From NCBI RefSeq assembly GCF_049337375.1, contig NZ_JBMPIV010000015.1: DNA of 35,397 nucleotides; one strand, written 5' to 3'. The notes under the pieces are model-generated. The model worked only from the letters and a program-made list of their open reading frames with translations. It made no database searches and had not been told where the DNA came from. The position numbers were made by a program, and so were the translations under genes. Below, piece by piece: positions 1-35,397 of this stretch. Each line of letters opens with the position of its first letter. Positions within the stretch are counted from its first letter, which is position 1. This DNA is from Nannocystis pusilla. GTDB taxonomy: Bacteria > Myxococcota_A > Polyangia > Nannocystales > Nannocystaceae.

Positions 1-22
1 CTGCGCCGGCGGAGAGCGAGAG

Positions 23-62
23 GCGTCTGTTCGACGGCCAGGGCTGGCCGCCGAACAGACGC
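23..62. terminator. GC-rich near-perfect hairpin with 11-bp outer stem and 7-bp inner stem; possible terminator for an upstream gene outside the window, or a REP-like hairpin
   Basis: GCGTCTGTTCG a CGGCCAG gg CTGGCCG c CGAACAGACGC: two nested inverted repeats read directly from the sequence; no clear T-tract follows. Confidence 0.3.
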
Positions 63-250
63 CATTTCACGAGCCGGGCGGCGTGCGTTCGTCGGAGACG
101 ATTGCTCGGGGGGCTCGGGGCGAGACGATGGTGATTCCGGTGACGGTGCTCGGCGTCAGTGCCGTGATTGGCATGATGGGGGCTCGGAGCGGCACTGGTC
201 GCGCGCCCTTTGGGTTGTTTGACGTTCCGGCGAGCTCTATCCTCAGTAGG

Positions 251-847
251 ATGCACTCTGAGGACCATGTTCCTGTCACGCTTGACGAACTCTCTGCAGC
301 CTTTCCTTGGCCAGAGGCTACCGCGCAGGCTTTCCCTGCTGTCGGCCCATCACCCGAACTCGGAGCGGTAGCAGCTGGAGGCTGGTGGGGCCATGCTTTC
401 AACTACAAGGATGCTGCGGATTTTTTGGTCGAGGGTTTGATAACCCAGCGCTTCGAGATGGAATCGATCGGCCCGATTCTCTTCTTATACCGCCACTACA
501 TCGAACTTTCGCTCAAGGCCATGGCGCATCAAGTCGCCACGAGAGATGAGGTAAGGAAGGCGGGTCATGACCTGAAAAGCGTGTGGAAGATCATCTGTGA
601 CGCTTGTGATTATCAACCCAGCGATCCTGAGCTTGCTGGCGTGGCTGCGCTAATCGAGGAGTGGTCGAAGATGGACGCCCTGTCGTTCGCATTTCGTTAC
701 CCGACGACAAAAGCCGGCACCCCCTCTCTTCACCCCGACCTTCCAACATTTGTCAACATCCGCTCGATTGCCCAGAGCATGACGGAGCTCGGCAACGCGT
801 TTTCTGTAATCGACGCCCACATCGACGGCATGATGGCGGAACCATAG
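251..847 (+). CDS. hypothetical protein in a low-GC island (about 54 % GC against about 72 % for flanks); possibly horizontally acquired; start uncertain (ORF opens at 83, ATGs at 173 and 251)
   Basis: Six-frame ORF 83..847; sharp compositional drop begins near position 175; protein is helical and non-repetitive (…FLYRHYIELSLKAMAH…AFRYPTT…); I recognise no family. Confidence 0.5.
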   Translation: MHSEDHVPVTLDELSAAFPWPEATAQAFPAVGPSPELGAVAAGGWWGHAFNYKDAADFLVEGLITQRFEMESIGPILFLYRHYIELSLKAMAHQVATRDEVRKAGHDLKSVWKIICDACDYQPSDPELAGVAALIEEWSKMDALSFAFRYPTTKAGTPSLHPDLPTFVNIRSIAQSMTELGNAFSVIDAHIDGMMAEP

Positions 848-1041
848 CAGTTGGGGACCAGAGCTCGGTGGTTCCGCGTCCGCCGCCTGCTCGGCTTCCA
901 GGGGATGCGTCGGTTCGAGCGCGAGTACACCGAAGCGGGCGACCTGGTCGGCGTCGCCGACATGGAGACTTTGCAGGTCGGCCACGCGCTGACCGTTGAG
1001 GAGCCCACCTGAAGCCGAGCCGGTGTGGTGAAGGCGGTCGT

Positions 1042-1821
1042 CTAGCCGCTGCAGGGGCCGCCCTGGGCGACCCAGCCGTCCTGGCCGCAGACGTAGTACT
1101 GAAAATTCTCGCCGCAGACCTGATGGCCGCATTCGGTCGCATACACGGTGTTGCCGAGGTAGTCCTTGCCGCCGGGGCAGTCGCAGCCGTCGTCGCCGCC
1201 GCAGACGCCGCCCTTGGCGACCCAGCCGTTCGGCTCGCAGGCGTAATACTGGAAGTCTTCGCCGCAGATCTGCTGGTCGCAGGCGGTCGCGTGCACGGGG
1301 TTGCCGAGGTTGTCAGTGCCGTCGGGGCAGTCGCATTCGTCGCCGTCGTCGTCGCCGTCGCCGCAGACGCCGCCCTGGGAGACCCAGCCGTTTTGCCCGC
1401 AGACGTAGTAATGGAAGTCCTCGCCGCAGACCTGGTGGCCGCATTCGGTGGCGTTCACGGTGTTGCCGAGGTAGTCCTTGCCGCCGGGACAATGGCAGCC
1501 GTCGTCGCCGCCGCAGACGCCGCCCTGGGCGACCCAGCCGTCCTGGCCGCAGACGTAGTACTGGAAGTCTTCGCCGCAGACCTGATAGCCGCAGACGTCG
1601 GTGTCCACGGGGTTGCCGAGGTGATCGGTGCCGCCGTCGCACGGACACCCGCCGCCGTCGCGCAGGTCGATCGCGGACGCGTCGGCGCGCGCGGCTGGCT
1701 GGTCGTCGCAGGCCAGCGGCGCGAGCACGGAGGCGCTCAGCAGCAGGGCGGCGCCGAGGCGCGAGGCGGAGAGGAGACGGCGCGAGAGCGAGGCGTGAGG
1801 GCGCGTGAAGGTGATGGACAT
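1042..1821 (-). CDS. secreted lipoprotein made of four tandem ~50-aa cysteine-rich repeats (CxCPGGKDYLGNTVxATECGHQVCGEDFQYYVCGQDGWVAQGGVCGGDDG)
   Basis: Signal peptide plus lipobox (LAPLAC); AAGGAA Shine-Dalgarno 7 nt upstream of ATG at 1819-1821; four near-identical repeats visible in the translation. Confidence 0.8.
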   Translation of the reverse strand: MSITFTRPHASLSRRLLSASRLGAALLLSASVLAPLACDDQPAARADASAIDLRDGGGCPCDGGTDHLGNPVDTDVCGYQVCGEDFQYYVCGQDGWVAQGGVCGGDDGCHCPGGKDYLGNTVNATECGHQVCGEDFHYYVCGQNGWVSQGGVCGDGDDDGDECDCPDGTDNLGNPVHATACDQQICGEDFQYYACEPNGWVAKGGVCGGDDGCDCPGGKDYLGNTVYATECGHQVCGENFQYYVCGQDGWVAQGGPCSG

Positions 1822-2162
1822 GGACGAATTCCTTGGTGGCCGCGCAGGCTCGCGGCGGGGCGCAGGCGGAGGCCGCCGCCGAGCACGACGCTGGCGTGAT
1901 CCGGCCTCCTGCGGGCATGACAGGCGGACGGATCCGTTGTCGCAGCGCGCGGACGAAAAAAATTTGATCGCGCGTCGGCGCGTGGAGCCGGGGCGTGACG
2001 GGGACAGGACGTCTTTCGGCGGTCAGGGCCGGCCGCCGACCGACGCGATTCACGATCCGGGCTGCGTGCGTATGTCGGAGACGAGCGTGTGAGGCTTCTT
2101 CGCGCGAGGAGTCAGGACGGCGACGGAGGTTCGCGTCGGCCGTGCGGTGATTCCGGCGATCG

Positions 2163-2310
2163 GAGCTCGGCGGCGTGAGCCGTTCAGGCGGCCGCGGTCC
2201 AGAGCTCGCGGTCCAAGGCCTCCCATGGGCGGCTCTGGCGATTCGGAGCTCGGCGGCGTTCAGGCGGCCGCGGACCAGAGCTCGCGGCCCAGGGCCTCCC
2301 AGAGGCGGCG
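2163..2310. repeat. tandem ~75-bp direct duplication; copy 2 contains the 3' end and stop of the ferritin-like gene, copy 1 is a degenerate duplicate just downstream
   Basis: ggagctcggcggcgt(gagccg)ttcaggcggccgcgg(t/a)ccagagctcgcgg(t/c)cca(a/g)ggcctccca(t/g)(g/a)ggcggc appears twice. Confidence 0.7.
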
Positions 2311-3330
2311 CGCGAGGTCGGGTGCGGGCAGGCCGGCGCGCCGTTCGAGGGTCTCGTCGAGGATGGGAGGATCGCGGAGAGCGAGGACGGCGCGTGAGCG
2401 GGCCGCGAGGACTCGAGTTCGTTCGTCGGCGCTCAGGCGGGGGGCGAGCCAGGCGTCGACGGCCCAGGCGAGGTCGGCGTGGGCGGCCTCGTCGGCGGCG
2501 ACCTCGGCCATGCAGGCGCGGAGCTCGGGGTCCTCGGCGACTCGCGCCTGGTGGGCGGCGAGCAGGGCGGCCCAGGTCTCGCCGACGCAGCCCTCGACGG
2601 CGTTCTCGAGCGCCAGCTCGACGAGCGAGCGGCTGCGGGCGGGCGCGAGCTCGACGGGGCTGGGGCGGCCGCCGAGGCGCCTGGCGATCGCGCCGAGGAG
2701 GTCGGCGTGGCGGGCCTCGTCGACCGCTGCGCGGAGGGCCGCGGCGATCAGCTCGGCGGGGGCGTGGTGTTCGCGGAGCTCGGCGGCGAGGCGCTCGAAG
2801 GCGGGGACGCTGGCGGCCTCGAGGTGGGCGACTTCGGCGAACCACCGCGCGACGGGATCGTCGCCGCCGCTGCGGCCCTCGGAGCGCAGGCCGGCGGGTC
2901 GCCGGCCGCCCTTGCAGTCGGTCTCGTACTGGCAGCGGATGTCGCTCTTGCTGGCGGGAATGGCGGCGCAACCGAGCACGGTGGTCATTCGCGGGGTGTG
3001 ATCGTCGTCGACGGCGCCGGTGGTCGTCGAGGTGGGGGCGCCGGTGGTGTCGCCGGGGGTCGGGTCGGTGGCCGAGGTGCTCGAGCTCGGGCTGCTCGGC
3101 TCGTCAGGGACAGCCGACGAACGGATCATGGGGCACAGGATCTGGCATTCGGCGAGGGTGAGGTTGCCGTCCTCGATGTAGGGCGCGAGGCGGTTGACGC
3201 CGATCGCAGTGACTTGTTCGCGCGTGCAGGGGTCGTCGGCCCCGCACCCGGACGCGGCGACCCCGGCGAGGATCGAGGCGAAGAGGAGGGGAAGCCGATG
3301 GGCGCCGAGCATGGGTGAGAATTTTAGCAC
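2260..3330 (-). CDS. lipoprotein with C-terminal ferritin-like domain
   Basis: GTG start at 3328-3330 preceded by GGAGGA Shine-Dalgarno at 8 nt; signal peptide plus lipobox (AASGCG); Thr/Ser/Pro-rich linker; C-terminal helical domain with repeated E/H ligand-like motifs (AHLEAASVPAFERLAAELREHH…) typical of the myxobacterial ferritin-like lipoprotein family as I recall it. Confidence 0.75.
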   Translation of the reverse strand: MLKFSPMLGAHRLPLLFASILAGVAASGCGADDPCTREQVTAIGVNRLAPYIEDGNLTLAECQILCPMIRSSAVPDEPSSPSSSTSATDPTPGDTTGAPTSTTTGAVDDDHTPRMTTVLGCAAIPASKSDIRCQYETDCKGGRRPAGLRSEGRSGGDDPVARWFAEVAHLEAASVPAFERLAAELREHHAPAELIAAALRAAVDEARHADLLGAIARRLGGRPSPVELAPARSRSLVELALENAVEGCVGETWAALLAAHQARVAEDPELRACMAEVAADEAAHADLAWAVDAWLAPRLSADERTRVLAARSRAVLALRDPPILDETLERRAGLPAPDLARRLWEALGRELWSAAA

Positions 3331-3420
3331 GTGGCCGATCCTCCGCCGTGCGTGCGAAGGCGGGCAGTCGCTCGGGCGATGTGGTGATTGCGACGGCAGA
3401 GACCGCCGACAGGTGCGCTG

Positions 3421-4179
3421 TCAGAAGCGGCCGGTGAGGCTGACGAGGGCGCCGCGCGGGGTGGGGCTCATGCCGGCGGAGAAGCGGCGGCCGCGATCGT
3501 TGCGGTGGAGCAGCGGGACGAGGACGCCGATGGCGGCGCCGGCGACGGAGCCGAACAGGACGTCGGTCCAGAAGTGCTTGCCGGCCTCGACGCGCAGGAC
3601 GCCGGTGGTGGCGCCGAGGCCGACTGCGAGCAGCCAGGCCGGGACGGCGGCGCGGGCCCGCGGGTGACGCAGGGTGAAGAGGGTGGCCCAGGCGCTCATC
3701 ATGGCGAAGGCGGTCGAGGTGTGACCTGAATAAAAGGACAGGCGCGCCTCCTCGGCCTGGACGTCGCCGAGCTCGCTCTCGGGCTCGTAGCTGTAGGGCC
3801 GCGGGCGGCGGACGGCGTACTTGACGAGGTTGTTGAGGCCGACGTTGACGGCGAGGACCTCGAACAGGACGACCACGTCGCGGGCCCAGCCGGCGGCGGC
3901 GTGACGGTAGGAGCCGGGGGCGCGGCGGCCGGCGAGGAGGGTGTCGGCGAGGTCGGCGACGATCGGAGCGGCGATCGCGGTGTAGAGCAGGGCGTCGGAG
4001 GCGTGGGCGGCCGCGAGGCTCTCGTTGCCGAGGACGCGCCGATCGAGGCCGTTGATGTGGCTGCGATCGCAGGCCTGACAGCCGGACCACCGTATGTCGC
4101 GGGCCGCGAGATCGGTGCCTAGCCACATGACGAGGCCGAGGGCGATGACGGGGACGTCGACGGCCGGCCGCAGGCGCAT
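3421..4179 (-). CDS. PAP2-family phosphatase (six-TM membrane phosphatase); the ORF can be extended 5' to 4551/4575, which would add a signal-peptide-like segment and a Pro-rich linker encoded by the repeat cluster
   Basis: PAP2 motifs KYAVRRPRP, YSGHTS and GKHFWTDV; six predicted TM helices begin at MRLRPAVDVPVIALGLV. Confidence 0.7.
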   Translation of the reverse strand: MRLRPAVDVPVIALGLVMWLGTDLAARDIRWSGCQACDRSHINGLDRRVLGNESLAAAHASDALLYTAIAAPIVADLADTLLAGRRAPGSYRHAAAGWARDVVVLFEVLAVNVGLNNLVKYAVRRPRPYSYEPESELGDVQAEEARLSFYSGHTSTAFAMMSAWATLFTLRHPRARAAVPAWLLAVGLGATTGVLRVEAGKHFWTDVLFGSVAGAAIGVLVPLLHRNDRGRRFSAGMSPTPRGALVSLTGRF

Positions 4180-4255
4180 GAGGTGCGGCGGGAGGGCCGG
4201 CGGCGCGAGCGGGAGCGGCGGATCGGCGGCAGGGGTCGTGCGGGCAGGCGGCGGA

Positions 4256-4450
4256 TATGTCCCTTGGGACATGTCTTCAGGGGCGTTCGACGAGGGCGTG
4301 GGCGGAGCCGGGTCGGATGTCCCTGGGGACAGGTTGTCGGGGGCGGCCGGATCGGCTGTCCCCGAGGATGTGCGGTCGAGAGGGGACGGCGGAACAGGTG
4401 AGGGTGTCCTCTCGGGCATGTCATCCGAGACATGTCCCGAGGGTCCGACC
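4256..4450. repeat. cluster of five copies of the palindromic repeat family (TGTCCCTTGGGACATGTC, TGTCCCTGGGGACAGGTTGTC, GCTGTCCCCGAGGATGTG, GGGTGTCCTCTCGGGCATGTCATCCGAGACATGTCCCGAGGGTCC) in the divergent PAP2/SUKH-gene intergenic region
   Basis: read directly from the sequence; a further half-copy TTTGGGGACAGGTG lies at 4605-4626. Confidence 0.8.
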
Positions 4451-4742
4451 AGCTGCCAGGCGTTCGGTCTGGAAGCGCGCGCCAGCGGGTGGGCGGCCGC
4501 GGGCGGGGCGGCGAGGGCGAGGACCAGGGCCAGAGACAGGCAGCGCGACATGCTCGGTCGGACGAGTATGCCCAATCGCAGGCCGGCGGCGCCGAGATCG
4601 GATGGCTTTGGGGACAGGTGAGTCGCGGGCTCGGCCGGAGGCGCGTCGATCGCGCTGTGTTGGCAGAGGACGTCCGGGTCGAGCCCGATGGACGCCCTGC
4701 TGGCAGAGGACCTCCGGGTCGGGCTACATTGGGCGTCCAGCG

Positions 4743-6062
4743 ATGCAGACCGGGACGTACGCGGAGCTCGAGGCGCGATTGACGGGGTTGGCGACGGCGG
4801 CCGCGGGCGGGGACGCGGAGGCGGCGCGATCGCTGACGCGCGAGCTGGAGGCGCTGGTCGAGGCGCCGGCGTGCCGCGAGGGCTGGCCGCGGCCCGGGAG
4901 CGTGGCGTTCAAAGCGTTCGATGTGTTCCTCGAGGCCGAGGGGGCCGAGCGATCGGCGACGCTGGGCCACCTCGCGGGGCCGTTCCTGCGGGCGATCGCG
5001 GCCCATCCGGAGACCCTCGGGGTGCCGCACGGCTTCCGGCCGGCGGCGACGCTGGGACCGTCGGCGATCCCGCTGCTGGTGGCGCTGCTGGACAGCGGGC
5101 TGCGACGGACGACGCGAGCGGCGATCGATGCGCTCGGCGAGTACAACCCGAACAACGAGGTCGGCTTCAAGCTGGCGGGCGAGGCGGTGAGCCGCTTGCT
5201 GGCGTACGCGGACGGCGAGGCGGTCGCGGCCGGGTTGATGAAGATCGAGTGGAACGACGAGCGGCTGTGGCTGCTGTTCCGCGTGCTGGCGGACGGCAAC
5301 TCGCTGGACCCGGCGAACCGCGGGCCGGCGACCGCGGTGGCGCTGGCGCGGCTGGTGGCGGCGACTGCGAGGATCACGGGTTCGGGGGCGGACAGGCTGC
5401 GAGCGCTGCTGCTGCGGGCGAAGATCATCCCGAAGGCGATGGCGCCGGGGATCGTGCTGGCGAGGTTGCCGAAGCAGCTGCCGCACACTGTGGCGGAGGC
5501 GCTGGCGTTGATGACCGCGTGGGAGCTGAGGCCCGCCGAGGTGGAGGCGAAGGGACCGGCGCGGGAGCGCGAGATCGAGGCGCTGGCGAAGCACGTGAGC
5601 GCCCGGATGCCGCAGGAATTGAGGCAATTGCTGGCGACGCACGCGGCGCTCGGGTCGCGCGACTTCGGGCCGCCGGCGCGCATGCGCCAGCTGTTCCACG
5701 AAATGGTGGGGACGATCGAGGACGACGAGGAGGAGGCCGACGACCCGCCGAGCGGCCGCGGGCGCTACGACGTGCGTGGCTTCGATCCGGCGAAGAAGGC
5801 GATCCCGCTGGGCAGCGATCCGTCCGGCGACCTGTTCTTCCTGGCGACGGGGGCGAAGTCGGAGGCGAACGCGGCGCCGGTGATCCGCTACCGCCACGAT
5901 CAGGCGCTGGTGGCCACGATCGCGGCCGACTCGCTCGGCGAGTACGTGGCGCTGATCCTGGCCCGCGCGTACGCCCGCCGCGAGGGGCTCGAGGCGCAGC
6001 TCGACAAGCTCGAGGGGCGCAAGCGGACGATCGTGTCAGGCTACAAGCCGCCGAAGCGATGA
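4743..6062 (+). CDS. hypothetical protein with C-terminal SMI1/KNR4 (SUKH-1)-like domain
   Basis: ATG at 4743 (M163 of ORF 4257..6062; the upstream part is repeat-encoded junk); C-terminus …AIPLGSDPSGDLFFLATG…PVIRYRHDQALVATIAADSLGEYVALIL matches the SUKH-1 pattern from memory. Confidence 0.6.
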   Translation: MQTGTYAELEARLTGLATAAAGGDAEAARSLTRELEALVEAPACREGWPRPGSVAFKAFDVFLEAEGAERSATLGHLAGPFLRAIAAHPETLGVPHGFRPAATLGPSAIPLLVALLDSGLRRTTRAAIDALGEYNPNNEVGFKLAGEAVSRLLAYADGEAVAAGLMKIEWNDERLWLLFRVLADGNSLDPANRGPATAVALARLVAATARITGSGADRLRALLLRAKIIPKAMAPGIVLARLPKQLPHTVAEALALMTAWELRPAEVEAKGPAREREIEALAKHVSARMPQELRQLLATHAALGSRDFGPPARMRQLFHEMVGTIEDDEEEADDPPSGRGRYDVRGFDPAKKAIPLGSDPSGDLFFLATGAKSEANAAPVIRYRHDQALVATIAADSLGEYVALILARAYARREGLEAQLDKLEGRKRTIVSGYKPPKR

Positions 6063-6256
6063 GCGGCGGACCGGCCGCGAGGGCTCCTGCCCGAGCACGA
6101 ACGATGACTCCCTTCATTCGGGCCCCTCGTCTCGTGGCCGTTTCCACGGGTGCTCGGCCATGCGTTACCAGCGGCGATCCATCCTCGGCACAAGCCCTGG
6201 CAAAGGATGACGGGCGGCACGAGGAGGCGCGCCCACGGCGTCGTGCTGCGGCCGCT

Positions 6257-7483
6257 TCATCGAGGCGATGAGCGAGGGGGACCTGGCCGGTCCACGGTCG
6301 CCACCAGCGTCTCGTGCAGGAGCGCGAGCGCCACGGCGATGCCCACCAAGAACCACGGAATTGCGCCGAGCCCGAGCCGTTGGCCGAGCACACCTGCGAG
6401 GCTGGGCATGACGGCGATGCCCGCGGTCGCGGCGCTCACCTGAAAGCCCACGGCGTGGGCCGCGTGCGACCCCATGCGGCGCGGCGTCTCGGCCATCAGG
6501 ACCGGGTACATGGGGGCCAGGGCGAAGCCGAGGAGCGCGAGGCCGGCGAATGCCACCCCCTGCGGTAGCCCGGGGAGAGCGAACAAGGCCGCGCCGAGCA
6601 CGGCGAGCGCGGTGGCGAGGCGCACGAGGAGCACCGGGCCCACGCGTTCGACGACGAAGCCGAGGACGACGCGGCCGGCCAACAGGCTCGCCCAGTAGAG
6701 GCTGACCCGGGTACCGGCCTGAACTTCGTCGAGCCCCCGCGCCTCGGTGAGCACGGTGAAGGCCCATTGACCCGCGGACATCTCGAGGCCGGCGTACAGC
6801 AAGAAGAACCCGAGCTGCAGCCACATGCGAGGGCGGCGCAGCACGTGGGGCCCGGCGTCTGGCTCGGCGATCGCGGCCGAGGTCGCGGCGTCCGGGGCAC
6901 TGGGGGCGGCGCCTTCGTCCCAGCGCCGGCGGGTGAAGACGAAGGCGACCGCGAGCACGCCGAGCGCTCCGGCGAGGACCGCATATCCCGTGCGCCACCC
7001 GGCCTCGCGCGCGAGGACTGCCGTCATGAGGGCAGGCCCGAGCGCCGCGCCCAAGCTGTAGGCCGCATGAAGCCAGGTCATGTGGCGCGCGCCAAAGTTG
7101 TGCGCGACGTAGGCGTTGAGCGCGGCATCGATCGCGCCGGAGCCGAAGCCCCCGATGCACGCCGCGGCGAGGAAGACGCCGAGGTTCGGCGCCGCAGCGA
7201 ACCCCGCGACCGCCAGCGTGACGATCGCGGTGCTGCCTGCCAGGAGCGCGCCGAGCCCCACGCGACGCATGAGGCTGCCGGCCGCCAGCCCCGAGAGGAA
7301 GTACGAGACCGCCAGAGCGGCCAGCGGCGCGCCGAGTGCCGCCTGGGGCAGCGAGAAGGCGGCGCGCAGCGACGGCCAGGCCACTCCGAGCACCGCGTCG
7401 GGCAGCCCGAGGCTGATAAAGCCGAGGTAGGCGAGCACGAGGAGCGTGGTCAGGTGACGCGAGGAGGCGGTGGGCTCGGGCAT
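6257..7483 (-). CDS. MFS transporter
   Basis: 12-TM pattern; start at M25 of ORF 6257..7555 (MPEPTASSRHLTTLLVLAYLGF…). Confidence 0.8.
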   Translation of the reverse strand: MPEPTASSRHLTTLLVLAYLGFISLGLPDAVLGVAWPSLRAAFSLPQAALGAPLAALAVSYFLSGLAAGSLMRRVGLGALLAGSTAIVTLAVAGFAAAPNLGVFLAAACIGGFGSGAIDAALNAYVAHNFGARHMTWLHAAYSLGAALGPALMTAVLAREAGWRTGYAVLAGALGVLAVAFVFTRRRWDEGAAPSAPDAATSAAIAEPDAGPHVLRRPRMWLQLGFFLLYAGLEMSAGQWAFTVLTEARGLDEVQAGTRVSLYWASLLAGRVVLGFVVERVGPVLLVRLATALAVLGAALFALPGLPQGVAFAGLALLGFALAPMYPVLMAETPRRMGSHAAHAVGFQVSAATAGIAVMPSLAGVLGQRLGLGAIPWFLVGIAVALALLHETLVATVDRPGPPRSSPR

Positions 7484-7926
7484 GAAGGCGAGGCTGCGCG
7501 CGGCTTCCGGGGGCCCCGGCGCCCGCGCTTTAATGGGGGCAGGGCGCGCTCGCACGTGAGCGAGGGGGTCGAGGGCGCCTGCGCGCTCTCAGCCGGGGGC
7601 CGGCTCTCCGTCCGCTGCGGGGGCGCAGATCCCGAAGTCGCCTGCGCAGGTGCCCGCTCGCCTCGGCTCGGCGTCCCTCGAAGAGGTGCGCCCACGATGC
7701 GATCCGCGCGGCCGCGCTGCCAGGCGACGCCAGGGCCCGTTCACCGACTCGGCCGGCGCGGCTCGGCTCGCCCCGGCGAGATCGCACGACACTCTCGTCA
7801 GACCAGGACGCCGGTGGGCTCCAGCCTCGTCGCAGGGGCTTCACCGACCCGCGCTGAAAACGGCGTCCAGGTCGCCTGCACGTCCCCTGGGCGGCTTGGC
7901 ACGGCCCCTGCTAAGGCCCCATCCGC

Positions 7927-9027
7927 ATGACGACCACGACTCGCCTCCTCACCTTGTCCTCGCTCTTCCTCGCACTGCCGGCCTGTGACTCGAAGGTCGA
8001 GGGTCATCACGCGAACGACGGCGACTCCGCGGCCGGCGAGGGCGACAGCGAGGGCGCCGAGGAAGGCGAGGGCGACAGCGAGGGCGAGGTCAAGAGTGAG
8101 GACGAAGGCGAGCCCGAGCCCAAGGCGGACTTCGGCCGCGCGGGCGAGATCTGCGACCAGTCCCAGCTGTCCGGCGAGTGTCAGATCGACGGCGTCGCCG
8201 GCCTCGAGTTCTGCGTGTGGTCGCTCGAACAGTACAACCACATCTGGACCGCCTGTCTGACGGAGACGTGCGCCAAGGAGGGCGACTCGCGCGCCTGTGA
8301 GGGCGGCACCCAGCACTGCGTCGCTTACGAGGCGACCCCCGACACCGGCGAGACGCGCTGGGGCGAGTGCGGCGAGGCCGACGAGTGCAAGCCGGGCGAC
8401 AGTCAGTCGTGCGGCTTCGGCGAGGAAGAGTTCGACATCGACATGGGCTGCATGGTCGACGAGGAGACCGGCCGCCACGTGTGGAACTGGGAAGACTGCA
8501 ACACCCCGCTGGTGCTGAGCTTCGGCGATGCCATCGAGTTCGCGCCGACCTCCGCCGCGGCGGCGGACTTCGACATCCACGGCGGCGCCGGCAGCTGCGC
8601 CCGCGCCGACTGGCCGACGGCCACCACCCCGTGGCTCGCGCTCGACCGCGACGGCAACGGCAGCATCGACGGCGGCCAGGAGCTGTTCGGCGCCGCCACC
8701 CGCCTGTCCTTCGGGTCAGGTGTGCACAACGGCTTCCAGGCCCTCGCCGAGCTCGACAGCGACCACGACGGCAAGATCACCGCCGCGGACGCGCGCTGGG
8801 GCGAGCTGATGCTGTGGGCCGACCACGACGCCGACCGTCGCTCGAGCGGCTGGGAGATGCTCCCGCTCGCGAGCTTCGAGATCGTCGAGATCGATCTCGG
8901 CTTCACCACCCGCCGCGAGTGCGATGCGCGCGGCAACTGCGGGCTCGAGCGCGCCAGCTTCGTCTACCGCACCGCCGGCCAGCAGCGCACCGGCGAGGTC
9001 GTCGACGTGCGCGTCGCCTGCGAATGA
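7927..9027 (+). CDS. secreted Cys-rich lipoprotein with acidic linker and DxDxDG calcium-binding-like motifs
   Basis: Signal peptide plus lipobox LALPACD; motifs LDRDGNGSIDGGQE and LDSDHDGKITAAD. Confidence 0.7.
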   Translation: MTTTTRLLTLSSLFLALPACDSKVEGHHANDGDSAAGEGDSEGAEEGEGDSEGEVKSEDEGEPEPKADFGRAGEICDQSQLSGECQIDGVAGLEFCVWSLEQYNHIWTACLTETCAKEGDSRACEGGTQHCVAYEATPDTGETRWGECGEADECKPGDSQSCGFGEEEFDIDMGCMVDEETGRHVWNWEDCNTPLVLSFGDAIEFAPTSAAAADFDIHGGAGSCARADWPTATTPWLALDRDGNGSIDGGQELFGAATRLSFGSGVHNGFQALAELDSDHDGKITAADARWGELMLWADHDADRRSSGWEMLPLASFEIVEIDLGFTTRRECDARGNCGLERASFVYRTAGQQRTGEVVDVRVACE

Positions 9028-9078
9028 GAGGACATGGCTGCGGGGCGGGGCGCGAGCCATCGCCTCCGCCCGGGCTGC

Positions 9079-10200
9079 TCACCCCGACGCCCCCAGCAAC
9101 TGCTGCCCGAGCGCCTCGGGGCAGCGCCACACATCTGCCACCGGCTCGTACGTACATATCGTCGAGCGGGCGCTCGATCGCGGCCCGGCCGGCGGCTGAT
9201 CGTCCGCGGCGATGTCCGTGAGCCGGCTGGTCTCGCGCAGCTGCAGGTCCGCGTGCCCGTCGCCGTCGACATCGCGGGCCAGCCACACCGTCTCCGCCGT
9301 CGACTCGCTGCCCCCGACATCCTCCGCGCGCATCACGTGCCGACGCGTCGCCGAGAACTGCACGTGCAGATCGGCCACCTCGAGGATGAACCCGACTTCA
9401 CCGCTCTCGTGGTCCATCGCCTGGTCGTGCTGCGGCCGCTCGACCGGCACGATCACCGTCAGCTCCGAGCGCCCGTCACCGTCGACGTCGTACACCTTGA
9501 ACTTGTGGGGCACGTCGTCGACCCGCATCGACCCCTCGAACAGCCGCCTCCGCCCCAGCACCGCGCCGTCGCGCACGCGCGCGACCTCCCACGCGAACAC
9601 CTCGCGTCCGGCCGCCGACCACATCACATACGGATCGGCGATCGCCCCCGCGAGGCACACGCTGAGCTCCCCCGGTGTCCCTTCGCACGCGTCCACCTGC
9701 GCCTCCAACCCCGTCAGCGCCGCCTCGAGCCGCCCCGCTCGCCGCTCCTGTGCCTGCCACGCCCGCGCCCCGTACCAGCGCAGCAACACCAGCTCGTCGC
9801 GCCCGACCGCCCTTCGATCGACCACCTCGATCACCTCCGCGTCTTCCCCTGCGAGCACCCGGCCCAGCGCCGCGAGCTCGACCGCCGACCCAGCGGGCGG
9901 AGCGACATCCGGCCTCGGCGCCTCGGCGACCTGCGACGCGACATCCTTGGCCACAACGACCTCCGTCCCGGGTCCGACATCCTTGCCCTGGGCGACCTCC
10001 TCCGACCCGACCGCCGCGCCATCCTTCGCCGCCACTACCGTGTCTGCGGCTCGATCCGCCGCGACCTGCCCGGCCGGCCCAGCCGCGACCTCGGGCTTCC
10101 CGTCACTCGCTCGCCCACCCGTCCCCTCGCTGGCCGTACAGCCCATCGCACCGCTCAGCGCGACGATCCACCCGAGCGCGCGTGGTCTAGAGAGCGACAT
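9079..10200 (-). CDS. lipoprotein with FG-GAP/VCBS-like DxDGDG repeats
   Basis: Start at M96 of ORF 9079..10485 (MSLSRPRALGWIVALSGAMGCT, lipobox); motifs VYDVDGDGRSEL and DVDGDGHADL. Confidence 0.6.
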   Translation of the reverse strand: MSLSRPRALGWIVALSGAMGCTASEGTGGRASDGKPEVAAGPAGQVAADRAADTVVAAKDGAAVGSEEVAQGKDVGPGTEVVVAKDVASQVAEAPRPDVAPPAGSAVELAALGRVLAGEDAEVIEVVDRRAVGRDELVLLRWYGARAWQAQERRAGRLEAALTGLEAQVDACEGTPGELSVCLAGAIADPYVMWSAAGREVFAWEVARVRDGAVLGRRRLFEGSMRVDDVPHKFKVYDVDGDGRSELTVIVPVERPQHDQAMDHESGEVGFILEVADLHVQFSATRRHVMRAEDVGGSESTAETVWLARDVDGDGHADLQLRETSRLTDIAADDQPPAGPRSSARSTICTYEPVADVWRCPEALGQQLLGASG

Positions 10201-10595
10201 GCGGCCAGTCAGCCACGCTCTCCCCGCCGCGTCAACCAGTCCGCGCGCGCGATCACCCGCTCTGAGAAAAGACACCGGGTCAAATCGTTGTTCAGGAGGC
10301 TGCTGCGACGAAATCGTGGATCGACTGCGCGTCGCTCGAATCGCTGGTGTGCGGCAACCTGTCCGTGCTGCTCGCCGTGCACCGCCGGCACTTCTACAAG
10401 GCCATCGGATACTACGAGGTGACCGGGGTGGGCGTGGAGCAGCCGGGTCAACCACGCGCTCTACGACCTCTACCCCGGCGCCCACGGTGGGCCGCGACTA
10501 CTTGACGCCCGTGAGCGTCCCGCGCTTCTCTGACCATCATGCGCTGTGCGGCCATTCAGGCCAGCGCCGTCGGGACGGGCGAGAGGCGGTCTGCG

Positions 10596-11050
10596 ATGCA
10601 CGATTCATCGCCCACCGGGTCGGAGCGACAGATTCTTCGCCCCACGGGTATGTTCATACCTCGGGGATACAGCCACGGCGTCCGCACGTCCGGCGGAGCG
10701 CTGATCTGCGTCGCCGGCCAGTCCGGGCGCGATTCAAGCGGCGCGTTGCGACGGTGAGGTCGTGGCGCAGACCCGTCAGGCGCTGATCAACCGTCGTCGC
10801 GGCCGGTGGGGGCACCATGGCCGCCGTCGTCCGGCTCGGCGTGCCGGTGACGAACATGGCCGACTTTCTCGCCCACTCGGTCGAGCTGGCGCTGCTGTTC
10901 CGGATGTTCTTCACCGCTGGCCTGCCAGCGATGTCGCTGCCCGAGGTCGTGCGCTTCATGGATCCCGCCGTGCTGATCGAGGTCGACGCGATGGCCGTCG
11001 TCTCCGAGCGGACGCCAGGGTCGCGCGCGTGCTTGGGCTGCAGGACGTGA
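10596..11050 (+). pseudogene. RidA/YjgF/TdcF-family (reactive-intermediate deaminase) pseudogene disrupted by two frameshifts
   Basis: RidA-like segments in three frames: MHDSS…FIPRGYSHGVRTSGGALICVAGQSGRD (frame 0), GEVVAQTRQALIN (frame 1), MAAVVRLGVPVTNMADFLAHSVEL…PAVLIEVDAMAVV (frame 2); shifts near 10745 and 10790. Confidence 0.55.
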
Positions 11051-11408
11051 CAGGAGATCCGGTCCTGCGAAGGAACGCACGTTCGGCTGGTAGGAATGAG
11101 CCGGGGGGCATACGCCTGAAGATGGCGCTCGCCGCGCTGTCGATCGCGTGCGGCCGTCGACGCGCTCCTGGACCTGACATCCCGGCTTCGCGCCGCGGTC
11201 GCGCCGGCGGAGACTGCCGTGGTTGCTAGCGAACACACCTTACGACGAGGCGGTGGTCCATTCATCGAAGTGCGGGTCTCCCCGTGGCCCCCAGGGCGGG
11301 GCGGAGCCGCCCCGGCCGCGCGAAATGCCTCCACGGCATGAACGCGATTCGGGTCGGGACCGAGAGCAATGCTCATAGCCGCGCTCGCGCGGGCGAAGGA
11401 TGAAGTTT

Positions 11409-12752
11409 ATGAACAGATTCACTCTCTCTCGACGAACGATGCTCCGAGGGGCAGCCGGCGTGTGCGTGGCGCTACCCTTCCTCGAAGTCATGGCGCGACC
11501 CGGCGGCGCGGGCCCGCGGCCGCGAGCGGCCCATCCGCGGCGCTTTATCGTGTTCTATACGCCGAACGGCACGGTGATGAAGAATTGGCGGCCGTCGGGT
11601 GACGCGGACGCATTCACGCTCTCGCCGATCTTGCAGCCGCTGGAGCCCTTCAAGCAGGAACTCGTCATCGTCGACGGCGTCGACGCGCTGTCGGCCTATC
11701 ACGGGCCGGGAGACGCCCACCAGAAGGGGACGGGGCAGGCGCTGACCGGCACCCAGCTGCAAGAGGGCAATTTCAAGGGCAGCAGCGACTTCACGGCCGG
11801 GTGGGCCGATGGCATCTCGATCGATCAGAAGATCGCCGACGCGATCGCGGGCTCGACGAAGTTTCGCTCGCTCGAGTTCGGGGTTCGCATCAAGGGCGCC
11901 ACGGTCAGCTCGCGGATCTCCTACCGCGGCCCGGCGCAGCCGCTCCCTCCCGAGGTCGATCCGGCGGCGGGTTTCGCCCGGATCTTCGGCGACCTCCATC
12001 TGTCCGCCGACGAGCGCGCGCGCAAGATCGCCGAGCGCCGCAGGGTCCTCGACGCAGTCGCGGCGGACTACGAGCGGCTCCTGCCGAGGGTCGGGGCGGC
12101 CGACCGGATCAAGCTGGAGGCGCACCTCGAGGCGGTCCGCGACATCGAGGGGCGGCTCGAGTCCGGGTACGACGACAGTGGCGTGTGTGCGCCGCCCGAG
12201 CTCTCCGACGAGCCCGACCTGCAGACGCTGGCGAAGGTCCCGGCGCTCGGCAAGCTGCAGATGGATCTCCTCGCCATGGCGATCGCCTGCGACCTGACTC
12301 GAGTGGCGTCGATCATGTGGGCGAACTCCTCGAACATCGACCCGTTTCCGTGGCTGTCGATCCACGAGGCGCACCACGAGCTGTCTCACCGCGGGGACGG
12401 CGACGACGACGCGCAGGAGAAGTTGACGAAGATCAACACCTGGTACGCCGAGCAGTTCGCTTATCTGCTCGCCAGACTGAGGGCGATCCCCGAAGGCGAC
12501 GGCACGGTCCTGGACAACACGCTGGTGGTGTGGGTCAACGAGCATCAGAAGGGCAATAACCACGATCGCAGTCAGATGCCCTACGTCCTCGCCGGGAAGG
12601 CGGGCGGCGCGGTGAAGACGGGCCGCTGGCTGCGGGTCGACGGCGAAGTGCCGCACAACAACCTCTGGGTCGGCTGCATGCACGCGATGAGGATCGACGA
12701 GATGAGCTTCGGCAACCCCAAGTACTGCACCGGCGCCCTGAGCCTGGCCTGA
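11409..12752 (+). CDS. DUF1552-family protein with twin-arginine signal
   Basis: SRRTMLRGAAGVCVALPFLEVMA Tat-like signal; length and motifs (HELSHRG…, VWVNEHQKGNNHD) fit DUF1552 as I recall it; AAGGA Shine-Dalgarno 9 nt before ATG 11409 (the ORF opens at 11400). Confidence 0.75.
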   Translation: MNRFTLSRRTMLRGAAGVCVALPFLEVMARPGGAGPRPRAAHPRRFIVFYTPNGTVMKNWRPSGDADAFTLSPILQPLEPFKQELVIVDGVDALSAYHGPGDAHQKGTGQALTGTQLQEGNFKGSSDFTAGWADGISIDQKIADAIAGSTKFRSLEFGVRIKGATVSSRISYRGPAQPLPPEVDPAAGFARIFGDLHLSADERARKIAERRRVLDAVAADYERLLPRVGAADRIKLEAHLEAVRDIEGRLESGYDDSGVCAPPELSDEPDLQTLAKVPALGKLQMDLLAMAIACDLTRVASIMWANSSNIDPFPWLSIHEAHHELSHRGDGDDDAQEKLTKINTWYAEQFAYLLARLRAIPEGDGTVLDNTLVVWVNEHQKGNNHDRSQMPYVLAGKAGGAVKTGRWLRVDGEVPHNNLWVGCMHAMRIDEMSFGNPKYCTGALSLA

Positions 12753-13158
12753 GGGCCGCGTGCGGCAGGGCGCCGGGGCAGGGGCATCGGTGGCCGGAGG
12801 GCCCGTGCGGGCCGGGTCCGCGCACGCGGTCCGCGGCCGCGACCCACGTCGGCCGGAAGCGAGAGCGCCATGAAGCCGCGTACGCTGTCGATCCGGGGCT
12901 CGGGCGGTTCGTCCCGTGCAACGCGGTCACGTCGCTCTCTCCCTTGCTCTCGCCGCCTGACCACCGCTACCGTGGCGGGGTGCCGGTCCTCGCGCGGATC
13001 CTCGGCCTCGCCGCCGCGCATGCGGGCGTTCGCGGCCCCGACCGTGTCCGGTGCGGCCCTGGTCGACCTTCACGGCGCGCTCGAACGCCCGCCCCGACGC
13101 GACCTTTCCTTTCGAACCTGTCGCTTCAGACAGCCTCCATGCCACGCTCGAGCGAGCC

Positions 13159-13950
13159 ATGACCGACACGAACACCTACGCCCTCGCTGACGCCGCCCAC
13201 GACGCCGAGCTCGCCCGCCTGCGGACCATCGAGGCCGACTGGGACGCCAAGACGCGGCGGCACCTCCAGGACCTCGGGCTCGGGCCGGGACATCGCTGCC
13301 TCGAAGTCGGCGCCGGGGCCGGCGGCGTCGCCAGATGGCTCTCGGGACAGGTCGGTCCGGGCGGCAAGGTCGTCGCCACCGACATCGACCCGCGCTTCCT
13401 CGCCGACCTGAACGCCGACAACATCGAGGTGCGCCGCCACGACATCGCCGTCGACCCGCTCGAGACCGACAGCTACGACCTGGTCCATTGCCGCGTCCTT
13501 CTGATCCACATGCGCGACCCGGCGGCCGTGCTGCAGCGGATGTTCGCCGCCCTGCGGCCGGGCGGCGCCTTCCTGTTCGAGGAGACCACCGGCCGCGCGG
13601 GCTCCGGCGCTCCCGGCTGGAGCGGCGCCGCGGCCTTCGACCGCGCCGAGGCGCGATACCTCGCCATGCTCGCGGCGATCGGCGTGCGGATGACCTACGG
13701 CGCCCATCTGCCGGGCCTGCTGCTCGGGCTCGGCGCGGTCGACGTCGGCGCCGAGGAGACCGCACACCTGCTGCGACCCGGCCCGCAGCTCGCCCTCAGG
13801 CTGGCGACCGTACGAGCCTTGCGCCCCCACGCGGTCGCCTCCGGCTCGTTCACGGAGGCCGAAATCGACGAGTACTGCGCCCTGCTCGCCGACCCCGACC
13901 TCGTCGCCGTCAACTCGCCCCTGATCAGCGTGTGGGGCCGCAGGCCCTGA
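13159..13950 (+). CDS. class I SAM-dependent methyltransferase
   Basis: Motif I LEVGAGAGGVARWL and acidic-loop VVATDID; start at M37 of ORF 13051..13950. Confidence 0.75.
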   Translation: MTDTNTYALADAAHDAELARLRTIEADWDAKTRRHLQDLGLGPGHRCLEVGAGAGGVARWLSGQVGPGGKVVATDIDPRFLADLNADNIEVRRHDIAVDPLETDSYDLVHCRVLLIHMRDPAAVLQRMFAALRPGGAFLFEETTGRAGSGAPGWSGAAAFDRAEARYLAMLAAIGVRMTYGAHLPGLLLGLGAVDVGAEETAHLLRPGPQLALRLATVRALRPHAVASGSFTEAEIDEYCALLADPDLVAVNSPLISVWGRRP

Positions 13951-14215
13951 TCGAGGCGGTCGCGCGGGGCATCGTCGCCGCGAGCGGGGAGCGCGAAGAG
14001 GAGCGAGGCTGGCCGATGAGACATGTGGGGTGAACCGGACGTTGGCATATGCAGGCGGGCTGGACGGGAAAGGCCCGCGAGGGCCGGCCAGGGCCTCGTC
14101 GACGCAGGTTGGGAGCGAACGGCCGGTGGCCGGTGGTGAGGCGAGGTCGGTGCGACGGCGCGCCGAACACGGTCGACGGCGGGGCGACGATGAGGCCGGG
14201 GTCGTGACAGTTCGC

Positions 14216-14273
14216 TGCACAAAGTCCGCCGAGTGTGCAATGGTGGCTTGCACAAAGTCGTCGCCGTGTGCAA
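14216..14273. promoter_or_regulatory. two tandem palindromic operators (TGCACA-N12-TGTGCA, 31-bp period) immediately upstream of the TetR gene; probable autoregulatory TetR operators
   Basis: cTGCACAAAGTCCGCCGAGTGTGCAAtgg and cTTGCACAAAGTCGTCGCCGTGTGCAAtgc read directly from the sequence. Confidence 0.6.
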
Positions 14274-14286
14274 TGCTGCATCGACG

Positions 14287-14979
14287 GTGAACGGGTCCAG
14301 GGGCAACGGCGAGACGCGCGAGGCGATCCTCGACGCCACCGATCGGCTGCTGACGACCCGGGGGTTCCGCAGCGTGACGATGGACGATATCGCCGGCGAG
14401 GCGGGGGTCAGCCGCCGGACTGTCTACATGTACTTCCCGAGCAAGGAAGAGGTCGGGCTGTCGTCGATCGACCGGGTGGTAGCGCAGACCTACGCACGGC
14501 TGGCGGCGCTGGCCGGCGGGGGCGGCGATCCGGCCGAGGTGCTGCGCGCGGTGCTGATCGAGCGGGTGCTGCGGCGGCTCGACAGCGTCAGCGCGTACCG
14601 CCAGAGCCTCGACGAGCTGTTCGAGGCGGTGCGGCCGGGGTACATGGCCCGAAGGACAGCCCACATGGAGCGCGAGGTGGCGCTGGTGGCCGGGATCCTG
14701 GCGGCCGGCGTGGCGTGCGGGCGGTTCGAGCTCGAGGACGCGGCGGCGACGGCGTCGACCCTGGTGAAGGCGACCAACGCGTTCCTGCCGTACAGCCTGA
14801 GCGTCGCCGAGCTCGGCGAGCGGGCGAAGGTCGAGGTCGAGGTCCGGCGCATGGCGGCGCTGCTGCTGAAGAGCGTGGTCGCGCCGGAGCCTCGACGTGG
14901 GGCGAAGCGGCCGACGCGGGCGAAGCCGACACGGGGCAAGCCGGCGCGGGCGCGAGCTCGGACGCGTGGCGCGAAGTGA
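14287..14979 (+). CDS. TetR-family transcriptional regulator
   Basis: N-terminal HTH (ETREAILDATDRLLTTRGFRSVTMDDIAGEAGVSRRTVYMYFPSKEE); GTG start at 14287 downstream of the operators (the ORF's ATG at 14233 lies inside operator 1). Confidence 0.75.
   Translation: MNGSRGNGETREAILDATDRLLTTRGFRSVTMDDIAGEAGVSRRTVYMYFPSKEEVGLSSIDRVVAQTYARLAALAGGGGDPAEVLRAVLIERVLRRLDSVSAYRQSLDELFEAVRPGYMARRTAHMEREVALVAGILAAGVACGRFELEDAAATASTLVKATNAFLPYSLSVAELGERAKVEVEVRRMAALLLKSVVAPEPRRGAKRPTRAKPTRGKPARARARTRGAK
14641..14670. repeat. repeat-family copy (TACATGGCCCGAAGGACAGCCCACATGG) inside the TetR coding sequence
   Basis: shares the GACATGGCCCGAAG extension with copies at 20946 and 30573; atypical codons cga agg aca. 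Confidence 0.5.
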
Positions 14980-15000
14980 AGACAAGGAGGTGAGACGAAG

Positions 15001-16134
15001 ATGCGATTGTCGACAGTGATCCTCGGTTGGTTGGCGCTATCCACGGTGCACACGATCGGTTGCGCGAAGGCGGCGGTCGCCAGTCCGGACGCGACGCCGC
15101 CGACCTCCGGCGGGCCGCAGATGGCCGTGCCGAAGGCGCCGCCGCCGAGAGGACCGGACGGGCCGATCACCGCGGCGGAGCGCGAGGAGGCGGTCGAGGC
15201 GCTGGCGCGCGAGCTGACGGCGAAGTACGTGTTCCCGGACAAGGCGAACGAGGTGGCCAGGGTGATCCGCGCCCGCCGCAAGCGCGGCGAGTACGACAAG
15301 ATCACGACGGGCCACGCGCTGGCGACGACGCTGACGAACGACATCAACGAGGTGCTGCGTGACGCGCACTTCCACGTCCGCTTCAGCAAGGAGACGCTGC
15401 CGCCGCAGCAGACCGAGGGGAAGCCGTCGGCCGAGGAGCTGGCCCGCTTCGAGGACTTCTCGCGCCGCATGAACGGAGGGTTCGAGAAGGTCGAGCGGCT
15501 GCCCGGCAACATCGGCTACCTGGAAGTCCGCGGGTTCGCCTTCCCCGGCCGCGGGTTCGAGGCGGCGTCGGCGGCGATGGCGTTCCTGGCGGAGACCGAC
15601 GCGCTGATCGTCGACCTCCGCCGCAACGGGGGCGGGTCGCCGGAGATGGTGGCGTACCTGTGCAGCTATCTGTTCGACGAGCGGGTCCACCTGAACGACC
15701 TGTACTTTCGGCCAGCCAACGAGACGCGCCAGTTCTGGACGGCGCCGGTGCCGGGCAAGTCCTACGTGGGCCGCGAGGTCTACGTGCTGACGAGCCCGCG
15801 CACCGGCTCGGCGGCGGAGGAGTTCGCGTACAACCTGAAGAACCTGGGGCGGGCGACGATCGTCGGCGAGGTGACGTGGGGCGGGGCAAACCCGGGCGAT
15901 ATGGTGCGCCTCGGCGACCACTTCAGGGCGTTCGTGCCGACGGGCCGGGCGATAAACCCGATCTCGAAGACGAACTGGGAGGGGGTGGGCGTGCAACCCG
16001 ACATCGCAGTGCCGGCCGAGGACGCGCTGCGGGTGGTCCAGGTCAAGCTGATCGAGCAGCAGATCGCCAAGGCGACGGACCCGGAGCTGAAGGCGGAGCT
16101 GGAGGAGCGGCTCCGCGAGCTGCAGCCGAAGTGA
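15001..16134 (+). CDS. S41-family (tail-specific/IRBP-type) peptidase lipoprotein
   Basis: AAGGAGGTGA Shine-Dalgarno before ATG 15001; lipobox HTIGCAK; motifs LIVDLRRNGGG and TGSAAEEFAYNLK. Confidence 0.85.
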   Translation: MRLSTVILGWLALSTVHTIGCAKAAVASPDATPPTSGGPQMAVPKAPPPRGPDGPITAAEREEAVEALARELTAKYVFPDKANEVARVIRARRKRGEYDKITTGHALATTLTNDINEVLRDAHFHVRFSKETLPPQQTEGKPSAEELARFEDFSRRMNGGFEKVERLPGNIGYLEVRGFAFPGRGFEAASAAMAFLAETDALIVDLRRNGGGSPEMVAYLCSYLFDERVHLNDLYFRPANETRQFWTAPVPGKSYVGREVYVLTSPRTGSAAEEFAYNLKNLGRATIVGEVTWGGANPGDMVRLGDHFRAFVPTGRAINPISKTNWEGVGVQPDIAVPAEDALRVVQVKLIEQQIAKATDPELKAELEERLRELQPK

Positions 16135-16148
16135 GGCGCGGCAGGGCG

Positions 16149-16388
16149 GGAGGACATGTCCGAGAGGACCTGTCTCGTGCGTGCGGAGGTCCGTGGGGAC
16201 ATGTCCTCTCGGACACTCCCGAGGGGACATGGCGGAGCGTCCGCGCGGCGCGCCCGTGCCGGCGCCGCGGGGAGGCGGTCTTTCGGGACATGTCCTTGCA
16301 GACATTTCCGCTGAGCTGGCGTCGGAGCGGCGCTCTCGTGGCCAGTTTTGTGTGTGGTGGTATTTGGGGACATGTCCTATCGGACGTG
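16149..16388. repeat. four repeat-family copies in the convergent intergenic gap between the S41 peptidase and SDR genes
   Basis: GGGAGGACATGTCCGAGAGGACCTGTCTCG; GGGGACATGTCCTCTCGGACACTCCCGAGGGGACATGGCGG; CGGGACATGTCCTTGCAGACATTTC; TTTTGTGTGTGGTGGTATTTGGGGACATGTCCTATCGGACGTGG. Confidence 0.85.
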
Positions 16389-16423
16389 GCCGACGAGACA
16401 GCAGGTTGGCGTCGGAGCGGCGC

Positions 16424-17188
16424 TCACATGGCGAGCTGGGCGCCGTCGATCGCCAGCGAGTGGCCGGAGATGAAGGCGGCGTCGTCGCTGCTGAGCCAGG
16501 CGATCGCGCGGCCCACCTCGTCGGCGCGGCCGGGGCGGCCCATCGGGATGGCGGAGATGACGGGCTCCATGACGGCGGGGAAGTTCGCCAGAGCGTTGTC
16601 GACCATCGGCGTGCCGGTGATGGCGGTCGGGGCGACGCAGTTGACGCGGATGCCCTGCCTGGCGTGGCCGAGGGCGGCGGAGCGGGTGATGCCGAGGACC
16701 GCGTGCTTGGTGGCGACGTAGGCCGAACCGGTGGGGGTGCCGACGTGAGAGAGGATCGAGGCGACGTTGACGATGCTGCCGCCGCCGCCCTGGGCGACCA
16801 TCTGCTTCAGCTGGTGCTTCATGCCGAGCAGGGTGCCGCGGACGTTGACGGCCATCATGCGATCGAAGGCGGCGCCGTCGACGTCGGTGACGGGGCCGAA
16901 GTCCTCGCAGATCCCGGCGGAGTTGACGGCGCAGTCGAGGCGGCCGAACTCGGCGACGGTGGCGGCGACGCCGGCGACGATGTCGTCCTCGACGGTGACG
17001 TCGAGAGGGACGAAGAGCGCCGGGGTGCCGCGGGCGCGCAGCTGCTCGACGACGCCCTGCCCCTCGGCCCGGCGACGCGCAGCGACCACGACCCTGGCCC
17101 CGGCGTCGGCGAAGGCGAAGGCGGTGGCCTTGCCGATGCCCGAGTTGCCGCCGACGATCAGCGCGACCTTGTCTCGCAACGAAACCAT
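16424..17188 (-). CDS. SDR-family oxidoreductase
   Basis: ALIVGGNSGIGKA Rossmann motif; catalytic Y-x3-K (YVATKHAV); start at M44 of ORF 16424..17317. Confidence 0.85.
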   Translation of the reverse strand: MVSLRDKVALIVGGNSGIGKATAFAFADAGARVVVAARRRAEGQGVVEQLRARGTPALFVPLDVTVEDDIVAGVAATVAEFGRLDCAVNSAGICEDFGPVTDVDGAAFDRMMAVNVRGTLLGMKHQLKQMVAQGGGGSIVNVASILSHVGTPTGSAYVATKHAVLGITRSAALGHARQGIRVNCVAPTAITGTPMVDNALANFPAVMEPVISAIPMGRPGRADEVGRAIAWLSSDDAAFISGHSLAIDGAQLAM

Positions 17189-17313
17189 AGTGCGAGCATA
17201 ACCAAAAGGCGCGGGCGATTCGGCGGCGCGGCAACGCTCGCGGCGGACGCGGAGGTCTTCATGCTTGAGGCGGCAGGCTGCCCTGGGCCAAGAACCGGGA
17301 CGCGAACGCGGCG

Positions 17314-17865
17314 TCACTCCCGATCCGCTCCCGGTGGAAGACGGGGCGTTGCTTCGCGCTCCGACCTGTCGAGCTGGTTCGCAACCCTCCGAGTACGCGG
17401 GATGACCGCCGTGACGAGCAACGCGGCGACGCCGACGACCACGGCGACGAGCGTCACCGCCTTGCCGACGTTGAACACGGCGAGCGTGGCCATGATCAAG
17501 CTCAGAGCGGCCAGCGTGGCTGGAAGTGCTCGACCCGACGGCTCGGATGACGATATCGGAACTGGCATGGTCCCGACCGCGAGCGGCCGTCGACGTATCT
17601 CCTTGCGGATGTGTCGTTCCACGATACCCATGACCAGATACGGGTAGATCGTGCTTCCCGCGAGCAGCACCCAGACCGACAGCTGAAGCTGCGCAACGAG
17701 CAGAAAGAGCAGCGGTGTGACTGGCAAGGCAACCAGCGTCACGAGTGGCAACACTAGCCGTTGTCGCTCTCTGTCGTTCCAGAACCAGAGCGTCGGAAGA
17801 ACACCGAGCAACTGGGGCCGGTCCAGTAGAGAGCGATGAACAGGAGGATCTTGGTTGCGTTGCAT
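17314..17865 (-). CDS. hypothetical membrane protein (about four TM helices), lower GC with atypical A/T-ending codons
   Basis: Start at M172 of ORF 17314..18378 (MQRNQDPP…); hydrophobic segments; codons such as caa, cct, gtt, cta, ttg, aga unusual for this genome. Confidence 0.45.
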   Translation of the reverse strand: MQRNQDPPVHRSLLDRPQLLGVLPTLWFWNDRERQRLVLPLVTLVALPVTPLLFLLVAQLQLSVWVLLAGSTIYPYLVMGIVERHIRKEIRRRPLAVGTMPVPISSSEPSGRALPATLAALSLIMATLAVFNVGKAVTLVAVVVGVAALLVTAVIPRTRRVANQLDRSEREATPRLPPGADRE

Positions 17866-17990
17866 CCGGCGCTGAAATCGATGCTCACCACGGAGCCGCG
17901 TCCCTCGAGGAGCTCGATCTCGACGTGGTCGCCTGAGCACGACGCATGAAGCTGAGTACGCCCGAGGGTCCCCGTGAGTCCGGTGACCGG

Positions 17991-18416
17991 TCAGTGCGGG
18001 CCGGAGGTCGGTTCGACGCGGACGCAGGTGCCCTCGGCGCCCTCGCGGACGAACTTGGCCAGCAGGGCCTCCATCTCGACGCGGGTGCCCTGCGCGAGGG
18101 CGTCGAGGCGCGTGCGGGCGACGGCCGGCGAGAGGCCCAGCATGTCGCGGAGGGCCTGCAGGACGCGGATCGGTCGCGGGCCGAGGCTGGTGAGGCGGAC
18201 GATCCACGAGCCGTTGGTGGCCAGGACGGCCGCTCGCGCGGCCGAGTCCCCGGCGTTGCTGTCCGACTCGAGCGAGAGGCCGCAGGCGAGGCAGCGGATC
18301 GCGGTGGACCAGCGGACCCCGTCGTCGCGGCGGGCGACGGTGTGATGCACGGTCACGCCGGTGCCGCACTGGGGACACCGGGCGGACGTGGTCGCGTGTT
18401 CACGCGTGACCGACAC
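17991..18416 (-). CDS. zinc-ribbon protein with ribosomal L7/L12 C-terminal-like domain
   Basis: CPQCG…CLACG zinc ribbon; C-terminus RPIRVLQALRDMLGLSPAVARTRLDALAQGTRVEMEALLAKFVREGAEG resembles the L7/L12 C-terminal fold. Confidence 0.55.
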   Translation of the reverse strand: MSVTREHATTSARCPQCGTGVTVHHTVARRDDGVRWSTAIRCLACGLSLESDSNAGDSAARAAVLATNGSWIVRLTSLGPRPIRVLQALRDMLGLSPAVARTRLDALAQGTRVEMEALLAKFVREGAEGTCVRVEPTSGPH

Positions 18417-18420
18417 GGCG

Positions 18421-20316
18421 CTAGGAGGCGGGGACGGGCTCGGCCCCGAGGTCGCGGGCGAGGTCGGCGAGCTCGCCGATCGGGACCTGCAGCGCGGGCA
18501 GACGGGTGATGTCGGCCCGCGCGGCCTGGGCGATCGACTCGCTGGCGCGCATGATGAGGCCGCCGTTGGCGTCGGCGACGACGGTGTAGCCGGCCTTGCG
18601 CAGGCGGGCGAGCCGGGCCTGGGCGGCGGGGGTGAGGTCGGTGGCGGTGATGCGCAGGGATGGCACGCGGCCGGGCCAGAGGGCGGCGAGGTAGGCGGTG
18701 ATCCGCGGCGGGTAGACGACGCCGCCGGCTGTCTTTTCGTTCAGGTGGACGTCGACCAGCGCGGGGTAGCCGTGCACGTCGCAGCGGACCGCCCCGTGCA
18801 AGTGGCTGGTCCACATCGCCTCGGGGCTGACGGGCGCGGGCCACAGGCGGTCGAACCACGCGGCGATGGCGTCGTAGCTGGGGAGGCGCTGGCCGCCGAG
18901 CGCGTCGCCCAGGCGCTGGACCTCGGCGCCGAACCGCTCGCCGCGCTCCTCCCGGCGCAGGCGCAGGAGGATGGCGAGGACGGCGATGGCGATGGCGGCG
19001 TACCACAGGCCGAACAGCAGCAGCCCGCCGCAGACGATGGCGGCGAACAGGAGGCCGAGGCCGCCGTCGCGGACCTGTTGCTGGCGCCGCTCGTCGGCGT
19101 GGCGCGCCAGGAGGGCGCGGCGAGCGACCGCGAGGGCGCTGGCGGGGATCCGGCCCTCCGGCTCGGGGCCGGCGAGGTCGGGGCGATCGGGGAGGAAGGA
19201 GCGGACGGCGGCGATCAGGTCCCGGGTCGCGGGCGAGGCGGGGCTGTCGGCGGGCTCGCGCACCGCGGCGACCACCAGCGGCGCCTCGGCCAGACCGCCG
19301 GGCGGGGCCGCCAGCCCCGCCGTGGCCGAGGGGGTGCTGAGGCTGGCGCCGGAGCGGTTGGAGAGGATCGCCAGGAGCGAGGAGTTCGACGGGCTCATCG
19401 CGGCGCCCGGGAGGGTGTCGCTGGCGGCCGTCCGCGCGGCCGGGTCGCGGGCGAGGCTGGCCCCGAGGCCAGGTGCCTGCTCGCGCGGGGCGGGCAAGGG
19501 GCCGGACAGCGCGGCGGGGTCGAAGCCGGGAGCGACCGCGGTGCGGAGGCCCGGCGCGGCGGGTGAGCTGTCTGCAGGGACAGGTGATGAGGAGGCGCGG
19601 AGGGCGGCGAGGTGGCTGTCCGAAGGGACAGATGATGGCCGGCTGTCCGTGGGGACAGGCGGGGATCGCGTGGCCGCGGGGTCGAGGTCATGGCTGTCCG
19701 TGGGGACAGGCGGCCGGTGGCTGTCCGCAAGGGCAGGTTGATGGAGGCTGTCCGCAAGGACAGGCGCATCGACGGGCAGGGACAGCTGGGCCGGCTCCGG
19801 CGCGGCGTCGTGCCCGTGGGCGGCCAGGCCCGCGGCCGGCTCGGCCGACAGGGGGCCGGGGCGGGCGTCGGCCCAGCGGCCGGGGCGGGGGCCCTGCAGG
19901 GTGTCGCCGGGCTCGGGGGCGGCGAGCGGAGCGTTGCTGTCTCTCAGGACAGGTCGCAGGGGAGCCGGGACGGCGGGCGGCGGGGCCGGGCCGATCGAGA
20001 GCAGGGTGGTCGGCGGGACGGGCGCGGCGAGCAGCCTGGCCGAGGGCCCGGGCTGGTGGCGCGCGTGGAGCCGCGGGCTCGGCGGCGGGGCCTTGGCGTC
20101 GGGTTCGGGGCTGACCTTCGGGACAGGTGCGCTGTGGACCAGGTCGCTGACGGCCTGCTGGATCGCCCGCTCGTAGAGGGCCAGAGCGTCGGCGACGGCC
20201 GGCGGCAAGCCGTGGGGCTGCCGGCAGGCGGGGCAGTCGGCGGCGTCGCGGAGGTCGGCGAGCGAGAGCGCGTGCTGGCAATGCGGGCAGCGCAACGCGA
20301 GCGTCGGAGAGAGCAC
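18421..20316 (-). CDS. membrane-anchored protein: N-terminal zinc ribbon (CPHCQ…CPAC), long Pro-rich linker containing a six-unit repeat array, one TM helix, C-terminal globular domain of unknown function; 5' end uncertain (GTG 20316 or TTG 20295; the ORF opens at 20754)
   Basis: C-terminal ~220 aa non-repetitive and protein-like (…FDRLWPAPVSPEAMWTSHLHGAVRCDVHGYPALVDVHLNEK…); 4-nt gap to the downstream gene suggests an operon. Confidence 0.5.
   Translation of the reverse strand: MLSPTLALRCPHCQHALSLADLRDAADCPACRQPHGLPPAVADALALYERAIQQAVSDLVHSAPVPKVSPEPDAKAPPPSPRLHARHQPGPSARLLAAPVPPTTLLSIGPAPPPAVPAPLRPVLRDSNAPLAAPEPGDTLQGPRPGRWADARPGPLSAEPAAGLAAHGHDAAPEPAQLSLPVDAPVLADSLHQPALADSHRPPVPTDSHDLDPAATRSPPVPTDSRPSSVPSDSHLAALRASSSPVPADSSPAAPGLRTAVAPGFDPAALSGPLPAPREQAPGLGASLARDPAARTAASDTLPGAAMSPSNSSLLAILSNRSGASLSTPSATAGLAAPPGGLAEAPLVVAAVREPADSPASPATRDLIAAVRSFLPDRPDLAGPEPEGRIPASALAVARRALLARHADERRQQQVRDGGLGLLFAAIVCGGLLLFGLWYAAIAIAVLAILLRLRREERGERFGAEVQRLGDALGGQRLPSYDAIAAWFDRLWPAPVSPEAMWTSHLHGAVRCDVHGYPALVDVHLNEKTAGGVVYPPRITAYLAALWPGRVPSLRITATDLTPAAQARLARLRKAGYTVVADANGGLIMRASESIAQAARADITRLPALQVPIGELADLARDLGAEPVPAS
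19568..19770. repeat. array of six GCTGTCCGNNGGGACAGG(T/C)G units with irregular 27-51 bp spacing, encoding PVPTDS(H/R)-type peptide repeats in the linker of the 18421..20316 protein; more copies at 19935-19955 and 20108-20140
   Basis: read directly from the sequence. Confidence 0.8.
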
Positions 20317-20692
20317 GGCGGGACCATACCGCAGAACACGGGCGGCGGACCGGCCTGCGGGCGCGGGCGTGGGCGCGCAGGCGGAGGGGGCGGGCCGGGA
20401 GCGACGACGGCGGGTGTCGGCGGCGAGATCGCCGAGCGGGCTCGTCGGTGGCGACGGTCCCGAGCGCGGTCGAGATCGCGGCGGGGCGCGTGACGAGATC
20501 GACAGGGTCGGGCGGTGAGGTCGGTCCGCGAGGCGGGACGCAGTTCGTGGGTGGGGAGCCGGTAGCGGCGCCGTGCGGCCGGGACCGCGGAGCGGTGACG
20601 GGGCGGCGCCGGGCGCGGGCGAGGATGCGCGCGGCGGCGACTCGCGGTATGAGGAGGCGCCGCGCGCGACCGGCGGGCGGCGAGCTTTTACC

Positions 20693-23404
20693 GTGCCCGA
20701 TCTGCCCGTCTCGCCTCCTTCGCCCCGCGGCCTCGATCTCCCCGGCGCCGCCACTCAATTCGCGCCGCTCGTCGACGAGCGGCTGGCCAACGGCGCCCGC
20801 CTGCTGATCCTGCCCGGGCGACCGGCCGGGGCCGGGCCGGCGGCGGTGCAGCTGTGGGTCGGCTCGGGCACGGCGGCCGAGCGAGAGGACGAGCACGGCT
20901 GCGCCCACCTGCTCGAGCACATGCTCTTCAAGCCATGTGTTTTGGGACATGGCCCGAAGAGCAACCGCGCGCGCCTGGCTGCGGCCGGGGTGCGGCGGGC
21001 CGAGGAGGCGTTCGACCTGGCGGGCGCGATCGAGGCGCTCGGCGGCGACATCAACGCGTTCACCAGCCACGACGAGACGGTGGTCCACGTGACTACGCCG
21101 GCGGCCCGCGCGGCCGAGGCGGCGGCGCTGGTGGCCACCGCGACGCTGTTCCCGACGCTCGACCCGGCCACGCTGGGGCAGGAGCGCGAGGTGGTGATCG
21201 AGGAGATCAAGCAGTACGACGACGATCCGGGCCAGCGGGTGACGCAGGCGGCGCTGTCGCGGGTGTACGGGGCGCACGCGTACGCGCGGCCGGTGCTCGG
21301 CCTGGCGGAGGAGGTCGCGGGGCACTCGGCGGCGCGGCTGCGCGGGTATCACCGGCGGGCCTACGCCGGCGAGCGGCTGACTCTGGTGGCGGTCGGCGCG
21401 GTCGACGTGGCGGCGCTGCGCAAGGTGGCGCGGGCGATCGTCGGCGCGCTGCCGGCGGCCAAGAGGCGCGCGACGGCGGGCGAGCCGGCGGCGAAGCCGG
21501 GGGTGACGCTGCGCCGCGCCGAGGTCCAGGAGACCTACGCGCTGCTGGCCTGGCCGGCCCCGGCGGCGGGCGCGGCCGAGGCGGCGGCGATCGACGCGGC
21601 GGCGGTGGTGCTCGGCAACGGCGAGTCGTCGCGCCTGGTCGCCGAGACACGTCGCAAAGAACAGGTCGTCTCGGACATCCAGGCCCACTGCGACACGCTG
21701 CGCCACGGCGGGACGGTGATGGTGTCGGCGCGCACGACCGCGGGCCAGACGGCGGCGGCGGTGGCGGCGGTGCTGGCCCAGGTGCGGCGGCTGGCGGACG
21801 CGCCGGTGTCGGCCGAGGAGCTGGCGCGGGCCAAGGCGATCCTCGAGAGCGACCTGGTGTACCGGCGCGAGACGGTGCAGGGCCAGGCCCACGCGCTCGG
21901 GGCCTGCGCGACGCTGTTCGGCGACCTGGCCCGCGAGCGCGAGTACTACGCGGCCCTGGCGGCGCTGACGCCCGAGGCGGTCCGCTCGGCCTGCGCGCGC
22001 TGGCTCGACCCGGCGCGCGCGAGCGTCAGCCTCGAGCTGCCGCGCGCGGAGGTGGATGTCCAAACGGCCAGGTCGATCAAGGCCGCGGTGGCCGAGGCGC
22101 TGAAGCCGGCGCCGACGCCGGGGCGCGCCGGGGCGACGCCGCGCCGGGCCAGCGACGGGATCGAGACGGTGACCCTGGCGTGCGGGCTGCGCCTGCTGGC
22201 GCGGGTCGAGCCGGCGGTGCCGGTGGCGGCGGGCTGGCTGATCTGGCCGGGCGGGCTGCGGCGCGAGCCGGCGGCGCTGGCCGGCGCGAACTCGGTGATC
22301 GCGGCGCTGCTGACCCGCGGCAACGCCCGCACCGGCGGCGAGGCGCTGAGCCGGGCGATCGACGGGATGGCCGCGGGGCTCGACGGCTTCGCCGGCCGCA
22401 ACAGCCTGGGCCTGCACTTCGAGTGCCTGAGCCGCCACTTCCCGGCGGTGCTCGGGCACGCGCTCGACTGCGCGACGACACCGAAGTTCGCGGCCGACGA
22501 GCTCGAGGAGGAGCGGCGGGTGGCGCTGCAAGATCTGGCGGCCGAGGTCGACGACCCGGGCGCGGTGGCCAGCCGCGGGCTCAACGCGCTGCTGTACGGC
22601 GAGCACCCGTTCAGCCGCCCGGGCCGCGGCACGCCGGCCGGCCTGCGGGCGCTGACGCCGGCCAAGCTGCGGGGGCTGTGGCGCCGCGACTACCCGATCG
22701 GGCAGGCGGTGCTGGCCCTGGCCGGCGACATCGACGTCGCGGCGGCGGCGGCTCAGGTCGAGGCGGCGCTGCGCGAGGCTGGCCTCGGGGACAGGCTGTC
22801 TGAAGGGCCAGGTGCGCCGAAGAAGTTCGCGGCGCCGACCGGGCCGCGCGAGCGCGAGATCTTCCAGGACCGCGAGCAGGCCCACATCGCCCTCGGCTGG
22901 CCGGGCATCGCCGTGGGCGACGAGCGCGAGCCGACCCTCGACGTGCTCAGCGCGGTGCTCGGCGGCCAGACCGGGCGGCTGTTCACGGCGCTGCGCGAGG
23001 TCCAGGGGCTGGTGTACGAGGTGTCGATGAGCAGCGTCGAGGGCCTCGACGCCGGCCACGTGGCGATCCACGCGTCGACGAGCCAGGACAAGCTGCCGAA
23101 GGCGATGGCCGCGATCGCGGCGGAGGTCGAGCGCGCGGTGCGAGAGCCGCCGTCGGCGGCGGAGGTCGAGCGCGCCAAGGCGTGGCTGGTCGGCCAGTTC
23201 GAGCTCGGCCAGCAGCGCCGCAGCCGGATGGCGTCGCTGCTGGCGCTGTCCGAGGTCTACGGGCTGCCGCGCGCGCGCGCGTTCGCGTACCCGCAGCGGG
23301 TCGCGGCGGTGACCGCCGAGGGGGTGTGGGCGCTGGCGAGGACGCTGTTCCGCCCGCAACGCGCGGCCCGCTGCGTGGTCCGGGCGCGCCGGCGCAAGGG
23401 CTGA
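20693..23404 (+). CDS. two-unit M16-family (pitrilysin-like) zinc metallopeptidase carrying an 18-aa in-frame insertion right after the HxxEH motif
   Basis: HLLEHMLFK…DINAFTSHDETVVHV plus second M16 unit; GTG 20693 start is an inference (the ORF opens at 20573). Confidence 0.75.
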   Translation: MPDLPVSPPSPRGLDLPGAATQFAPLVDERLANGARLLILPGRPAGAGPAAVQLWVGSGTAAEREDEHGCAHLLEHMLFKPCVLGHGPKSNRARLAAAGVRRAEEAFDLAGAIEALGGDINAFTSHDETVVHVTTPAARAAEAAALVATATLFPTLDPATLGQEREVVIEEIKQYDDDPGQRVTQAALSRVYGAHAYARPVLGLAEEVAGHSAARLRGYHRRAYAGERLTLVAVGAVDVAALRKVARAIVGALPAAKRRATAGEPAAKPGVTLRRAEVQETYALLAWPAPAAGAAEAAAIDAAAVVLGNGESSRLVAETRRKEQVVSDIQAHCDTLRHGGTVMVSARTTAGQTAAAVAAVLAQVRRLADAPVSAEELARAKAILESDLVYRRETVQGQAHALGACATLFGDLAREREYYAALAALTPEAVRSACARWLDPARASVSLELPRAEVDVQTARSIKAAVAEALKPAPTPGRAGATPRRASDGIETVTLACGLRLLARVEPAVPVAAGWLIWPGGLRREPAALAGANSVIAALLTRGNARTGGEALSRAIDGMAAGLDGFAGRNSLGLHFECLSRHFPAVLGHALDCATTPKFAADELEEERRVALQDLAAEVDDPGAVASRGLNALLYGEHPFSRPGRGTPAGLRALTPAKLRGLWRRDYPIGQAVLALAGDIDVAAAAAQVEAALREAGLGDRLSEGPGAPKKFAAPTGPREREIFQDREQAHIALGWPGIAVGDEREPTLDVLSAVLGGQTGRLFTALREVQGLVYEVSMSSVEGLDAGHVAIHASTSQDKLPKAMAAIAAEVERAVREPPSAAEVERAKAWLVGQFELGQQRRSRMASLLALSEVYGLPRARAFAYPQRVAAVTAEGVWALARTLFRPQRAARCVVRARRRKG
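20924..20977 (+). repeat. 54-bp element-derived in-frame insertion (CCATGTGTTTTGGGACATGGCCCGAAGAGC…) encoding PCVLGHGPKSNRARLAAA inside the M16 peptidase
   Basis: compared with the canonical HxxEHMxFKGT spacing recalled from MPP-beta and pitrilysin; atypical codons tgt gtt ttg gga cat. Confidence 0.6.
22787..22816. repeat. repeat-family copy (GGGGACAGGCTGTCTGAAGGGCCAGGTGCG) in-frame in the M16 inter-unit linker
   Basis: read directly from the sequence. Confidence 0.55.
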
Positions 23405-23429
23405 GCCCCTGTTCTCCGCGACAGGTCGA

Positions 23430-23459
23430 GAGTGACATGTCCCCGGGGACATGTCACTC
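23430..23459. repeat. perfect 30-bp palindrome GAGTGACATGTCCCC|GGGGACATGTCACTC built from the repeat core, filling the convergent gap between the M16 gene and the next gene
   Basis: reverse complement equals itself, checked base by base. Confidence 0.9.
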
Positions 23460-23468
23460 GGGCCATGG

Positions 23469-23897
23469 TCAATCGTCGTCGGGCTCGACGTCCGGGTGGG
23501 CGACCCGGCGCGCGCCGGCGACCGTGAGGTACTCGTCGCGGTCGCGCAGGCGGTCGACTCGCAGGTCGCCGCCGACGTAGAACTCGGTCTCGAAGATGGC
23601 GAGCTCGCGGGCGACGAGGTCGCCGAGGACGACCGCGCACATCAGGCGGTCGGACACGCAGAGGTCGCCGCGCACCGTGAGGCTGCCGGTGACGACGATG
23701 GTGCCGATGTCGTCGGGGGCGGCGGCGAGCTGCAGCTGCGACCAGTGCTCGTCGCCGAGCCAGGCGTCGCCCTCGACGGTGAGGTCGCCCTCGTAAACGG
23801 CGCAGGCGCAGCCGTAGCGGCCGCCCGAGGCGAGGCGGGCGAAGGTGCCGTGGCGGCGGTCGAGCTCGGCTTCGCTGATGACGACGGGCTTCAGCAC
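23469..23897 (-). CDS. hypothetical protein with a beta-helix/bactofilin-like periodic pattern (GDLTVEGDAWLGD…TGSLTVRGDLCVSD…VGGDLRVD)
   Basis: GTG start at 23897; the ORF's upstream extension to 23957 is encoded by a repeat copy at 23950-23991 (GAGGACATGTTGGATAGAACATGGCGAAAGGGTCATGTTCGA). Confidence 0.45.
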   Translation of the reverse strand: MLKPVVISEAELDRRHGTFARLASGGRYGCACAVYEGDLTVEGDAWLGDEHWSQLQLAAAPDDIGTIVVTGSLTVRGDLCVSDRLMCAVVLGDLVARELAIFETEFYVGGDLRVDRLRDRDEYLTVAGARRVAHPDVEPDDD

Positions 23898-24163
23898 GCG
23901 GCGAGTCTGGCACGCCGCGGGGGCGCTGTCACGGCGCCAGCGTGGCCAAGAGGACATGTTGGATAGAACATGGCGAAAGGGTCATGTTCGATGCGACGCG
24001 CGAGGTCGGCGTGGACCGTGGAGGGTGCCGGCCCTGCTGGCAGGCTGCGCCGAGCGCTGCCTGCTCGTCGAGGGCGCGGGTCGATGGGACGAGGGGGGCA
24101 TGGCTCCTCCGCGACCGGCGACGGAGTCCGGCGTGGACGTCTGATCTTTAAAATAAGCTGTCC

Positions 24164-24379
24164 TCAGGGCCAGTCGTCGAGGTCGAGGCCGCGGGCCAGC
24201 TCGGCGTCGCCGGCCAGCAGATCGCGCAGGGTCGCCTCGCGCACGCCGAGGGCGCGGGCGCCGGCGCTCACGCTGCACTGGGCCGCCAGGACCGCCCGGA
24301 CCTCGCGGCGAAAGGCGAGCGGGTCGGCGCGGCGGAGGGCCAGGAGCAACGGCTCGCGGGGCTCGGCGGGCAAGGTCAC
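24164..24379 (-). CDS. possible small Fis-type HTH protein (…VSAGARALGVREATLRDLLAG…); its last eight codons and stop are supplied by a repeat copy (TTTAAAATAAGCTGTCCTCAGGGCCAG, 24148-24176)
   Basis: tail of ORF 24164..25237; GTG start; weak. Confidence 0.3.
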   Translation of the reverse strand: MTLPAEPREPLLLALRRADPLAFRREVRAVLAAQCSVSAGARALGVREATLRDLLAGDAELARGLDLDDWP

Positions 24380-24523
24380 GCGCGAGGACTGTAGCGCTTG
24401 TCGCGGCCGGGGCGGAGCGCGGCGAAGCAGAGGCCGTGGCGCTCGTCGCAGCGGGGACGCGCGGGCCGAAGCAGAGGCTGGGGCGCTTGTCGCGGCTGGG
24501 GCAGACGTGCTGAAGTGGCGTCG

Positions 24524-25147
24524 ATGTCGGGGCGACGGATCGGCGCGTGGATGTTGCTGGGGCTGCTGCTGGGCGGGTGCGACCCGGCGAAGGAGAGGGA
24601 GCTGGCGGCGGTGCGGGCGGAGCTGGCGGCGACGTCGGCGCTGGTCAAGGAGCAGGGCCAGCGGATCGAGTCGCTGACGAGCGAGCTGGCGAAGGCGCGG
24701 GCCGATCGGGTCCTGTGCGAGGTCGATCGGTCTCCGCCCGGTGGGGCCGGCGACGCTCCGCCAGCGCCGGCGACGGACGCTCCGCCAGCAGGAGAGGCGA
24801 CGCCGACGCTGTCGCCGACGTGCGCCGAGGGGACCTGCGTGGTGAAGCGCAGCGAGCTCGAGGCGTTCATGGCGGCGCCCGAGGCGATGGCCCGGCTGGC
24901 GCGCGTGCTCCCGGCGATGGAGGACGGCAAGGCGGTCGGCTTCAAGCTGTTCGCGATCCGCTCCGAGTCGCCGCTGGCGCTGCTGGGTTTTAAAAATGGG
25001 GACCTGGTGCGCACCGTGGCCGGGCGAGCGGTGGGTGACATGGAGGCGTTGCTGCAAGCGTACTCGCAGCTGCGCACGCTCGACCGCTGGACGGTCACGG
25101 GTACGCGCAAGAGCGGGCCGTTCGAGGTGACGATCGCGGTGCAATGA
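24524..25147 (+). CDS. lipoprotein with coiled-coil segment and C-terminal PDZ/GspC-like domain
   Basis: MSGRRIGAWMLLGLLLGGCD lipobox; C-terminus …FKLFAIRSESPLALLGFKNGDLVRTVAGRAV… is PDZ-like. Confidence 0.65.
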   Translation: MSGRRIGAWMLLGLLLGGCDPAKERELAAVRAELAATSALVKEQGQRIESLTSELAKARADRVLCEVDRSPPGGAGDAPPAPATDAPPAGEATPTLSPTCAEGTCVVKRSELEAFMAAPEAMARLARVLPAMEDGKAVGFKLFAIRSESPLALLGFKNGDLVRTVAGRAVGDMEALLQAYSQLRTLDRWTVTGTRKSGPFEVTIAVQ

Positions 25148-25228
25148 GAAGACTGTCCGAAGGGACAGGTGGTCGTGGCGAGCCGGTCGGTCGAGGCGAG
25201 AAGACTGTCTGAAGGGACAGGTGGCGGC
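25148..25228. repeat. two direct copies (54-bp period) of GAGAAGACTGTC(C/T)GAAGGGACAGGTGG filling the convergent gap between the PDZ lipoprotein and XRE genes
   Basis: read directly from the sequence. Confidence 0.85.
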
Positions 25229-25233
25229 GGCCG

Positions 25234-25440
25234 TCACTTCGCGTCGGGGTCGAACTGAAACACGGCCTCGAGCGGGACCGCGAAGGCGAGGGCGATCCGG
25301 AAGGCCACCTCGAGCGAGGGGGCGTACTTGCCGCCCTCGATCGCGTTGACGGTCTGGCGGCTGACGCCGATCCGCTCGGCCAGCTCCTGCTGCGTCATCT
25401 CGCCGCGCTCGAAGCGGAGCTGGCGGATCCGGTTCTTCAC
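25234..25440 (-). CDS. XRE-family helix-turn-helix transcriptional regulator (68 aa)
   Basis: VKNRIRQLRFERGEMTQQELAERIGVSRQTVNAIEGGKYAPSLEVAFRIALAF; GTG start. Confidence 0.7.
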   Translation of the reverse strand: MKNRIRQLRFERGEMTQQELAERIGVSRQTVNAIEGGKYAPSLEVAFRIALAFAVPLEAVFQFDPDAK

Positions 25441-25463
25441 GCTGCCGCGCGCGGGCTCCACGG

Positions 25464-25883
25464 CTACATCCCGCGCCGGTAGTAGACGAGCTGCAGCGCG
25501 AGGCGGGCGAGCTCCGACAGGTAAAGCGACAGCAGCAACAGGTGCGCGACCCACACCGGCTCGACTGCGACGACGAGGGCGCCGATGGCCCCGATCACGC
25601 CGGTGGCGAGGATCCAGCCGGTGCGGCCCTCTGCGCGCCCCTCGAACTCGCGGTCGCGGACGTCGGCGGGCTCGGGGCGGCCGATGAGCGCGGCGACGAG
25701 GTGACCGCCGACGAGGAGCGCCACCAGCAGCACGACGGCGACCGCGAACACGCCGGCGAAGGCCGGCAGGATGGTGATGCCACTCGCCAGCATCCAGCCG
25801 GCGACCACGAAGTAGAGGCCCAGCGCGACGGTCACGCCGAGCAGCTGGATCCACACGCTCTTCTCCGCGAACGAGGCGCTCAT
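25464..25883 (-). CDS. small integral membrane protein cotranscribed with the XRE regulator (DUF2178-like arrangement)
   Basis: four hydrophobic helices; start at M19 of ORF 25464..25937. Confidence 0.55.
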   Translation of the reverse strand: MSASFAEKSVWIQLLGVTVALGLYFVVAGWMLASGITILPAFAGVFAVAVVLLVALLVGGHLVAALIGRPEPADVRDREFEGRAEGRTGWILATGVIGAIGALVVAVEPVWVAHLLLLSLYLSELARLALQLVYYRRGM

Positions 25884-25910
25884 GCGCGCCTCAGGGGTGG
25901 CAGCTTTGCT

Positions 25911-25963
25911 TGACACGATGTCAAAGATACGCGACACGGGAGCCGTGTCAAGCTAGCTTGACA
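25911..25963. promoter_or_regulatory. three overlapping palindromes carrying TTGACA hexamers: TTGACAcgaTGTCAA, GACACGGgagCCGTGTC, GTCAAGCTAGCTTGAC. Probable promoter/operator of the membrane-protein/XRE operon
   Basis: read directly from the sequence; lies immediately upstream of the minus-strand operon start. Confidence 0.55.
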
Positions 25964-26210
25964 TGAGTGGCGAGAACGTGGCGGAACGCCTGGCCTGCAG
26001 GCGCTGGCGTCGATCAGCAGCGATGCGCGTGGACGCGCGGGCGCCGGAGCGTTGTGGCGGGGACCACACGGATCTGCTCCAGGTTCTGGGTGGGCGAAGT
26101 CGCGCAAGGTCGATCCCCGCAGGCGATCAAGCCGTTCGCGTCGGGACGAGTCGCGCCACGAAGGCGCTCGCGCGCCCGGGTGAGGCTGGGCGTCGGCCTC
26201 GCGTGTCTGC

Positions 26211-26332
26211 GAGGACATGCGCGCGAGGACATGCGCGCGAGGACATGCGCGCCAGGGCATGCGCGAGGACATGCGCGCGAGGACATGCGCGCGAGGACAT
26301 GCGCGCGAGGACATGTCCGAGAGGACATGCCC
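26211..26332. repeat. microsatellite-like tandem array, about nine units of GAGGACATGCGCGC (14 bp), ending in GAGGACATGTCCGAGAGGACATGCCC. An expansion of the repeat-family half-site
   Basis: read directly from the sequence; lies just 3' of the stop at 26347. Confidence 0.9.
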
Positions 26333-26346
26333 TCGGAGCCAGCGGC

Positions 26347-28128
26347 TCAGGCGGCGGAGGCGACGCCGAGGGTGCGGGCGAGGGCGCGGGCGACCGCGAG
26401 GGGGCGGCCCTTGAACACGCGGACGTACGGGATGGCGCTGGCCCGGGCGGCGCGGGCGAGGATCCCGTCGATGTTGTGGGCCTGGAAGCCGGTGGCGATG
26501 AGCACGTAGTCGTAGCTGTGGCGCGAGATGCTCTCGCACTGGGCCTGGACCTTGCGGGCGTTGCCGTCGCACCAGGTGATGTCGAGGCCGAGCGACTCCT
26601 CGAGCTTCGACTTGAGGTCGGGGTCCTCGCGGTTGCTGACGAACAGGACCCGCTTGCCCTCGACCTTGGGCCGGACCTGGGCGACCAGGTGCGCGCCCGG
26701 ATCGTCGACGTCGTCGGTCTCTTCCTCGAGGTCGCTGTCGCTGTCGGACGGCAGCACGCCGAGCTCGCCGCGCTTGATCACGTCCTGCAGGCCGGTGAGG
26801 CGGCGACGCATGCGGCGGTCCTCGAACAGGTCGGGGCGCAGGGCGTCGATGCGCGGGCGGATCGGCTGGACCAGCGACGCGACCTCGGGCGTGTTGTGGG
26901 CGTCGAAGGCCCGGCCGAGGAAGGCGAGCAGGGCCTCGTCGTCGAAGCTGTCGGCGGCGACCAGGGCGTCGCGTTCGGCTCGCACCGCCGCTTGCTGCTG
27001 GCGGACCTGATCGGCCGAGGGCCCGGTCTTGGCGCGCTCGGGCGGCGGGATGAACTCGGGGTCGAGCCAGCGGCGCAGCTGCGGCAGGCGCTCGCCGAGG
27101 CGCCCCGCGAGCCAGCGCAGGCGGCCCATGACGGCGCCCCAGGTCTCGGGGTCCTCGGCGGCGATGAAGCGACGGATGTCGCGCAGCGCCTGGGCGTGCT
27201 TGACGAGCGCGTCGAGCTGCTCGTTCGGCAGCTCCTCCGGCGGCGTGGTCAGGTGGCGCGGCGGCGGGTCGGTGACGTTGCCGGCGATGGCCTCGACGGC
27301 GCGCTGGGCCTCGCGCAGGAGGGCGCGCGGCTGGCCCGGCGGGGCCTTGCGCGGGCGGTCGGCCCAGCCGTAGTCGTCGACCGGGACCTCGCTGGTCATC
27401 GCGCGCTCGCGATGGTTCTGCACGAACTCGTGCGCCTCGGCCCAGGTCTTCGGCGCGTGCAGCGTCTTCAGCCCGAGCTCGGTGACCACGCACGCGGGCA
27501 CCGCGTTCATCTGCAGCGCCTGCACCGAGCCGGGCCACAAGGTCTTGCTGAGGTTCGTCAGCTCGTGGGCGATCCGCCGCACCAGCACGGTGATCTTGTG
27601 CTCGCCCTGGAACTGCTCGTCGAAGCTGCGCGCGCGGGAGATCCACGCCAGCATGTAGACCTTCTGATAGCGCGGCGACATCAGCGCGAAGTCGGGCCGC
27701 ATGTCCTGGATGTCCTTGAGGATCTCTTCCAGGGTCTCACGCGCCTCGGCGACCGCAGCAGCGGGATAAGTCGGTAGCTGGATCCGGCCGACGATCGGGC
27801 TGCGCGGTAGCTCGGGCTGCTCGGGCGCGGCGGGCGGGGCGGTGGGGATAACTTCGGGGGATACTGCGGCGCTGGGTGGCGCCGCCTGCGGACGGGCTGG
27901 CTCCTGGAGGCCGTCGCGGAAGCGATCGAAGAGTTGACGCGCGGCCGCCGACGGAAACATCTGCGTCAGCGCATCTTCGAGGGCGCTGTCACGATCGGGT
28001 CCGCGGCCGAGCCACCGCTCCGTGTCGCGCCAGATCAGCACCTCGGTCCACTGATGGGTATACATCGCGTGGCGGTAGCCGCTGTCCGCGAGAAACTTGG
28101 GTAGCCAGCGCGCGCCGTCGTCGTGCAT
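26347..28128 (-). CDS. hypothetical protein (593 aa); acidic linker and conserved-looking C-terminal domain
   Basis: long non-repetitive ORF with typical codon usage; lies 180 bp downstream of FabG on the same strand. Confidence 0.55.
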   Translation of the reverse strand: MHDDGARWLPKFLADSGYRHAMYTHQWTEVLIWRDTERWLGRGPDRDSALEDALTQMFPSAAARQLFDRFRDGLQEPARPQAAPPSAAVSPEVIPTAPPAAPEQPELPRSPIVGRIQLPTYPAAAVAEARETLEEILKDIQDMRPDFALMSPRYQKVYMLAWISRARSFDEQFQGEHKITVLVRRIAHELTNLSKTLWPGSVQALQMNAVPACVVTELGLKTLHAPKTWAEAHEFVQNHRERAMTSEVPVDDYGWADRPRKAPPGQPRALLREAQRAVEAIAGNVTDPPPRHLTTPPEELPNEQLDALVKHAQALRDIRRFIAAEDPETWGAVMGRLRWLAGRLGERLPQLRRWLDPEFIPPPERAKTGPSADQVRQQQAAVRAERDALVAADSFDDEALLAFLGRAFDAHNTPEVASLVQPIRPRIDALRPDLFEDRRMRRRLTGLQDVIKRGELGVLPSDSDSDLEEETDDVDDPGAHLVAQVRPKVEGKRVLFVSNREDPDLKSKLEESLGLDITWCDGNARKVQAQCESISRHSYDYVLIATGFQAHNIDGILARAARASAIPYVRVFKGRPLAVARALARTLGVASAA

Positions 28129-28309
28129 CGCCCGTTACGCTAGTCTTTTCGCGCTGCTGCTGCAACGAAGGGGCAAAATGCCGCGCGCGGACGGAGGTCC
28201 GCGCGGGCAGGGTGAGGGCCTGCCGTGGCGGAGGCTGTTCAGCGCCGCGCGCGCCGTCACGGACGCCGTTCGCCGCCCGTGAGGCCCGATCAGAACCGCG
28301 TGCGGCGGT

Positions 28310-29089
28310 TCAGGTGCCGATGACGGAGCCGCCGTCGACGCTCAAGATGGCGCCGTTGATGAAGCTCGACTTGTCGTCGGCCAGGAAGAGATAGGCGCGA
28401 GCGATGTCGTCGGGCTGTCCGGCGCGGCCGACCGGGGTGTGCTCGATCAGCGCGTTATAAACCTTCTCGGGGATGCTCTTGACCATGTCCGTGGCGATGA
28501 AGCCCGGGGCGACGGCGTTCGCCGTGATGCCGTAACGGCCGAGCTCGCGCGCCCATACGCGCGTCATGCCGACGACGCCGGCCTTGGCGGCGACGTAGTT
28601 GGTCTGGCCGAAGTTGCCGTACAACGCGACCACCGAGCTGGTGCTGACGATCCGCCCGTACTTCTGGGCGATCATCGTCGGCACGACCGCCTGGGTGCAG
28701 TTGAACACGCCCTTGAGGCAGACATCGAGGACGAACTGGAACTGGTCGGCGCTCATCTGACCGACCACCTGTCCGTCCTTGACCTTGACGAGCTGGCCGT
28801 CGCGGACGACGCCGGCGTTGTTGATGAGGACGTCGATCCGGCCGAAGCGCTCGAGCACGGCGGCGACCCCGGCGACGCAGTCCTCGGGCTTGCTGACGTC
28901 GACCTTGCGAGCGATGGCGACGCCGCCGGCGGCGGTGATCGCGGACACGACCTCCTCGGCTGCCTGTTCGGCCAGGTCCCACACGGCCACGCCGTAGCCG
29001 GCCTCGGCGAACTTGAGAGCGGTGGCGCGGCCGATGCCGTTGCCGCCGCCGGTGACGATGGCGATCCGCGGTTGCTGGGTGCTTGTCAT
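28310..29089 (-). CDS. fabG: 3-oxoacyl-ACP reductase (FabG-like SDR)
   Basis: IAIVTGGGNGIGRA; NNAG; S…YVAAKAGVVG; start at M131 of ORF 28310..29479. Confidence 0.85.
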   Translation of the reverse strand: MTSTQQPRIAIVTGGGNGIGRATALKFAEAGYGVAVWDLAEQAAEEVVSAITAAGGVAIARKVDVSKPEDCVAGVAAVLERFGRIDVLINNAGVVRDGQLVKVKDGQVVGQMSADQFQFVLDVCLKGVFNCTQAVVPTMIAQKYGRIVSTSSVVALYGNFGQTNYVAAKAGVVGMTRVWARELGRYGITANAVAPGFIATDMVKSIPEKVYNALIEHTPVGRAGQPDDIARAYLFLADDKSSFINGAILSVDGGSVIGT

Positions 29090-29257
29090 GCGGCGGCGAG
29101 CGTACCGAGGGCCGCCGAGGTCGCCTGCACCAAGAGCCAGGGTGAGATGTGAGCTTGCGCCCTGTCGGTGACCGCAGCGCGCGGCTCGGGCGTCCACGGA
29201 GGATGATGGCCGCCGCTTGTCGTCTCCAGGGCGATCCCCGTAGGATGCGCCGACCCC

Positions 29258-29545
29258 ATGACAGAGACCGCGCCGCCCGAAGCCCTGGTCCGCGAGATCA
29301 AGGAGCTCATCATCGAGGCCCTGATGCTGCAGGACATGACCCCCGAGGACATCGACCCGGAGGCGCCGCTTCTGGTCGAGGGGCTGGGCCTCGACTCGAT
29401 CGACGTGCTCGAGCTGGCGATGGCCATCGGCAAGAAGTACGGCGTCAAGACCCGCGCCGACGACGCCCAGAACCGACACATCTTCGCCAGCGTGACCAAC
29501 CTGGCCCGCTTCGTCGCCGAACAGCGCGCGCCGGCGGCGAGCTGA
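29258..29545 (+). CDS. acyl carrier protein
   Basis: GLDSID phosphopantetheine-attachment motif; 95 aa. Confidence 0.85.
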   Translation: MTETAPPEALVREIKELIIEALMLQDMTPEDIDPEAPLLVEGLGLDSIDVLELAMAIGKKYGVKTRADDAQNRHIFASVTNLARFVAEQRAPAAS

Positions 29546-29553
29546 GGCCCGAC

Positions 29554-30204
29554 ATGGCGGACCCGAACGGCGAGCCGCGGCGAGCCGCGGGGGTCCCCAG
29601 GTGGGTGCCCGCGGTGCTGCGGTCGGTGGTGATCGGCGGCTATCCGCTGGTCGTGTACCTCGGCATGACGCGCTGGAGCCCGCGCACCCTGGCGCTGGTG
29701 CTGGCGGTGGCGCTGCTCCCGGGGCTTCTGCTGCGCCTGCGCGAGGCCCGGCGCGAGGACCTGTGGCCGGTGCTGCGGGTGCCGCTGTCGCTGTTCGGGC
29801 TGTTCGCGGCGGCGGCGCTGTCGGGCGAGCAGCGGCTGTTCATGGCCCTGCCGGTGCTGGTCAACCTGGGCCTCTTGGCCAACTTCGCCGCCAGCCTGCG
29901 CGGGCCGGTGTCGCTGGTCGAACGGTTCGCACGCCTGCAGGAGCCCGACCTGCCGCCCGGCGGGCCGGCGTACTGCCGCACCTGGACCAAGATCTGGTGC
30001 GGTTTCTTCGTCGCCAACGCGGCCGTCAGCGCCGGCCTGGCGCTGTGGGCCCCGGTGGCCTGGTGGACGCTCTACACCGGACTTTTGGCCTACCTGCTGA
30101 TCGGGGTAATGTTCACCGTCGAGTTCGTCGTCCGCAAGGCGACCTTCCGTCGCTTCGGCGACGGGCTGCCCGACCGCCTGCTCCGCCGACTGCTCCGCGC
30201 ATGA
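29554..30204 (+). CDS. integral membrane protein of the lipid cluster
   Basis: multiple TM helices; stop overlaps the next start (ATGA at 30201-30204). Confidence 0.65.
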   Translation: MADPNGEPRRAAGVPRWVPAVLRSVVIGGYPLVVYLGMTRWSPRTLALVLAVALLPGLLLRLREARREDLWPVLRVPLSLFGLFAAAALSGEQRLFMALPVLVNLGLLANFAASLRGPVSLVERFARLQEPDLPPGGPAYCRTWTKIWCGFFVANAAVSAGLALWAPVAWWTLYTGLLAYLLIGVMFTVEFVVRKATFRRFGDGLPDRLLRRLLRA

Positions 30205-32255
30205 AGTCGTTCGCCCCGCTCGTCCACACCGATCCCGCGGCGCTCGTCGCCGTGGGCGAGGCCGGCGCGCGCACGGCCGGCGAGCTCATGCGCGACGCGA
30301 GGGCCGTCGCGGCGCGGCTGCCGGCGCCGATGCCGGGGAGCGAGGTGCTGGTGGTGTGCGGCGACCGCTACCACCTGGCGGTGACGACCCTGGCGGCGTG
30401 GCTGCGCGGCCACGCGGTCGCGCTGCCGCCCAACGCCCAGCCGGCGGCCGTGCGCGAGCTGGCCGGGCGGCCGTCGGTGGTCGCGCTGCTGCACGACTCC
30501 GACCTGGCCGACGCGCAGGACGTCCGCGAGTGGCTGGAAGGACATGTTTCAGGGGACATGGCCGATCCGACATGGCCCGAAGCGCTGGCGCCCGATCGCC
30601 GGCTGGCGGTCGTGTACACCTCGGGCAGCACCGGCGATCACCAGCCGTGCGCCAAGACGGCCGCGCAGCTGCTCGGCGAGGCGCAGGCGCTGGCGGCCAC
30701 GTTCGCCCTGCGGGCCGGCGAGGTGGCGCTGGCGACGGTGCCGCCGTACCACCTCTACGGGCTGCTGTTCGGGATCCTGGCGCCGCTGGCTGCGGGGGCG
30801 GCGTTCGCCCGCGAGACGCCGCTGCACGCCGAGACGGTGGCCCGGGCGGCGCGGCAGGTGGAGGCGACGGTGCTGGTCAGCACGCCGGCGCACCTGCGCG
30901 GGCTGACGGTGCTGACGCGCGGCGACCTGCCGCCGCTGTCGCGGGTGTTCTCGTCGGGCGCGCCGCTGCCGCGGGCCACCGCCGACGAGCTGCTGACCAA
31001 GCTGGGCCTGCAGGTGACCGAGGTGTACGGCTCGTCGGAGACCGGCGGGATCGGCTGGCGGCGGCACGAGGATGTTTTAAAAGACATGTCCCCGGAGCCA
31101 GCCTGGACGCCGCTGCCGGGAGTGACGGTCGAGGTGGCGGCCGAGGGGCGGCTGCTGCTGCGCTCGCCGTTCTTGGCCCCGGACGCGCCGGTGCCGTACC
31201 CGTGCGAGGATCGCGTCGAGGTCGACGCGCGCGGCGGGTTCCACCTGCGCGGGCGGCTCGACGGGGTGGTGAAGATCGCCGGCAAGCGGGTGGCGGTGGC
31301 CGAGGTCGAGCAGCGCCTGCTGGCGCTGGCGGCGGTGGCCGACGCCGCGGTGGTGGCGGTCGAGTCGCCGGGCGCGCGCGGGCACGAGCTGGTGGCCGCC
31401 GTGGTGGCGCGCGAGGCCGGGCGCGACGCCGCCGAGCTGGTGGCCGAGCTGCGGCGGGCGCTGCTGCCGTGGTTCGACCCGGTGGTGGTGCCGCGGCGGA
31501 TCAAGGTGGTGCCGGCGCTGCCGCGCGAGCCGAGCGGCAAGCTGACGCGGCGCAAGCTGCACGCGCTGCTCGGGCTCGCGGGCGAGGAGGAGAGTGCGTC
31601 GGGTGGCGCGAAGGACATGTCTGTGAGGACAGATGCCGACGCAGCGAGCGCGGGTCCGAGGCTCGGTGGCGCGAGGGACATGTCCGCGGGGACAGAGGCC
31701 GCACCAGAGCGCGGTGGCGCGAGGGACATGTCCGCGGGGACAGAGGCCGCACCGGAGCGAGGTGGCGCGAGGGACATGTCCGCGGGGACAGATGCCGATC
31801 CGGAGCGCGGTGGCGCGAGGGACATGTCCGCGGGGACAGAGGCCCATGGGGCGTCGTGGGGTGTCTCGCGAGACATGTCCGCGGGGACAGGTGGCGCGTC
31901 GGCGTTCGCGCTGGGCGGCCACGCGCGGCGCGACGAGGGCGGGGCGGCGGTGCACGAGGTCGAGGTGGGGGTGCCGGTCGACCTTGCGTTCTTCTGCGGG
32001 CACTTCGACGCGCTGCCGGTGCTGCCGGGGGTGGCGCAGCTGACCGCGCTGGTGGTGCCGCAAGTGGCGGCGCTGCGGCCGGAGCTGGGGCCGCTGAGGC
32101 GGGCGGCGCGGCTGAAGTTCACCCGGCCGATCGCGCCGGGCGACGCGCTGGTGCTGCGGCTCGAGGTCCGCGGGACTCAGGTCCGCTTCTCGTTGGCGCG
32201 GGCCGGCGAGGTGGTCACGGCGGGGGCGCTCGAGTACGAGGCGCGCGGAGGCTGA
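30201..32255 (+). CDS. AMP-dependent synthetase/ligase fused through a 5.5 x 16-aa repeat linker to a FabA/FabZ-like hotdog dehydratase domain
   Basis: YTSGSTG and GSSETGG AMP-binding motifs; FFCGHFDALPVLPGVAQL matches the hotdog dehydratase active-site motif; the true ATG at 30201 overlaps the upstream stop. Confidence 0.8.
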   Translation: MKSFAPLVHTDPAALVAVGEAGARTAGELMRDARAVAARLPAPMPGSEVLVVCGDRYHLAVTTLAAWLRGHAVALPPNAQPAAVRELAGRPSVVALLHDSDLADAQDVREWLEGHVSGDMADPTWPEALAPDRRLAVVYTSGSTGDHQPCAKTAAQLLGEAQALAATFALRAGEVALATVPPYHLYGLLFGILAPLAAGAAFARETPLHAETVARAARQVEATVLVSTPAHLRGLTVLTRGDLPPLSRVFSSGAPLPRATADELLTKLGLQVTEVYGSSETGGIGWRRHEDVLKDMSPEPAWTPLPGVTVEVAAEGRLLLRSPFLAPDAPVPYPCEDRVEVDARGGFHLRGRLDGVVKIAGKRVAVAEVEQRLLALAAVADAAVVAVESPGARGHELVAAVVAREAGRDAAELVAELRRALLPWFDPVVVPRRIKVVPALPREPSGKLTRRKLHALLGLAGEEESASGGAKDMSVRTDADAASAGPRLGGARDMSAGTEAAPERGGARDMSAGTEAAPERGGARDMSAGTDADPERGGARDMSAGTEAHGASWGVSRDMSAGTGGASAFALGGHARRDEGGAAVHEVEVGVPVDLAFFCGHFDALPVLPGVAQLTALVVPQVAALRPELGPLRRAARLKFTRPIAPGDALVLRLEVRGTQVRFSLARAGEVVTAGALEYEARGG
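30537..30584. repeat. repeat-family copy (GAAGGACATGTTTCAGGGGACATGGCCGATCCGACATGGCCCGAAGCG) in-frame in the ligase, encoding EGHVSGDMADPTWPEA just before the YTSGSTG motif; a second copy at 31071-31099 encodes DVLKDMSPEP
   Basis: atypical codons (gtt tca, aca, gaa, tta aaa). Confidence 0.7.
31603..31905. repeat. tandem array of about 5.5 units of 48 bp, each GGTGGCGCGAGGGACATGTCCGCGGGGACAGAGGCCGCACC(A/G)GAGCG(C/A), encoding (ERGGARDMSAGTEAAP)n between the ligase and dehydratase domains
   Basis: read directly from the sequence; not CRISPR-like because the units have no unique spacers. Confidence 0.9.
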
Positions 32256-32269
32256 GGCGGTGCGTATGG

Positions 32270-32403
32270 CCGAAGGGGCAGGTCGTTGCCAGATGTCCGG
32301 GAGGACAGGTCGTCCGCCGACGGTCGGCGGGCGGGGTGCGCCCCGCGGCGGGAGGCGGGCATGAGCGCGGACGGAGGCCAGGATGTGTCCCGAGGGACAG
32401 GTG
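32270..32403. repeat. repeat copies in the ligase/GT2 intergenic region and in the first 15 codons of GT2 (CCGAAGGGGCAGGTCGTTGCCAGATGTCCGGGAGGACAGGTCGTCC; GGATGTGTCCCGAGGGACAGGTG)
   Basis: read directly from the sequence. Confidence 0.75.
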
Positions 32404-33176
32404 AAGCCGGGGCCGCGGCGTTCCGGCCGTGCGCGCTGATCCCGACCTTCGACAACCCGCGGACGGTGCGGGACGTGGTGCTGCGGGTCAAGGCGCACCT
32501 GCCCGACGTGGTGGTCATCGACGACGGCTCGGGGCCGGAGGGCCGCGCCGCGGTCGAGGCGCTCGGGGCGGAGGGGCTGGCGCACGTGCGGCGACGGCCG
32601 CACAACGGCGGCAAGGGGGCGGCGGTCAAGACCGGGTTCCAGTTCGCCCACGAGCTCGGCTACACCCACGCGCTGCAGGTCGACGCCGACGGGCAACATG
32701 ACCTGGGGGACATCCCGCAATTCCTCGCCACCGCGCGCGAGCGGCCGGACGCGCTCGTCCTCGGGGCGCCGGTGTACGACGCGTCGGCGCCCAAGGGGCG
32801 GCTCGTCGCCCGCAAGATCACGCTGTTCTGGACCAACTTCGAGGCGGGGCGCGGGGTCATCACCGACCCGATGTGCGGCTTCCGCGTGTACCCGCTGGCG
32901 CCCGCGCTGGCGCTCGGGCGCACCGGCGACCGCATGGACTTCGACATCGAGATCGCGGTCCGCCTGGTGTGGGCGGGGGTGCCGGTGATCAACCTGCCGA
33001 CCAAGGTCCGCTACATCGGCCGCGACGAGGGCGGAGTGTCGCACTTCCGCGTGTTCGGCGACAACGTCAAGATCTCGTGGCTGCACACCCGGCTGTCGTT
33101 CCAGCGGGTGATGGTGCGCCCGTGGGTCAACCTCTACCGCCGCCTGCGCCGCCCGGCGCTGCCGGCCGGCCGCTGA
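32361..33176 (+). CDS. family-2 glycosyltransferase (polyprenyl-phosphate sugar transferase-like)
   Basis: GGGAGG Shine-Dalgarno 6 nt before ATG 32361; …ALIPTFDNPRTV…VVVIDDGSGPEG…QVDADGQHD motifs. Confidence 0.8.
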   Translation: MSADGGQDVSRGTGEAGAAAFRPCALIPTFDNPRTVRDVVLRVKAHLPDVVVIDDGSGPEGRAAVEALGAEGLAHVRRRPHNGGKGAAVKTGFQFAHELGYTHALQVDADGQHDLGDIPQFLATARERPDALVLGAPVYDASAPKGRLVARKITLFWTNFEAGRGVITDPMCGFRVYPLAPALALGRTGDRMDFDIEIAVRLVWAGVPVINLPTKVRYIGRDEGGVSHFRVFGDNVKISWLHTRLSFQRVMVRPWVNLYRRLRRPALPAGR

Positions 33177-33186
33177 GGGGCTGCGC

Positions 33187-33252
33187 GAGAGGACAGGTTC
33201 GATCGGCCATGGCTCATCAGGCAGGTGCGGGGGGACATGTCCCGGAGGACAA
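33187..33252. repeat. repeat copy (GAGAGGACAGGTTCGATCGGCCATGGCTCATCAGGCAGGTGCGGGGGGACATGTCCCGGAGGACAACC) between the GT2 and acyltransferase genes
   Basis: read directly from the sequence. Confidence 0.75.
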
Positions 33253-33263
33253 CCGGGCCGGGG

Positions 33264-33435
33264 CCGCGGCGGGCGAGCGCGGGGCGGGCGTGCCGGCGAC
33301 CGCCGCCGGGCAGGGGAGCGAGCGCGAGGCGGGCGGCGCCGCGGCGGGCGAGCGCGGGGCGGGCGTGCCGGCGACCACCGCGGGGCAGGGGAGCGAGCGC
33401 GAGGCGGGCGGCGCCGCGGCGGTCGAGGGCGACCG
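33264..33435. repeat. 75-bp tandem duplication (2.3 units) encoding (AAAGERGAGVPATAAGQGSEREAGG)n upstream of, or inside a 5' extension of, the acyltransferase gene
   Basis: read directly from the sequence. Confidence 0.85.
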
Positions 33436-33442
33436 GGCGTGG

Positions 33443-34321
33443 ATGACCCGGCCCGAGCGCGGGACGGTGCTCGGGATCAAGGCGACGCTGCTGTTCTGCC
33501 GGGTGTTCGGCCGCCGCGGGGCGGGGGTGCTGCTGGCGGTGATCACCTTCTACTACGCGCTGTTCGCCGGGGCGGCGCGGCGGGCCTCGCAGGACTACCT
33601 GCGGCGGATCGGCCAGCCGCACGGTTTCTGGGCCAGCTGGCGCCACATCTACACGTTCGCCCGCTGCGCCCTCGACCGCGTGTTCCTGGTCCGCGGCGAG
33701 ACGTCGCGGTTCCGCATCACGCACACGGGCATCGAGCACCTGCGGGCGCTGCAGCAGCAGGGCAAGGGGGCGCTGCTGCTCGGGGCGCACCTCGGCTCGT
33801 TCGAGGCGATGCGGGCCAGCAGCGCCGACAAGCGGCTGCCGATCCACATCCTCGCGTACTGGCAGAACGCGAAGATGATAAGCGACTTCTTGCGCACGGT
33901 GCAGGCCGACTTCGACGTGCGCGTGATCCCGATCGACCCGCGCGACACCAGCTACATCCTGGCCGCCAAGGAGGCGATCGAGCGCGGGGAGCTGGTGGCG
34001 GTGCTCGGCGACCGGGTCGGGGTCAACGAGAAGACCTGCACGGCCGAGTTCCTGGGCGCTCCGGCGCGCTTCCCGACCGGGCCCTACACCCTGGCGGCGC
34101 TGCTAAAGTGCCCGATCTATTTGACTTTCGGGCTTTATCACGGGCCCGACCGCTACGATCTGTATTGCGAGCCCTTCGCCGAACAATTAGAACTCCCCAG
34201 AGGCCGCCGCGAGGCCGCCACCGCCGCCCATGTCCAGCGCTACGCCGAACGCCTCGAGCACTACTGCCGCCTCGCGCCGCTCAACTGGTTCAACTTCTAC
34301 GAGTTCTGGAGGGCGGAGTGA
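33443..34321 (+). CDS. LpxL/HtrB-like (lysophospholipid/lipid A-type) acyltransferase; an alternative upstream start at 33209 would include the repeat-encoded extension
   Basis: family-like pattern RPERGTVLGIKATLLF…ALLLGAHLGSFE…AVLGDR; the stop TGA overlaps the GTG start of the next gene (GTGA). Confidence 0.7.
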   Translation: MTRPERGTVLGIKATLLFCRVFGRRGAGVLLAVITFYYALFAGAARRASQDYLRRIGQPHGFWASWRHIYTFARCALDRVFLVRGETSRFRITHTGIEHLRALQQQGKGALLLGAHLGSFEAMRASSADKRLPIHILAYWQNAKMISDFLRTVQADFDVRVIPIDPRDTSYILAAKEAIERGELVAVLGDRVGVNEKTCTAEFLGAPARFPTGPYTLAALLKCPIYLTFGLYHGPDRYDLYCEPFAEQLELPRGRREAATAAHVQRYAERLEHYCRLAPLNWFNFYEFWRAE

Positions 34322-35397
34322 GTAGCGCGCGCGTCCTCATCGTGGGGCCCGGGGGCATCGGCCTCGACGACGTGGTTCAGCTGGCCGAAGGGACAGCTTT
34401 CCCGGCGCTCGACGACGCCCCGGAGTACCGGGCGCTGCTGGGCCGCGGCGCCGACCACCTGGCGCGCCGGCTGGCCGCGGGCGAGGTCGTCTACGGGGTC
34501 ACGACCGGGTTCGGCGACTCGTGCGAGACGTCGGTGCCCGACGAGCACGTGGCGGCGATGCCGATCAACCTGATGCGCTTCCACGGCTGCGGCACCGGGC
34601 GGATCCTCGACGAGGTCGAGGCGGCCGCGGTGGTGGCGGTGCGGCTGGTGGCGCTGGCGCGCGGCTGGTCGGGCGTGCGCGTCGAGGTGCTCGAGCGCCT
34701 GTGCGACCTGCTGCGGCACCGCCTGCTGCCGCGGATCCCCGCCGAGGGCTCGGTCGGGGCCAGCGGCGATCTGACGCCGCTGTCGTACGTGGTGGCGGCG
34801 CTGGTCGGCGAGCGCGAGGTCTGGTTCAAGGGACAGGTCGCGCCCGCGGCCAAGGCGCTGCGCGAGGCCGGGATCCCGCCGCTCGTGCTGCAGCCCAAGG
34901 AGAGCCTGGCGCTGATGAACGGGACCAGCGTCATGGTCGGGCTCGGTTGCCTGGCGGTCGCGCGCGCGCAGCGGCTGGCGCGCCTGTGCGCGGCGCTGAC
35001 GGCGATGGGCAGCGACGTCCTCGGCGGCAACCCCGCTCACTTCGACGACCGCATCTTCGCCGCCAAGCCGCACCCGGGCCAGAGGGCCGTGGCGGGGTGG
35101 ATCCGCGAGGATATCGAGTTCCCGCGGCCGGCCGCCCCCGCCCGCATCCAGGACCGCTACTCGATCCGCTGCGCCCCCCACGTGATCGGCGTCCTCGTCG
35201 ACGCGCTACCCTGGGTCCGGCAGTGGCTGGAGGTCGAGATCGTCGGCGCCAACGACAACCCGCTGGTCGACCCGGAGACCGGCGAGGTGCTGCACGGCGG
35301 CAACTTCTACGGCGGCCACGCCTGCTTCGCGCTCGACTCGCTCAAGACGGCGGTGGCAAACCTCGCCGACCTGGTCGACCGCCAGATCGCGCTGGTC
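34318..35397 (+). CDS. aromatic amino acid ammonia-lyase (HAL/TAL/PAL, MIO-dependent), 5' part only; continues past the window end
   Basis: GVTTGFGDS…; MIO-forming GSVGASGDLTPLS (Ala-Ser-Gly at 34759-34767); absent from the ORF track because it has no stop within the window. Confidence 0.8.
   Translation, partial: MSSARVLIVGPGGIGLDDVVQLAEGTAFPALDDAPEYRALLGRGADHLARRLAAGEVVYGVTTGFGDSCETSVPDEHVAAMPINLMRFHGCGTGRILDEVEAAAVVAVRLVALARGWSGVRVEVLERLCDLLRHRLLPRIPAEGSVGASGDLTPLSYVVAALVGEREVWFKGQVAPAAKALREAGIPPLVLQPKESLALMNGTSVMVGLGCLAVARAQRLARLCAALTAMGSDVLGGNPAHFDDRIFAAKPHPGQRAVAGWIREDIEFPRPAAPARIQDRYSIRCAPHVIGVLVDALPWVRQWLEVEIVGANDNPLVDPETGEVLHGGNFYGGHACFALDSLKTAVANLADLVDRQIALV

Follow-up and report, generated by a model that had tools for sequence, protein, structure and literature searches.

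Rickettsia palindromic elements (RPEs) are about 100 to 150 bp long. Coding minisatellites or VNTRs are exemplified by the mycobacterial MIRU-VNTR loci and by intragenic tandem repeats of surface proteins (see also PMC2996958). Di Nocera et al. (2013; PMC3733652) described superfamilies of GTAG- and CGTC-tagged REPs, a minority of which lie wholly inside ORFs; intragenic REP clusters were reported to encode 43 to 82 aa in Thauera and R. conorii, as was double REP insertion into a single ORF. The same paper cites Ogata et al. (2000) for RPEs, which in its summary are palindromic repeats lying in frame in genes of functional proteins. Among the papers searched, none on palindromic or REP elements of Nannocystis or myxobacteria was relevant. 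The array described here, located in a 35,397-nt stretch of Nannocystis pusilla DNA (contig NZ_JBMPIV010000015.1 of assembly GCF_049337375.1; hereafter the window), is a clear yet not unprecedented case of a “junk” repeat turned protein, of a known kind: intragenic REP/RPE-like insertion combined with a coding minisatellite. We hold with good confidence that it is an in-frame minisatellite of REP-like palindromic repeat copies lodged in the disordered tether of a ligase-dehydratase fusion, with the following features.

30201 to 32255, plus strand: single gene, a fusion of ANL (AMP-dependent) ligase and hotdog dehydratase, 684 aa plus stop (ORF; the start, MKSFAPLV, matches orthologue starts).
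30237 to 31541, plus strand: AMP-binding and AMP-binding_C domains, residues 13-447 (PF00501, PF13193; GC3 0.96).
30540 to 30577, plus strand: element-derived segment in the ligase domain, made of three 14-nt units; its 42 nt encode GHVSGDMADPTW (GGACATG-N7-GGACATG, 0 and 1 mismatches).
31070 to 31095, plus strand: second element-derived segment in the ligase domain; it encodes DVLKDMS, uses TTA and AAA codons, and is a clean hairpin in both L003 and L006.
31584 to 31901, plus strand: predicted disordered inter-domain linker, residues 462-567 (AlphaFold2 pLDDT <50, no secondary structure).
31602 to 31664, plus strand: unit 1, 63 bp, core GGACATGTCT, ancestral (79% identical to the reference unit and 88% to its closest, unit 1 of L008).
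31665 to 31808, plus strand: units 2-4, 3 x 48 bp, strain-specific recent expansion (mutually 90-98% identical; TRF period 48).
31809 to 31859, plus strand: unit 5, 51 bp, probably ancestral (90% identical to unit 2 of L008; alignment).
31860 to 31907, plus strand: unit 6, core AGACATGTCC, ancestral last unit (closest to unit 2 of L002, 83%).
31908 to 32243, plus strand: probable hotdog-fold dehydratase domain, residues ~570-681 (Pfam, AlphaFold2 model; GC3 0.97, re-phased).

The ligase was recognized by PF00501 (E = 1.2e-29, 103.7 bits) and PF13193 (E = 1.1e-11, 45.9 bits), both above cut-off, and matches to ANL ligase structures in the PDB stopped at residue ~453-467. For the dehydratase, a FabA-like/ApeI-like Pfam match spanned residues 590-661: PF07977 (FabA) scored 23.6 bits against a cut-off of 23, whereas PF22818 (ApeI-like) reached 23.1 bits where 28.5 is required; orthologues carry precomputed PF22818 matches. 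Both enzyme domains were modelled with confidence by AlphaFold, which agrees with Pfam in placing the linker between them, as first described, and the strands and long helix (609-625) of the C-terminal model are compatible with a hotdog fold. The same fusion was found in >100 homologues, from which the repeat is absent. By its neighbourhood, read from the ORFs of the window and the gene calls in syntenic loci L007 and L008 (KR, ACP, GT2, LpxL-like acyltransferase, aromatic ammonia-lyase, 4HBT thioesterase, LolA-like protein, and MMPL exporter), the host gene belongs to an aryl-polyene/flexirubin-type cluster (pigment pathway). The ligase and ApeI-type dehydratase components of such clusters share the gene neighbourhood seen here, with the caveat that the ApeI-like match in the window falls below the Pfam cut-off. 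Aryl-polyene clusters in general are covered by PMC8253772, which is background for the host gene only and does not deal with the repeat linker.

A repeat search of the assembled sequence found six in-register copies at 31602-31907 (starts 31602, 31665, 31713, 31761, 31809, and 31860), spaced by 63, 48, 48, 48, and 51 nt and 79, 98, 100, 93, 88, and 79% identical, in order, to the reference copy. Each is built on the core GGACATGTCC-N4-GGACA, as the preliminary description had proposed: the 10-bp perfect palindrome GGACATGTCC is exact in four units and has one mismatch in two, and together with the following N4-GGACA it forms the hairpin TGTCC-N4-GGACA. TRF reported a repeat at 31664-31844 of period 48, with 3.8 copies, 94% matches, 0 indels, and a score of 327. 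The tandem array first described as about 5.5 units of 48 bp is thus real, but only four of the six units are near-identical 48-bp units; the outer two, with 63- and 51-bp spacing, are more diverged and are older, so that the 48-bp units stand between flanking units of 63 and ~48-51 bp. In alignment, the 48-bp unit corresponds to the 63-bp unit minus 15 nt. All spacings are multiples of 3, and the array occupies residues ~468-569 of one unbroken ORF in the same frame as both domains, as was also anticipated. Its translation reads GGAKDMSVRTDADAASAGPRL, GGARDMSAGTEAAPER twice, GGARDMSAGTDADPER, GGARDMSAGTEAHGASW, and GVSRDMSAGTGGASA, units 2-4 encoding GGARDMSAGT(E/D)A(A/D)PER; a tryptic peptide from the array would be, for example, DMSAGTEAAPER. 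That the array separates two genes was considered and rejected, there being no stop codon, the same frame on both sides, and a fusion conserved in distant homologues.

Unit number, suspected from the outset to be polymorphic, differed widely when the linker was compared between fixed anchors in eight other Nannocystis genomes (L001 to L008, of which L001 is a strain ~98% identical to the window). The window has 140 aa and 6 cores, versus 94, 77, 99, 97, 73, 131, 113, and 97 aa and 3, 2, 3, 3, 0, 4, 4, and 2 cores in L001 to L008, respectively; L010, a further relative, has an empty linker site of 38 aa, and across 11 sequences the range was 0-6 cores and 38-140 aa. Units 1, 5, and 6 have positional orthologues, and in six genomes the core after unit 1 keeps the same 63-nt spacing from it. 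Units 2-4 resemble one another most closely (98, 92, and 90%); nothing in L001 to L008 corresponds to them, and they are private to the window strain. The polarity and recency of the change are supported by the empty site in L010, the 0-4 cores in the eight genomes, and the private units 2-4. The claim of a recent expansion was borne out in this respect, with the amendment that the array grew from an older arrangement already in the genus: the comparison of orthologues shows that two to three units were present in the ancestor of the N. pusilla/exedens group, and that here a 63-bp unit lost 15 nt, three extra copies of the shortened 48-bp unit then being added. The near-identity of units 2-4 could come partly from gene conversion rather than very recent duplication.

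The linker also departs from its flanking domains in base composition. The codon-position GC signal was lost over 31605-31875, GC3 was 0.76 in the linker versus 0.96-0.97 in the domains, and the rare codons Thr-ACA, Arg-AGG, and Gly-GGT were present; ACA accounts for 6/6 linker Thr codons, versus 3.7% of Thr codons in confident genes. These rare codons and the low GC3 point to an origin of the linker sequence at the DNA level, as do the over-representation of the core, its mostly noncoding location, and a second gene that reads it on the other strand and in a different frame.

The core of the array belongs to a REP-like palindromic repeat family spread across the genus Nannocystis, whose basic unit has a 14-bp period, GGACA-TGTCC-N4. 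In the window, 22 cores were observed versus 0.83 expected, 38 hairpins versus 1.12, and 41 matches to GGACATG-N7-GGACATG (35 kb) versus 0.16, a 25- to 250-fold over-representation of the core. Seven of the nine main element clusters lie in gaps without coding signal. Members outside the fusion gene are as follows.

16152 to 16386, unstranded: family members clustered in the intergenic gap that separates convergent genes (core and hairpin matches).
19569 to 19762, minus strand: in-frame hairpin cluster in gene 18421-20316 (minus), within the linker of the hypothetical Zn-ribbon/TM protein that it encodes, with PV(P/L)xDS motifs and including a 27-bp-period array.
23433 to 23456, unstranded: perfect 24-nt double palindrome TGACATGTCCCCGGGGACATGTCA between convergent genes (core and hairpin matches).
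25154 to 25219, unstranded: two hairpins 3' of a gene end (hairpin matches).
26204 to 26332, unstranded: intergenic family array of the native 14-bp period, ~9 units (TRF period 14, 8.9 copies).
32294 to 32399, unstranded: two hairpins between the ligase-dehydratase stop and a glycosyltransferase, the second overlapping the probable GT2 start.

Within the fusion gene itself there are three element sites, all in frame, and in-frame copies occur in other ORFs too. The segment at 30540-30577 is clear in all orthologues, with a dip in pLDDT, and distant homologues are ~9 aa shorter at the segment at 31070-31095. In the second gene, 18421-20316 (minus), the same core is read in another frame and strand to give PVPxDS; its product matches P0121 (N. 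pusilla) at 100% identity, and the number of motifs varies among full-length orthologues. For the fusion ORF, conservation across species suggests that the element-bearing gene may be functional. The idea that the family seeds in-frame tandem amplification gained two further, independent cases, namely, the 27-bp array in this second gene and a 4 x 21-bp array (MSAGTGE x4) at the called N terminus of the neighbouring glycosyltransferase in L010. A frame filter on ORF-embedded arrays was visible: their periods are 48, 27, and 21 bp, versus 14 bp for the intergenic array, which spans 175 nt between anchors here versus 335 nt in L001, a difference of 160 nt that is not divisible by 3, the two strains being ~98% identical. 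Two predicted proteins, P0127 (frame-shifted linker) and P0050 (truncated, frame-shifted ligase), were rejected as evidence for tolerance of frame changes, both coming from one 12.69-Mb assembly that looks error-prone.

In the position frequencies around 72 exact hairpins, (G)ACA precedes the hairpin and GGT follows it, and neither end bears a GTAG or CGTC tag. The elements appear to be oriented on the G-rich strand (GGACAGG 20, CCTGTCC 3) regardless of gene direction, a bias that would fit spread via single-stranded hairpins at the replication fork. Pfam scans of 21 ORFs of the window detected neither a transposase domain nor a RAYT. In folding of the strand against shuffled sequence, one unit was not better (z = +0.88) and three units were modestly better (z of about -2.1 to -2.2); an argument from strong structure was accordingly dropped, and any role of the hairpin in slippage is presumed.

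In metagenomes, the 24-nt double-palindrome form occurred in 91 stretches. Among 76 sites on high-GC metagenome contigs, 19 lay between convergent genes and 26 at gene edges, a placement by which the family behaves like REPs; at 9 of the 76, one frame was open on both sides and encoded GHVxxDMS. The unit 2/3 junction had 0 matches in metagenomes. A scan of viral contigs for the 24-nt double palindrome gave a single match, taken as chance.

Set against the described systems, the Nannocystis family shares with REPs its many copies of a short imperfect palindrome (in the 35-kb window and in metagenomes), located mainly between convergent or co-directional genes, in the window and at the metagenome sites alike, with a minority within ORFs. 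As with intragenic REPs, insertions recur within one gene, here with three element sites in one ORF and a linker array encoding ~100 aa. The family differs in having no GTAG/CGTC tag, a shorter unit whose stems measure 5 bp and whose 14-bp period is chained as GGACATGTCC, a myxobacterial host of ~72% GC with no RAYT gene in the scanned ORFs, and an array that underwent recent strain-specific tandem amplification. The likeness to RPEs, as these are summarized in PMC3733652, lies in in-frame palindromic inserts that lengthen loops or inter-domain regions and apparently leave the protein intact. RPE hosts, however, have reduced AT-rich intracellular genomes, near-identical tandem arrays are not reported for RPEs, and the Nannocystis unit measures 14-24 bp, or 48-63 bp as arrayed, which sets it apart by described RPE length. 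With coding VNTRs, the array has in common head-to-tail units of tens of bp in multiples of 3 and a copy number that varies among closely related strains, presumably through slippage or unequal recombination; unlike repeats in surface proteins under diversifying selection, the Nannocystis unit derives from a dispersed palindromic family and sits in the tether of a cytoplasmic biosynthetic enzyme. MITEs (70-300 bp, with TIRs and target-site duplications) are a poor match: the units are far shorter and chained, and no TIRs or TSDs were recognizable in the inspected copies.

Amplification of the array would most likely have proceeded by slipped-strand mispairing or unequal recombination between adjacent units, perhaps helped by the self-complementary core. 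Because the segment is unstructured and the element lacks stop codons, length changes in multiples of 3 nt would be tolerated and frame-breaking ones removed, and the tether would drift in length between strains, from 38 to 140 aa. We infer that linker length is neutral, and the repeat peptide itself is probably without specific function.

Protein-level selection, in which GGARDMSAGT is a functional module (a motif for docking or modification, say, or a spacer of tuned length) that only incidentally has palindromic DNA, would accommodate the DMS reading frame of the core, kept in all array units and in most Nannocystis orthologues. ANL enzymes show domain alternation, and linker length might matter for handover of substrate from ligase to dehydratase. 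Yet most copies of the core DNA are intergenic and some are read elsewhere in different frames (PVPxDS, GHV), the linker is predicted to be disordered and has non-native codon usage and GC3, and of the 3251 candidates that shared words with the 101-aa linker peptide in a protein database search, none reached E <= 1. The N. radixulma group, moreover, lacks an intact core, and linkers are short and core-free in L010, in L011, and in every distant homologue. We judge selection on the peptide very unlikely. A nucleic-acid role in the operon, whether RNA hairpins that pause ribosomes between the domains or internal initiation that yields free dehydratase, strikes us as highly improbable. Every unit does contain an in-frame ATG, a core ATG or GTG is called as the start codon in neighbouring genes (GT2 in L008), and the family elsewhere sits like REP-like RNA elements, downstream of genes and between convergent genes; but the GAGGG or GGTGG that precedes the ATG of each core stands at poor Shine-Dalgarno-like spacing (2-3 nt or 10 nt), folding is barely above that of shuffled sequence, no Rfam family matched anywhere in the window at gathering thresholds, and orthologues without cores retain the same operon.

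An assembly artefact, affecting either the copy number or the entire 48-bp expansion, could arise by mis-assembly of near-identical units, and a single one of the 48 compared positions distinguishes unit 2 from unit 3; in addition, the exact 684-aa protein has no record in public assemblies or gene catalogues, and exact-protein look-ups (ligase-dehydratase, GT2, a 593-aa neighbour, and P0121) found no independent assembly of the source strain. We nevertheless rate it very unlikely. Each of units 2-5 carries private substitutions, of a sort that artefactual collapse or expansion does not normally produce; the array measures only ~300 bp in all and keeps the reading frame, and eight independent assemblies have multi-unit, variable arrays at the same site. 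An in-frame minisatellite of REP-like copies in a disordered tether is thus the reading that we retain.

The array leaves the understanding of how such repeats arise unchanged. It shows the conversion of repeat DNA into protein in a large-genome, free-living bacterium, where one of three element sites in a gene is newly expanded to a tether of ~100 residues that differs between strains ~98% identical. The linker series of 38-140 aa is a natural experiment on the tether tolerance of an ANL ligase-dehydratase fusion, and for strain typing in Nannocystis, the array and the intergenic members of its family can serve as VNTR markers just as they stand. The family likely causes mis-called start codons and problems of assembly and annotation in 12-Mb Nannocystis genomes. 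More tentatively, and as a proposal that we consider possible but doubtful, the GGACATGTCC-N4 family of 14-bp period may be an undescribed REP-like repeat of Nannocystis and related high-GC soil bacteria, without the GTAG/CGTC tag, that routinely becomes protein (GHVxxDMS loops, N termini, and inter-domain tethers) and then expands or contracts in frame. If so, it would be the equivalent of Rickettsia palindromic elements in a free-living, GC-rich setting and would steadily supply new differences in protein length among strains.

The array comprised six in-register copies of a repeat unit that begins GGTGGCGCGAGGGACATGTCCGCGGGGACAG, within a window of approximately 72% GC. Start-to-start spacings were 63, 48, 48, 48, and 51 nt, and identities to the reference copy were 79, 98, 100, 93, 88, and 79% (units 1 to 6, 5' to 3'). 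Over the central part (31664-31844), TRF reported a period of 48, 3.8 copies, and 94% matches without indels. A perfect 10-bp palindrome, GGACATGTCC (the core), was exact in 4 of the 6 units and carried one mismatch in the other 2; it was followed by N4-GGACA, giving a second, overlapping hairpin, TGTCC-N4-GGACA. As assembled, the array is real, which confirms the preliminary description. Its count of about 5.5 units of 48 bp held for four near-identical 48-bp units but not for the two flanking ones, which were older and diverged; in a unit alignment, the 48-bp form corresponded to the 63-bp form with 15 nt missing from its 3' end. Folding of one unit did not exceed that of shuffled sequence, and for three units the gain was only about 2 sd. 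The hairpin is thus weak, with no special structural drive evident for expansion.

Array and element-derived segments in the host gene
30201-32255, +, ligase-dehydratase ORF of 684 aa containing the array; its start, MKSFAPLV, matches orthologues
30540-30577, +, segment 1 in the AMP-binding domain: three 14-nt units, 42 nt, encoding GHVSGDMADPTW
31070-31095, +, segment 2 in the AMP-binding domain: DVLKDMS, with TTA and AAA codons very unusual for the genome
31602-31907, +, array of six units

Several lines of evidence agreed that the array forms an inter-domain linker between ligase and dehydratase, as had been proposed. AMP-binding and AMP-binding_C Pfam domains covered residues 13-447, and matches to solved ANL ligases stopped at residue ~453-467; a FabA-like match (residues 590-661) was barely over the cut-off and an ApeI-like match barely under it. 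In the frame plot, coding phase was identical before and after the array, and only across 31605-31875 was the GC3 signal missing. An AlphaFold2 model (20-sequence alignment) was confident for both domains, and residues 462-567 had pLDDT <50 and no secondary structure. Dips in pLDDT also occurred at both segments in the ligase domain, which were discernible in orthologues, the second also lying at a gap of distant homologues. The fusion itself was not created by the repeat, since both domains share a single protein in over 100 homologues, which are 560-600 aa long and mostly repeat-free. Gene calls in syntenic loci placed a KR, an ACP, a GT2, an LpxL-like acyltransferase, an aromatic ammonia-lyase, a 4HBT thioesterase, a LolA-like protein, and an MMPL exporter nearby; the cluster is of the aryl-polyene/flexirubin pigment type.

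Unit number had been suspected to be polymorphic, and it ranged from 0 to 6 cores (38-140 aa) across the window and ten related loci.

Linker length (between fixed anchors LHALLGL and VHEVEVGVP) and cores in the window, eight other Nannocystis genomes (L001-L008; L001 is N. pusilla Na p29), and further relatives (L010, L011)
Window: 140 aa, 6 cores
L001: 94 aa, 3 cores
L002: 77 aa, 2 cores
L003: 99 aa, 3 cores
L004: 97 aa, 3 cores
L005: 73 aa, 0 cores
L006: 131 aa, 4 cores
L007: 113 aa, 4 cores
L008: 97 aa, 2 cores
L010 (85% identical): 38 aa, 0 cores, empty site
L011: 46 aa, 0 cores

Units 1, 5, and 6 had their nearest relatives elsewhere (L008 unit 1, 88%; L008 unit 2, 90%; and L002 unit 2, 83%, respectively), and the 63-nt distance from unit 1 to the next core was found in six genomes. 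Units 2-4 were instead nearest one another (98, 92, and 90%) and had no orthologue in L001-L008, bearing out the suggestion that near-identical units reflect recent expansion. By these affinities, the genus already had a 2-3-unit arrangement, to which three 48-bp units, as assembled, were added in the window strain. Against L001, identity was approximately 98% in alignable stretches and alignment broke at repeat clusters. The linker (31557-31976 versus L001:11357-11638) differed at 15% of aligned columns, compared with 1.8% overall and 2.8% at four-fold degenerate sites for both domains; the linker changes much faster than its flanks, with the qualification that four-fold sites in a genome of 96% GC3 are not neutral. 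Relaxed constraint by itself does not obviously account for such a rate; conversion by copies elsewhere or exchange of alleles may be the cause.

The core belongs to a DNA-level repeat family with a 14-bp period rather than being a peptide motif. Judged against dinucleotide-preserving shuffles, the window held 22 matches to GGACATGTCC with up to 1 mismatch (0.83 expected), 38 to TGTCC-N4-GGACA with up to 1 mismatch (1.12 expected), and 41 to GGACATG-N7-GGACATG with up to 2 mismatches (0.16 expected). Most clusters lay in gaps without coding signal, frequently between convergent genes.

Family clusters in non-coding gaps, and a second coding host
16152-16386, cluster
23433-23456, cluster
25154-25219, cluster
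26204-26332, cluster; between two minus-strand genes, 14-bp-period array of ~9 units (GGACATGCGCGCGA)
32294-32399, cluster
33233-33251, cluster
18421-20316, -, hypothetical protein with family hairpins in its linker; an N. pusilla protein matches it at 100% identity

Hairpins in the hypothetical protein also kept its ORF in frame, though they were read from the opposite strand and in a different frame; they encoded PVPxDS and included a 27-bp-period array. This protein is conserved in Nannocystis. It starts with a zinc-ribbon-like CxxC...CxxC motif, continues through a long, variable, Pro/Ala-rich linker packed with hairpins and a TM segment, and has a C-terminal domain that is strongly conserved but matches nothing in Pfam. 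Coding statistics of the ligase-dehydratase linker are non-native: GC3 was 0.76 versus 0.96-0.97 in both domains, all 6 of its Thr codons were ACA, which makes up 3.7% of Thr codons in confidently called genes, and Arg-AGG and Gly-GGT were likewise over-used. GGACAGG outnumbered CCTGTCC by 20:3 in the window and by 11-15 to 0-2 in L001-L006, regardless of gene direction, the G-rich form sitting on the strand of positive GC skew; this orientation bias is suggestive, and it is confounded by GC skew and non-independent tandem copies.

The 24-nt double palindrome GGACATGTCC-N4-GGACATGTCC was found in 91 metagenome stretches, and 75 of the 80 read had GC >0.65 with further copies. By frame plot, the 76 sites in high-GC contigs fell between convergent genes (19), at a gene edge with one-sided coding signal only (26), between co-directional genes in other frames (6), where neither side had coding signal (8), too close to a contig end to classify (8), or within a single open frame that continued through the site and encoded GHVxxDMS (9). 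This profile is that reported for REPs, a minority of which lie inside ORFs (PMC3733652).

Among described phenomena, intragenic REPs (PMC3733652), Rickettsia palindromic elements (RPEs), and coding minisatellites come closest. The family resembles REPs in its gaps between convergent genes, yet it carries neither the GTAG nor the CGTC tag that defines the two described REP superfamilies, and no RAYT transposase was found among window ORFs scanned against Pfam. RPEs are much longer than its units. It is therefore classed as acting in the manner of intragenic REPs or RPEs combined with a VNTR, and it is a member of no named family; the literature searched contained no description of such repeats in Nannocystis or myxobacteria.

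A 75-bp tandem repeat (33254-33431; 2.4 copies, 94%), not palindrome-based, sits just past the element at 33233. Its frame agrees with that of a possible extension of the LpxL-like acyltransferase at the N-terminus (ATG 33210); by BLAST overlap, L001 has one copy more and L002 fewer, and the called product is 328 aa in L007, 351 aa in L008, and 357 aa in L010. Large imperfect tandem repeats (1045-1636; 79-87% matches at periods of 150 and 312 bp), unrelated to the family, lie within ORF 1042-2022(-), which has only weak RING/zinc-finger-like Pfam matches. P0050 and P0127, proteins from one N. pusilla assembly (with a 12,694,743-nt contig), are truncated or frame-shifted internally, precisely at repeat regions or close to them, suggesting indel errors at palindromic repeats in that public assembly. 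The GT2 start apparently lies in or beside a family member in the window (32361-32399; GTG at 32385, 7 nt after GGAGG) and in L008 (8052-8072), where the start is called at the ATG within GGACATGTCC; start calls may often be ambiguous on account of the family.

The proposal that the family seeds in-frame tandem amplification gained an independent instance in L010.

L010:2582-2665 (Logan SRR33471270 contig), 4 x 21-bp tandem array on the family core (ATGTCCGCCGGGACAGGTGAG), encoding MSAGTGE x4

This array lies in the called N-terminus of the glycosyltransferase adjoining the ligase-dehydratase gene (GT2 called 2560-3420), and the true start could be any of its four ATGs; the ligase linker in the same genome is the empty site. 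Family arrays inside ORFs had periods of 48, 27, and 21 bp, and multiples of 3 were confined to these: the intergenic array (26209-26330, within the interval 26204-26332) retained its native period of 14 bp and measured 175 nt between anchors in the window versus 335 nt in L001 (98% identical); the 160 nt that separate the two are not divisible by 3. The preliminary reading as a whole is supported. Established here are a dispersed palindromic family, its occurrence in a tether predicted to be disordered, a relative whose site is empty, extra units specific to the strain, and periods in multiples of 3 only within ORFs. Expansion would have proceeded via slipped-strand mispairing or unequal recombination between neighbouring units, whose near-identity may owe something to gene conversion. 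Changes that keep the frame would be tolerated because the spacer is unstructured, and frame-breaking variants would be purged by selection. The intergenic array at 26204-26332 is a hypervariable locus that could serve strain typing.
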